Shown here one piece after another: positions 1 through 64,000 of a DNA stretch of 64,000 nucleotides; positions within the stretch are counted from its first letter, which is position 1, and the number at the start of each line of letters is the position of its first letter. The notes below the pieces were generated by a model. That model did not search any database. It had not been told where the DNA came from and worked only from the letters and a program-made list of their open reading frames with translations. This DNA comes from Klebsormidium nitens (lineage: Eukaryota; Plantae; Klebsormidiophyceae), in assembly GCA_000708835.1 (NCBI GenBank), contig DF237065.1:62001-126000 (forward strand), in the 5' to 3' direction. Position numbers and translations under genes: made by a program.

Positions 1-263
1 CCAGAGCCCAAGGCTTGGACGTTGGGCTTGGAAGTTAGCGCCTTCAATCATAATGCGAGGAAGACGAGGGGAGGACTGTTGCTTTGCACAGTTGCGGGCG
101 CCATGCTGGATCCCTCGTCAGGGCACGTCAGCTCGCCCCTCGCGCAGTGGTTCCCTCGTAGCGACCCTCTAGAGCTTCTCTCGGATGGGGGAATTCGCCC
201 TGTGTGATCAATTCCGCTTGAGGACGAGCGAAATTGCGCGGATCTGCCTAAGCATCCCGCGCA

Positions 264-648
264 GGCCGATCCGTGGCCGATCAAAGATGCCCGGAACTAT
301 CTACCGGGCAAGAGCTACTGGTAATTCTTCACGGGATTCAGCTCCCGGGGCTTACTTCTGAGAAGGCCGATCGTGGCCGATCATTGGCCGATCAATGGCC
401 GATCAAAGCGCGCGGGGGAGTGCTCTCGGGTGCCTCGAGGCTTGAACATTTGGCTGAGATAAGTTCCCGGGGCTTGCTACCGGCGAGGCCGATCCTGGCC
501 AATCAATTGAGCTGTGAATCCGCGGAGTGAACCTGCACGAGATTGATACCCGGGAGTCGATCACCGGGCATTTTACGCCAGCCAAATCTTAAGATTGACC
601 GAGCCTCGATGAAATAACCGGGGAGGCCGATCAATTTTTGATCGGCCA
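264..648. repeat. Cluster of GGCCGATC motifs (about 8 direct, 1 inverted); probable subterminal array of a DNA-transposon remnant
   Basis: GGCCGATC recurs at ~265, 274, 364-400 (four in tandem), 487 and 626, and inverted at ~638. No coding signal and no termini identified. Confidence 0.45.
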
Positions 649-2792
649 CTCTGAGCACTGGTCGCACGCGCATGCGGGCGTTCAACTTCAAGACTTCGAG
701 ATCCAGCCCGCGCATGCGAGCTGCACATGCTTAGCAAGTTAGCATGCGTTCCGGACTGATTTGCGGTAGAGCAGTAGGACTGAGCAGGCGAGGCGATACA
801 GGCTGCAATTGATAAATACTACATCTATTCAAAGCTGCTGCGGCCTTTCCGACTTTCTGTACATGAGACAGGCAAAATTACAGCTACTATAGTACAAGTA
901 AACAAGCGCCATGCCAGCTGGCCAGAAGAGTTTGGAAAGTTGGGCACCAGGTTGGGGATTCCTGCAGATTCCTGCATCTGCGGCATCAGTTAAACACTGG
1001 GGAAGCGAGGAACTGATCAATTCATGCAGATCTGCACTGATCAGCAGAATTTTGGGTACGTATGTACGACGTATGACACATCAACGTATTGGACGACGAC
1101 CAAAGGCCCACATACGTTGTCCGTATGCTAGGCTGATTTGGAGGCTGTCTGAACGTACCGGCACATCCGAGATGCGTCTCCAGGTTAACAACATTCCCAC
1201 AACATTCTACTCATCGACGCTCCTCGCTTCCAAGTCTTGAACTCCCCGCACGAGTGCATTGCTTGTGGGGGCTCAGTGCCAGTACTTCACATCCTGCCTG
1301 TTCCTTCCTATGTTGCTGAGCTGACGGTGCTTGTAATGATAACTGGGACTGCTTAATCTGCTTACATCCCATGTCCGTTCAAAGTCGAACATACTTCTCT
1401 AAGATCTACTTATCCAAGTTTCAAATTAACGCCGCTGCATTTACCTTCGCATTTACGCCATCGTCACTAAAGGGCAATGTACAAAACGCAGAGACCACGT
1501 ACTGACCCCGTTCCCCCCCCGTTCTGGCAATCTGCACTAGTCCGTTGCTTCGTTGCTCAAGGGGCGCCTACGAACCTTTTGCAAGTGACCCCAGTAACAA
1601 CGGAAATGCAGTGCTAAACCGCAAACGGTGCCGCACTCTCGTCGACTTTGCCAGCTCAGCCTCGATCAAGTTTACTTTTGCTATTCACACAACACTGTGC
1701 TTTGCTGTACTCTCGTGCAGTGCTGTTTCTGTGTATGTCCTGAATGTCTAGATGTGGATGAAATGGAACGGTTAAGACATAAGCAAGACGTATTGAGGTA
1801 AGAGGACACCGTGTCGAAAGACAGCTACTAAGAACCGTAACAACGTGTTATGCAACGGGTCAAAGAATCCACATCACGGCCCTGACGCCACTTCCGAGTC
1901 CGTTCCGGTCAGGACTTTGAGTTCCGGTGCAAGTGCGTTCGAATCATTCGAAGCTTCATGTATTTCATGCATTGTGGGGCATACCAAAAGTAATTCGACA
2001 TGTTCGAGAGGTCGAGCTTTCGGTCAAAGCTGGCTTGCAACAGAAAGAAAGTGAAGGCAACAGATTAGAAGTTGCTTTCGAACCGTTAGGTTGTTCACAA
2101 GAGCGAGACGTAGTCGATGCCGCAACATATGCAACTCGTTTCGTGTCAGCTTATCAGTAGACCCTAGAATCTTTGAACTCGTAATTCAAATACTCCGACC
2201 GTTTGTTACAAAAGAAAGGTGGGCTAGTAACCAATGCCAAGCTTAGTGGATCTGTAAGTCGAGGTGGATCGGCCACTGAGACTCGATAAAACCTGCTGAG
2301 ACAATCCACTGAAGCGGCATTTTGCTTTTTTCTTTGAGTCCCTCGAGAACAGCTTACAATGACGTCCATAGAGCGGAGCTTGCCATGCTAGGGGACTCGG
2401 AGAGCATTCGAATCAACAGCCGTTCAGATTTGAATTTATTTCTGGTTCAACTAAAACTACTATTACAATCTGCTGCATGCAGCCATGCCGAGTCTCCTAT
2501 AGTACACCTATTACACTGCTCCGCTTTCAAGCAGATCGTTAGAGTTACCTTGTTCGTCGATCTGCAGCTCTGCACATATGACAGCTGGCATCTGTCCTGC
2601 ATTGACCAATCAACTTTATATTGAGCTACGTAAAGCAATGCAATTTTTGCCATTATCAAATAGACTGCTCGCGAATGCGGCCCTGATACAAGACCTAAAG
2701 ACGACCTCTTACCCAGCCTGTCTATCGAGCCTACCACCGACCACTCAAAGCTCAACCTTTCCAGCCAGCTTATTCCTATCCTGCCAAGTTGC

Positions 2793-4707
2793 TCAAATCG
2801 GTTTGCCTACTTCGCAGTCAATTGCCACGTAGGGCCCTTTCGACCTCCGAGCGTTGACACGTGTCACCAGGACGTGGAGGAGGACGGTGAGAATCGCAAC
2901 CGCTGCCAGGTGGCTCGCAAACAGCCAGGTGACTAGGCCCGCTGCCCGGTCGGTTGCGTAACCGGAAGCACAGACAACTGGCCTGAAGTTGGGGTCGTTT
3001 TCGGGGTCCATAAGCGTTGGCTTGCATCCGGTGGGCATGGTTCCTGGGGCAAAAAGAATTAACGTAAGATTGTCAGTTCAAGGTTTTGATGTTTTGAAAA
3101 GTTGGGACTTTGAGGAGCTTGAGGTGGTGTATGAATGAAAAAGTGAATGGGCGGTGGTCAAGGGAAAGAAAGAAGAGGTCGAGATGATCGGATGAATGAA
3201 AGGGGGAGGACCCGCGTAAGACTTCTGCTTGCGGGAAAGAGCAGGGGTTTGACATGGGGAATGATCAAAAAAAGTAGCATCTTGAAAGCAACTTCGAGGA
3301 GAATAAGGAGACAGAACGAACTGCAATCAGATTTCTTACAGTAGAGGGTGCAGCTGCTCTGCCTGACTTGCTGACTCCCTGCTTCATACTTCTTCAGGCA
3401 AAAATGTGACTTCCGAACCCCAGTCCACTGTGCGAAGTTTGAGAGAAGCTGATCAAGGCCCTTTACGTACGTATAGCTGGTTAAGCACCTGAAAAGAAGC
3501 TGGTTTCAAGTAGGAACTGCCTATCTGCGACCCAATGAAGAATTCTCAAAGCGCCCCAGATTATGAAGGTCTCCTTTTGAGTGGCGTGTTCCAGATTCAC
3601 ACAGTGTTGCTGCAGACTTCTCAGACGCTGCGGATTGGGGATGTTGACACAAACACATACTCCTCCCAGTCCTGCACGTGACATATAGCCACCGGTGGAC
3701 ACTTTAGAAGTCATACTTATTACTTTCTGACCAGACAAAACATTGGACATAGGTAATGGTAGCTGGTCTTGATTGACCAACGGCAGAGATTTGAAAATCC
3801 TTCGAACAATGAGAGAAAAAGCTGAACCCCAGCTCACGCGCTTTCTGCCCCGGCCCACACTACTTACCAGAGTAGCCCAACTATCACCTGAGCCCGTACT
3901 GTCGTAAGTCGCTCAGCTATTGACTCACTCAGCAGGCCTGGCTGGAGCATTGCCACTGGATTGAAGGGGCTCTCTTTTGACTCTTTATGGTTTGAACGTT
4001 CAAACTCCACACCCAAACAGAAGGACCTCATTATGAGACTCACCTGGGATGAATAAAAGGAACGCCGCCTGCACGAGCCAGGTCCCCTGCAGCGTGAGCG
4101 CCGCCGCGGCTCCCAAGTCCACCATCACATTGTGCCAATGCCCCGCCGCCTGTAACAACGCGAGCGCCATACACGCGCCCACCGGCAGACTGTACATATT
4201 GTGCACCGTCATTTGCAACCATTCCACCCCTTCGAACATGTGGGACCGAATCAACACAAAAATGATCATCCATTGCACGCCCCACGCGCCGTGCAGCGCG
4301 CCCGCCGGGAGGTCCAGCCACGCTGAGCGCGCCTCGGCCGCTCGCGCGAGCGCCGCGCACAGGACGAACCCTGCGTAGATGACGAAATGTTGGTAGTTCT
4401 GGAGGCCCGTTATGCTGGGTTCGCCAGTCGCACGGCCGTCCGGTGAGATTAGCTCGACAAAGGTCCAGGCTACGATGATCGGCACTCCAGCTATGCCCAT
4501 AAGCGCGTACAGCTCTATGTGTTTGAGCCAGCCTTTGCCGGCCCGGTGATACACGCGCGCGACGTAGACGGTCCCCGCGGATTTGGTCCGTGCGAATGCG
4601 GCGAGGCAGTTGAGGGTGTGCCAGACGCCCATTGCAAAGAACAGGAGACCAACGGATGTGTGCTCAATAACAAGATAGTATTGGGGTACCAAAGAGACTA
4701 GCCCCAT
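2793..4707 (-). CDS. TMEM45/DUF716-family multi-pass membrane protein, 2 exons (4707-4044, 3043-2793)
   Basis: ORF MGLVSL..EHTSVGLLFFAMGVWH..NYQHFVIY..HMFEG..HNMY..LQGTWLVQAAF..MPTGC resembles plant TMEM45-like proteins. The phase-1 GT-AG intron 4043-3044 joins the two ORFs. Confidence 0.8.
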
Positions 4708-6878
4708 CTTTGCTCCGTAGAAAAGTCCGCGGCCGTCTCTTGGTCTCTTGGCGCTCGTTGCAGTCCCTTTGCTCTGCAGCTGTGTTCTCAAAGTGACTGC
4801 TCTCCTTTGATCCTTGCACCAATGTTAAAGGCTGTTCTTACCTCAAACAGAGTCTACTTCACTAGTGACTGGCCTTGCTCATCTTCCCCGTTTAACTTCT
4901 CTTCTTAGTTTTAATCCCCCCTGTAGCTTTATTGGTGGTGAGGCCGAGAACTACCTAGCTATCTGCCCGCTATCTGATTCTGATTTGTAAGCATGAACTG
5001 AGCAGGCTACTCCCTCCAGGCTCAGCTGCCTATCGGCTGAGGACTCAAATTAGAGTGCAAACTTAGTACTATCGCGGTACCTAGTAGGACAGTCGATATG
5101 CGAGACGTTGCCAGCGACAGCTTGCTATGGATATGGACCACGAGTTGACGTCTTGCCACTTGGTCTCCTGCAGGCTTGAACCAGGCAATCATTCAATCAT
5201 TACATATCGATACGGTAGTACTAAGTAGTAAGTAGGACCACTAATTTGACCAGTGGGGCCGCGTCTCAAGTGTTCACACACCGCACATGGGCTGTTAACT
5301 AAATTACAAAAATAATCAGAATTGTAGCTCAAAATAGCTCAAAAGAAGACGAGTATTTTAACACTACAGATCCGAACCCAAACATTCACGTCCTGATCCG
5401 AACCATTGCCCAATCTAAACCCCCTCATAAACCCACTCGTTCCAGTGACTATAAGTTGAGCTTATGCTGCTGTAAAGAAATGTTACATTATAGTTGTGAG
5501 TAATGAGTCTAGGTAAGTAATACCTACGTATAGAGCGACACACTAGGCTGTGCCATGATTGTGGCACCGTACTGCAGTACTGTTGCAGTGTTGCACGCGC
5601 ATCGTGACGCGGATGTCCACAATAATTGTAGCACGCCGCCCATGCATGCGAGCAGTACGATCAGGGGACGTCAGCTGACAGCGGCCAGCCACAGAAACTC
5701 AGTGAACGTCCCGGGCCATCCGATTCTGGATTTATGGGGTCTGAGTCAGGACCACAAAGACCGATCGGGGGAACCAATCAGCACCTCCCGATAATCATTG
5801 AGCACATTAAGTGGGACGGTGACGTCCGTCACGCGTGCGAACGTCTAATTTGATTTTGTCGACATGTATGTCGACATGCAGTAAACACCTTACTGGGCAA
5901 CGCGCGTGTCCACTGTGCAGTGTGAACTGCTTGGAAGAGGGCTCCAGCCTCCCGGGATAATATGCTCGCGTACTTGATCGTGTACGGTCAAGCTCTTGGT
6001 ATTGCTATCATACGTCTATTGCTCAGTCTGTGTTGGACAGCTGGAAGCTGTAGAGGAGCTAGCTATAGTAGACAGTCCTTGTTTGAAGTTGATTCCATCT
6101 TCAAGTAATTGTTCAATCAATTGCGAATCGAGGTTGATCACCTCAGAGCACCTGTCATATTAAGAAGCGGCCATGCATTCTCATCTGACCGTCATCATTC
6201 ATGCTATTGCGATCTAGCGGCCGACCGGCCCCCTTCAGGTCGATCTCCGGTCGGCCACTACATCAGACCCACTATATTAGCAGTGTCGCCCAGTGCATGT
6301 CCTTCAATCTACATCAAGATGCAAGCGAAATCGAAAATCGTCTATAGTTTGCAACGCGCGGTGGTCGTCAAAATTTCAAAGGTGGGGGAGGTTTCAAGTT
6401 GCACCAGCAAGTCTTAAAGTATAAGTTTATGTATAAAAGATGTATAAAAGACGGGACGCTATGTAGGCTGTTCTATGTGCTTAAGGTGCTCTATAAATTT
6501 ACCAACAGCAATCTGCGAACAAGGACCATACACATATTGGAGATTCGACTGGGGTTAAATTAGGCCTCCAGCAGTGCCTCGAGGTTTTGGGGGCACCCTT
6601 TAAGCAGCTGTTAGGTGCGTAGGCACTGAGTCAGCTGCCAGTGCAAGGAAGCCTGATTCAATCTGGTCCCGGCAAGTGCCCGGAAACGCTCAAAGAAACA
6701 TATGATGACAAATCTCACATTGCAGCCACTATATTCAGTGCATTGGCAAACCACGTTTGGGGTCAACTTGTTCACGTCTACTTGATGTGCGCCGCTGCAA
6801 CTGGAAACACTCCCAACCCTTTCTTTCCACTCGTCACATTCTAGATATGTCCGGATACGAGTACTGCCAACTCGGGAT

Positions 6879-9800
6879 TTAGTACTTCGACGAGTCCTGC
6901 AACTGGAACGCGCTCGCCGAGTCTAGCAACCAGCGGTGATGCACAACCACCGAGCCTTTGCCCGCGGACCCGGACAGCCCCAGTGCCTCGGCGCGCCTGC
7001 CGTCCGCGGCGTCCGTTTTCGCGCCCGGGGGGCCGTCTGCACCGGCAGGCTGACCCCCGAAGTAGAGAATGACCGTTTCCGGTGACTTGTGGGACTTGCT
7101 CGATGGGGCCGGTGCCGCCTGCAGCCAGGAAAACGGTCCGCTTGAGTTAGTCATTTGGCTAGAATTGCGAGTTTCCGCTTACTTTGTTCTGTCACCAACA
7201 CTACATCAAACGGTTTGAGTCGAATCAGTTTCAAAGCGTCAACAAAGCATGCTCAGGAGCAGATGCTCCTCCTCCCCCAAACCAGCAGTAAGCCACATGC
7301 GCCTTATTCGCTGCCTTAAAGGCTCACTCGGCTTCCTCCCAACCATTTATCTTGTTTCGTCACGAGACGCATGCTGACTTTGGCAGCGAAGAGCCTACAA
7401 TTGCCGCAAAACAACTCTTGAGCTAGAAGGTACCCAGATCTTTGTAAGAATTGGGACCGAACAAGGTTATCGGAACGCATCAGGTAATCAGAAGGGCTGC
7501 GTTGTAGAGCGAGCTTCACCTCATTGGGGAGGGGCCTCCGCGCCAGCACCGTACCCCCCCCTGCCGAGACGACGGCCGCCATGTCCGCCTTTGAGGGCGT
7601 CCCAGGCCAATCACCGGACAGGAAGAAGTCGATGCCGTCGAACAGGGGGGCAGCGCCCTGGAAAGATTGATTTTGTGGTTAGCAGGACGTTATCGACAAA
7701 CCCTTTTGACAGGACGTCGAGGTCTCTGAGCGCTGAAACGACTGCCAAAGTGATGGGGAGTGTCAGAATAGGAGAGACTGTGGAATGGCGATGGAAGCTT
7801 TACAAGGAGGAGCGTGAGCAGGCAAGGAGAAACTCAAGAAAAGCAGATGATAAGCGCTACGTCGACTGTCTAGTAGAAGCGAAACACTCAAACGGACGCA
7901 GCAGGCACTTTTGCGCGGTTGCGTGGAAGAGAGGCTTCAATATAGTCTAGAATATCTTCCTTGAAAGCTACTTGTAGTTACTCATTTATTCATCACTGTA
8001 GGGTTTTTGTGTAAGCCCCGCGCATTGTGACATCTCCTGCGCCGCTCTCTGCGCTTTACTTGATTGGTGAATAGACGGAGCACAGACGGCATGACCCTTT
8101 TCCTTGTTTCTGCTTTCATAGCAAGACAAACTTCGCCTCAAGCACGACCGCTCTCGACTAAGAAGGAAAACACCATCTGGGCAATAATGGACACTCTGAG
8201 AGAGTAATGCAAAAGTGAACCCCGGCGCGAGGAAGAAAGGGAAGACGCCAAGAGGGAAGACGGAAAGAGGAGTGTGTACTAACCTTGCGAGCTGCCATTC
8301 GGCCCTTCTTAGGGCCACCGGTTTCGTTTTGCGCGTCGCCCAAGACCTCGAACGATGCCTCCTTAGCGGGCTGGCTCAGCGCGAGGCTCTCGGTGACCCC
8401 TGTAGCAAAAAGACTCAGCAATTGAACCTCGAAACCTTATAAAGGCAGTATTTTTGCTGGTACTGCACGGCAGTACTGCATAACTGGAGTTTATCCTCCC
8501 GTTGACCCCAAGGAAACAAGCACAGACACCATAGAACAGGCAGGAGCAGGGCGGAACAAATGCAGAAAGGAAGAACCGAGCGAAGTATACTCGTTTGAGC
8601 AGAAGATGCAAGTATTGATGTTCAAAATGCATAGAACGAGAGGGAGCAAGGCGAACAAAGCCAGAAAAGAAGGAATCGAGTCACGTATATCAATCCGAGC
8701 AGATGATACAAGTAATAAAATTTAGAAAACATAGAACGAAGGGAGCAAGGCGAAACAATGCAGAAAGAAAGGAACCGAGCCAAGTATATTCATCGGGACA
8801 TATGGAAAAAATCGACGAAAACAATACATAGGTAAAAGTCAGGGACTAGAGAGCAATAGGAGCAGATTAAATTCGGCCGTCAAAATTGAGGCAGTTGAGG
8901 CCGGATTGCGGAAGACGTTGGAAAAAGAGGAAAACGGAACAGAGAAGCCGGAGAGACGGGCTCACATTCTGGAGTAACGACCCACTGCCCGGTCAGAACG
9001 GCGGTCAGGTATTTGAGCGTGCGCTTCGAGCGGAGCTTCTCGTCGACGCCCGTGATGACGTGGGTCACGGCGGGCGACCAGTCCTTCACCACCTGCGCGC
9101 CCGACGAATGCGCGAGCAGCGCCAGGTCATCCTGACGTGGTGGGAACGTTATCCAGTTAGTTCAGAGTAACCCAGTCTGGAACCATAAGACTTGAAAGGC
9201 AGGGCGGACAAGGTGATTCGGTCAGCTTAGGAAACTCTGAATTCTGGTGGATTTTCTGGGAGTAGGGCACTGCTCTCTCGAGAGGTGTCACGTAAGAGCC
9301 GAGAACTGGACGCGTTTGTGACCGCAAAGAGCATAAGACTGGAAGGATTGCTCAAACATAATGTCGGAGTCTGGGAGAAAAAAGTACTTTGTAAGCAGGG
9401 AACGGTAGTCGTTATCGAGCCGGCAATGTGCCATTCTAGTGGGAATGGCACTCGACAAGCCGGACGACCAAGCGAACAGCGCAAGTCGGCTTAGGAGAAA
9501 GGAAAGCGATGCACTTTCTTCAGCATTTCCAAAGCGCTGTTTTCGTTGAACAGTGACGACTTTTGTCCCTGCATCTCCTCGCGCAAATCTGTAACGCTTG
9601 CAGCTTGCGTCAGGTTGGCCAGTTCCTTTAGAAAAGATTGGGCCACGAGAAAGTAGCTAGAAAATTCACACGGCCTCCTACCGCCCAGTCATGCCCAGAT
9701 TCGCATTGCAATGTTTGCCCAGTGACAAAGTCAAAGCAGAACGTATATTCCTCGATGGCTCGTCAGGTCGAAGAGTGACGTACCTTTTCTTTTGGAGAGA

Positions 9801-12800
9801 GGCCGGAGCCCGTGAGCACCCACTTGGTGCCAGGCGCGCCCGCCCACTTCATGCTTGCCGGGGTTGCTTGCACGGATGGGGCAGTCTTCGCACGCTTTGG
9901 ACCTCTGCAAGGAAGAACCAAGAGCTTGAGTCCCTGATTCGATTGAAGGAAAAGAGTATTCGAGTCCTCGCGTGCAATGTGGAGCAGAGAACCTGAATCC
10001 CTGAAGTGAATTGTTGCAGCATAGGCAATGAAAGTCACTTCTCCTGTGAAAAAAGTAAAGACGGTCATTGTTAAAAAGCGCCTTCTGACTGTGACCGGTA
10101 GATCTGTGCATTCGTTGCAAACCGGTCTGCTTGGGTGCGCCAGCTTGTGAAGACCCGCTTGGGCAATCGTTTGACGGTTTGAACCGCTGCTGCATGTTAC
10201 AAGATCTTACAAAGCGTAGACTTTCAACCGCGTAGGACTGCTTTATCATCCGAAAGGGCAGACACGCGAAAATAAAGTCAAAACAACGGAAATTTTCGGA
10301 AGGGAAATGAAGGGAATGCGATTCGTACCGTGCAGTCTCGGCGGCCTTCCGCTTCTTCGCCCCGCCCTTGTCCTTGCCGTTCGCGGGCGCTTCTTCCTGA
10401 TCTGAACCGTCGAATTCGTCGATCTCCATCTCAAACGGCAGCTTCTCCGAGGAGTGATCGGGGCACAGCATGACGTACGACTCCTGCGGATCGGAGGCGA
10501 CAGCTTGTCAGTACAAAATCGAAGCGGGAGCTTATGGACTTCGTGTTTGTTCTTGTTTTGGTCTGCAAATGTGGTTCGCCCGAGCGCAGAAGACATTCTG
10601 CGGCCTGACTGTGGCAACAGAGAGAATAACAGAACTTGCAACGAGAGCATCGGGTGGAGGCGATCCGGGTAAGACAGCAGGCCCCACAACACTTCCCGCG
10701 TTCAGGAATCCCCTATGGGCTTCGTTCCTTTACGGGCAACCCAGATTCTATGCAGAAATAGGTTCGTAGGGCCTTTAGAATTGTGTCTTCGAAAGGTGTG
10801 GGCGGAGGCGAGGGCGCGTACCGCCCCATTTCAAAAGCAGCCGGGAGAGGCCTTCCACCCTTGTTGCAAAGTCATTGAAAACGCGGCGTGGAAGGGTAAG
10901 GCCGATCGCTTTGAACGCTTCAATTTCACCGTTTTGTCTTGTTGGATCGACTCATTTTATTGCTAACCTCCTTCATGGCTTCACCAAGACCATTCTAAGT
11001 TTCCGTCACCTCGTACCAGCTCGTGGGTTCAATGTTTTTTTGAAGTCCCCCTCACCTCGTCAAAGCGGCAGCCCTCAAGCTGCCGGCTGCATGCGTAGTG
11101 GTACGTGTGGCGGCAGCGGGGCAGGAAGCACCCGAGCGCGGCACCGCGGCGGCTGCACACGCTGCACTTGAGCTGGCGGGAGCGGGCCAGCTCAGAGTCC
11201 AGGTTTGCCAGCTCCTCGCCCTCGAAGAACACGTTGGGCGCCCTAGGGTAGGAGTAAAGAAGCACCTCAAAAAGAAGCGGAAAAGTTGGAAGCCATGGAT
11301 ATCATGTGCATTACTTTCAACGTACGCTCCCTGCTTTGGTGCGAGACAATGAAGTTTTCAGCTCTGAAGCGCCAAACGAACACGGTTGATAGGCGGATAG
11401 CTTTGGGTGAAATGACCACATTGGGAACATAAAACGAGCGGTGGCTTTTCTCCTGATCTTAGCAGATGAGTCTGCTTTGAAGATCGCAAAGTCGATTGAC
11501 ACAACCGTTCCATTGCCTAAGCTTGTCCCGAAGGTGAGGATACGTGCTTTTGAATTAGAAATAGAGTCGTGATGACAGGAATCACAAGTCAAGGACCACA
11601 CCATCACTCCTCAAACTGCGACAACGACCTTCCTCCTATCGGATGAGCAGTCTCACCACTGTGCGCAGAGCTCGTGCACCACCACGCTCGCCAGCTGCAC
11701 CCTCTTGCGTTTCCCCCCACTCTCGTTGTCCGCTCCCCTCTCCTCAAAGCCTTCCGCCGCCAGGAGCCCAATTTGCGCCGCCCCTTTCCTCACCAGCTTT
11801 CCCGCAACGCTGGAGTCATCACCTAGCCCACAGAATCCGCACACGGGCTTCTCGCAAAACACGGGGGGCCCTCCTGAGTTGGGGGGGCGGGAAGTCGAGG
11901 GACACAGGCCAGTGTCACCAGGGGTTTTGGCGGGCACGCTCGGCGTCTTTCCGCCCTCTCCTGCGGGCTTCTTGCTAACATGAGGCGTGGTGCTCGGGGC
12001 CGCGGCTGCACTGACAGCTGTTGGCTCGGCGCTGACACCTGTTGCCTTGCCGGCGGCCGCCGGGCCTGCGACGATCCCCCTCTTCCTCTTGCCCGCCGCG
12101 GCGGCCCTCTGCTTCGGCTTGTGCTCGCTTGCTGACGTCACTTTCCCCTCCTCTGCTGACGTCACCTTTCCCTCACCCTCTGCCGCGAGTCGTGCGACAT
12201 GGCTGGCTGCCCCAGACGCTGTTTTTGTCAACCCAACCGCCGCAGCGACAGACGCCCGAATCTCGGCTTTGAGCTTTCCCTTTTCCGACACGGCCGCTTC
12301 CTCCCCCTTCGGTTCCACAGCGTTCCGCTTTGGCTCCTTGGCCCCCTGCTTGCTCCCTCCCTTCTTCCCTTTCCCGCCCTTCTTCTGTACGCCCTTGGCC
12401 TCACCCTTTGTGGACGGTGAGGGGGGGAGTGACGCCTCTTGAACCCCAAGCCCATCCTCTTGAAGGAACGCGTCAAACGGAGTATCGTCCTCGCAGCTGT
12501 AGAACTCCTCCCTTGCCACCTTCTCCCCATCTTCTTTTCCCGCACCTTTCCCCCTTGCTTTCCGACCTTTGTTTGCCGCTTTGGCCCCTTTCTCGGTGCC
12601 CACAATCTCCCTTGACACCAATTCCCCCGGCGAGGCAGCGCCTTCTTTCAACCTCATCGCGCCCTTCTTCCCGCTGCTGACCAGGTCGCTGAAGCTCATC
12701 GGGGGGGAGGCTTGCGTGGGCCGCAGCTGCGTACCTCCCTCGGGGTCCTGAGTCCCGACTTGCCCCCCCATCCAGAAGAACGGCTGGAAGCCGCTCCCTC

Positions 12801-14737
12801 CCGGAGAGAACCCCGCACCCCTCTGGTCAGACGTCGGCGCCGACTCAGCCAGTGCAGGAAGGGGCGGGGAGAGAGCCGCCTCCTTGTCCAATGCATCGAG
12901 CTTTGCCGATGCACCTCCTGCAAGCTTTCCCCCTGCCTTCTTCTTAGCAGACTTCTTCTTGGCTTTCCCCGCTGCCAAACCGCTGCTTTCTGGGGGGGGC
13001 ACTTCGGTTTCTGCAAGGCTTTGCTTGGACCCCCCACAGGCGACCAGACCCGCACTCAGCTTCGCATCTCCCGGCTTCTCAGCCCCCTGGCCCATCTTGG
13101 CACCGTTCTTGGGAGTTTTGAAAGCATTGCTCTCCTGCGCGGAAAGACCCCTGGCTTCCTTTCCGAGCTTCTCTGCCCGTGCGTTGGCCCTTGGAACTTC
13201 GTTCTCCTTCCCCTCTTCTGCTATTTTCTGCATCTTCGACTTTGGCTTCTTTCTCTTCCCTTGGGCCTCTTCCTCATTATCGTCCTGGGGGGGTGGTTTG
13301 GCAGGCTGAGAGCAGAGGATCTGGACCCCCAGGGCGCGTTCCATCTCGGCGTATGCGGCAACGACTTGGTCCACACTGGCAGCAGGGCGGAGATCTGGAA
13401 GGCGACAGATTGCTCTGGGTAAAAGCCAGTGCCAAGGGATTTGATGGGCGCCAGTGCCAAGGGATTTGATGGGCGCCAGTGCCAAGGGATTTGATGGGCG
13501 CCCTTCATGCATCTCATGAATGCACAAAAGCTAGGTTGTTCTGAAGCAAGAGGGACAGAGGAAGTGCTTACGAACGGGAAGAAGAAGGAATAGGCATGAC
13601 AACTGCACCTCTACATGGACAGACATGGGAGAACATTGCTTTAGAGATTTAGCGTTGGTGGCACTGGCGGAAGCAGTCTCGTCTGCTGGTTGAGAATGTA
13701 AGAGACAAGTTGCCTTGGCTGACATTTTTGACAAATTTGAGAGGATGGCAGCTTTGAGTCTGAGGAAGCGAAACACAAAAGCATTTCGCTCACCCCTCTT
13801 GTGCGCCGGCTTCTTGCACACTGGACATGACGCCTTGGTCAAGATGGACTGCTGGATGCATCCCCTGAATTTGAAGAGCAACAAAAATTGAAGCCTGGTA
13901 TCTGTAAAGCGTGCATGCCCAGAAAGGGTCTTAGAGAAGCAATGAAATGATTAGGCCTGCAGAAGCACTGCATGCTTGAGGAAAACGGACTTTAATACAA
14001 ATACTTTGCTTCGTGTCAGGATGCTTAGCTTCCACATAGGCGGTTTACATCCTCTAGCTCCACATGGGACAAAGCTACTGGTTGAACGTGCTTGTCAGTT
14101 ACTGTGTGCTTCAGAGAGACATTGAGAACCAGATACAAGCAAGTATTTGTTGTAAGGCATCGTGTGAGAGGCATCGATTTGACACTTGCTTCAGAAAAGC
14201 TCGACTAGAATGGCATACCTGCAGAAGCAGTGGTTGCAGGCAAGGTGGACTGCACTTTTCAAAAGGCCAAGGCTGCAGAGCAAGAGCGATCAGTATGATT
14301 AGCAAGTATCCATCTCGGAAGGTTTTTGCTTCACAAGCTGCTGCAGGTTAGCAGATCAATTGGACTCCCTAGGTGAACAAACTTGAAAGGATATTTCGTG
14401 CATTCTTTTCCTCAGAGGACGTCTTCTCAGTCAGCATCTGAAGGAATATGCACATCAGCTGCCTTGAGAATTCTCAATATCACAACTGCAGGTTACATGC
14501 TTCAAGGTGTCATGATTCTTTGTCTCCCCAAAGTGCTTTCTCACTCCTTCTCCAGCTCCATGCTTACAACCATTGGTCAAAGGTTTCTTTGCTGGAGACT
14601 GTCAACTTAGCATCCTGTTGCAAGTATCAGGCATCCCGGCAAGTGCTAAAGAGATTTCCACGAGGCTGTCAATGTTCAACTCACCAAATGGGGCAGGTCA
14701 ATTCTTTGCCCAGCTTGAGGACTGACTCCGCCTGCAT
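6879..14737 (-). CDS. BRCA1: Plant-type BRCA1/BARD1-family protein (RING - low-complexity linker - extended PHD - 2 BRCT), 11 coding exons
   Basis: Exons 14737-14685 (MQAESVLKLGKELTCPIC), 14272-14219 (LGLLKSAVHLACNHCFC), 13864-13794 (CIQQSILTKASCPVCKKP), 13394-11657 (linker, VCGFC..VHELCAQW), 11242-11056 (APNV..LKCSVCSRRGAALGC..CRHTYHYAC), 10483-10329, 9904-9784 (WVLTGSGLS), 9131-8966 (DWSPAVTHVI..KRTLKYL), 8399-8284, 7657-7520 (LFDGIDFFLSG), 7118-6879 (WLLDSAS). All phases match. BRCA1 versus BARD1 not resolvable without a tree. Confidence 0.88.
8530..8800. repeat. Three degenerate ~100-bp tandem units inside a BRCA1 intron
   Basis: ATAGAAC..GGAGCA(A/G)GGCG..CAGAAA..GAA(C/T)CGAG..GTATA recurs at ~8531, 8631 and 8731. 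Confidence 0.75.
13426..13500. repeat. Perfect 3 x 25-bp tandem repeat near a BRCA1 3' splice site
   Basis: CCAGTGCCAAGGGATTTGATGGGCG occurs three times, read directly. Confidence 0.95.
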
Positions 14738-15405
14738 TTTGCAAGGCAACAGCTAAGACTAGGTCAAGACTTTGACTTTGAATTGTCTCTGCTGATTGCA
14801 ACAGCTACATACCGTAGAAGATTAGCAGCTCGACAACATCCCCGCAGTGTCCTCGCACAAGGCACTAGAAAAGCCCTTCTTTTTGGCCAAAGCGCTCTCC
14901 TTCCAACGCGCTTCGACTTCGGAGTCTTCCGCTGCCTTGGGCATTTTTGGAAGCTGAGGCTAGAATTCGCGGTGTTTGGCGGGAGTGTTTCAAAGGTCCA
15001 GGGTTTGGTAGGACGTCCGCGCCGGCCATTCCGAAGCCGGCCGCGCACATTGCATTCGCCGGGCGGCCGCGCGCGGCAGCGCCAAAGTCACTTCAATGCC
15101 CCGGTATGGTACCTTCCAAGTATCAAGTGCTAGCAGGCTACAGTCTACGTTGCGATAATACAACATCATGGTATGTACCGGCCCGTTGATGACACACAGC
15201 CACCTCATTTCAGACAGCTCATTGGCGTGAGCTACGGAAGCGCCTGCATTGACATCATTGTTGAGCTACGTTCCTTTTCGGCTCTAGCTTTAGGGTTTTG
15301 TTCTACCTCCCGCCTCCTTCTAGCTCGCACTGTTTTCCAGATTGTCAGCAAAGCAAGCATTAGAAAATCAATTTCTCCGGTTTTTGACATATTCTGGTGG
15401 AAAAG
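14738..15405. promoter_or_regulatory. Divergent (bidirectional) promoter/5'UTR region between BRCA1 and ALG1
   Basis: Start codons face away from each other 668 bp apart (14737 minus, 15406 plus). TSS not visible. Confidence 0.55.
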
Positions 15406-18400
15406 ATGGCCAAGCGTGGCCGCGCGACGGTGGTCGTGCTGGGGGACCTGGGGCGAAGCCCCCGGATGCAGTATCACGCTTTGTCCCTGGCAGAGCAGGT
15501 ATGTATGCGGCCAAGGATTTTCGTAACTTGAAACAAAGGTCGTAGGCCAGTTTTGTTGAGACCACTTTTTGGTTGCCCCTTACTTGCTCCTATTCAAGCC
15601 TGCTTCTGTTTTGCATGTCCTGTTCGCGACTGCTTAGTCACGCTGAAGGAGAGGGGGTGAAGGATTTCATGCAGAATCATGACCTATGCCTGCAATGCTG
15701 AGACGCTGTAGCTTTGCTTTATGCAAAATTGTTCGAAAGTGACGATTGTCTTAGCTTTAACCAGCTTTGAGTAGCTATGAATACTGGTGTGCAATCTGGG
15801 TTGGGCTCTGGTGCTCCATAAAATTCACTTCTTAAGGTTGAGATGTTGTCAGTTTGGTCTGCCTTGCTTTGCATACGTGAATTGGGCACTGGTTTGAAGC
15901 GAAGGCATTTGTTCAAAGTTTGTAAACTTTTTCTCGGAGGTAAATACAAATTCACTTCCTCGAAATAACGGGACATACTTGTCCGGAGACCATACCGTGA
16001 GTATACGGGGGCTACTATGGTAGAGAGACATCTTCAGTTGGTGCTAAGGGTGCTGACAAGACTGTTCACCAACTGTTCCTAGGATGACTTCCACATTATC
16101 AGAAAGATGATTTTGGGCTTCTCTTGAGCGCCTTCATATGGAGCAATGGTATAGCAGCTGCAGTGGGCTGTCCTCTACTCCTACTTTGAGCACATCTAGT
16201 TCTCCTGTTGATCAAATAAAATTCACAATTTTCAAAAGGTGGCTTCTTTGCTCTCGAAAACAATGTCACATTGCAGCGCCAAGCGCCCCTTGTCAACATA
16301 CAAGCCAGAAAGCTTCGACCGAATGTAGATTGTACTGACACCAGCTAGAACCTCTAAACAAATGTAGGTTGAAGCGACCCGAGCCAGGAACCTACGGTTC
16401 AACAATAGTAGTCATATATGTCAATCTTATGTGTTATCTTTGACACAGGCTGAGCTGCAAGTCGACGTTGTGGCGCACGCAGGGAGCGAGCCCCTCACGG
16501 CCCTCAAGGAGCACCCAAACGTCCACCTTCATCTTTCTGTGAGGCTGCCCTCCAGAGTGCCAGACATTCTTTCCATGGTGTCAATGTTGCGGGTCTTCTC
16601 TTCAGATGTTGGGGCAGTCACTGTACTGCTGATACCAGTGTTCACTGCTGCTTGTTCATTGAATTCGATGACTCGCAAAAATCTGTCATTGGTTCTGCTG
16701 CAACCTATTCCGAGTGCATAGCGTTAAACCCCCACAGCGTCAAGGGGCAACACAAAGGTTTGCCACAGACATGTGAAACGATTTTCCCAAGGTCGCAGTC
16801 CGTGTCACAAACAGCCTTTCGCAGAGTCTCTGACGGCTACCGTCAGTAGCCAAGCAAAGGGATCCCTCATCGCATATGACGACAGGCCATCTGAAGCGCA
16901 AGAGGAACCAACCTAGTTGCCCCTTTTTCTGACCACTCAAGTGTCACTTGAGAGGCAGGAAATTGGGTATGCTTCTCTTCTCATCTTGGTTCGCTTGCTG
17001 CGCCGGGTTACTTTCTTCTTGACACCGTTTCTTTGCTGCAGTCTCCGCCATGGTCTGCCAACTTGCCACGTGTCATGTACCTCCTGCTGCTGCCCTTCAA
17101 GGTCCTCGCGCAGTTTGTGTCGCTCCTGTGGGTGCTCTGTGTGACGATACCCCCACCGGACTTTATCATTGTTCAGGTGAGCCCCTTGTTGTGTCTCTTC
17201 CATCCTTTTTGGTCAGCTTTGTTTGTTGTTAATGACCTGCACTTGCTAGTCTTTGGTGAAGAAGACGTTTATGCAGGAATTGTTGTTCTGTGGAACATGG
17301 TATCCAATATTCGGGCCAGCGACACTAGTTGCTACCCTACAGATGTTTCATTATTTTAGGACGGTATTATTGGTTTAAACGTTCCCTTTTGCATACTTCT
17401 CCTCTCCACCATGTTCTCAACCCCTAGGAGAAAGTGGTAGAGCTTGCAACCAGATGTTGAGCCTTTGAGCTTTTGAGGGCCGTTGTTGACTGCCGCTGTG
17501 TCTGTCCCCATTATCCCACTGTACCACTTCTTCATCTTGCCGAGCATCATGGAACTTTCCAGAGAATTTTTCTCGCTTTCTCTTGCTGCAGAACCCCCCG
17601 TCCATCCCTTCCCTGACGGTGGTCCTGTTCGTGTGCTGGCTGCGCGGCGCGGCTATGGTGATTGACTGGCACAACTTTGGCTACACGCTCCTGGGGCTGA
17701 AGCTGGGGCTCTCGCACCCCTTCGTGCGCTACTACAAATGGTAATATATTATTAGGCGGAAGAAGCACTCGTTGTCTTGAGGTTCCAGACACGAGCTACT
17801 TTATGTTTCTCAGTCATTTCGGGGCTGGAGGTCTTCACGCTGAGCCGTCTTGATTCTCGAGCTCGGGACTTTCTCGGCACGAGGGGGTGTTGCACCCCTC
17901 GTGAGCCACAGTTGGTCACAAGCGTGTTGGGAATCCTATATTGCTCCAGTCCAAATCGACTCTTCGGCCGCTCTCCCCCAGCAAGCGTCCCCGCCCCCCT
18001 CAAAACGTCACCCGTTCGTCTGGAACAACCATCTGTCTTGTTTCCCCCGGGTATGAGAGGAAGTACGGCCGGATGGCTCACACCCACCTGTGCGTCATCA
18101 AGGCGTTGCAGCAGGAGCTCGCATCGACGCTAGCGCCTCTCCTCCCCACAGAAAAAATCCTCTTCAAAACAGCGCCTTATGGTTTGAACAGATATCCGTT
18201 TCCCGTTCCCCCCAGGTACGAAAGAAACTACAGCCGAACAATTTATGTCTCACCATTTTGTGACCAGAGCGAATTGGGGCATCAATGATAGCGCCTCTCT
18301 TCCCCAATAAAACGTTTTCTTGCCCCTCAAAAACATTGCGCGTGTTTCCCTCTTATAACAAATGTATGATGTGTTCCCCCCCAGGTACGAAAGAAACTAT

Positions 18401-21400
18401 GGTCGGATGGCGCACGCTCATCTGTGCGTCACCAAAGCGATGCAACAGGAGCTCGCGGCGAACTGGGGAATCAACGCCACGGTTCTCTACGACCGGCCCC
18501 CCGCCTTCTTCCGCCCGGCCACGCTCGAGGAGCGCCACGCGGTCAGCATGACGTCATCTCAACCACTCCAGCTGTGTCCTTGGTTTGCGTTCTGCTGCTT
18601 GTCTTCGACTTGTTTGGATTCTGCGTTTGGGGGTCACCTCTCGAAGCGATTGGGTTGCGCGAGAAACTTACAAGGAGTGCGATATATGCACAAAACGAAA
18701 GCAGATTGAAAGGATCCAAACGGGAGGTGGAAGGAACTACAATTAGAAACGAATGGTCAAGAATTGATACGAAATTCTGCGTTCTGCCTGCAGCTATTCT
18801 TGAAGCTGAACGACGCGATCTGCCGCCCCCCGAGTGACGTCAGCGACTGTTGCGGGACTGGGTCGTCAGAACCGGGGACTTCGGAGCGGAAGGGCGAACA
18901 GGACGATTCGTTGGACGACTACGTCATTGTGCCTCCGAGGTGAGTAGCGTGCGCTCTTCTGTCTTCTCATTAAGGACTTGCTTGAAGTTGAAAAAGTCAT
19001 GATGGCTCGCTTGTAAGTTGAAGAAGCCGATATACGTTATGTATGCTTATCTGGATTTGGCCAGCTGAAACGTGGAGAGAGATACAGAAGAGGAGCCAGG
19101 GCGGTGGAGTGCAAGTAAGGATTCGTGGTCGAAACCCTAGACGGAAACGCCGAAAAGGTTAATCGGATAAGGGAGACTAGGTTTGAGCCGATGACTCTCT
19201 TTTCCTCTCCTTCTGAGGCCCAGCTAACCCATCACCAAACCCACAACTCACAATTTCTCAACTCTACCCAAGTGTACGTTCTGACCCGGATCCACAGGGT
19301 TGAGAAGACCGTCACCTCTTCCCACCATCTTGGCAGCATTGTTTCGCCCGGCGGCCGACGATTTGCTTTCCTTATCGTCAAAAACCCCGTCAGGAAACGA
19401 TATGAAACCAGATTTAACCCGATTTCTGACCCCGCTTTCCAGGGTTGAGGAGACCGTGATCTCTTCCCACCACATGGGCAGCATCGCTCCCCCGTCTTCG
19501 GACGGGGATGGCGCGTCGTCGTCCGGCGGATCTTCGGACACGGTGTACGAGGAACAGGGGATCGCGCTCAAGCCGGACCGGCCGGCCGTCATTGTGAGCA
19601 GCACGAGCTGGTGAGAATACGCCCCCAATCGACGCCCCCGATGATTGCTGGTTGTAGTGGGTCTCCATGAGAAAACTCCTTCACAACAGGATGGGTTTTG
19701 TTTTTTTTGCAACAAACAGATACAACCAGGAGATTGCGCAAAACATCAAATAGGTTGAGAAGATACGTTGTTAATCGGCTTCTTCAATTCAGGGCTACCA
19801 GTGAAGTCCCCCCGACTGCTCTCGATATGGTCCCAATATGCCGTTTGAGCTCTGTTGTCTAGTCCCGTCACAACGTCCGGCTCTTCTACCGAATTGCTTC
19901 TTCTCGATCATTGCCGTAAGCTGGAAAGCGGAGTCTTTTTTGATCGCCTGAAAGGCAGAATCACGTGCAATCTCGCAGTTGCCTGATCCACAAGTCCAAT
20001 ATTCGGCATTTCAAAATTCCGTGTGTAACACCGAACGAGGATTTTGACGTCCTGTTGCAAGCGGCGATGATGAACAAGCTCCGAACCCCTTACCCATCTC
20101 CTTCTCGGAATGTTTGTTATCTGTCGAAGGCCCGGATCTCCTGTGATCTTCCTACTTCCTGAATTTACGTGCCTTTTGCAATTTTTTGCAGGACACCCGA
20201 CGAGGACTTCGACGTCCTATTGCAAGCGGCCATGATGTATGATCTTCGAGCGGCCAAGCTGATGGGGGACAACACGCCGGGCGAGCCGTCGACCGCTGGA
20301 TCGCAGCGCTACCCCCGCCTGCTCTTCCTCATCACGGGTACGTCATCTTTTCAGATCGAAGCATGCGAAAGGAAAAAAGAGGAAAACCTGAAGCATTCTT
20401 GGTTCGCCGCCTGCTCTTACTCATTATGCGTACGTCATCTCAATCAAACAAAAGGGGATGGGAAGCAGAGGACAAAGAACACAGCGTTATCATTTTCCAA
20501 CCGCCTCTTCATCATTACGAGTGGGTCATCTTCCTAAAAAGGAGGATTTCCTGGGGGAAAAGCGTATGAGAAGAAAACATGTGAACCATAGTGGGTTCCC
20601 CACCTCCTCTTCGTTGTTACCGGTACGTCATCTAATCGGAACGGAGAGTTGGGGTGGGAAAGAGATCAGAAGCAAGACACAGAGTGTTACGGGTATTTCC
20701 GACTGCTTTTCCTTATTGAGGATATTTGTCCTGATGTAACAAACTCTGGTGATGCGAAGGACATGAGGAGAAGGAAAGCAGGGAATATCTCGCTTTGTGA
20801 GAGTGCAACTGTGCGGGCGGTCAAGTTGTGGGTCGCCAATGGCCACTCTGACTGACTGTATCTTTGACGTGAGAATCCTCGACCTAGTGTTTGAAGTGTC
20901 TGCCCTGCTCCGAAGTTTTGCTCGACGTGTGCAAAGATTTATTGTAGACTGATGCTTTGATCTTTGAATCTTTGTACTCGCTGGGGACTTCTTGGCATTG
21001 ACAAACGAAGTCGGTTTCAGAGGTCGTTTTCTTTTCTCTTGCAATTAGGACAGTGGTGGCATTTTGGTGTTCGATAATCTGCAGAAGCTCGGCAGCGAGT
21101 GGAGGTTGAGCTTAGCTCCACCCTCGGTGCATTCTTTCTGCTTGTCGGGGAACGATTGGGTGTAGTCTTTTATCAACCCAGCTTTACAGGACATTCTGGT
21201 CTTTCACATCCTTTCATCTGACCCTTTCCCTCCCCTTCTCCCGCAGGCAAGGGCCCGCTGAAGGCGCAGTTTGAGGAACGCGTCGCTAAGCTGCGCCTCA
21301 AGCGCGTGGCCTTCCGTACGCTCTGGCTCAGCTCGGAGGACTACCCGCGACTCCTTGGTGAGCCTTCTCTAGTTCTTCCTTTCCCACTCCACTGCTCCTC

Positions 21401-23290
21401 TGCATTGGACTTTGCGCTGTGCACTTTGCGCTTCTGCCTTTCATCTTTCTTTGCTCGCGGCCGCTTGGTGAGCCTCCTCTAGTTCTTTCCCTCTCCCGTC
21501 TCCTACTCCTCTGCTTTGCGCTTCCGCCTTTCTTTCTCTTTTCCCTTTCTTCCGTTTCACTTGTAATTCTGCTTTCTACGTGCGCCCGATCTCTCGCTTC
21601 TTCGGCAGCTGCTTGGTGATCATTTCTGGGTGAGACAACCCCTTGCCTAACGACCCCTTCTTTTTTCTCAAGCTTCGCTGACCTCGGCGCCTCGCTACAT
21701 ATATCTTCCTTGGGCGTGGACCTGGCAGTAGTACTCGAAAGTTTTCTGATTTCTTCGCAATCATTTCAGAATCGGACATTCCTGAGACTTCAGTGTACCA
21801 AACAATCCCTCGATTCTCCACTCTGCTGCCCTGAGTGTCTCGCTGCACGCGTTCTCCCCCGGGCCGGATCCTCTCGTAAAATTGGGTTTGGTTATGTTTG
21901 CTTGAAAACCCCAATAAGCTTAACCCTCAAAATGCAAGAAACCTCGACCTCCGTTCCAACAGGCGCTGCTGATATTGGCGTGTCAATGCACACGTCCTCC
22001 TCGGGCCTGGACCTGACATCAGGGTTTTGAGTACGCTTGGATATGACTTCCCTGCCGATTATCTCTGGGACTCGGTTGTACCTAACGAAGCTCGTTCCTC
22101 TCTATACTCTGCTGACCTCGGCGTCTCGCTGCACACGTCGTCCTCAAGTCGGGACCTGCGCATGCCAATGCTGGACATATATTGCCATCCCCAGAGATCC
22201 TCGACAAGAAAAGTTCCAAACACTTATATTGCCAATCTCTTGCAGGCTCTGCTGACCTCGGCGTCTCGCTGCACACGTCATCCTCTGGCCTGGACCCGCC
22301 CGTGAAGGTGGCGGACAGATTCTGATACGTTGACCTGCAATTTCCACACCCGGAATAAGACCCTTACCGACTTGACAACTCTCTTTCCTTTCCAGGTTCT
22401 GCTGATCTCGGCGTCTCGCTGCACACGTCCTCCTCGGGCCTGGACCTGCCGATGAAGGTGGTGGACATGTTTGGGTGCGCGCTCCCCGTGTGCGCGCGCG
22501 CCTACTCGTGCATCGGCGAGCTCGTGCGCGACCGCGAGAACGGCCTCCTCTTCTCCGCGCCGACGGAGCTGGCGGACCAGCTGATGGAGCTCTTCCGAGG
22601 CTTTCCGCAGGTGGGGCGTTACAAGGGTTTTAAAGGTACTATTGTATTATAGCTTTTGAGGGTATTAGGGTCGTAGAGCTCTTCCGGTTTCAGTGTCTCA
22701 AAAAGCTGTAGCGTTGAGGTCTTTAATGTCCTATGGAGTTCAAGTTTACAGACCCCGGAGATGGAGAGCGGACTAGCTGTGGACCTTTTCCGAGGTTTTC
22801 CACAGGTGCGGTTGAGTATTCCAAGAGTTTCAGCTTGAGACCTTCAGGGTTGTGTTAGGTTCAGGCGTGCGGATCACTGTTGCTGACCCGGCGTGCTCTT
22901 ACAAGTACAAACGGTCTCGCTCTTTTCAGCGCGCTCGGAGCTGTCCACCTGCTTTGCAATTCCAACATCTGGAGATTCCTGGATCCGTCTCATCAAATTT
23001 TGGGGATGAAGCTCTGACATGATTTTGAATCCGCACGTCAGGGCAATGGGCGTCATTTCCCGCCCCTCAGAGCTCCTGGACTAGAGAAGTGCCACGTGTC
23101 AGCGGACTCCGTTTCCAGCAAACGCAGATTGCAACGTGTCACTTGACTATTTGCCCTCTTTTCATCGCAGAGCGGGGGCGAGCTGCTCAAGGGCCTGCGG
23201 AAGGGCTCAGCGCAGAGCAGGGCTGTCGGTTGGCAAGAGGAGTGGGGGAAGCGCGTTCTCCCGCTCCTGGAGGGTCTCAAAAGAGCGTAG
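15406..23290 (+). CDS. ALG1: Chitobiosyldiphosphodolichol beta-1,4-mannosyltransferase, 11 exons
   Basis: Exons 15406-15498 ([21 protein letters not shown]), 16449-16538, 17042-17176, 17592-17740 ([16 protein letters not shown]), 18385-18541 ([14 protein letters not shown]), 18794-18939, 19443-19610 ([11 protein letters not shown]), 20192-20337 (TPDEDF..ITG), 21247-21357 ([17 protein letters not shown]), 22396-22610 ([27 protein letters not shown]), 23171-23290. Phases consistent. Confidence 0.97.
17880..22810 (+). repeat. Degenerate partial duplicates ('echoes') of ALG1 exon edges plus splice sites inside ALG1 introns
   Basis: Exon-5 start copies at 18051 and 18216; exon-7 start copy at 19298; exon-8 start copy at ~20028; exon-9 donor copies at ~21460 and ~21605; exon-10 start copies at ~21673, 21963, 22108 and 22246; exon-10 donor copy at ~22782-22810. 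Confidence 0.9.
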
Positions 23291-24035
23291 TTCGGAAAAT
23301 CTCGGAGGGACTATCTAGTGGGCGCTGTACTTATGTTGACTCGAAGCTCGTTTGAGGGCTACTGTATGCGAAGGGCCTGCTTGGCAGTCGTTCAAATAGT
23401 TGCATATGTGTGGTTCGTTAGTTCGGAGTACGGTCGGTTATGGGACCATTGTATATGTATGTCTAGGTTTACGCAAGGCTCGCTCGTAGGTGCTTGTTTG
23501 GGTGGGGCTGCCCAACTTGTAGATTGCTCGAATGGGTTCGAAGCTTGCCCTCAGTGTACAAAACAACACCACTAATGCTTGAGGACATCAGGCAGATCGT
23601 ATTGGTTGGATCGACCCATGTCACTGTTGTGCCTGCAATGAGGGTTCGCATCGACCCTAATAAAAGCAGCAAAAAAGCTGCCACCTTTCTGAGCTTGTGT
23701 CATTTGAAATGTTTAGTAGATCCACGTAGTGGAACAAACCAAAAGCTACGGTATTTTGGCCTGAAAAGTACCGCACGATCCTTAGCTGGGCCGGGTGTGT
23801 ATTGGAGGCCTAACCTTGTCATGGCAAGCGATATCCATGGCATTTCTTGCCAATGAGATTGCGTTACCGGTTTTGCTGCTTTCGGAAACTGATGACGGCG
23901 ATGCACATGAGCTCGGGATCGATCTGCCCAGCTGCAGATTCGTTGTGGATTGCTCATGATGTTTATATGTCCCAATGCTAACGGTCATATATCTTGGGTC
24001 GGCAAGCATGGCGGCCGGAAATTATATTGAATACT

Positions 24036-24795
24036 CACAAGCAACCTACGGTGGGTATCGGCGGTCTCGATCGCGCGACGATCCGGTCACAAATTTGAAT
24101 CACCGGTGTGTCGCGTCGCGACAATTACTGTACGCGGTACTGACGACCGTGCAGACCGGTACTTGAGAATCCGGTCCGAGTTCATAAATTAGAATCTGTC
24201 TGACATTCCGATCGTCAGAAACTTCCGGAGTTTCCGGCGGTACGGTACCGATCAAGTCTGACCGTACGTGAAATTTGAAAATCATGGTTTCGATCGGAAG
24301 TTCCGACTCGAACCACCCTAGAGTACCGCGGTACCTAACTTGAAAGGAGAGTGCAGAAGATGGAAACGGGAGTGTAGGGAATGGCGCTTTTTAGAAGCAA
24401 GCAATGGCGGCCAACTTTGCAGCCACGATGGTGCTTCTTCCGATTTGTCCTCAACATAACAAGATGTTGGAGCTTCGAAGGAGCCTTCATGACGCTCTCC
24501 CAACATTTTTTTCTGCTTGTCAGAGGTTTTTATAAGCTGCATATGGCTCTTCTTTGCGTGCCAATTTGATGCTCCTCTCAAAGTGTAAAACCTGACACTG
24601 TCTAAGAATCTCCTCACACTTACTTACGGCCCGGCAAAATTTTTCTGAGTATTTGTACCGCCCGAGTAACATAAACCTGAGTAGCCGTGACGCGAACCGC
24701 CGGTAACACTGACGATATTCGATACGCGCTAAATCGATTTTGTGGCGGCCGGAGTCGGAATCGACTCGGCCGGTACCCACCATAGGTAGCTTGTG
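24036..24795. mobile_element. Non-autonomous CMC/CACTA-like DNA transposon (~760 bp)
   Basis: TIR CACAAGCAACCTACGGTGGGTATCGGC versus GCCGGTACCCACCATAGGTAGCTTGTG (3 mismatches in 27). CT flanks both ends (candidate 2-bp TSD). Many internal CGGTAC/GTACCG repeats. Confidence 0.75.
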
Positions 24796-25599
24796 CTGTA
24801 CATTATCGAATTATTGCAAACCTGAGGGGGAAACCAGGCCGTAATTGAATGATTGCAATTGTGCTAGCCAATGTAAGAATCGATCTTTTGCGTGTACGTC
24901 ATGATCGACACATGCCAAATAAAACTTACGTATGACCGCCCTTGCCGAAATATTGGCCGTCTGCGCGCACATGCGTAATTGTAACGCGTCGTAAACTATC
25001 TGCGCCCAGTGCACACATGTGGCAAATTCAAAACCTCATCCATTGTCTCAGCTTGCCGGTCGAACCCCCGCGTGCGGCCGCAGCCCACCAACGTTCGAGG
25101 CGGCCTTAGTTGCCCGGCGCCATGCAGCGCAGCTGGTCCAGAAGCAGCCTTCAACTTGTTAATTCGGTACAACGCGGCGCGCCTAGCTAGCCGAAGCGTG
25201 TCACGGTGCCGCCCATGCATGATGGTAACTTCCAATTTATTATAACGCCCTTAGCCGCCATGGCCGTGGAGCACGGTCTTCGGCGCGGCCGGCCGGGAAT
25301 TTGTTCTCTTTGCTCTGCAGCTTGCTACGCGGCTGCAAGTCATGTCCATAATCCTACAACCTACATCATGCAACAAGGAAACTAGCGGCGAGTATGCTAG
25401 CTACAGACTCGTGTAGCCATGTGATCTTTGCGGTTCCAATAACCTTGCTAGCATGCAACCGACTACGGAGAACTTTGGAACTTACACAACGGAAGGCCTG
25501 TATGACTGCTTTCGACAACTTGTTCATAAATGGTTTTTGTGGGCCTGCCAGGCTATGCTAGAGCAACTCCTCGGAGCACTTTTAATATGCTCTAAATTA

Positions 25600-25983
25600 G
25601 GCCCCGGAACATGGAATATCGGAATACGGAATACCCATTTTTGGAAGCGGAAGAATCCGGAATACCCAAATTTGGGCCTTGGAATACTAGAATACAGAAT
25701 ACAGGGCTTTTCCGAGCATACCTAAGAGTACATGTGGCAAACAACGGCATAATACTTGACTTCGAAGTAAAAAGACTTCCAAAAGCATGCTTCGAAGGGA
25801 AGAAGATTGTAAAAGAACTCACACGACAAGCGCACTCCTTACGTACTAACCTTTCAAAATGTCAAAAGTCACATTTGCGAAACAGAATACAGAATACTTG
25901 AGCACCCTGGAATACGGAATACTGCCTTTTCCAAACCTTGGAATACAGAATACTGGGGGTCAAGTATTCCATGTTCCGGGGCC
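25600..25983. mobile_element. MITE (~384 bp), probably Harbinger/Tourist-like
   Basis: Perfect 19-bp TIR GGCCCCGGAACATGGAATA / TATTCCATGTTCCGGGGCC and internal (G/A)GAATAC heptamer arrays. TSD not cleanly preserved (TTA left, AGC right). Confidence 0.8.
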
Positions 25984-26362
25984 AGCTAAATGCCCCACAA
26001 ATTGTTGCAGTAGTGAGGGCCCTCCGTTGCGGTCTCCGCAGGCTTATGGGTGGTTGGCCCAATGTCAGTGCATGCCTGCAGGTATAAGTTGCAATGCTTG
26101 TTGAACATGGGCCCGGTTAAAAACTTCCCGCATGGAGAAGAAGAAGGTCGGTACCATGAGGTGAAAAGAAACAGGTTGTGCTCACGTTGTGCTCTCGTTG
26201 TGCTGAACCAAATCATCATTCGAGGCATGCACTGGTGCACCGTTTGAGGCCGCGCCTGGCATGAGGCCGGGCGGGCGGCCAGGGCCGGGGCGGCCAGGGC
26301 CCAACCCAGCTAGAACCGGATTGCAACGTGGCCGTTCCGGCGTGTCACGGTCGTCCCCTGCA

Positions 26363-26536
26363 TACTTCTCTAGAATATGTTTAGTAAGCTCAAGGTTTAG
26401 TAAGAACGAGCTAACACTAAAAACCTAAACCCAAATAATCACTCGCTCCGCACCCGCACCCACCCTAACCACCATACTAACCCTACCCGTCCCAGGCGTA
26501 AACATTGAGCTTACTAAACATATTCTAGAGAACGAT
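26363..26536. mobile_element. 174-bp foldback element with 28-bp perfect inverted arms and a 10-bp flanking direct repeat (Mutator-like MITE candidate)
   Basis: Arms 26366-26393 and 26505-26532 are exact reverse complements. GTCCCCTGCA flanks both sides (26353-62, 26537-46). Confidence 0.75.
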
Positions 26537-26895
26537 GTCCCCTGCACCGTCGATTCGTACTGGCCTTGGCCGGTTTGAATTTTGAATGGAAGAGCAGCTG
26601 CAACTTGCAAATTTCAAGGTCCAACTGGTCCCGCCCAGTCACTGTCACAGCCAGAGTGGGTACGGTAGGACTCTAGGAGTCTAGGACTACGGTAGGAGGA
26701 TGAAATCTGAAGCAATTCCTGAATTCTGAGCTTCCAAAGGCACGCCGCACGAACTTCGCTGGAGAGGTCAAACGGAGCTGGAACCTTGTAACCACCTGGT
26801 ACTGCAATCAGGAACCCAGGAAAGTGCCTTGAAGTTGATCAGGGGATTGGGACAGGCAATGTAGCTGTTGATCAACCTGAGAGTGCTGCGCTGCC

Positions 26896-29800
26896 ATGAA
26901 ACCTTTGTCACCCATACCGGAGCTCGATGAGATGGAAGCTGCAGAAGAAGCATCTGTGCTTCCTGCGTCAAAGAAGCAGAAGGCGGATGGTGGGTGCACA
27001 GCAAGCGGGGTGTGGAAAGGTTCCACACTGTCTCTGTCCAGTACTGGTCGACCTTCTTTGGGTGGTCGTCATCCGGCCCCAGGCCTCAGTCTGAGAAGCG
27101 CCAGTCTTGCAGGCGAATCATCCAGAAGCTGCACAGGAGTTAAGCCTTCACTTCCTGCCAGCAGCAGAAGGGTGCCGGTTGGCAAGGAGAATCAGAGCTC
27201 TGAGCAGAACCTACAAGGTGTGAGGAACAGCTATTGCCGCTGGAGAGGCCTAGTCCCCTTGTCCAATCCAACCAGGCGGCTGGCCCTGCTGCTAGCAGAC
27301 GGCGTTCAGGAAGACAGCAAGCGCAGCGGACAGCGGGGCTGCTCAAGCAGTCAGAAGGGACTCGCAGAGCAGCCAGTGAGGCCACTCGAACCTCACAACT
27401 CAATAGGGGGCCTTCTATGACGGAGAAGGAAGCTCTGAACCCACAGCCTGTCAAAGCATCCACCGCTGCTGTGAGTGGTCCCCCTCTGACAGAGCGCAGC
27501 GGTCCGCTGGCAGAGGCAGACCCGACAGGAGACTCACTGCTTGAGACAGCTGACGGGACAGGGGCTGCTCAAAGCAATTGGGAGAGAGAGCCGCTCGAAG
27601 AAGGAGAGCGGCCTGAGGAGTACAAGGAAGAGCAGCTCTGCCTGTGGGACCGCTTCGGTGGACAAGACATCCGCATCTTCGTTCCGCGCAGTCTCTATTG
27701 TCAAGGTAAGGGCACAGTCATTGGCTCATGCATTTTACCATAGTGCTTCTTGAGTGGGCAACAGCGTTGGCGATCTCTCTGCTGACTAACCCAAAATGCA
27801 GACAAGAGGACACAAGGAGGATTTTCATTGTGTGTCTCATTCATGACAGCTCTGACTGACTCTGTCTCACAGCATGTTCAATGACTCCTGACTCCTTGAC
27901 TGAAGATACGTCAACTGTTCTTTTCGGGTTCCCCTTCCCAGTAACTGGGATGGTGTAGATTCTTGCGGGCATGTCTCTTGGGTGAAACCAGCCTATCATA
28001 CCTGATGTCTCCATGTCATGTCGTGCAGAGACTGAACCCACCGAAGAGGTGCTCACTCAACGCGTCTCAAAAGCCCGCCCTGTCCTACCTGATCTGAGCA
28101 AGGCGATTGGGGCACGTTCGGTGCAACGGAGCACAAAGTATACGCTTGGCCAGGTTAGCCCCACCCTCATCTGCAGCGACAGGATCAACGGGTACACTTG
28201 ATTCTAGGCACTGTCTGTAGTGCACTTTCCGCGTTGCTTGTCAGCAGGCGCTGCGAGGAGAATTGCTGAAGTTCCACCAGTCACAAAGCTGCGCGCTCCT
28301 GTCCTGCAGATAAATGTCGGGGACAAGAAGGTGGACTTGACATCGTTGAAGCAAGGAGACGAGTTCCTCGGAACATTTGGCAAACCTCAGCATGCGACAG
28401 CTGCGAGTCAGCTTAGAGCTCATCTGAAGGATGTCCCGAGAAAGCTGAGAGAGTGAGTATGTGGGCGATCCTCAGGCAACCTTTATTTGCAAATAGGTAT
28501 GGCACCATGCTACATATGCAGGTGGATCCTTTGCACGTGTCTTTCAAGGGTCCTGGATGCTCTTCACAGGGAGAAGAAGTGTTCTTGAGGTGTCTGCCTG
28601 AGTGTGCAGAAGGAGCTGCGCATAGATGGCCTTTGCAGGGAGCTGTTCACGTTGCTGTAAAGCCTTGGAAGCAATTCTGATGATGAGCACCTTTGTCCAG
28701 GCTTTGACGCCAAGCATGGCTGAGTCTTATCTGCAAAGTGGCTGGCCTACCAACCTCTTCCTCATTCTCATCACAAACGGTTCACCAGATCCAATCTGAA
28801 TAAGAAAACACAACATCTTTTCCTTCTTGCAGGGGGCTGCTACCCTCAGAAGGGCCAGAAGAGGAGCCGGACCCAACGGTCGTCATCAAAATGAGCAAGG
28901 ACTGCATAAAGCTCAGAGAGAGGATCCAGACGTTCGGCATCACCGAACCAGACACCCCCGTGGACTTCAAGAGGCAGATCGAAGACAAGACTCAGTACAT
29001 TGAGGCAAAAAGCACCAGGTTCTGCGCGGTGGGGAAGCCAGGAAGCCGCAAGAGCCTTACCTGTAACAGGTACGAGTCTTCAATGAGATAACAGTGCACA
29101 TCTGTCACCCTTTTCAGGTTTTCTTTATTCTATTTGCAGGATAGCAAGGGCAGCATATACAAGGAGGAGTTGACTTGGACATGTTTGGACCAGATTTAAA
29201 ACGACCACCTCGTTTTGCGCCTCTTTTTACAATTGCAAGGTGTCTAGCTGTCAATGGAATCGGATGAATTTTTCCTCCGTGCTATAAAAGTAGGCACATA
29301 TGCTTCGAATAACGAAACCAAGCTGTCAATCCCTGGCAGATGCGACATCCCAAAGGTGCTTTCGCATTCTGGCAACATTGACGGCAGAGATTGTGTTGTT
29401 ACAGTCACTAGGTGCGGTCTTCGTTTCTAACTGTTCCCTTACTTATCTTTCAAAGGCATGCTTTGCATATCTGAGAAGCTGGCCCTCAATAGCACCGCTC
29501 CTGAAGTCTTTATTTCCTACAGGCTTGCTGGCTTTCCTGGTGAGAGGGGTCCTTTCTTCTATTGCCCCGAAACCCGAGACCACGGTACAAAAATCACAAC
29601 CTCGATCCTCAAGACAGCTGAGCCTGGGCTACACGTCCGTACACTTCTGCGTCGGAAGAGCGTGTACGAGCAGCTTGTGGAAAGGAGGTTCAAGGCTGGG
29701 AGTATCTCGCCAGAAGAGCTGCGAGATAACTATCACTGCAAGGTCATGGAAGGGCCTGAGGGCAAGGTAAGGTGGCAACTAAGACGATATACGAAGTGGT

Positions 29801-32800
29801 TGACAGGAAGAGATATGAGTGCAGGCTCAAAGGCCGTTTGAGACACATAACGTGACTAAATCCAGTAGTCTCTTTAAATAACCCAAAAGGCTTTATATTG
29901 GTAGTCGAGGTCCTGATGCATTTACTTGAGGCAACTCGTCTAGGCCATTCACTGAAGCAGATCGGGATTGGCTGCAGCCGTGTCTCTTGCGAGGATGCAG
30001 CACTTGGAAATGCTTCAGCCGTTTCTAATACAGGACTGACCCACTCTCCCCTCTCTTAACTTGAGTTTAAGTGCTGGCTTAAACTTTGGCTGCGTTTTCA
30101 CAGGTGCGATGGTCCTCCCCGGACCAGCCAATGGCGGTTCGTCCAATCGAGGAAGTGATTCCTGGCGTGAACCTGCTCGTCGATCCTGTGGAAGGGGCAC
30201 ATATGTACTCGAGCGGCCTCAGCAACTACACTCCAGCTGAGCAGCTCATGATTGCAGAGGTCGAAATGTCTTCCAACGCGTGGCCAGGCTTGGATGAGGG
30301 TCAGAAGCTAGTGGACGTAAGTCATCTCAAATTCGAAACGAGACCGCTATGGCTCTGTCATTATCCTACTCCTCATTCATCAAGTTTCCAGGTCATTCTG
30401 CGCAAGCGAGGGACCTATCTGGTGAAAACGGGCGATTGCCAATCCCTTCTCAGCAACCACTTTGTATGGGTTTGCAACTCCGCTCTCAGTCCTCAGCAAG
30501 CAGTTTGCAGGAATAGTGTTTTGGAGTTGAAAAGTTTACAAAGATGCATCCTTCTCAACGAATGCATGTCAGCGTTTGATCCCCGGAATCGGGCTCAATT
30601 GCTCAGTTGCTGATTCTGCTGTGCAATGCTCCCTGGTCCAATGTCACCATTACAAAGCTCTTTCTTTGGTTGCAGTGCGTTGGCTTCCTCGAGGCGCAAG
30701 AGGGGCAGTCAGACTTCAGGAGTGTGACGGACGACATCGTTCGTGAGGACGTCAAGGGCGCTAACGTCATCATACCCTGTACCAGTGACCGTGTGCGCAC
30801 AGAGGAAGACGGCAACCTTCTCGCTAAGCTGGGCCTCTTCGATGGCACACCGGACACCTTCCCCATCTTAGTCTGTCCCGACTTGCCGAGCGTCCTTTCG
30901 TCACTGGAGGTGAGGGCTGTCCTGTTCGTGACCCATTTGGTCGGACACAAAGTGCGCAAGATGTGCACCGGATTCTTCCCCTCAACCGCTTGTGCGAGGT
31001 TCGTGAGTTTTTGGGTTCGTGAAACAGATGTTCCAAAGAATCCTTGGTACTATCATAGGCAAGCTTCATAGAAAACAACACTTTTCCTAATGTGAATTCT
31101 TTGCTTAGAATGCGGTCACTGATTCCGAAGGGTGAGTTGACCTCTATTTTGTGTTCTTCCAGAAAGTGCACGATGACAACGTGAACGCGTTAGCGGGCGC
31201 CTTCAAGAAACCGGAGCAGCTTGTGGCCCGAAATGTTCCAAACGTCCAGCATCTCATCCAATTGCAAGAGCCCATCATCCAGCATATCAGCGAGAATCTC
31301 TTTGTCATGCAGCCAGTCACGGCCCTTAACAGCCACGTAAGTCTTGCTGCCATCAAGGTTCAAGGAAGATTAACAGAGTCTCTAGGCTCCCCTGATCGTC
31401 CAATAACCTCTTATCATAAGCAAGAAGCCTGTTGGACGTCTAGCGTCCTTACATTACCTCGGAGGCTACTACGTAAAGGAGCATTCATGACCAGAGTCGT
31501 TCGAATATAGGGCCTTACTGCAGCTCCTATTAGTAGCTTTCTGAGATGTTGCTTTGCTGACGATGGCCTGCTTCGTCTCGGCAGAGGAGTTTTGATCTCA
31601 TAAGAGCTGTGGCCTGCTGCTCCGAAGAAAGTTGATCTTTTGGATACAAGTTGAGATGCTTCTCGTGCAGGAACTGAAGGAGGACATCGCCAAGATGGTC
31701 AATAAGGCCCAGGTGGCTGTGCTCGTGCAGAGCATCTCCATCTGGATAACCTGGACTCTGATGAAGCTCAGAGCTTTCAAAGCGCGCTCGGTGAGGAAGT
31801 CCGTTCATCCGAGCGCTCGGGAATCCTTACTCTGTTGAAATTTTTGAAGGCTGTGCTGCTTCTTGCCCTGTTTATGCAGCTCTTGACAAACATGGGTTGC
31901 GGAGAAATTGGATCAAGAACGCGTCATGTCTGCATTGAGGCATCCGCCGAACAAGCACCAGCCTTTGCGTGCAGGCCGCCCCCGTCGCTCCTCGAGCTGA
32001 AGGAGCTACGTACGAGCTCAAGTGCGAGAAGAAGATTCGAGACGGGATGGGCGCATTCACAACCCAATTTGCGTGACTTTCCTCAATTCTGATTGGTGTT
32101 AGTTGCGCTCTTCATCCATGTCATTCGCTGCTTGTTATCTGCTAGCACCAGCATTTCAATGATGTTGTGACTTGCCTCCTGATTCAAAAGCAATAAAGAG
32201 CACAACTGTTTTGCGCTTCCACCCTCCGCCGTCCATTCGAGTCTCTCCCCTTCCAGGGAGACGATCGTTGGCCTTGAAGTGACTGCAAGCGAGCTCCTGG
32301 AGGAAGCAAGCAGGACTTACTTCGGAAACGTCTGGATTCAGTTGGAGGCTGAGGGAATTGAGGACATGCAGCAAGCGTTCGAGCACTTGCTGGAGAGGGG
32401 TGCTGTGTCCTCCGATAGCAATATCTACCAGTTCCTTTTCCAGGTAAGTAATCGTGAATTCGTCAAGTGTCTGGAGTTTTTTTTGTCAGATTAGATTTGT
32501 AGACCATCTTCGTTTGAGCTCGCATCTGTCAAGGGGCTTCGATGAAGCACTACCTGCCTTTCTACATGTGTCTTTCAAATGTCGCTAAGCTTCATCAAAG
32601 CCTCTGGACTCTGTTTCTCAATTCTGCGCAGCCTTCTCGATTTCGTATCTAGAGCTAGGAAATCGCCGTTCAGACTTAACGAGCTTTTGCTGCACAGGTC
32701 TTCGACAACGTCATTGCGAGGGGTCGCAAAGATCTGGTCGAGCACCAGAGTGCAATCCTAAAGGCTCTGATTGAGCTCAGGGACGGAAAGAAGAAGGTAC

Positions 32801-35800
32801 GTAGTATGGCGAAGGACATGCTCACCTGGGTACTCGATTGGCCTGGACGGGAGGAGTTGAGCAACGCTACTTGGATTGATCTCATCTCGTTGTGTACGGC
32901 CTTGAGGGATGACGATTGGCAAGTCATAAGAGCAAGGGCATTTCCAATCCTTATGACACAGTAATGGTACAGTGTCTCTTTATCCGCAGGACCTAGGAAG
33001 TGAGGCAGACGCCTCCCTCTTGCAAGCAGAAACGGCAGGCAAGCTAGCAGTCGAGAGAGCTGCACAGGGCCTGAAAAATGGCCCGAGCGCCATGGAGGAC
33101 GCAATCCAGTGGACGGACTCCAATCGTGAGTGCGCCCAGTCAGGGAGGGGGTGCGACATTCGCGAGTACATCAACAAAGTTTGCAAGGATGCAGTGAGGG
33201 AAGCTCTGACGAAACCAAGTAAGTCTTTCCGTTCTTATTGGTTCGTGAAAAGCAGAAAAGGCAATCGGTTCTCTTGTTTCCTGCACTTGGACACCTCTTC
33301 TTTGTCGGGTTATAGGGTCTTCCCTTAATAAGTCGGAGTATGCCTTAGAGCTTGGTAACCCTACTCTTCGTTCCAGCTTCGTGACGGCTGTCCTTACGAC
33401 CTAGTGCTCATCCAAGCACTTGTAAAGGCTCTATGTAAGCATGGACAGAAACAAAGCAGCATTCAAGCAGATCTCGCGCGTAATATTCTCTTCCACTCTT
33501 AACCGATCTTCTGGTTATCTTCCAGTCCAGGATGAGGCCGAAGACCACTTCGTCTCTATTCTGAAGAGGTGTCTCTTGGAGTCGTCCGGGCGCACGCGCT
33601 TGGGGCTAGTCAAGCCCCTCGTCTTGAGAATCCTGGAGTGGGCTGAGACTACCTACACCGACTTCCTGATAGAACACTGCAAGAGAAGCCTCGAGATGCT
33701 GAAACCAGATTTGGATGCAAAGCGACCCGTCGGAGGAGGACAGTTGCAGGGCGTCGTGAGCGATCTTGCTGCGGTGGCAAAGGAGGTGAAGGAGCAAGCT
33801 ATCAAGGTCTCGAACATGTAAGAGCTCTCTCTTTGCGCGTGTGGCTGATTAGCTGAGTTCTCCGTTTGGCCGTCCTTTAGCTGCAGTCGCTTCTTCCCTC
33901 TTCACCGTTGAGCTTACACCCTGCTGTCTGTCAAGCTGCCAGATTCACCAACAGTCGACTTTGGTTGCGAATCACTCTTTTAACAAGAAGCGGGTTGAGC
34001 AAACGGTTACCATTGTTGTTCTTCTTTCACTCATAAGGAGACCTAAAGTGCTTACTTTGGCCATAGCGCAACCTGTGCGGAAACCAGCCTTTCGACTGTG
34101 CGGTTCGATTTGTCAAACTCCATTAGGCTTTGCTTTCTCTTGCTTCCAATGTCCAGAGGAACTACTTAACAAGCTTGTTCTAGAAAAGTTCGATGCACGA
34201 GTGTTCAGATTCAGTCTTCATGCAGAAAAGTAGCAACTGTTGTTCCCAGGGCGACACACAAGAAGGCGTACGAGGAGCAGGCACTCCCCAAGCCACTCAT
34301 AAGGAAGCCACAGACGAGGGACATTGCTCAGGGCAGGTACGGTTCACCTTAGGCAGCAAAAGTAGAAACAGACCTTGGGAGGACCTACTCTTGTCCTCCA
34401 AAGCTTGCCAAGACCATTTTTGAAGCTTTCCTCATGCTTTTCATTGCTGAGAGACTTGGACGTTTCTATCCGGATGTGTGCGCATATATCCAAAAGCTTC
34501 GCGAAACACTTCGTGCTTTTGGTCCCAGACTTAGGTATGTGCACATGCTGGTGACTTCTCGAGTGCAGCGGCCATTGACAAAATGGCCCTAGGAACCAGA
34601 TTTTCTGCACTCTGATGTTCCCAACCGCTAGTCACTCTAGGCGTCCATTGCTGAGCTCAATGTCGATTTCTGATCTGAGTGCACTCATCTGCAGTGTCAA
34701 ACTCCTCCCGGAGGTCGACTTCCAGCAGATCGAGGTCGTCAAAGTTCCTGGCCTGGAGATCGCCCTCTCGGATCTGGTGCCGGAGCCAGCAGCGATGGGA
34801 AAGCAGGTTGTGACCGGGAGGATGGAGGTCGGTGAAGATCTGCTTCCGATCGTTGACGCATACAACCGCGCCACCACCAACGCAGTGAAGGAGCGCGGTG
34901 CTGCCGGGCCTAAGACCACTGACCCTCCACGTGTCGTCTTCTACCCGTCGGAGGTGAGTAGAAGCTAGCTCTTGAGCTTCGGAACACACGAAACGAAACA
35001 AAGAGAGCATACGATGGCTCACCGTTCCGTGCATCCTTCGATTTTAGTGTTCACTTCTTCCAAGACAACCGTTGCTGACTTGCTGTTGATTTGTGCCTGA
35101 AGTTGTGTTCTTTCCGCTTCTGTAGCTTCAACCGGGGCAGAGGGACAGCAGCGTCCGGTTTGACTTCCGTCCGAGCCATCCACAGGGCATCGGTCGCACC
35201 ATGTGGAGCCCCATTTCTTATGTCGTATGTCGGGAGAGCGAGGTGAGATGGTCGGTGACACCATACACGTGCTGGCATTAGGGATCTGGGCAGCAAAAGT
35301 GCATGAGCACTTCGACAAACCAGCAACTCTTGAACTTGTGTGCTGCACTTACCCGTGCTCTGCCTGCAAAGTTTAGCTCGTTGTCTCCGTTCATGTCAGT
35401 TCTCTGTTTTTCAAAAATTCAAGGTTTGTCATTCGAATTCCTTGCTTCATGAAAAGCTCAGCGTAGCTTCTGACAAATGCCTCACTTGACGGTCCCTTCT
35501 GCTTCAGGCTGAGAACCACCGCCGTCTCCTAAACGGAGTCGAGGGCACTACCCTTGTCACCGTCCCCAACGACAGCAAGAGGCACGTGTACTACTCGGCT
35601 GCTCAAATCGTGTACTGGCTCCTGCACAAGCCAGACTTGGAGGAGGGCTACGGCAGCTATTTCCTCATGCCGAACAACGTCGAGGAGATTATCGAGGTCT
35701 CCCCGAAGTCGTTTGCGACACAAGGGTCCAGTCTCCAGCGGTGGAGCACCTTCGCGCAGCAGGCAAGCTTGTAACTCTATCGTTCTCTTGGAGCAGACGA

Positions 35801-38800
35801 CTTACAAGTCTGCTTAAGTTTGTCCTTGATGAGCTTGCAATGTCGAGGGGTGCTCCTTCCGTCCCGCTGCTCTGTCCGTAAAGTCGGCCTAGAAGTCGAG
35901 CTGTCTCACGTACGGCTGAAGCTTTCGAAAGATTAGATGCTCGACTACAGCTGGTCTACACTTTGATGTTACGCATTGTTTAACAGGTTGCTTTAGCTTG
36001 TCGATTACTGGCTGGATATTTGTCGACGATCCCGCTTTTGGCATTGAATCAGACGTCAAGTCGCATAGGGGTGATTGAAATAACAATGACAAAGGGAAGC
36101 ATGAGTGCAGATTTTCGATCATGAGCGACCCCTGTCTCCGTACGAGCACAAACTTGTGGACCTCGTCTCTTTCATAGAACCCTATCTAGACTGAGACCCT
36201 GGCGAATCTGTCAGGTACTGCATCAAGAGCGACAGCGGAAGGGGAGGGCCTTGCTGGCCTACATGTCGGTGCTGTATGGGCCCTTCCATCTGGCGCTGAT
36301 GGAGGCGCTGAACGCAGACAATAGCGGGGAGATCGTAAAGGTCATGGGGGCATTCGGGGAGCTCTTCCCTCCAAACCACAAGCGCCTAACCTTCCCGAAG
36401 TGAGTGCTGTCCTGACAAAAGGGGTCCCTTTTCTCCACCTGAGTCAAGTCAATATTTTGTCCCAGCTCTGAACTGCAAACATTCTCTGTCAAAACGATGG
36501 TCACGACAACACAATATGTGGGGTGCAGTACTTGGAAATAGGCACAATCTTCTGAAGAAAAGGAACCTTGTTAGCTGCTGGATTGCTACGTACACGCCAA
36601 ATCCCGGAGTTTTTCTTCATTCTGATTGCAGTGCATCTCGTAGTTTGGATCGAAAAAGTGTGAAGCCTGACAGGCGTGGTTGCCTGAATTGTGAGGGGTC
36701 GGTGCAAGGGAATGCTCAAAACGTACAAAGAATCCTCTACCAGATAGAATGTTGACTTCTCACGAGTTCCTTTGCTTTTTCCCGGGTCAGCGATTGAACC
36801 TTCGCAGGCTCCATCTCTATAGCGCTCTTTCCGTAAAAGCTTTTCAAGACCCAGCAAAACCACTTTTCTTGTGTGACTTCAGGTCCGAGATAGAGGACCT
36901 GGTGAGAACGTGCAAGGGCCCCCATACACGGGAGCTGCTGCAGAAGATGCTGCAGCATCTTGAGACTACTGTGGGCGTGAGCTGCCACCTGGCTCGCTTT
37001 GGAACGCAGACGTTAATGTCGGACGCTTATCCGGACAACGTTTTCCAGCCAAGGACAGCAGCGCCCGCGACCACCTTCTGGCTTGTCGACGCCCGCGGAA
37101 CGGCGGTCGTCTCGCCCCTCCACGTGGCAGGCTTCAACCAGAGCCCTCACGAGGACTTCCTCCCGTGCGCACGGCGTTTGTACAAGCCGTTCGACGCACT
37201 CGGATGGCGCAGCCTGGCAACCCCGACCTACCACTGGAGGCAACTGCGGCAAACCTACAACAAACCCGAGAGCGGTAAGACATCGTGGAGGATTGCGTAC
37301 CATCAGCTTCTGAAGATAAGGGCTTGAAGACTTTGACGGATTGAGGCCCTATTCTCATTAGCGGCGGACGGCACAACAATTTTTAATCTAAATCTTCTGA
37401 TTGGCTCCGGCGAATGTGGAAAACTTCTACCGCGCTTCCACTAGCAGTTGTGCCGGCGGAACTCGATAAAAAAATGCTTACGTCAGCGGCACAAAAATAT
37501 TAAAAAGTTCGACCCTTGTGCCCCCTCGGGTCGAACTCCTATTTTTCTGTGCCGGGCAACCACGTGGTTGAACTGGCCACTCACAGCCCGAGGTGCTAGA
37601 TTCTGGCGCGCCAGGGCTGCAAGTTGCAACGTAGTGATGACTGTGCACAGGAGGCAAGCACAGCAGCTGTAGGATAGCCTGTAGGGTACCTAGCTGGTCT
37701 TTTGCCTGCTCGGGGTTTAGGGTTTTGCATGCCAGCGTGGCAATTCCCGATTTTGTACCAGGACTTGTGCCGTGGTGTGATTTCACTTGCGGCCGGCACA
37801 ACTTCACGCTTTTCGCTTTTTTGGGCACTTCCGGGCAAGTTCCGGGCAAAAAAGGATTTATTAATTGTTGTGCCGTCCGCCGCCAATGAGAACAGAGCCT
37901 GAAACCACTACAGCAGAATCTCGAGCACTGCCAGATTAGCAGATTGTTGAAGTTGGTCGCTTTTACCCTCGAGGTTGCGGGGTACTACTTGCGCCAAGAT
38001 CTGATGGCAGGTTAATGCTCGAGGCCGCTAGAAGATCCAGAGCTGCTCGAGCAAATCGCGGTGCCCTCTCCTTCCTACACTCTGTCTTTGTCAAGGGCCA
38101 GTGTTCGGATCTCTCCTTTCCTTCCGCAGGTTTCCTCTACAAGCAACCCGTTGACGCCCTGAGCTTGACGAAGATTGAGAAGGCTTTGAGAAATCAGCCT
38201 ACTCTCAAGAGCTTCTCCAAACCGGAGGGCGCTCTTGCTCTAGAGGCTAAGCTGCCCGCTTCGAGGACGGTGTTGCCCTCCGCCGAGAAGCTGCGTGACT
38301 CGGGCGTGCGGGGCAACGGCCTTGCTCTCGCTATCGTGTCATCTGCGCTCAAACAACAACCTCGCACGCTGAGGAGTCAGGTCGGCGCTCATGTGAAGAA
38401 GAAGTACGCGTCCCTCAAGCTTCCAAGGGTGACCTCGCCAGCAGAGGCCGGGCAGTGGGCAAACGGTGAGCGGTTCTTTGAAGTCCGCATAGACTGGTTG
38501 TACTCTAGGCAGCACCTCCTGTTTGCGTTGGCTTAAAGGAGTCAGCTCCTTTGCCGCTGTTCAAAAGGGGCTCCTTTCACCATCTCGCTTGCGTTCAGCT
38601 GTCCTTCTACGGGACTCCTAATACACTCGCCCTGCGAAAGCATATTCGAAGTGCTGCCTTTCCTTCTTTAGCGAGACTTCTTGTGTTTAACCGTCGCGGT
38701 CATCGTCCGCCGAATTTCAGTGTGCGCGAAACTGCTGATCTCGTTTTCCCGGGCTGATGAAAAGTGAGACACTTGGTGCAGTAGGTTCGAATGGAGCACA

Positions 38801-39115
38801 TCTGCAGGTGGTCCCTGCTTTCTACAAAGCTTCTGAAGCCCATACAGCCGCTGCTTTAATGCTCAATGTAACGGTTGACTCTTTTAATTTGCAGAGCACG
38901 CGCAGGAGGGCTCAGGCCTGGAGCTCGACTTCGTGCATGCGGCAGCCAGCTGCAAGGGCATCAACTTGGTGGTCGCTCTCGTGAACAAGGCCGGGCAGCT
39001 TCGGTACTACCAGGCCATTGGCGATGACAAGAAGCCGGAGGTGTCGTATGTGTTCGGTTTTGCAGACGGCGTTTACAGCCCTATCGGCTGGCGGAAGGAC
39101 GAGGACGATGAGTAG
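26896..39115 (+). CDS. Uncharacterised ~1,450-1,550 aa multidomain protein: dynamin-like GTPase, helical region, TAGT/GREB1-like GT-A fold, OTU-like fold (all with degenerate catalytic motifs)
   Basis: 21 phase-consistent exons: (27417 or upstream)-27705, 28029-28153, 28310-28452, 28833-29069, 29523-29766, 30104-30316, 30676-30909, 31163-31336, 31671-31790, 31975-32072, 32257-32443, 32698-32796, 32990-33218, 33526-33817, 34250-34336, 34695-34953, 35508-35762, 36215-36399, 36883-37274, 38130-38465, 38895-39115. The true start (26896 versus 27417) is uncertain. The gene is well supported; the domain names are inferred from motifs. Confidence 0.8.
37345..37899. mobile_element. PIF/Harbinger-type MITE (~555 bp) in an intron of the multidomain gene
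   Basis: TIR GGCCCTATTCTCATTAGCGGCGGACGGCACAACAATT versus AATTGTTGTGCCGTCCGCCGCCAATGAGAACAGAGCC (3 mismatches). TGA on both flanks (TNA-type TSD). Confidence 0.88.
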
Positions 39116-40120
39116 GTCGTGCCCAGGAGGAGTTGTGGTTGCTCAGAACAGTATCTGTAACTGAGCGGTTGTAAATTACGTCGGTTAGGGTCAGCTAAGT
39201 GTCCTTGTGGGTGTCGGTCACGTCTACCGCGCTGGTTTCGAGAGAGAAGCCTCGCAGTTGAAGACTGACGTCAGAACTGATCAGCGGTCGGTCTCACTTA
39301 TTGCAAGGGGCTTGTCTAGTATGTACATTACCTTAAATGAACACTCGAGAAGATGTTTGTCAGGCTAAAAAATAGCGTCCTCCTACACCCTCAAGCACCG
39401 ACTTTACAGTCTCGATGCAAGATGCAACCCTGCCCTATCACGTCCTCTGATTCAGAGAATGCACGTACCTATGTGCGTTTTCTTACCAATCTGGACTATG
39501 CATATCCAATTAGCTCAAATACATGCATGCGCTCACCAAATATACTCATTCTTGTGCCGCTAATGCAACGTGACCAGGACATATTCTAGATACACGCACC
39601 ATGTTTTCAATTAACACACGGAACAGCTTGTTGACGCACGTTTTGTGCAGCTATCGCGGTGATGTGCCAGCTTTGAATACAGAGACTCACTGACATATCA
39701 TGCGCACAAGCTTAGTATAGGTATAGGTGCTTATAAGGATCGATCGAGTGCAATGATCTGCCACATGTGGCATGATTGTCGTTTACCGTACCTATACTGT
39801 CCACACATGACGTACATGATTGACTAAGTGCATGCGCTGAAGGTGTCGGATTGAAGAGCATTATATAGAGCGTGCGTGCTACGTGACCACGACGGAATTT
39901 GTTGCTCAGCTTGCGTCATTCGACTCCAGAGCTCGTGAAATCTAGCGATCAAAAGCCTTTCTGAAGCAATTTTATATAACCGATTTGTGATGCGTTGACT
40001 TGCTAACAGGGGTACCATTCAATCTACACTATTATAAACGTTGATGTAAGACGTCACGGATCCAAGTCTACCGTCAACATGCTGACCGCAACGTAAGCGC
40101 ATACCCAGGTGGCCCTTCTT

Positions 40121-43100
40121 CTACTCACGTAAATTGCTGTCCGACCGGGCTTCGTACGCTTGCGCGGTCCGTCGCCTGGTCAGCTCGGGGCAGGCCTCTC
40201 CCAGGGCTCCCGCTGACGTCACCATAAGCTGGAGAGCACACTCTGACGCCCCCCGAGCGGTCAGCGACATGCCCAGCTCGAAGACACGTGTCCACCCGTG
40301 GCCGCGAGCGCGCACAGCGCCAATTCCCTGAAGCCCACTGGCAGGACCTCTGCCGCCGTTGCGTCCGAACCGTCGCTGACGTCAGGGAGAGCGCCCGCGA
40401 GGCTCGAGCAAGTAGGCCGCCTTGGCGAGACCGCCGGAGATGCCACGTGGCGCATCCGGACAAAATTCCAAATTGTCTGACGGGGTTCCCCTAGTGTCCT
40501 TATCTTCCCCAATGCTCGGGCGACTGGGTGCCCCGTTCGGAGAAGAAGGGCTTGCGCTACCGCTGCTGACGTCACTTGCGCTTTCTGCTGCCGTTTCCTC
40601 CAGGATTCCGAAACAGCGCACGCTGTTGCGGAGCTTTGTGACGGCCCCCGCCCGCAAAGCATGCTGGCCCGCCCTGCGCCGCCGCCGGACGTGTGAATGC
40701 CCACCAGCCCCGGGTTTTCACACCTGCTCCTGGAGGATCCTCTCCTGGCACGGGCGTCGCCGCCGCCGACTTGCTGACGTCACCCTTTGTTTTCTTGGTT
40801 TCGCGCCGGTGGACGCGCTCGGCGGCCGCGGGATTGTGAAGTTCGACTCCGGCCGCTTGACCTCGTTCTAGGGGCTGGCTTTCCCGCTTCCAGGAGCCGG
40901 GGTTTGCGCGGGTTTCATGTCGGGTTGCGCTGATTCCAGCGCGATGTTCAGCCGCTCGATCCAGGGCCCGTCGCGCGCGAACCACTCGCGCATCTTTCGA
41001 ACGTCGCGGCTCCAAGCGGCCGCGAAAGTACGTATTTCTGGAGTGTTACTGCAGAGGCGATCCGACTCAATTCCAGCGCCGCCTGTTCTGGGCTCAGGGC
41101 CTCCTGTAGAACGGGGTCCTCAGCGGTCTGCACCGTGGACCCGCTCCGACTCTCGCTCCTTTTCCCGTCATCCTTAGCCGACGCTTTCTTGGTCAGCTTC
41201 TTTGCGCCCCCTCCTTTCCCTTTTGCCTGGAATTATCCTCCTGCACTTTTCTTTCCCGCTCAACATAACCCGGCCGCTTGTCCCAGGCCCTCACGATTCT
41301 CTTCCAACTCGCCGCCCCACTCGCCACCCGTTCGGTTTCCCCCCTCCCGCACTGCCCCTTCAACAACTCTCACGGCGAGCTCGAACGCGCGTGGATGGGC
41401 TGCGAGGTCGCCCTTCCGGGCGGCCCACGCCTTTTCACACCCGCCCGCAAGGTGTAAATGCACTCCCAGCATTTGAGCGGCAGCATCGGCGGGGGATCGG
41501 CGGAATCTTTCGACCGACAGCAAGAAAGTTATTCTCAAACGACGGCCAGTCTGGATCCGTCGGTAGTTTCCCTCTAGTAGTCGATTCTGCGCCTCTGCTT
41601 CTCGTCTCACCTTCTCCCCAGCCTCTTCTTTCCCCCTTCTTTCGACCCTATCGCCGCAGCAGAGCTTCCCGACCTGGGCGCATTTTCACTCTCTTTGGAG
41701 ACGCTCTTTCTGTGGAGTGTGAAGACCCCCAGGTCCATTATTCCAACAGCTTTCACCGCCTCGACCTCCGCTGTAACCGCCAGCCTTTCGAACAGCTGTG
41801 ACCTCAGCCCGGCCGCAACCTTCACAGCTCCTGACGTCAGCCCAGCCGTCTGATTGATCGTCGCCAACACACGTGGCAGCCGGCGAGCAGGGGCTGTATC
41901 GCCGGGCATTTTTCGGGTAGGTTCGCAGGGAGCGGGACCACCCGGTTGTAGAACCGGGTCACCGCTTTGTACACTAAAGGGGCGCATGTACACAGCGCCG
42001 CGGCCTGCGCCGCGATCAGCAGGCGGTGCGCTTGATTGTGGCGCTCGACTTGCGATGGAAGGAGCGAGTGCGGGGTTTGGGCGGGGTTTAGCGCGCGCAG
42101 CGGCCTGGGCGCGGCTTTGGACTCCATAAAAAGGACCTGGGTCGCGCAGGAAAAGAAGGTGACGTCAGTGGATTGGGCGACTGCTGCAAGCGGGACGGCT
42201 TCAGGAGGATAAAAGTTTAATGTATGTTTTTGATCTACAACACGACTCTCAATTTGAAGGAGGACTTAGGGTTGTTGGAGTTGATAAGCCTCAAACATGT
42301 TTCCACCTTTTCGAATAGAGGTGTAACCCACTGTGCACACGTCTAACTTTGCTCGCTGCTTCATTGACCGTGCGAAAGCTGGAGAGACGAAGTCAACTTT
42401 TCCTCAGTCCTGCCTCCCTTCTCTTTGTGTTTTCGAACACTTTGAAGTTTGGTGAGCAACATGCGCCTCCGCTTTCGTATGCTTTTCAAAAGACTGTTCT
42501 ACTGACTGTGATCCTTGAAACTTTTGACTGCCTCTTTGACCCCGGGGACCACATAGCTACCAATCCTCACCTGGACGAAGCTTCTGAGCAGCGTGTGGGG
42601 CGCCCCCCGAGTCCCGCGTCTCCGTCGCCGTGAGCTGGTCGCCGAAAAGTCGCTCCACCCCGTCTTCATCCACTGCTACCTTCTCCACCGAATGGGCGAC
42701 CACCGGCCGCGCCGCGGATAGCGCGTCTTTTGGGCACCCCACCCGGTGAGCGTCAGTGTCAGGTACGCTTGACACCGTAGTTTTGGCAGGGGTGACCGGG
42801 GGGTTGCTGGGCCCGACGGTGTCAGTGAGGGCGCCAGTCGCATCGTAGAAAGCGAGCGCGAAGATGTAGCGCTCGTTGGGCGTCAGGCCCGAGACGGTGA
42901 TGACATCAGAGAGGGGGGCGCACGTGCCCGCCTGCAGATGGAAAGTCCGGTAGTGAGTTGAAAGCTACCCGCAAACCTTCGAAAAGTGATGGAAGCTTTC
43001 TTGGTGGTGGCCACAGAAATCGGAAAGGTTCATAAGGCGTTAGTCAGGAGACATGGAGGTACGGCAGCGATGCAGCGAAACCAGAAGCTTTTGGCCGAGT

Positions 43101-46100
43101 AGTATAACCAGATAAAAGTAGAGTTTCGAGCGGTGAAGCGGAAATCTATCATTCTCAACTTCTAGGGACAATCAACTTACGCACAGGCTACGTCTACTCT
43201 GCGTCGGATTTGGTTTGCCTTCAGGATAGGCAAATCTTAGCTCATACTACAAAGGAAAGATAAGGATCAGCACCTGTCCCGGGGGAAGTCTGTGTTGTGC
43301 AGCGAGACCCCCACTCCGCTCCCCGCGACCTTCCCAAATACCGCGTGCGCGACCCGCTTTCCGTCCGGCGAGTCCCTTCCGCCGGAGCTCTTTCCGCTCT
43401 CTGATCGGGCAGGAAAAGCAGCAGCGGGCCGAATGGTTACCGACACACTGGTCCTCGTCAAGATGAGGGGGCCCGGAACGCCTCTACTAAACTGGTCCCT
43501 TCGCCGGCTAAGGCCAGAGCGCGCGCGCTTTCCTTCAGGGCGCGCGCGTTTTATGAGCTCCGCCTGCGCCTGCTGCAGGAAGAGCGCGCGGTCGGCTTGA
43601 GACGGGCGCGTCACGGCGATCTGTGTGAGCGCGCGCGCGCGCTGGTAGGGGTTGGCGTTGCACTCTCCGCGAAGCTCCTTTTCGACCTGCGGATGTGGAG
43701 TGGGGAGGTTGAATTCTGGGGTACGAAGTTCCAAAAGTTCTGAAAAGTTCTGAAAATTTTAGAAGGAAAAACGTAAGTTCGCCCGAGAGAGACGGCGAGG
43801 TTGTTTGCTGAAAAAACCAACGATCTAAGCATCCAGCTCGTACCTGCAGACAGTGAATTACATCCTAATGTATGCTTGACCTGCCGCTTGAACAGGATTA
43901 CTGCAAAGACTAGGAAGGAGGCAAACTTTCAACAGAACTTTCAGCGGCAAGCAGACCCCGAGAAATGGCGTCACAACAGCTGGTTCTCTTCAACAAGCAG
44001 AGCTCGTGAGATACCCTGACTGGTACGTGAACACAAAGTACAAGATCAACAGATCCTCAACGGAAGACTTCGGAGAAACGGGTGTTCTGGAGCCGAGTTG
44101 ACGGAAGACTTCGGGGAAACTGGTGCCAAATGATTTATTCAGCCCACGCTGCACAGTTAAGTCTGCTTCCACCGAAGCTCGAATCTCTTTCGGTCTCCGA
44201 CCCCTATGCACAACGCCAAACTGCAAATCAAACCGCGAAAAGCGAGGCAATGAGGAGCAAAGCGCAAGAGAACCCAAAAGCTATTGCAGGCAAAGCAAAA
44301 CGAAATTGCGGAGAACAAGGGAAAAAATTTCGTGGCATAGCCCACCTTTCCGGAAAGCCGCGGCGGCCGGCCGACGCGTGTCAGCCTGTCCTGCGCCTCC
44401 TTCTTCCCCTTGAGCGTCATCGCACCAAAGATGCTCGACTGCTGCTCGCGCTTGCGCAGCGTGCTCTCCTCGCGGCTCAGCCGCGCAGCCGCCTCCGCGG
44501 CCTCCGCGTGCCCGCCCAGCCGCTGCAGAATATACCTGTCGGTTATTTCTGATTCGATGGCTCGTCAACTCCAACCAAGCCAGTCCCGTTGTCTTGATTC
44601 GGGTTCTTTCAATCCGCCACAGAAGAATGAAACTTCGTTTCGGAGAATCATCTGTCTAGCTTTAGTTCACACTCCACTGCTGGCCGACAATCTGACCGTC
44701 CAGTCATGCCACTGACGGGAATTTGGCTAAAGGGTTTCTCTTATGAGGATAAGCGGCTACATTTTGCGCCGAAGCGTCCGATGAATCTTGTACAATGACC
44801 ATTTGCTGGACACCGACCTTCCGAGGAGTTGTAAGCAGTGCTCAATTGAGCCCCACGAGAAGATAAGACTTGTTTAATACCGACAGTGACAAGAACCGAC
44901 CGGAGTCCGCCAGGGGATGCTAGCTGAGCTCTCAAACTTACAAGCCGCAGTTGGCAGTACGTCATCAGGAGGTCCACGTGGCAGCTCCTCAGCACCTTCT
45001 GCGCCTCGTCGCCCAGGCCGCCCTCCCGCGCCTCCGCCCAACTCGGGTCGCTGACGTCATCGTGACGCGCACTTCTTGCTTGCGGTTATGACAGCAACGC
45101 AGGTACTCATCACCGGTGGGCAGCTCCTGTGCCGCTTGATCTGAAATGATCTGCAAGCGCAAAATAAAGGGGCTTATTCCTCATAAATTCCAGGCCGAGT
45201 ATCACAACCTATTCCGAGCGCAGGGTCTCCCAACATTGGGCAGCTCATGCGGCGCTCCATCTCTTAGACTCTGCAAGGTCCAAGCAAGAGGGCTTCGTTC
45301 TCATTCTTCCACAACTACAAGGATTAAGTATGAGTCCGTGATGTCGGGTCTAATCATTTACTTCAGAAAAGCAGCCTGTCATCCGGAGATACTCATCAAG
45401 TGGGCAGCTCCTACGCCACTTACTCTTCAAACAATATGCGGATCAACAACAGAACAATCAGCCTAAGGATGCTTGGATGCCTCTTCGGTGGTTCGCACAT
45501 GCTGCAACCGTCCTTCTCAGAGCCTTTACTGCTGACTCATCAAGGTACTCTTCAGCTTTGGGCAGCGGAGATTCTCAAAAGCTCTCCTCATGGAGCCCAG
45601 TTGCCTCTTCGAGCTTGCACAAACAATGGTCTCCCCAATGTCCCCACATGTTGCCACAAACTTAATGCAGGTTTCGACTTCTCCCAGTTCGAGGCTTACC
45701 ATAGAAGCCCCATACCTCAACGCTTGCTCCAAGATGTCTCGGAAGTCTCTCCCCAACATGCCTCCCGCTACCGCAGCTATTGATTCTTGCTCGGCAGACG
45801 ACAGGTGCTGAGCATTATCGGCTGATCATCGTGCGGCACGTGTGACACTTGAGACCATGCGGGTCTGCATCATCTGAAGGAAGGCCCAAAGAGTGGTATC
45901 AGGATCGATATATCAAGGTGCAATTTGTCAGCGAAAGAGCCTGGGAAGGCGATTACTTCTAGCGTGGAAAGAGCTAAACCGTGCGAATGTGCTCTCCGTC
46001 AGCTACAACAACTTGCATGGAATCACCGGCCCTCCAAGGGAGACAATTTGCACCAACCCTTATATACCGAATACATTTATAAGCCATGCGAACTATCTAC

Positions 46101-47330
46101 TATCCGTCAGCTATGACATTCTACCAAGGATGGCGGCCCTGCAGGCCAGACAGGTTGCACCGACCCTTCTTTACAGAAGAAATCTCAGGGCCGTGCAATG
46201 AGGCTGTTTTTTGCCGTAAGCTATAACATTCTACCGGGAATGGCCGGCCCTGCAGGCAGAAAACTGGCACCAACCCTTCCGTGCAATTTGTCTAGCAGGG
46301 TCGCACAGCGGCTGCCTTCTCACCTGACCGTGTCTTCAGTTGCTCCTTGCAGTCACGGCGCCCCTCACGGGGGCGGGGGCTCCTGCTCGAGAGTTCATCT
46401 CTGCGGACGCCCTGCCCTACTCGAGGTGGCCCGCAGCCGACAAAGCGACGGCTCGCTGAAAGCCCTCGAGCAGGGCCGACTTTGGGACGTCAGCCAGCGC
46501 ATGGAGGCGCTCGTGGCAGCCCCGAAGGCCCCACGTCAGGCAGCCTCCGTCCAGAAAGGGCCGGCCGACCCGCATGCCTCCCTCGCCAGCCCACCCACGC
46601 TCCCCGCGTCACTTTGCCAGACGCGCCCCCCCTCACGGCCGCCTTCAGAAGCGCGCTCCTGACCCAACTTTGGATTGTCGGTGAGGGAGACACCGTCTGC
46701 GCTCGAGACACGGGGGGGCGCTGAGCGGGTCCTCTTGCCTTTCCCATGGTCGTCTTTGAGGCCTGCATGAGAAGAGCGTGGAACCTCAGTTGGAGGAGAA
46801 GGAGGGCCATGCCTATGGGGAACTGGGAACACTGTGATCAATGGCATGTACCAGAAATCGAGGGCTTCACTTCTAAACAGAACAGACCTTTCTTCGATAC
46901 ACTGCAAGGAATACTTGCCCTACCCGTGCATATGCATTGTTAATGGCAGGTGTACCGAGAATCAGGAGCTTTACTTCAAGAAGAACAGACCTTCCTTTGG
47001 TACAAGGGAGGTTTGCAGCATCACCTGGAGTGCGATGCAGAAACCTTCATCCTCGTCACAATCTGCATCGATGGGGGCCCATGGATCTCTTGCTGCGGGA
47101 TCGACCTGGACAGAGGACACCAGATACTCAACACCTCAGGAGAGCCCTAGCGACACCCCACCTTGGTGCTGCGCTAACGCAGTCTTTGCGGATGCTCGGG
47201 TCCGTGCTGCGACTTGCTACCCCGTTCATTCCAATCTTCGCACAGTACATCATTGGTTGCGCTGCGCTTTGAGCTCCACGGGCAGCCAACAAGCTGGTAA
47301 TCAGTGCAGAGATTGAGCGCAACCACCTGG
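40121..47330 (-). pseudogene. CFAP54: CFAP54 (FAP54, central-pair C1d projection) pseudogene fragment
   Basis: Segments align from memory to the CFAP54 N-terminal half: CHVDLLMTYCQLRL; EKELRGECNANPYQRARAL; VPGPLILTRTSVSVTIRP..AVFGKVAGSGVGVSLHNTDFP; ITVSGLTPNERYIFALAFYDATG (cf. VPPPPILLSRTHCSVTLKP and VKGLETNEKYVFAVAAY). In-frame stops at 46536-38 and 46417-19; frameshifts near 43283, 42785/42751, 41875, 41045 and 40300. Confidence 0.82.
45985..46300. repeat. Three degenerate ~110-120-bp tandem units in a CFAP54 intron
   Basis: GCTA(C/T)(A/G)ACA..GG..GGCCCT(G/C)CA..GCACC(A/G)ACCCTT recurs at ~46000, 46110 and 46220. Confidence 0.75.
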
Positions 47331-48293
47331 ACAGCCAGAAGCTGAGAGGAGTGATGAAATTGCCTCCTACCGTCACGCTTTCAGCGCATCCCTGCAATCC
47401 CATCAGGTAGCAGGCCGCACTAGTTTCAAAACCTTTCTTACACTTGCAGCTTGTCGCTGTAAGCAGCGAGCTTCCTCAAAGGAAACCTCCACCAACTGGC
47501 AGCGACTGTACAACGTTGAGAAAGACAAAGGGCCTGACCTTACCTCTCCTGAGCAATTGGGCTCTATCTGCTTGGTGCGTCCTGAACTGCTTCATTCTTC
47601 GGATGCAAATGCCAGCTAGGCAGGCCAAGACTCTGAGGAGTCCTATTTCATGGGAAACCGTTACAAGCAGGCGGCAGCAAGGTGATGATTCTCACTTTTT
47701 AAATATTGGCCACGCTCACCCCCCCCGATGAAGCGGCCCCCAGGATTCAGCCGCGCACTCTTGGATTCATCCTATCTACATCCAACGCCTCACCGGTGAT
47801 GAAACCCCCAAAGTTGTGTCCTGCAAGCGCCCTGCTGCCCCCTTCTACCTCTCTTCTTTGCCCTCTGGGGGATCCCTCTGGGCTATACCGAAACCATCTC
47901 TCTTTCAACACCTAGGTACTCGTACTGGTCGGCCCACGGACGGGCGGCCGCCCGGCTCAGGAGGCGCGGCCGGCCAGGCGGCCTCAGGAGTCAGGATCAT
48001 TGACACACTATTAGTATTAATTAGTATGCATGCATGTAGACGGTGACCACTGGGTGGAGGCTGCCAACTTCCACCTTTCCCGGCAATTGGTAAATTCTCA
48101 AAGCACAAGCAACTGAGGCCGCTGCGCAAGTTGATCGTTATCTTACTTGTAAATTGCTTGTACATTCTACAGATGCGAGTTGGCAGGTCCATCAAGTCTT
48201 CTGCTATGATGCTGCCGCCCGGTCTTTCCTATCCCACTCAGACGGAAGGCATGTCAGCACCTTAACGCCACATGCGTTGCAGCCCCGCACAGT

Positions 48294-51200
48294 ATGGCGG
48301 CCGTCCCTTTGCATCTCAGTAGGATAAACCTCTCCTTTTGCCTCCTCATTGTACTCTCCTCATACATCATTGGACCGGTAGCGGGGCAATTCCCCATCCC
48401 CTGGGGACCGCCGGAAGAAGAGCGGTTCATCAACGGGCAGATCACAACGAGCCCCTTTGCCTTCCAGCCGGGGACTCCCCTCGACGGCCGCTACCAGTGT
48501 CTTACCAACACGAGCCTCCTCCCGCCCCTAGTTGTCACAGCCCCCTGCTTCACGGCAGCCAGCACCGACTCCCCCAACCTTGCTGACAAGTGGACTTGGA
48601 ATTTCCAGAATAGGACGGTCAACCCCTGGGTCGGGCTGCAGTATCGGCAGCCGGGGGCGTATTGTCTCGATGGCGGATCCCTCAGCATTGCCCCCGGGAG
48701 CGTGTACTCAGACGCCTTCATTTTGATCGCGCCGTGCGTCGACAGAGCCCCCGCACAGCAATGGGCCTGGGATGGCGCGTATCTTCAGATTGTGCCGACC
48801 ATTCAAAAGGACCGGTGGTTCGCGGTCAGCGCGCAGGACGCGACGCACTTCCAGCTGACGAGTAACCGTTCGCTGGCGGCGCCGCTCAACTTCGTATTGC
48901 CACCATACACCAACATCTGTGAGTTGTTTTTCAAATGTAATCTTTTGGTATCTTTTCTTGCAGCCGGCGAGCCTTGTTAGACCCGTGGAAGTTTCGTACG
49001 TTTCTGGTCCAATATCGCTATTTTTGCGCTGGTCATTGGCCTTTTTCGCATGCAGTTTGGAATTGTGTCAGCATCTTAACAAAAAAAGAAGATGGCAATT
49101 GAGAGAACAATGAAAGTGGAGGTGCATCGAGGACCGGGTAACAAGCGAAGAGCGTAGGAAGAATGCATGTTGAGTCTTTAAAAAGCTGGATGTTGGTCAA
49201 TGTGAAATTCTGTATCACTTGACAGTATGCATCTCAGCAATGATTGTCTGTTAGGGTCAGCTCTCTCCCCTCCGACGATCGTGCTCCGCGGGCTGGGCTC
49301 CTTGATGAGAAGATTTTCTTCCGTTTCGTAAGCTTCAAAAGTTGCGCGTCTACGTCCTGACACTGGAGTATGATGCCTGCGCATCAGAAGGATGAAAGGC
49401 ACAGCGCTCGAGTGTAATAAAGAATACAAGAAAGATCCATAAGCGTCCCTGTTACGCACATGCAGCGACGTACACAATTCAGCCTGGCAGTGTCCACTCC
49501 GATCCCAACGGCGTAACTCTCGCGATTCCAAGCAACATCGGCGACGGGCCGGGGCCGTGTCCGTACGGCCCCCACGCGGCCGGGACGTTTTCCAGTTCTG
49601 TCGACTGTTCCGCCAGGTCAGCACATACCGAATTGCAGGCATCAGGCCCCCGTCGGTTCCGGATGATTCGCATATAGTGTTGACTTTCATACTTGGAGGA
49701 TCCTAGACCCTCAGAATAGTGATTGTCCATGATCATGTTGTACTCAGGGGCGATTCGCACCCAAGCAGATAAGGCCAACTTTCCAGATAACGAATCTGAA
49801 ATTCATTCGCACATAAGCGCAGATTGGTCGATCTGAAAGTTGGAGCGTTCGCACATAAGCGCAGATTCAAGGCTCGAATTTGCGCGGCGTTCGCATATGA
49901 AGTCAGATTGCTCCGCAGATACAATGCGAATCTGAAAAAGCAAAACGACGAGACAACTTTGCCTGTGGACCTAAAAGGATAGGAAGGGGGTCCTTTTAGC
50001 CGTTTTGGAGTACATTTTCGTACTCGGCGGGGGCATATAAGTGTACATGGTCGGTACACCTTGTGTACAACGTGCGTACACCAGCACATTTGACTTTTTA
50101 TCGTCGAAGTGCAAATTGGGGGCATCTCGTGGCTTCCAATCTGATCTGCGCTTATCTGAATCTGGAAAGCGGCGCAGTTTCGCTTATCCGAAAGCTGCCC
50201 GGGTTATGCGCAGGTCAGATTGGCTTATTTGATCTGAGAAACTTTCAGATCAGATAAGAGGTCCAATCTGATCTGCAAAGTTGCTCGGGTGCGAATCGCC
50301 CCTCAGACTGTTGGCTTGGGTAGTTCCTTAGTAGTGTGTGTGAACGGAAAGCAGTTCGTGCAGTGCTGAGTTTGCAAAACGTAGGCCCCGTCAGTTCCCG
50401 ATGGCTACGTTCGTTGTGTGGACCATCATCTGGTAGGAGGATCCTAGACTCTCAGACTCGTGATCGCACAGTACTTGGACATTCGGCTTGGCCAACGCTT
50501 TCACAAACATGTGTGTCTGTGTATAGGTGCGACGCCACGCCCGGCTGCCTCGGGACCAACTTCGGCATTTCGGGGGGCATCGGGTGCTGCTATCTCAAGG
50601 CGTACTTTCCCCCCGCAACGACGTCGAGCACCTCAGGCTACAGTACGTACGTCAAGGGCACGGCAGGTAAGGTCGGTGGTTGCATAATTCTCGATATGAT
50701 GTATGGTGAACTTTAAGGGCAGTGAAGGAAAAGCCTCGACCTGGTACTGTTATTCTAATCCAAAGCTTTACGGTTCACGCACCCGCACCCACCCTAACTC
50801 TTCACTAACCCCACTTGTCCTTTCATTGACTACCGAGCTTGTTGATTGTGTTGATCGAAACGATGGGTGTCGGGAGAGAGAGGCAGTACAGTTTTCTACA
50901 GCTTGGTTAATCCGTTGTTCCGCTCAATTCGTTCGGTTTAGTTCTTTGAATGACATCCTGATGTTAGCTTCCACCCTCAGTGAAGTCATCCTTTAGTTTT
51001 GTGAGGCATGCTGACCTCAGACAGGCTCAGCTTTCATAATGAGCCTGCCTTCACTGGCGGCAAGAGGAGGAATCCCTCACTCCCTTTTCCGCGCCGCTCA
51101 GGCAACTCCTCGGGTTTGAACACTGATTCCGGGTCAAACTCGGGAAGGGTGATACAATGACTGTGCCCAATGGTAGCAGCACTGCGCCAAGGCTTGAACT

Positions 51201-54200
51201 TAACGGAGATAACGGATAATCAATCTTTGCGGTAAGAGCAGACACTGCATGTACGTTCCAGCACTTTCCAGATATTAAAGACCATTCTGCTTTCACAATG
51301 CCTGGCAAGCCCTTAGTAAAGCAGTTTGAGAGTTTGATGAAAGGAGTATTGCATCGACAAGGTTTAACCACCATGCTATTTATTTGCCTGCAGCGGAACC
51401 CTGGTTTCCAGCACTAAACCTCCCCTCCAGCCCCCGGGCCCCCGCACCCGCTCCCGGCCCCCAAGTTAACCCGATACTTAACCCAGAACCCAGTTCGAGC
51501 TCTGCTTCCGCGGCCATTGCCGGGGGGGTGGCTGGCGGTGTCGCTCTGTTGGCCCTCTTAGCGGTTCTCGGCTTTTGCTGCATTTGGGGCCGTCGACGCA
51601 GGCGGCGTGCCGAGCCACCGGCCGAGGATCCTGAGGGGAGCGATTATGAGAAGTCCGCGGCGCCCTATGCGCCCAGCATGGCGTCACCTGGCAGCAGTGA
51701 GCTCGAGAGTTTTTACTTTTTCTTCTTAACGTTAATAATAACGAAGTATTGGAACTGATTCCCGATTAACTAACAGTAAGAAGTAGCTAACTTTAAGATC
51801 AACGCCCTCAGACGTTAGTAATTGCGTTTTGGTTGGACCAACCTCGAGCTGGGTCTCAATCTTCCACGCTTTGGCAGACCCTTGGAAAAAGGCAGAGGGC
51901 AGCTCTCCGCCGTCGGTTTCTCTGGTGTGGCTGGTGTGTTTCAGAGCTTTGCTCCGACGCTCTATGCGATGTGAGTCCGGACAATTATGAGTGCAGCAAT
52001 CTATTCGCTGACCCTAGCTGGGTCAGCCACTTACTAGACCATAATGTATTCATTGTCGTATCGATTCATCTAATATCTTCGGCAGCATCACTGGCAACCT
52101 TCGCACAGAAATGAGGAGGGCATGGAGCAGACTGCAGAAGCGAAGTCTCGATGGACACGATTGAACGGAAGCGAAAGGGCCTCCGCTGCTGACGTCGCCT
52201 TACATTCAAGCCGTTCGTTTCTTTCAAAGCTCTCCTAGGATCCCGGATAGTTTTGACGGGGCTTCGGCAAAGGCTCAGATCGGCGAGCGTTCTGACTCAA
52301 AGGGCGCTTGCAACAATGGGGGCAGACGAGTGGACCAATCTGATTTACTAAACAATCTCTTGTGTTCTCGTATGAGCGGTCACTGTTGAGGCAGTTTAAA
52401 ACATCCGACGGTCATTGTGATGGTATTGATCATCAGAGAAGAGTACACAAGTTAGAAACTCGATGCTCGCCCCCGCGCAGATGTGAGCAGTCACCAAGCG
52501 TTCCTCCCGTGGAAGGAGTACCTTCAACAATCTTGCATCAAATGAAAGACAAGTAGAAGAATGCTTTTAGTGTTAAGGATAAATCACGAAATTGAAGATG
52601 GCAAGTTCGCCCCCGCGCAGATGTGAGCAGTCACCAAGCCTTCCTCCCGTGGAAGGAGTACCGGTACGAGGAGCTGTTCCTGGCAACCGGGCACTTTTCG
52701 CGGGCGAATCTGCTCGGCGAAGGCGCGTTTGGGAGCGTCTACCGGGGCGCGCTGCCGGACGGGACGGCCGTGGCCGTCAAACAGCTCAAAGCCGGGCCGA
52801 AGGTGGGCGGACACGTGTCGGCTTTTCGTTGGGCTGTGCTGTTAGAAACTCCGAAGAACTGCAGACATGCAGACGTGGCCAATCGAGAGCTCAAAGCGGG
52901 GCCGAAGGTGGGCGGACAAGTGTCACATTTTCATTGGGCTTTGTTGTTTGAGATGTATCAGAATTGTAGACGGGCAGACGTGGCAGTCAAACAGCTCGAA
53001 GCGGAGCCGAAGGTGGGCGGACAAGTGTCGACTCCTCATTGCACCACAGACTCCTCATTGCACCACAGCATTGTTGGAACTGATCAGGAGATAGAACATA
53101 GGAACATGGGAGTCTTGCAAGGTCTCAGCTGCCACTTTCAAAGGTTTCTCGAATTGATCATTAAATTGACAATCACGGGAAATGCAGATGAAAGGCAGAA
53201 GAGATGCAAGAAGCATTGGGTTGAGCAACGGCCATATGAAATTGCCGATAAGCTTCAAGGAGAGGTCCTCGTTGGATGTTAATCGCAGAGCGTTTGCTTA
53301 TGTGCTATTTCGGACGACCAAAGCGCTAATCCAAGAGGACACTGGAAGAACTCAATGTTTGTGACTTGGGGAGCAAACATCCAAGCTTTAAGGCCAAACG
53401 AAAGCGGCTGATCATTTCTGGTGAAAGACCTCTCTTCTAATTTCAGGGTCTCCGCCGCTCTCGTTCCTTTGCTTTGTCCGCTCACTGTGGAGTCTGGATT
53501 CTATCCATCGCTAACTCCTGTCAGTAACCGGCACAAAGCCATGCAACCGCTAATGCTATTCATTACTATCCCGTAGTCATTCCTCTGAGCTATGCAATCG
53601 CTGATGCTAGTCACTACTAAACCGTGCAGCTAACCCGCGCAAAGTCATGCAACAATCCTTTCCAAGTCATCACTAACCCATGTTATTAACCCGCGCAGAA
53701 CGCGGCAAAGAGCGACTTCGAGGCGGAGGTGAGCGCTCTGAGCCGCGTAAGCCACAAGAACCTGATCGCGTTCCGGGGTTACTGCGTAACCAGCGACAGT
53801 TACTACCTGGTTTTGGACCTGGCATCCCGAGGCAATCTGGACGTGGCGTTGCGGAGACCGCAGATGCGGACAGGTGCGTCGCTTTTCTTCTTTCGTGACC
53901 TTTCCTCATATTGCAACGAGGTTTCAAGACTGATCGAGGCAGATTAATACCCGGATTGTCAGTCGGTGCGTTCAAGAATGCTATCAACTGCAGGAGTCAA
54001 GCGTTTCCAGAGGTCTGGATGTTCAGCCCAGGCGCCCTCGAGAAGTAGCAGTGGAAAGAAGGCGTTTTTCATATCCGTTGTAAGATCAGCCCCAAAGCAG
54101 ACATTCTTAGGGCGGTCTCGCCATGGCTTTGTATCCGGGGTTTAAGTAACGGTGTTGGAGCGGTATCTAAGAGCTTCTGTTCAGAAGACTGATCTCTTTG

Positions 54201-57200
54201 GTGATTGGAGCAGATTTGCTCAGACTGAGTCTTTTTGCTCAGCTCTGTATTAAGTAACAGTGCTCGGAGCGAATCGTTCCAGGCATACCGCAGCGCGTGA
54301 AGAAAGCACCGTTTCTCTTAATGCGGAACGAAAGAGAAAAGTTGCCTTACAGCAGCAAAAACGCGCCCTCCGTTGCGTGCGCTCTCGGCAATCAAGCCCT
54401 AGAGGGCCCGGCCGATAAGCATCCCGAAAACCCGCTAGTTCCTGAACGCCTAGAATTGTTAGAGCCTGATTCGGGGAAACTTACGGAATCCTGAAACCCC
54501 GAAAATCCTTGACTCGTGGCACTCCCATCCGCTGCCAGATGTGCAAGTTCTCACGTGGTCCGAGCGCCTCCATATCGCGGCGGCCGCAGCACACGGCATA
54601 GCGTATCTGCATTACGACTGCTCCCCTGCGTTCATCCACAGGTGGGCGGAGGCTTACCTTTCTGCTGACGTCACCTTCTTTATCAACGTGTCAGGTTGAC
54701 GAGCCACGTTTTCACTTGGGCTCATTTAAGTGCTGGTTTATCGAGGGGTGCGGCTGGCGGAACGAAGTCCATGTCAATTGCTCGGTACTTGATTGTCGTA
54801 ATTGGGTCCTGATAAAGTTGAAGAAAGCGTGCAAGCTAAGTTTGGGAGGTATCGTCAAGCTGTTGGTGTTCTTTGCTGGGACTCTGGGGCTTAACTGCCA
54901 GCCTCCGGCTATTGCTGACGTGGGCATCCCTCCGGCTATTGCTGATGTGGACATTCCTCCAACTATTGCTGATGTGGGCATACGAATCCCACGAACACTA
55001 GTCCTTGTACCTGACCCGAAAGCTGGGGTCGCTATCATGGCCTAGCACTTCTGCTCTGCTGCTCTTGTCCGATGTCACTATTTTGAAGTATCCGGGTGTG
55101 GTATGTGGTCTAGGACATGCGTTGAGTCTTGCGTCCTATGTGTAGGTCATTCCAAAATATGCAAACTTTTAAAACTCTATATCCTCATTGCGCAGGGACA
55201 TAAAGGCGGCCAACATCCTCTTGGATTCGAAGCAGTACGCTAAGGTAAAAACTCTCCTCAGATTATCAGAAGCATTAGACCGTTAAGGTAACTTGTCCGC
55301 CTCAAAAGCATCTAAATTGTCAGGGAGCTCGGGAACTCGTTACGTTGTCATTGAAAACTCGCTTTTGAGACTCCAACGTGGCTCTCGGGTCCTTCCGTCC
55401 CTCACAGACCTCACAAACCTGAAGTTTTTCTGCTTGTTTGCTTTCATTTCTGCCCCGCAATAGCTCACGGTCTCAAGTCTAGGAGGTGACGATGAGTATA
55501 AGCACTTCGAATAAGCAATAAGCAATTCTTGCAAGTTCCGGGCAGATTGATCTCCATGCACTTGCTTCCCCAATACAGTGTCCGAGGTCATTGGGCGCAT
55601 GACGAACTTTCTGTCGTGTGCTCGATTGATTCTTCGGGCGACCTCTCAGCCGGGTTTTTGCTATTTGCAGGTCGCCGACTTCGGGCTCGCGAAGCTGATG
55701 GACGATCAGGACGACGCCGGCACGATGACATTAAAGGGCAGCTGGGGATACTTGGCACCGGAGTACGCACTCCAGGGACAGGTACGTACCGTTTTCTGCC
55801 GATCTTCGCTTCTCTACAAGGGGAGCGCCATGATGGCTGACATCAAGGCTTGGCGACGGGTGGGATTAGCTAGGTATTAATACTGTGGGTATGGGTACGG
55901 TCGCGTAGCAAACTTGATTCTTTGTTTTTAAATTGGTCATAAGTTGTGCTGTAACGCTTATGGGCGCTTATTCTTTCTGCAACCGAAATTTACAACGGTT
56001 GGGTGGTGCGAGGATGAGGTCGTGTCAAACTCATCGGCACACGCGTACCTGACTTTGGGTTTCGATCTTTTGGGGAGTCGTCGGAGGCCATTTGTTTTTT
56101 TTGCAGTCAATAAGTTGCACACCTGCAACTCTGTGAGCAAGTCTGTTGATTTCTAATGAAAGCCAGCAAATGGATCCCTAAACTGCTGAGACACAGTCAG
56201 AAAGGACATTCGCATTCTATAACGAGTCAGGGGAATGATATTCTGGTGGGATGGCCGCTTACACAAAATAACCCATCAGGAAGTCGTTCATTCAGAATCT
56301 GGGTCGCGCAAGCTGGTCGCCGGTGCGACGGAGAAAAGATGGGACCGTGGCAGAACCTTCTTGAGATCAGGACTGCAAAGCGCCCGAATTGGCAAAACTG
56401 GGTCAATAAGAAGGGGTGGGCCTGGAATACAAATCCCAGTTGCTTTTGCGGTTCCTTTGAGTCTTGTATTCAGATAGAGAGGGCCTCCTTCCCCCTCTGG
56501 TTGCGGCCCCGAAAGAACAAAGGGAAGAAGAGGAAGTACAAAGTGCTGACGCTTTTTTTGAGCCCGCCTCCCCAGGTCACCAAAAAGTCGGACGTCTACA
56601 GCTTTGGCGTGGTTCTCTTGGAGCTCCTCACCGGCCGCCGCGCTCAGCGCGCCTTCCCCAACGGAACGCGCCAAAATTTGACGGACCAGGTGAGGGGTTT
56701 TGGATGTTTTGGTTCAGGGTTTTGGTTTAATGTTCCAAGCTTTTCTAAGTTTATGGCTGTAAGGGAGCACGTTTGAATAAAGCGGCTGTTAAATGCGGTG
56801 CTATAGACTTGTTAGTTGCTCACGGAAAAGAGTTTTGAAGCGCTTTCGCAATAAAAAATGGTGCAGGCAAACCGGTCAGACTTGCAGGACGGAGTTGGCT
56901 ACAAATTCAACTTCAATTCCGTTGGTACATGTCAGATTTTCTGGAATCTGCCGTCAAGTTCTTGTTTTTGAAGGTTACATACAATGAATCACGGTGCGGG
57001 CGGCGGAGTTTGCACACCGGCACTTGCCGAACTGCCGTAGGTCAGAAGGGTTAAATCAAGAGCCGAGCCTTTGCTTTTACCTATGAAAGAAGAAGCAGTG
57101 ATTCCCTGAACTTAGAGCGATCCCCGGCCGTTCCTTTTCCGTGTCGTTTGAAGACCTTAGGTCTAAGCGTCTGAAGGTTCCTGGGTTTCGGGTTTTTCTT

Positions 57201-57985
57201 TTCTTGGGCTCTTGGTTTTGTGGAGTTTGGATTTTCGGTCTCGACATGGTACAGGTTGACCGTCGAGCTTGTTCAGTCCCCGACCAGATTTTCTGGGCGT
57301 ATGTCATATCAGGCGCTTGCAGCGCCCTTCTTCTACCAAGAGTAGCCCGGCGAAAAAAAAACGGCCGCCACTCGTCGTAATTTTCCCGGATCGACTTTGC
57401 GTGTTGGACATGTAACGGGGCTCTTACCTTTTTATCAGTCGGGTTACGGTCTGTTTAGTGCACGAATCTGGTTTCTAGATTCATCGCCAGTGCTTAACCA
57501 GGCCATGTAAGACTATGGTTAGCGATAAAACAAAATCTCAGCTTGTTGCTGACTCCGTCGTCTCCTCGCAGGTCATTGCTCTCCTCCGGCAGGGCGCCCC
57601 CGTTCCGCTTGATCCGCTCCTCAAGGAAGACGTTCCGCCGGAACAAGCCGCGTACCTCCTGAACATCGCGCTCGCCTGCACCGACCTGCAAGATTACATG
57701 CGCCCGTCCATCGGTGAAGTGTACCGGGCGCTCGAGGGCCTCGCCAAAGGGGTTGTCGGCCCGAGCTTCTTCCGGTCGGACGGCACCCTACGGCCCGGCG
57801 AGTCCATTCCGCCGGGGGTCGTGATTCCGGCGGTTCCGGTGTTTAGGTTTGGGACCCCCGCGGGCACACCCGAGGCGAGCTTCGCATCGGGGCGAGGCGA
57901 GACGGTGACGTCCTTTGCGGGGACCGACGTCAGCGCGGTGTCGTCCGTGAGTAACGACGTGAGTCAGATCCTGGATGGGCGGTAG
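48294..57985 (+). CDS. RLK/Pelle receptor-like kinase with signal peptide, ricin-B-like lectin, PAN/Apple module, Pro-rich stalk, TM helix and RD kinase; 11 exons
   Basis: Exons 48294-48918, 49466-49616, 50527-50666, 51394-51696 ([32 protein letters not shown]), 52621-52802 (GEGAFG, VAVK), 53699-53873, 54539-54641, 55196-55244 (HRDIKAAN), 55671-55781 (DFG, APE), 56576-56689 (SDVYSFG), 57572-57985 (RPS). Phases match. Confidence 0.92.
49747..50302. mobile_element. PIF/Harbinger-type MITE (556 bp) in kinase intron 2
   Basis: TIR GGGGCGATTCGCACCC(A/G)AGCA at both ends; TCA on both flanks; internal repeat TTCGCACATAAGCGCAGATT twice. Confidence 0.9.
52467..53030 (+). repeat. Exon-edge echoes around kinase exon 5: one acceptor copy and two 105-bp donor copies
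   Basis: 52467-52522 matches 52607-52662 with one mismatch. CCGAAG|GTGGGCGGACA occurs at 52802, 52907 and 53012. Confidence 0.95.
54906..54980. repeat. Three 27-bp tandem units in a kinase intron
   Basis: CTATTGCTGA(C/T)GTGG(G/A)CAT.. occurs three times. Confidence 0.85.
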
Positions 57986-59338
57986 CTACACTGCAGAGCT
58001 GTGATACCGGTTGTATGGACAAGAGGAGAGCTGCGTCCGTTTCTGAACGGCAAACGTACAAGTGCAAGCGCGCTCCCTAAGCATCGAATGACGGCCGTCA
58101 AAGGGGAGTGAGGGGTTCGACCAAGTTCGTCGCGGCAAGCGACGCGTCGTTTGGATTGAGGGTCAAATGTCCGACAGGCCGAACAATGGGATGCCAAGTG
58201 TATTAATGGTTGCAATAGAGGAACTAGATCGACGCCTTGCACTCTAGTTCAGTAACTTATTGAACCGATGCTGCATTTGCTGCCGCTCCGAATATAGCTT
58301 GAGAGGTCCGACCAAGCGCCACTTACAGTACAAAAGCTTAACTTGATTACGATTCGCTCACCAGTGGGACCCGTTTAGGCTTCTCTACGAGAGAGCTCTT
58401 ACAAGCGGCGCGAGAGGAATGGAATTGACACGGTGGTTCACTACGGCCCTAGTAAGCGGAAGCCTGACAGCTGTATACGAACATGATAGCAGTCCAATCT
58501 GTACATTCAGAAAGATGTCGTTTGTACTATATTGCCAAGCGCTTCCAGGCTCCATTGTCGTGGATATGAGGTGTAGAAAGTTGGTTCGCTGAATGTCTGA
58601 AGCGAGTAACGGCGACTGATCCCCGTACGTTCAGCCGGCCGCGTGACCGCGTAATCTGCGTTTGTAGATTTCTCTCAAGCTAGTCCAATTTTTCAATCGT
58701 TAATAGACGTACATGATTGGCCAGAAGCCAGGTAATTTCTGACCCGGTGTTCGAGCTTCTTGTACGTGTTGGAATTGCACGTTTCACGGATAAGTTAGAT
58801 TGAACCGGCCCTCTTCGCTGTCATGTACCCCATGCCGCGGCCTGACATAAGTTTATGCATTGATTGAGCCTACATATGCGGTACTTGATATTCAGATGCA
58901 TGCGAATATTCAATCCTCAACGCGCCTAAGGCATGATGCACGCACGTCAAAGTACCAGATAATGATCTAACTAGCAGCTAGACGGTCAGAACGCCTGTAG
59001 CGTACAAACTTTCGAATTAACAAACCGAGAGCTTGTGAGCAAGAGCTGCAACTATATCGAAGTATTGCGTGTTTGGATAACAAAATTTGAAGGCTGGCTC
59101 ATATACTTGTAAGGTGCCCAAATCGACCGGCATGACTAGGCTAAGATTACGCTGCCTGTCTCCTTCACAGATGCTCCTCCATGTTTGTGTATGATCCTAC
59201 TGAAGGTCTCGACACCCATTGTGCGATTCATTTAGTAGGTGCCAATTAAGAAAGCTTCCGGAACTGCACTAACCGCCAAGCTGCATGCTTTCGTGCTTGT
59301 GACCAAAGCCCCCCGAATCAGTCAATATCCCTCTAAGC

Positions 59339-62300
59339 TCAGCCTCCGAGCAGTTTCGTCCTTACGAACGCATCGAGCAGATTATGAGGCCGAACGTACG
59401 TACTCCCGGCGAAGATCTCCCGAGCCACCAAGCGGTAGAAAGCCGTGGTCCCGTGCAAACCGTCCCAAAAGAGAGACTGGTTGGGGTCGTCACAGACCGT
59501 AAACCCGGGTGAGCCGCACGGGGTGACCACGTTTGCCGGCCCGCCCCCGCCGCAGCACGCGCGGTCCGCCACGGTAAGACCTGCAGAAAAGGTTGAAGAA
59601 GATATGTGGGCGAGTATTGCACATACTATACAGTAGAGTGTTGGAACGGCAATCAAATACCGGGACTCGCAGGACACGACTGAGTTTCGAGGCGCCTGCA
59701 GCTGTACACTGCAACTCTGAATGAATGTTTGTAACATTTGATCTGGTTTTGGACTCAACTCGAGTGAGATGGACAGAATCAACAACAAGCTTCGTGTGCT
59801 ATCCATCAGAGCTATCTGTATTTCCCCCGTTTATAAGGGTCCTTGCTGCGGTCATTTCCTCTGGGCCGGCTTTCGGACCATGCTCGATGACTGTCCGAAT
59901 GAAGACGTTCTGGGTCGGTGACGTTCAAGTCCAATCCTAACGGCCGGGTACTTCGTTCTAGAAATGCATAGCATCCTTTACTTTGATTTGTTCTCTCATA
60001 CATAACCTTCTCTTCCTTTGTCAATGCTTCTTTCCAGGCGGGCTCGAAACGCACCAAAAGCGGCGGGATACCCTATGGCGTCCCTGGTGAAGTTGTACAA
60101 GTCGGCCAACAGGAAAGTCGCGTTGGGAAGCGCCGCCCCTAGTTGCTGCACCAGCGGGTCAAACCCCGCGCTCAGGGTTTGGACCGCGGCCGCGAGCGGC
60201 GCGAAACAGGCGCCGTCCGCGCTCAGGTTTCGCACGGCGGGGGCGCAGTCAATGGGGGGCACATTTGAGAGGAGAAAGCTGCGGGCGCCAAGAGCGTATG
60301 TCTCCTGCGCAATGAAGAGAGGAGCGTGTCAGTTCTGGGGTTCCAGAAGTGTATGTGTCCTCCACAGGAAAGGAGCGGATGAGGGAAAGGCGACGGTGCA
60401 ATATTTTTGTTTGTTACAGTAATTTCATGTTGTCCTCTGTGACGAAGGGCCATCTTTAATTGGCATTGCTTCGATGATTGATGCACGATTGGCGCAGACT
60501 ATTTGCTCCGCTTCGCAGAGCATTGTCAGAAAGCCCCTCCCCGGTAGGCGTCCTGCGGGTTTTCCATTTGGTAATTGTAACAGAGGGTGGGCCGAAATGC
60601 AATCGGGTCATTTCACAGATCCCCCGATTCCTAACATGCGCACTCGTTGTGATCTAGCTCATTCAGCCGCCTCAGCAGGGCTTCCGAACTTAATGGAAAA
60701 TAGGAAAGCGAGATAAAGAGGAATTGAAGTAAATGAAGGAATTACTAGGAGATAACGTCGAGAAGAAAGCGCAGATTGCGACACGACTTCTCACCGTGAC
60801 TGCGGTGCCTATGGACGTCAGCACCGCTTGAGCGAAGCCGGCGGGGTCCGTCAAAGCCCTGACGGCGTCTTTGAGATCGTTTCCTCCCGTCGCAAACACG
60901 TAGAGCGCCGATGCGAAGGCGTCGGGGCGGGGGAAGCGGGGCGTGACGTCAGCGGCGGCCGCTGCGCTAGACCAGTAGGCCGCGGAGTCTTGGACGAGCT
61001 TTGCGAAGAGCTGGGTCTGCAGAAGAAGGAGGGAGTTGTCTCGGAGCTTGGTCTGGGTTAGAAGCTTGTTCGAAGGCTTGTGTTTGGTAAGGATTTCCTC
61101 CTCCACTCAAAACCTCCCCAGATCCGTGCAAGACGAGCTTTCGAATGTATATACAAACCCGTTAATCAAGGTTATTGATCGAGTCGTGAATCAACCCTCA
61201 GGTAGAGCGCAGATTCATCCATCCTCGGTCAGATTTCCTAATAATGCGTTTTGGCTCATCTTTTTCAGAAATCGACCGAGCATCAATGAAATTCCAAAGC
61301 TCAAGAATCCTAAAACGCCAAGACCTGGTTGTAAAGGGGTATCGCAGTCTTAGGGTCCCCGGTGGAGTTGAGCGCGCCGCTGCCGGCAGAGGCGAAGTTG
61401 GCTCCGTAGAAAAAGTTGCCACCTGGCAGCAAAATAGGATCTCCAAACGGAAGGCCCAGGAACTCTGCAAGGTAATCGACGGTGTTGGGGCCGTTACAAG
61501 GGCGCCCACTGCAAGGAGAGAGTTGGGAGTCTAAAAGTCCATTTTGAGCTTATCCCTTTCCTGAAGGCAATGTCTGTGCACTTGGCCTCTTATTCAATGT
61601 CCTTAATCCATCATGCGAGCTTAAGATAGCGAGAATCTGTCGGTTGTATGGTACGGGTGAGTCTGAGGCGCTTCAAGATTGTCCTGCGTCTAATGGCACC
61701 GGAACCATTAAACTTGATTCTCAACCAAACAACATCCAACCATTGTTCTATACCAGTAGGTGATCAGGAAGCCTCGAGCGGATCACACGCTGCAGGGACG
61801 TAAGTTCTGGAACCGTGAGTGTTAGTAGACGCGCTTTTCATCTTGAGAAGTGACTCGAGTCAGAGCTGTTCGCCCGATTTGATGCCTCACGTAACGTTGA
61901 GCCGCCCTCCGGGGGTCACTCCATTTGGATACCCCTTGGCGGACGACCGAGGATCAAGGAGAACGCTGCGACAACAAGAATTTTGTTGAGAGTGATGGAC
62001 GTGGAGCCTTTCTGTAAAAGTGAAGCTGTAAGATGGCCTGTCTCAGGTTTTTGCTGGTCGTTTCAAAGTCCTGGATATGAAGAAATTTTGAGCCGCATCT
62101 GGTGGAAAGATGGCTGTAAGCACTCTCACAGGCTCGATCAGAAGAGGACTGCGCAAAAATGATGGAAATTGGGGATATGAAAAGAGCTAAGATGGTCTTG
62201 CTCGCCCTCAACCATGCTGAGATTCCAATCATAGCCACCACTAGTAAACGGTCAAACACTTTCTAGTTTGACAATGTTTGACAATTACAGCCAGAAGTAT

Positions 62301-63341
62301 TCTTTCTGCTTCTCTCGATTGGATATATAGAATCACTGGTTACCAGCAATATCCCACCAGGCTCCCATCGGAGACAAAGTTTGCGGGCTCACATGTTGCC
62401 AGTATCCACCAGCGAATCGCCTGTGCAAAAAAGAGGAAGCCACGTCAAAGAATCAACCATGATTTTCATCCTAGCGTCATGCAATAGCTCACAAGTGCGG
62501 ATTCTTCGGCATATCAGGCGTCGACGCCAATCCAGCCCTAACTCTGCAAAGACTTGTCGCCTTTGGCGCTGACAAGGGCGAATTTGTTGAGGGCTTGAGT
62601 GCAAGGATTTCCGGAAAAGCACTGACTAAATTCTGGTGGATAATGCACGAAGCCATTGCAGAGATAGCTGTAGTTCTCCAGCTCAGCTTTCGTTCTGATC
62701 CTCAATCGATTACCTGCTATCCTTCAACTCTGATGGCATAGCCTGTTCGATTGCAGGCAGGTTATGTTTAAGCGTAAAATGTCTCTTTCCAAAATGTCAA
62801 ATCTCCATCATCAAATGATGACAAAAGAAGCACAGGAGCAGCAAGATACAGCCGCCTGCCAGTGTGGATGTCGCCAGCGGACGCACAGGATGCAACGGCT
62901 TGCTGACACTATCAGATCTCACTCACTGAAATCGTACCTCTCAACTCATTGCTGCTCATCGCCTTTTCAGAAGTCGTTCGGGTGAGACTTGAAAGCAGAA
63001 GATCAGGATGTCAGTCTCAACTGAAGCTTTTTGCAGGTTCAAAACAGTGCCGCGATTGCGATTAGATGTTACTGGCACTTACCAAAGACGAACAGAGCAG
63101 GGAGGAAGGGGTACGCAGTGCTTGCTTTGTAGACAAATCCATTTGCAGCTGCATTCGTAGCGGCCGCTTGCCCCATCGAGACTTGTGAATTAGCGGTCGC
63201 ATTTTGCAGCAGCCTTCTCCCTATGGTTTCTGCTGTCTCGCCAGGCGCAGGACCGTGAGCTTCAGGACTCAGGCTAAAGGCGGAGCTTGTCAAGGGAAAG
63301 ATAAGGAGAACCACGGAAAAAGTAAAACGAGGTGCCGCCAT
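59339..63341 (-). CDS. Secreted GDSL/SGNH esterase-lipase, 7 exons
   Basis: Exons 63341-63083 (signal peptide..ALFVF), 62420-62393 (GDSLVDTGN), 61965-61891, 61508-61325 (TGRPCNG..GANFASAGSG), 61016-60795 (GGND), 60304-60055 (GARSFL..PPIDCAP), 59580-59339 (ACCG..FWDGLHGT). Catalytic Ser and DxxH present. Confidence 0.92.
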
Positions 63342-63597
63342 GGCGAATTACGTGAACCGATAGGGTCGGCGATATGTTCCTCTCAGTTTCAATGCTCAGT
63401 GAAATTGACAATCAGGCCTCCTCTGATCATCCGGTTCTTGTCAGATCAACCATCAACCATTTCATCAGTCTCGTCAGGCTTTGCATCCTCCTTAAAATGC
63501 TGCATTTAGCGTTCAGCGCTCGTACTGAAGCTCCAACTTCGGCCACAAAGGTTTTAGTCTTGGCTGAGCCTACAAGGCGACGGCCCCGAGTCTCCTC

Positions 63598-63900
63598 TCA
63601 ACGGCAAGGCGTTTGGCGTGTTTGGACTTGGGAGCAGCTGCTACTGAAGCGGGTCAAGGATTTTTCATGGAGCTGAGTGAACGCAACGGAACGCTCGCCC
63701 GGCGTAAGGAGCATGGAAGCTGCCAACCACGCAGACAATAACTGGTGGTCCGATAGCAAAGGCAGGTCATTGATCCTTTCAATGATAAGATCTGCTTCTT
63801 TTGCGGTGCGCGTTTCTTTCGAGATAACAACGTACACCCATAGCGGCTGGTCAGCAAACCATGTGGCGTCTTCGATGAGTTTCAAAATCTCAAGGTCCTT
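63598..63900 (-). CDS. Possible exon or 3' fragment of an unidentified gene entering from the right edge
   Basis: Protein-like open frame DLEILKLIEDATWFADQPLWVYVVISKETRTAKEADLIIERINDLPLLSD; no family recognised. Confidence 0.3.
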   Translation of the reverse strand, partial: KDLEILKLIEDATWFADQPLWVYVVISKETRTAKEADLIIERINDLPLLSDHQLLSAWLAASMLLTPGERSVAFTQLHEKSLTRFSSSCSQVQTRQTPCR

Positions 63901-64000
63901 TTCATATCTTTTAGGTGGCTGCCTGAGGCCCTCGTTTCAAACTTCACTCGTTTCAAAGCCTTAGACACAGGCCCACAGGTTGCTTCTTGACAGCACAATT

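Follow-up and report, generated by a model that had tools for sequence, protein, structure and literature searches.

KFL_001160110 of Klebsormidium nitens belongs to a rare, uncharacterised eukaryotic family with a predicted P-loop module and an OTU-like C-terminus

What kind of protein is encoded by the long plus-strand gene at 26896-39115 of the 64,000-nucleotide stretch of Klebsormidium nitens DNA analysed here (the window), and does it reveal an undescribed system? A preliminary description, which had placed a multi-exon gene at exactly this position, read it as an orphan protein joining a dynamin-like GTPase, a TAGT/GREB1-type glycosyltransferase fold and an OTU fold, all with broken active sites. 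The gene is real and transcribed, and it does lie at exactly this position. Joined together, the exons of the window give 4,554 nt whose translation is identical, letter for letter, to the database protein P0001, K. nitens KFL_001160110, labelled “hypothetical protein”; this exact match needs 23 exons instead of the 21 initially counted (Table 1). RNA contigs from four runs belonging to three studies confirmed the splicing of 20 of the 22 introns, with 19 GT-AG joints and a single GC-AG one. A contig of 5,084 nt runs from 27310 to about 479 nt beyond 38464, so that one transcription unit, rather than two or more separate transcripts, extends over all the proposed domains, and all domain regions are covered by single contigs. 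The same contig gives the approximate 3' limit, the 5' limit being deduced from another contig, whose position 172 falls on 26890 and which thus begins 171 nt before that point. An Rfam search of the 26-40 kb region returned no match.

Table 1. Coordinates of the KFL_001160110 gene and of its proposed parts within the window
Feature	Position	Strand	Basis or remark
Annotated CDS KFL_001160110, 1,517 aa, 23 exons	26896..39115	+	Splice identical to P0001; 20 junctions in RNA contigs
CDS exons 1-6	26896-26989, 27493-27705, 28029-28153, 28310-28452, 28833-29069, 29523-29766	+	
CDS exons 7-12	30104-30316, 30676-30909, 31163-31336, 31671-31790, 31975-32072, 32257-32443	+	
CDS exons 13-18	32698-32796, 32990-33218, 33526-33817, 34250-34336, 34695-34953, 35126-35242	+	
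CDS exons 19-23	35508-35762, 36215-36399, 36883-37274, 38130-38465, 38895-39115	+	
Transcribed span	26719..39400	+	RNA contig coordinates; 5' end inferred, 3' end approximate
Annotated 5' intron, GT..AG, 503 nt	26990..27492	+	Unspliced in every RNA contig
Annotated intron 11, GTGACT..TTCCAG, 184 nt	32073..32256	+	Retained in contigs of all four RNA runs
Sole GC-AG intron	35763..36214	+	RNA contigs
Putative P-loop NTPase-like region, residues ~240 to ~565 (exon 5 to the start of exon 10)	28975..31688	+	hhalign
Non-canonical Walker A / G1 GKPGSRKS, residues 259-266	29032..29055	+	hhalign on P-loops; GKPGSAKS in the L006 homologue
Mostly helical, weakly conserved region, about residues 566-930	31689..34695	+	L006 alignment; low-confidence models
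Conserved alpha/beta domain, fold unassigned, about residues 931-1335	34696..38137	+	Alignment
Putative OTU-like domain, about residues 1385-1517 (exons 22-23)	38285..39112	+	Atlas, Foldseek, VIA, last-exon conservation
GNGLA at the presumed place of the OTU Cys box (G-[DN]-C-L)	38312..38326	+	Alignment; correspondence inferred from OTU signature
DGVYSPIGW at the presumed place of the OTU His box (H-[YF])	39065..39091	+	Alignment; correspondence inferred

KFL_001160110 belongs to a rare, uncharacterised eukaryotic family. Its description as an orphan stands insofar as no annotated homologue was found among 5.8 billion proteins, word-indexed searches with the whole protein or with residues 235-565 returning only the protein itself. 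It no longer holds beyond annotated sequences, however: an exhaustive search with exon 21 gave three fragment clusters, whose contigs carry homologues from three other sources (a contig of a JGI metagenome and two SRA assembly sets). One homologous locus, L006+L002, covers the whole gene, with a homologue over residues ~38-1516 that is collinear with KFL_001160110 and whose alignment blocks match its exon limits, and two further homologues (L001 and L003-5) correspond to the C-terminal part. The flanks of the window share no synteny with the homologous contig, and last-exon scans of metagenome and viral contig collections gave pattern matches but no relatives. MAFFT misplaced many exon fragments; input sets were tested and the correctly aligned ones alone were kept. 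Over the last three exons, dN/dS was 0.14 between L002 and L001 and 0.44 between L002 and L003, values which demonstrate purifying selection on the C-terminus and bear out the early impression of a maintained gene, a ratio near 1 having been named as the contrary sign.

For the N-terminal part of the protein, the analyses support only a Walker-A NTPase-like module whose P-loop is non-canonical. With hhalign, the segment containing GKPGSRKS (query positions 65-87) falls on the Walker A of seven of the ten E. coli Walker-A proteins tested (MnmE, Era, PhnC, RdcA, PhnK, HflX and RecF; scores 22.8-37.9, P from 2e-4 to 0.03), whereas seven non-P-loop controls scored 22.7 or less and aligned elsewhere in the query; none of 200 column-shuffled dynamin profiles equalled the real score. 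The GTPase initially proposed is thus retained as a P-loop module, but its dynamin-like nature is unproven, since no Dynamin_N or other GTPase profile matched at E<=10 and the AlphaFold2 model of residues 190-620, computed from a shallow alignment (mean pLDDT 38.8), was useless and gave junk in Foldseek. Among the TRAFAC-class GTPases, Era, MnmE and RdcA/CrfC have a Walker A to which the strand-P-loop-helix segment can be aligned; the alignment to the dynamin-family RdcA/CrfC is the longest (61 columns) and goes on through a switch-I Thr, and a long helical region lies behind the module as it does in large GTPases. Conversely, the match to the RdcA/CrfC family (P=0.0096) is limited to the P-loop region, with higher scores for Era and MnmE, and ABC ATPases align almost equally over the P-loop. 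The dynamin profile was shallow because the homologue search with CrfC gave close enterobacterial sequences alone. The canonical G1 (GxxxxGK[ST]) is absent, the second P-loop glycine being replaced by Arg in K. nitens and by Ala in the L006 homologue; there is no [NT]KxD G4, and the DxxG candidate comes about 160 residues after G1. This candidate, DCVG (423-426), lies across the 30316/30676 junction and the relative has D.VG across the same exon junction, while CTSD (458-461) reads CCGD in the relative, so that the Asp alone of a G4 motif would be kept; both are possible remnants of G3 and G4. The following, probably helical region is about 32% identical to the L006 homologue where alignable, and Pfam gave sub-threshold HEAT and RAI16-like matches there and nothing else.

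At the other end, the last ~130 residues resemble the OTU deubiquitinases (PF02338) in language-model features and in predicted-model fold, and the analyses support an OTU-like domain with both the catalytic Cys and His replaced, in agreement with the preliminary description. Three independent lines of evidence, each weak, point to this papain-like alpha+beta fold: the features of the ESM Atlas (0.92/0.90/0.90, 91 of 100 named matches being OTU), a Foldseek search of the PDB (top 50 mostly OTU domains, best E=0.038, prob 0.89-0.94) and VIA, in which many OTU chains aligned over 85-95 residues within the range 1395-1514 (model residues 471-590). The last exon is 63-65% identical in the relatives, and the blocks GNGLA, LRxQV, W..EGS.LEL..V.A....IN and [VIT]YSP follow one another as in the OTU signature. 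In all four members (K. nitens, L001, L002 and L003), GNGLA puts a Gly at the presumed nucleophile place and DG[VIT]YSP a Val, Ile or Thr at that of the general base. The motifs named earlier (GKPGSRKS, DCVG, GNGLA and DGVYSPIGW) are all present. The family differs from known OTU domains and pseudo-deubiquitinases by its divergence, too large for the Pfam model, and by the location of the domain, which closes a protein of 1,500 residues and has a P-loop module ahead of it.

That this C-terminal domain is instead another small alpha+beta fold, resembling OTU in a poor model, is unlikely. All the structural scores are sub-significant, the AlphaFold2 model of the C-terminal half, also from a shallow alignment (mean pLDDT 44.9), reaches a pLDDT of 50-67 in the OTU-like part and gave junk against AFDB Swiss-Prot in Foldseek, and no OTU match was obtained in Pfam at E<=10 (whole protein, C-terminal part, exons and relatives' exons) or among PDB sequences searched with the family profile; sequence-embedding features, 3Di alignment and rigid-body alignment nevertheless converge on OTU, as does the order of the conserved blocks. 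More generally, PDB sequence searches with the protein and two family profiles gave no relevant match, and Pfam, NCBIfam and PADLOC scans of the exons, the whole protein, domain-sized parts and the relatives' exons gave nothing above noise. Neither Pfam nor the PDB sequences nor the ESM Atlas gave a match to residues 931-1335, and this middle domain of ~400 residues is therefore a candidate new domain; H1237, R1240, D1249, D1271 and H1282 are among its invariant residues in the four sequences available for exon 21. The whole fusion initially proposed, in which a dynamin-like GTPase would be joined to a TAGT/GREB1-type GT-A glycosyltransferase and to an OTU domain, all three inactivated, is now very improbable. 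Its P-loop and OTU parts are supported, the longest N-terminal alignment is the dynamin-family one, and LVDAR of K. nitens is LVDAH in three relatives, which might be taken for a DxH metal-binding motif behind a beta-strand; with GREB1 and the base-J-type TAGT proteins, KFL_001160110 shares only a large multidomain build, in which a conserved domain precedes the C-terminus, and a hydrophobic strand followed by D-A-[HR]. However, no similarity in sequence, features or fold was detected between them: Pfam gave no glycosyltransferase even at E<=10, none occurred among Atlas, VIA and Foldseek matches (a fold test limited by the weak model), tblastn of the domain against phages gave no match, and hhalign against the GT-A enzymes WaaJ and WaaO (P=0.13-0.14) did no better than unrelated controls. 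MnmE and Era moreover outscore the dynamin protein, and in GREB1 the GT domain lies downstream of a Zn-binding domain and of a permuted SF2 helicase that is inactive, with neither a GTPase nor an OTU domain (PMC7968844). The glycosyltransferase reading was dropped, none of the tests giving a signal. A divergent protein-kinase-like (PKL) fold was considered because of the Atlas families and of the D..P.N and LVDA motifs, [IM]x-D-x-[YF]-P-[DE]-[NT] being the would-be catalytic loop and the invariant hhLVDA a DFG-like metal site. Nearly all the named Atlas matches listed for residues 1040-1335 are kinase-like (Kinase-PolyVal, RIO1, APH, Kdo, WaaY and YrbL), two Asp are invariant and 22 residues apart, and the sole confident piece of the model, strand-helix-strand-helix at 1047-1095, is compatible with beta3-alphaC-beta4. 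The Atlas scores are nonetheless 0.54 or less, far under the noise level, the Asn of the candidate loop is a Thr in one member, P values in hhalign were 0.32-0.62 for the PKL kinases WaaY and WaaP, and no kinase matched in Pfam, in the PDB profile search or in Foldseek, which leaves this fold very unlikely and led to its rejection.

The remaining rival concerns the product itself. The preliminary description had noted exons splicing in phase with no stops, which is true of the annotated splice form, but at two introns that form is missing from the RNA contigs: the contigs of the four runs read through the 5' intron and intron 11 while the other 20 introns are removed. The removal of each of these two introns restores the reading frame and retention breaks it. 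When the 5' intron is kept in, the ORF opened by the ATG at 26896 stops at 27420 after 174 codons, and the main ORF next offers an in-frame ATG at 27417, which overlaps this stop (ATGA); the annotated start is favoured because the first exon of the homologue has a similar N-terminal LPAAKKQK motif. Retention of intron 11 places a stop codon directly behind residue 632. The locus could accordingly make mainly a truncated P-loop protein of ~630 residues, and the full-length fusion would then be either a minor isoform or a construct of the annotation. An ordinary intron is indeed found unspliced only in a separate contig, at a depth of 2.8-3.4 against about 180-190. Contigs, on the other hand, lose minor variants and carry no counts, intron 11 has canonical ends and a pyrimidine tract, its removal opens about 885 more codons, whose phase is kept through 11 confirmed introns, purifying selection acts on the C-terminal exons in the relatives, and scanning ribosomes would not reach the downstream ORF on an mRNA retaining intron 11. 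We regard a mainly truncated product as rather unlikely.

A selectively maintained protein of five parts, from an N-terminal tail to the dead OTU-fold C-terminus, is the reading we favour, with slightly better than even confidence. The tail, which is poorly conserved, has a KKQK motif and is of low complexity in the relative, would be followed by the P-loop NTPase-like module (GKPGS[R/A]KS, lacking the second P-loop glycine), the helical middle region, the conserved alpha/beta domain with its invariant H/R/D/D/H set and an OTU-fold domain whose nucleophile Cys and general-base His appear to be replaced in every known member. The protein may be a non-catalytic scaffold or sensor, its OTU module acting as a pseudo-deubiquitinase that would bind ubiquitin or a ubiquitin-like modifier, or else a partner protein, without cleavage, and its conformation might still be controlled by a nucleotide bound at the degenerate P-loop. 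Pseudo-deubiquitinases working as scaffolds or allosteric activators form an established class (PMC10919355). We found no description of an arrangement combining a P-loop module and a C-terminal OTU-like domain. As the glycosyltransferase lacks support, the locus is better described as a rare and uncharacterised family than as the undescribed system earlier suggested, which it is not clearly. It is quite unlikely, but conceivable, that the family represents an undescribed nucleotide-gated sensor of ubiquitin or of a ubiquitin-like modifier in streptophyte-type algae, with the middle domain as a new catalytic fold whose substrate the dead OTU module would present. If the five-part reading is true, pseudo-deubiquitinases would gain a very divergent and anciently inactivated OTU fold coupled to a degenerate P-loop module. 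KFL_001160110 alone opens no long-standing question, and its practical value is modest, as a structural and biochemical target in a model streptophyte alga. It is also a case in which the dominant RNA form of a gene, at the level of contigs, keeps two frame-breaking introns.

Splicing of 23 exons between 26896 and 39115, in a region of eukaryotic character whose + strand is rich in short open stretches, reproduced exactly the 1,517-aa protein KFL_001160110 of K. nitens. This protein is labelled “hypothetical protein” in the word-indexed database and was recovered at 100% identity by an exhaustive HMMER search using the longest exon (36884-37273) as query. What the preliminary description had observed is largely right, its coordinates and size being confirmed by the exact splice and its 21 exons corrected to 23. 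Its interpretation, a chain of a dynamin-like GTPase, a TAGT/GREB1 glycosyltransferase and an OTU fold, all inactive, is right on the dead OTU fold, half right on the GTPase and unsupported on the glycosyltransferase. The gene sequence is present in 20 RNA-labelled runs. Contigs from four of these (three studies), placed on 26890-32889 and 32960-38959, displayed 20 joints, of which 19 are GT-AG and one is GC-AG (35763-36214) after the permitted cut shift. Individual contigs of 4.9-5.1 kb begin in the 5' region and extend into the last exons; all the proposed parts (P-loop, middle and OTU-like) therefore lie in one transcription unit and not in separate transcripts.

The exhaustive search retrieved only three real homologue clusters, all short fragments (P0003, P0005 and P0006) borne by genomic contigs. 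The long tandem-repeat proteins P0002, P0004, P0007 and P0008 were rejected as relatives: their multi-stretch matches to exon 21 are spurious and arise from a short segment of low complexity, TAAPATTF..LVDA..G. The homologues originate from a 150-kb JGI metagenome contig (L002 + L006) and from four SRA runs in their Logan assemblies (L001; L003-L005). By tblastn, the L006 + L002 homologue is collinear with the K. nitens protein over residues ~38-1516, with alignment blocks starting and stopping near the exon limits of this gene and 30-64% identity per exon, and domain order is kept in this sole relative with a whole-gene contig. L001 and L003 span three or four exons at the 3' end. The dN/dS over the last three exons was 0.14 for L002 vs L001 (dS about 1) and 0.44 for L002 vs L003 (dS 0.10); by these values from the relatives, the gene is under purifying selection. 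No synteny was found between the window flanks and the homologous contig, and the last exon as query retrieved no further relatives among metagenome and viral contigs. The family is rare, yet extends beyond one species, so that of the supposed orphan status the rarity holds and the restriction to a single species does not. The first exon of the L006 homologue (L006 4957-6348) is one 463-codon ORF with an N-terminal LPAAKKQK, resembling LPASKKQK of K. nitens, then about 370 low-complexity residues absent from K. nitens, whose 5' intron occupies the would-be place of this stretch.

The C-terminal domain was not recognised by any profile library searched. Three non-profile lines converge on OTU; none reaches formal significance by itself, but their agreement renders an OTU-like fold likely. 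ESM Atlas language-model features of residues 1375-1517 scored 0.92, 0.90 and 0.90 against clusters bearing PF02338, OTU accounting for 91 of the 100 nearest named clusters and, with the 588-residue C-terminal half as query, for all 44 named matches. For residues 925-1517, AlphaFold gave a generally poor model (mean pLDDT 44.9) with four helices and then a four-stranded sheet at its C-terminus (pLDDT 50-67); when it was searched against PDB with Foldseek, most of the 50 highest-ranked matches were OTU domains (best E = 0.038, prob up to 0.94), including OTUD3, rice OTUB-like, Cezanne, OTUD1, nairovirus vOTUs and otubains. In a rigid-body comparison by VIA, many OTU chains matched residues 1395-1514 over 85-95 residues. 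OTU enzymes carry a G-[DN]-C-L box and an H-[YF] box. The conserved C-terminal blocks run in the order of this signature, and at what we take to be the two box places, equated by motif order rather than by residue-level superposition, all four members have GNGLA and [VIT]Y. The claim of a dead OTU fold is supported, and the inactivation would be old and maintained since it is common to the four members, which fits the established class of pseudo-DUBs (PMC10919355).

No GTPase profile matched the N-terminal module, and the AlphaFold model of residues 190-620 was unusable (pLDDT 38.8; Foldseek output junk). Its best-conserved block is VGKPGS[R/A]KSLTCNR in exon 5. With a two-species alignment as hhalign query, the strand, P-loop, helix and switch-I Thr aligned with the E. 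coli dynamin-family protein RdcA/CrfC over 60-61 columns (P about 0.01), and none of 200 column-shuffled dynamin profiles reached the real score (maximum 23.5 vs 26.7). In an E. coli panel of 19 proteins, the P-loop of the query fell on the Walker A of MnmE (score 37.9), Era (33.6), PhnC (29.6), RdcA (27.3), PhnK (26.3), HflX (24.5) and RecF (22.8), whereas the seven non-P-loop controls scored at most 22.7 at scattered positions. The protein therefore contains a Walker-A strand-loop-helix unit, which fits TRAFAC GTPases best. However, the match to ABC ATPases is nearly as good and no alignment went past about 60 columns, so “dynamin-like” is not reached. The second P-loop glycine is replaced (Arg in K. 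nitens, Ala in the relative), DxxG is retained and [NT]KxD is absent; the degenerate P-loop of the proposed GTPase stands, without its dynamin affiliation.

Identity in the middle domain (about residues 931-1335) is 39-49%, and 42 columns of exon 21 are invariant, among them H1237, R1240, D1249, D1271 and H1282. It had no match in Pfam, NCBIfam or PADLOC, no relevant match in a profile search of PDB and none in phages by tblastn; its best Atlas score (0.54) is well under the level reached by shuffled proteins. In hhalign comparisons with enzymes from the E. coli waa cluster (two GT-A, two GT-B and two kinase-like), P was 0.13-0.62, equal to unrelated controls. The TAGT/GREB1 reading is therefore unsupported, and the upstream architecture of GREB1 is also different (PMC7968844). 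A kinase-like domain, to which the Atlas families and the motifs D..P.N and LVDA point, is no more than a weak lead. Each recognisable part of the protein belongs to a known kind, and no described counterpart to their combination was found. Judging from the domain states, the most likely role of the protein would be that of a scaffold which binds ubiquitin or a UBL without catalysis and keeps a remnant of nucleotide binding.

Two annotated introns had no spliced form in any RNA contig of the four runs.

Annotated introns unspliced in the RNA contigs
Feature	Position	Strand	Remarks
5' intron	26990-27492	+	canonical ends; removal restores frame, joining the annotated start codon to the main ORF
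Intron 11	32073-32256	+	canonical ends; removal restores frame

When the 5' intron is unspliced, reading from the annotated start yields an ORF of 174 codons (26896-27420; product without Pfam match), and its TGA overlaps the main-frame ATG that comes next, at 27417 (ATGA); retention of the other intron places a stop directly after residue 632. The contigs carry no counts, but both retained forms are probably abundant because the unspliced form of an ordinary intron of this gene occurs only as a separate contig at ~1.5% of depth. Low-depth contigs at 29045-29442 (2.8-3.4 vs about 180-190) include part of intron 29070-29522; they are ordinary pre-mRNA and gauge the rarity of unspliced forms for other introns. 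A productive spliced form must exist, since about 885 further codons remain open through 11 confirmed introns.

The 855-nt intron 37275-38129 contains a 569-bp segment (37332-37900) that resembles a MITE-type insertion: its terminal inverted repeats are ~44 bp long and complementary at about 89-92%. Other transcripts, of 2.2-3.7 kb, contain near-identical copies that differ by 3-4 mismatches and a 1-nt deletion (at 37502); these transcripts were found in all four RNA runs and are more abundant than the contigs of this gene in two of them.

Follow-up and report, generated by a model that had tools for sequence, protein, structure and literature searches.

CFAP54/FAP54 serves as a scaffold in the C1d projection of the ciliary central pair, and unitary pseudogenes of ciliary genes occur in lineages whose cilia have been lost. 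Structures of FAP54/CFAP54 have been determined for Chlamydomonas (PDB 7N6G/7SQC) and for mammals (9IJJ). In the present study, a 64,000-nt stretch of the Klebsormidium nitens genome (contig DF237065.1; hereafter the window) was analysed, in which a first-pass annotation had recognised a decaying CFAP54 gene and had taken it for a possible sign that flagella or zoospores were being, or had recently been, lost. According to our analysis, the locus is probably a non-processed, truncated and transcribed pseudogene copy of CFAP54/FAP54, with a conserved second copy elsewhere. Like the duplicated, non-processed and transcribed pseudogenes of plants and animals, the window copy keeps its introns and has breakpoints inside exons, carries disabling indels and stop codons, yields a spliced transcript with a foreign 5′-end and has a putative parental copy that appears to be under purifying selection. 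It differs from them in nothing essential, although the parent is not placed in the assembly and neither a flanking transposon nor terminal inverted or direct repeats, which would be a sign of transposon capture, were found around the fragment.

The middle third of CFAP54/FAP54 has its orthologous counterpart on the minus strand of the window, from 45079 to 40181. An exon-by-exon match with 64-86% nucleotide identity was obtained with the loci of two relatives, L001 (Logan SRR14092358) and L010 (a JGI metagenome contig), and the tblastn comparison of the window with the relatives' exons gave E values between 1e-38 and 1e-47. The big exon forms a single open reading frame of 765-767 aa in three relatives, and its alignment with the window contained 322 identities over 615 aligned codons. 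This exon matched Chlamydomonas FAP54 (7n6g_1O, residues 1141-1625) with an E value of 3.4e-28; the exon following it in the relatives matched mammalian CFAP54 weakly (E=0.021), and their upstream exons matched the Pfam domain CFAP54_N (PF14858) with 37.2 bits at a cut-off of 27. The CFAP54 identity proposed in the first-pass annotation was thus confirmed by the exon-wise match to L001 and L010, whose big exon matches FAP54. As judged from these similarities, the family assignment of the window is a transitive one, made via the relatives' exons; no direct match of the window's own pieces to FAP54 or CFAP54_N was observed in the PDB phmmer and Pfam searches. A Pfam scan of 20 raw ORF pieces from the window gave nothing, neither four window pieces nor P0004 retrieved FAP54 from the PDB in phmmer searches, and the ESM Atlas returned nothing for a window piece and generic fn3 clusters alone for P0004. 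Within the window, nothing was found with Rfam and no arrays were reported by Tandem Repeats Finder. In the databases, the locus is annotated as GAQ82581.1 / KFL_001160140, a 552-aa hypothetical protein of K. nitens. Compared with CFAP54/FAP54 itself, the window copy shares the segment orthologous to the relatives' FAP54-aligning region and an upstream fibronectin-III-like part; unlike CFAP54/FAP54, it has no CFAP54_N domain and no C-terminal part at all, its frame is broken at least 10 times, and a protein of ~3,000 residues is not encodable.

The part of the gene retained in the window measures ~4.9 kb and consists of part of one exon, four complete introns and most of a very large exon. Its 5′ breakpoint was placed at ~45079 within exon 3 and its 3′ breakpoint at 40181 within exon 7, both inside ancestral exons. 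Upstream of 45079, no resemblance was seen to the relatives' N-terminal exons, which carry PF14858, and this domain had no match among the 20 pieces. Downstream, the last ~90 codons of the big exon and everything beyond are missing, and no match to the relatives' downstream exons (572-609 aa and 411-417 aa) was present in the window. The absence of the N-terminal domain and of the C-terminal half, as claimed at first pass, therefore holds, there being no window match to the corresponding exons of the relatives. The 22 kb of L010 are almost entirely CFAP54, and the sole neighbour gene there had no match in the window. A mid-gene fragment of this kind, set between unrelated genes, would have arisen from a partial segmental duplication.

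The structure of the transcript (Table 1) was derived from RNA runs of three different studies (X4, X5 and X11), together with one DNA run of the same organism (X1). In each of the three RNA runs a single contig carried all six joints; these GT-AG joints were absent from X1. The exon chain adds up to exactly the length of the X4 contig, 4,284 nt. The four inherited introns fall where the matches to the relatives' exons are interrupted, and all four retain GT-AG. The splice sites had been called intact at first pass, and this is true of the six RNA-supported introns. A processed (retrotransposed) pseudogene was ruled out, as the six introns are present in the DNA and removed from the RNA. When exon 1 was compared with the relatives' ORFs, non-colinear noise matches only were obtained. 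The homologous part of exon 3 corresponds to the last 48 codons of a relative's exon of at least 254 codons. Transcripts of the fragment begin with a new 5′-end made up of the two unrelated exons, and six canonical GT-AG introns are removed from them.

Table 1. Features of the CFAP54-related locus (window coordinates)
Feature	Position	Strand	Remarks
Whole transcribed unit	39887..47023	-	7-exon, 4,284-nt spliced RNA; outer ends inferred from contigs extending beyond the aligned stretch
Exon 1	46324..47023	-	Outer end ~47023; unrelated to CFAP54; contains the codons 46536-38 and 46417-19; no Pfam match
Exon 2	45700..45873	-	Unrelated to CFAP54; contains the ATG of the annotated model GAQ82581.1
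Exon 3	44942..45150	-	CFAP54 homology starts at ~45079; 81% aa identity over 45064-44936
Exon 4	44346..44522	-	CFAP54-homologous, 63% aa identity; no lesion seen
Exon 5	43274..43686	-	CFAP54-homologous; frame lesions present
Exon 6	42571..42931	-	Fibronectin-III-like part; frame changes present
Exon 7	39887..42136	-	CFAP54-homologous from 42139 to 40181, where it matches one exon of 765-767 codons in the relatives
Best-documented frameshift	41870	-	1-nt deletion, GCH / VLATINQ; second copy has an extra G and a single frame
Robust frameshifts	~41297, ~41202, 41020, 40799, 40675	-	Persist at a frameshift penalty of -30 with L001 as well as with L010
In-frame stop	40870	-	Likewise persists with either relative (L001, L010) at penalty -30
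Two degenerate 27-nt 'echo' copies	45236-45262, 45400-45426	+	In intron 2; source 45116-45142, 9-35 nt inside the 5′-end of exon 3

With the default penalty, a frameshift-aware alignment of exon 7 gave 11 frameshifts and 2 stops; a frameshift penalty of -30 still left no fewer than 7 frameshifts together with 3 stops. Additional frameshifts were present in the upstream exons. Exon 5 contains a +1/+2 pair (~43550/43485), which is apparently compensated, and a +1 shift in the C5 run 43281-43285, where FPRDR is read in the window and FPGTG in the relatives; exon 6 contains frame changes at ~42789/42751 and ~42600, and the mRNA frame entering it from exons 3-5 stops at 42883. The three frameshifts named in the first-pass annotation were recovered by this alignment at 41870, 41020 and ~40324. 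Its two nonsense codons have to be withdrawn as CFAP54 lesions, because both are located in exon 1, which has no detectable CFAP54 similarity. The contigs of the window copy from the RNA runs (X4, X5, X11) and from the DNA run showed zero mismatches and zero gaps against the window, and the table of inserted and deleted letters between them was empty, so that, as the first-pass annotation had supposed, the lesions are real and not assembly noise. With at least 10 frameshifting indels and several stop codons, which the fragment has gathered, no ORF longer than 220 codons is left in the 4.3-kb RNA (220 codons being the longest ATG-started ORF of the RNA-supported exon chain), and hence no CFAP54 protein.

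A second copy of CFAP54 was detected in the reads, known from short contigs over parts of exons 4-7 without a position in the assembly. Its depth in the DNA run was 7-26 compared with 6-29 for the window copy, that is ~1:1. In X5, the sole RNA run of the three in which the second copy was found, the depth was 3-4 compared with 25-66, contig depth being a poor measure of expression. The second copy was ~92% identical to the window over the 478 rebuilt exon nucleotides, and two further RNA contigs of it were 86-87% identical. It was rebuilt as GCHVVLATVNQT, which is read in a single frame across 41870, and the two second-copy contigs of X5 were each one base longer than the window, one across 41870 and the other across 41020. 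At 11 of the 11 amino-acid differences, the second copy has the residue of the relatives. When the changes were polarised with L001 and L010, the branch of the window received 18 of them (10 non-synonymous, 8 synonymous) and that of the second copy five, which were all synonymous (0 non-synonymous). By these counts, the second copy shows a signature of purifying selection in the pieces seen, and we infer that it is full length and resides in the same genome. In view of the 1:1 depth and of the contig total of ~99 Mb in X1, it is rather improbable that a second alga contaminated both of the independent data sets. The intact CFAP54 elsewhere, which the first-pass annotation had named as evidence that would turn the locus into a dead duplicate, was therefore encountered in part: a conserved copy in frame at 41870 is present, and it is represented by short pieces only. 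Presumably, it is this conserved copy that serves the zoospores.

Among 1.84 billion representative proteins, the only K. nitens match to the 163-aa exon-5 piece was GAQ82581.1. Since no other K. nitens protein matched this piece, the annotated proteome seems to lack the conserved CFAP54 of this species, at least as far as exon 5 is concerned. Word searches with a 142-aa ORF of the window, the 767-aa exon of the relatives and their 609-aa C-terminal exon brought up no K. nitens protein as a counterpart of the second copy, a blank that says little under the 0.55-1.75x length filter applied. Neither an exact 26-nt pattern of the second copy nor alignment A1, used for a pattern scan, gave a match in the JGI metagenome contigs.

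The window copy could alternatively be a unitary pseudogene, i.e., the sole CFAP54 of the lineage, which decays as motile zoospores or the C1d projection are lost; we regard this as unlikely. It resembles the unitary ciliary pseudogenes in being a ciliary gene with accumulated frameshifts, its lesions are numerous and real, the exon-5 piece matched no other annotated protein of the species, and a 2026 preprint in one place terms K. nitens non-flagellated. Unlike those pseudogenes, it is accompanied by a conserved second copy, in a species that keeps a large flagellar gene set; over the gene parts covered by the window, the description of a unitary pseudogene as a gene with no functional copy left does not apply. 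The second copy is transcribed and stands at equal depth in the DNA, its frame is unbroken at 41870 and its branch contrasts with that of the window (no non-synonymous and 5 synonymous changes, compared with 10 and 8), and the position of both breakpoints inside exons is that of a partial duplicate. In addition, Wang et al. 2020 (PMC7027972) reported that K. nitens has 240 of the 397 conserved flagellar proteins and all 12 of the IFTs scored, K. flaccidum is documented to form zoospores (PMC4736243), and biflagellate zoospores of K. nitens are stated in the same 2026 preprint. FAP54 is not listed in the text supplements of PMC7027972, and no mention of Klebsormidium together with CFAP54/FAP54, or of the locus identifiers, was found in a literature search. 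As a conserved second copy exists in the reads, the locus is best regarded as an ordinary dead duplicate and not as a sign of flagella loss; with this copy and the rich flagellar gene set, the proposed loss of flagella or zoospores in progress is not supported.

The finding matters mostly as a correction. GAQ82581.1 / KFL_001160140 represents an artefact model threaded through a pseudogene. Because the annotated proteome seems to lack the conserved CFAP54, flagellar gene inventories of K. nitens, a key streptophyte alga, could wrongly score CFAP54 as degenerate or absent. The decay of one ciliary gene in a draft assembly does not count as evidence that a trait was lost, unless the reads have been used to exclude paralogues.

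About as improbable as a unitary pseudogene is a fragment that is still functional, either through a short protein (from the 220-aa ORF or the 552-aa model) or through a regulatory long non-coding RNA, for instance one acting on the mRNA of the parental CFAP54. Three independent studies show its transcription and correct splicing, and in X5, the only RNA run with both copies, its k-mer depth is ~10 times that of the second copy, but expression is poorly gauged by contig depth, and the 552-aa model requires a mini-intron that was seen in no RNA contig. GT-AG is kept in all four inherited introns; however, 16 unchanged splice-site bases are expected by chance in ~4 of 10 cases at ~5% divergence (our own arithmetic). 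The frequent indels and the share of non-synonymous changes on its branch, about half, look like neutral decay.

Somewhat less probable again is that the RNA of the pseudogene is kept as a decoy or as a source of small RNAs, which would hold the flagellar gene down outside zoospore formation. Such a regulatory role is conceivable because of the similarity of the two copies over the ~3 kb of shared exon, where only ~8-14% of the compared exon positions differ, and because of the ~10-fold contig depth in X5. The reading as a dead transcribed duplicate was retained. That the gene is in fact intact, with the indels being homopolymer errors of a draft assembly, is very improbable: two of the inferred +1 shifts do fall in C runs (43281-43285 and ~42913-42918), but the majority of the shifts lie outside homopolymers, and the contigs of this copy in one DNA run and three RNA runs, which come from different studies, show neither mismatch nor gap over the lesions they cover. 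Finally, one contig of the second copy ends in a loose stretch of 30 nt, which matches the intron of the window at 18 of the 30 positions by our own count.

A search of 1.84 billion representative proteins with the exon-5 piece of the locus (43270-43758, minus strand) returned four matches only, and the best of these (P0001) was the 552-aa GAQ82581.1, "hypothetical protein KFL_001160140" of Klebsormidium nitens, which is the annotated model of the very locus in the window. Pfam gave no match for 20 raw ORF pieces of the window, PDB none for four window pieces and an Atlas look-up none for one piece; the locus was thus not nameable from its own sequence alone. The second match (P0002) came from the Logan assemblies SRR14092358-60, and a 13-kb contig from them (L001) aligned with the window's minus-strand exons one after another between 45001 and 40261, with 71-86% nucleotide identity. 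A JGI metagenome contig (L010) likewise matched exon by exon from 45074 to 40261 (64-83% identity), and judging by the level of identity these relatives are presumably other klebsormidiophytes. The counterpart of window 42139-40181 was a single open exon of 765-767 codons in three relatives, and this exon matched Chlamydomonas FAP54 (PDB 7n6g chain 1O, residues 1141-1625 of 3225) with E=3.4e-28; the next exon showed a weak match to mammalian CFAP54 (9ijj_H, E=0.021), and Pfam CFAP54_N was matched by upstream exons of L010, in one case with 37.2 bits (cut-off 27). Hence the gene in the relatives is a true CFAP54, and its middle part is orthologous to the window segment.

The similarity to the relatives was limited to 45079-40181. 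No likeness to their N-terminal exons was observed upstream of 45079, even at E<=5, and their downstream exons (572-609 aa and 411-417 aa) had no counterpart anywhere in the 64-kb window. The 5' breakpoint fell within an exon that spans at least 254 codons in L010; only the last 48 remain in the window. The 3' breakpoint lay about 90 codons short of the end of the big exon.

Lesions were called by aligning the exon proteins of the relatives with the window in a frameshift-aware dynamic programme; in poorly conserved stretches the resulting counts are estimates. With a moderate penalty, exon 7 contained 11 frameshifts and two in-frame stops (322 identities over 615 aligned codons), and when the penalty was made very heavy (frameshift -30, stop -25), seven frameshifts and three stops remained, against L001 and L010 alike. 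Further exon-7 events, whose precise form varied with the penalty, were placed within 41724-41517 and 40407-40324. All three frameshifts named in the first-pass annotation were within the recovered set; its two nonsense codons, at 46536 and 46417, both fall in exon 1, a part of the transcript without relation to CFAP54, and so are not lesions of that gene.

Lesions of the window copy and introns of its transcript (intron borders after the tool's stated cut offsets)
Feature	Position	Strand	Detail
Exon 7, robust frameshift	41870	minus	-1
Exon 7, robust frameshift	~41297	minus	+1
Exon 7, robust frameshift	~41202	minus	
Exon 7, robust frameshift	41020	minus	-1
Exon 7, robust frameshift	40799	minus	-1
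Exon 7, robust frameshift	40675	minus	-2
Exon 7, robust stop	40870	minus	
Exon 5, shift pair	~43550/43485	minus	apparently compensated
Exon 5, shift	43281-85	minus	+1 in C5 run
Exon 6, shifts	~42789/42751	minus	
Exon 6, shift	~42600	minus	+1
Intron 1	46323-45874	minus	GT..AG
Intron 2	45699-45151	minus	GT..AG
Intron 3	44941-44523	minus	GT..AG
Intron 4	44345-43687	minus	GT..AG
Intron 5	43273-42932	minus	GT..AG
Intron 6	42570-42137	minus	GT..AG

Window 40601-46600 was compared with contigs from four public sequencing runs of this organism. X4, X5 and X11, from three studies, each yielded one contig joining seven exons over six introns; these six exon joints, none of which was found in the DNA run X1, identify X4, X5 and X11 as RNA. 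The exon chain totals 4,284 nt, and the X4 contig has precisely this length. The RNA contigs of the transcript and the X1 contigs of the window copy agreed with the window without a single differing letter, gap or indel, so the frameshifts are neither assembly errors nor edited away, and the lesions in the compared range are confirmed in independent data. The longest ATG-started ORF on the RNA-supported exon chain spanned only 220 codons (44965 to 42883), terminating in exon 6 shortly past the exon 5/6 junction; the joined chain served for this ORF scan only, and similarity searches were run with separate exons. GAQ82581.1 bypasses the stop at 42883 by a frame-switching mini-intron within exon 5 (43274-43686), and this mini-intron was absent from all RNA contigs; the 552-aa "hypothetical protein" is an artefact produced by annotating a pseudogene. 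X11 also contained an unrelated, more abundant contig (1,106 nt, depth 69) with a 32-nt GC-rich match to exon 7 (41998-42029, two mismatches), which is probably due to chance.

Degenerate repeats were seen around two introns. Exon 3 contains a 27-nt stretch (45116-45142, 9-35 nt from its 5' end) that recurs twice in degenerate form in the intron directly upstream (45236-45262 and 45400-45426; 78-81% identity, spacing 120 and 164 nt). Intron 1 holds three degenerate direct repeats (45987-46279; spacing 107-110 nt, units of at most 66 nt, 73-84% alike), too diverged to be reported by Tandem Repeats Finder.

Extra contigs, covering exon parts only and for the most part 86-95% similar to the window, revealed a second copy as short stretches that overlap the fragment in the window. 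In the DNA run X1 the depth of this copy was 7-26 versus 6-29 for the window copy, and in the RNA run X5 it was 3-4.5 versus 25-66. The loose ends of these contigs began at or near exon borders, and one 30-nt loose end shared 18 of 30 positions with the window intron by hand count, which suggests that the introns of the two copies are homologous but more diverged. When the second copy was rebuilt at 41870, the best-documented frameshift, from the listed substitutions and a 26-nt loose end, it carried one extra G and stayed in one frame across the site, reading ...PLLAGCHVVLATVNQT. Two X5 contigs of the second copy exceeded the window by one base each, one spanning 41870 and the other 41020; in the latter we infer that the extra base sits at the lesion itself.

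The two copies differed at 36 positions over about 478 nt, and the changes were polarised with L001 and L010, 13 of the 36 being ambiguous. The window branch received 18 changes (10 non-synonymous, eight synonymous) versus five, all synonymous, on the second-copy branch; by our own arithmetic, p is ~0.01 (two-sided binomial) for the 18:5 asymmetry and ~0.04 (one-sided) for the lack of non-synonymous changes on the second-copy branch. At 11 of 11 amino-acid differences the second copy agreed with one or both relatives, and the window copy with neither.

Both copies have lineage-specific residues in common that set them apart from the relatives; the second copy is therefore of the K. nitens lineage and not an L001-like contaminant. 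The 1:1 depth, together with ~99 Mb of X1 contigs, argues that both copies lie in the same genome. No exon-5 match besides GAQ82581.1 was found in the annotated K. nitens proteome within the 1.84-billion-protein search, and word searches and metagenome scans for the second copy were blank, which for technical reasons carries little weight; the true CFAP54 of K. nitens may lack an annotation or be absent from the assembly.

The simplest reading of the locus is a partial segmental duplication. A part of CFAP54 would have been copied with its introns, the duplicate would be driven by a foreign 5' end with splicing retained and would evolve without constraint, and the parental CFAP54 would still be under purifying selection. 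The first-pass annotation was largely right in seeing a broken CFAP54, given the homology through the relatives and the lesions matched by independent contigs. Its proposal of flagellum loss is unsupported; it had itself taken an intact copy elsewhere to mean a dead duplicate, and the conserved second copy fits this. K. nitens was reported to have 240 of 397 conserved Chlamydomonas flagellar proteins, more than Mesostigma or Chara, and all 12 scored IFTs (Wang et al., 2020; PMC7027972), the NIES-2285 genome has ciliary genes, and zoospores are documented for K. flaccidum (Elias et al., 2016; PMC4736243). These gene counts and zoospore records agree with a dead duplicate. The locus is an ordinary transcribed pseudogene, and its main value is the correction of the annotation.

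A distant CFAP54-like gene was also seen in an algal metagenome contig from ENA (L004, 33 kb); its protein, P0005, clusters at 90% identity with P0003, which is 41% identical to the window piece. Exons with Pfam matches to CCDC39, another axonemal gene, lie ~7 kb from this CFAP54-like gene (943-2908 and 10001-10504 are the stretches concerned), and the contig may represent a small ciliary gene neighbourhood.
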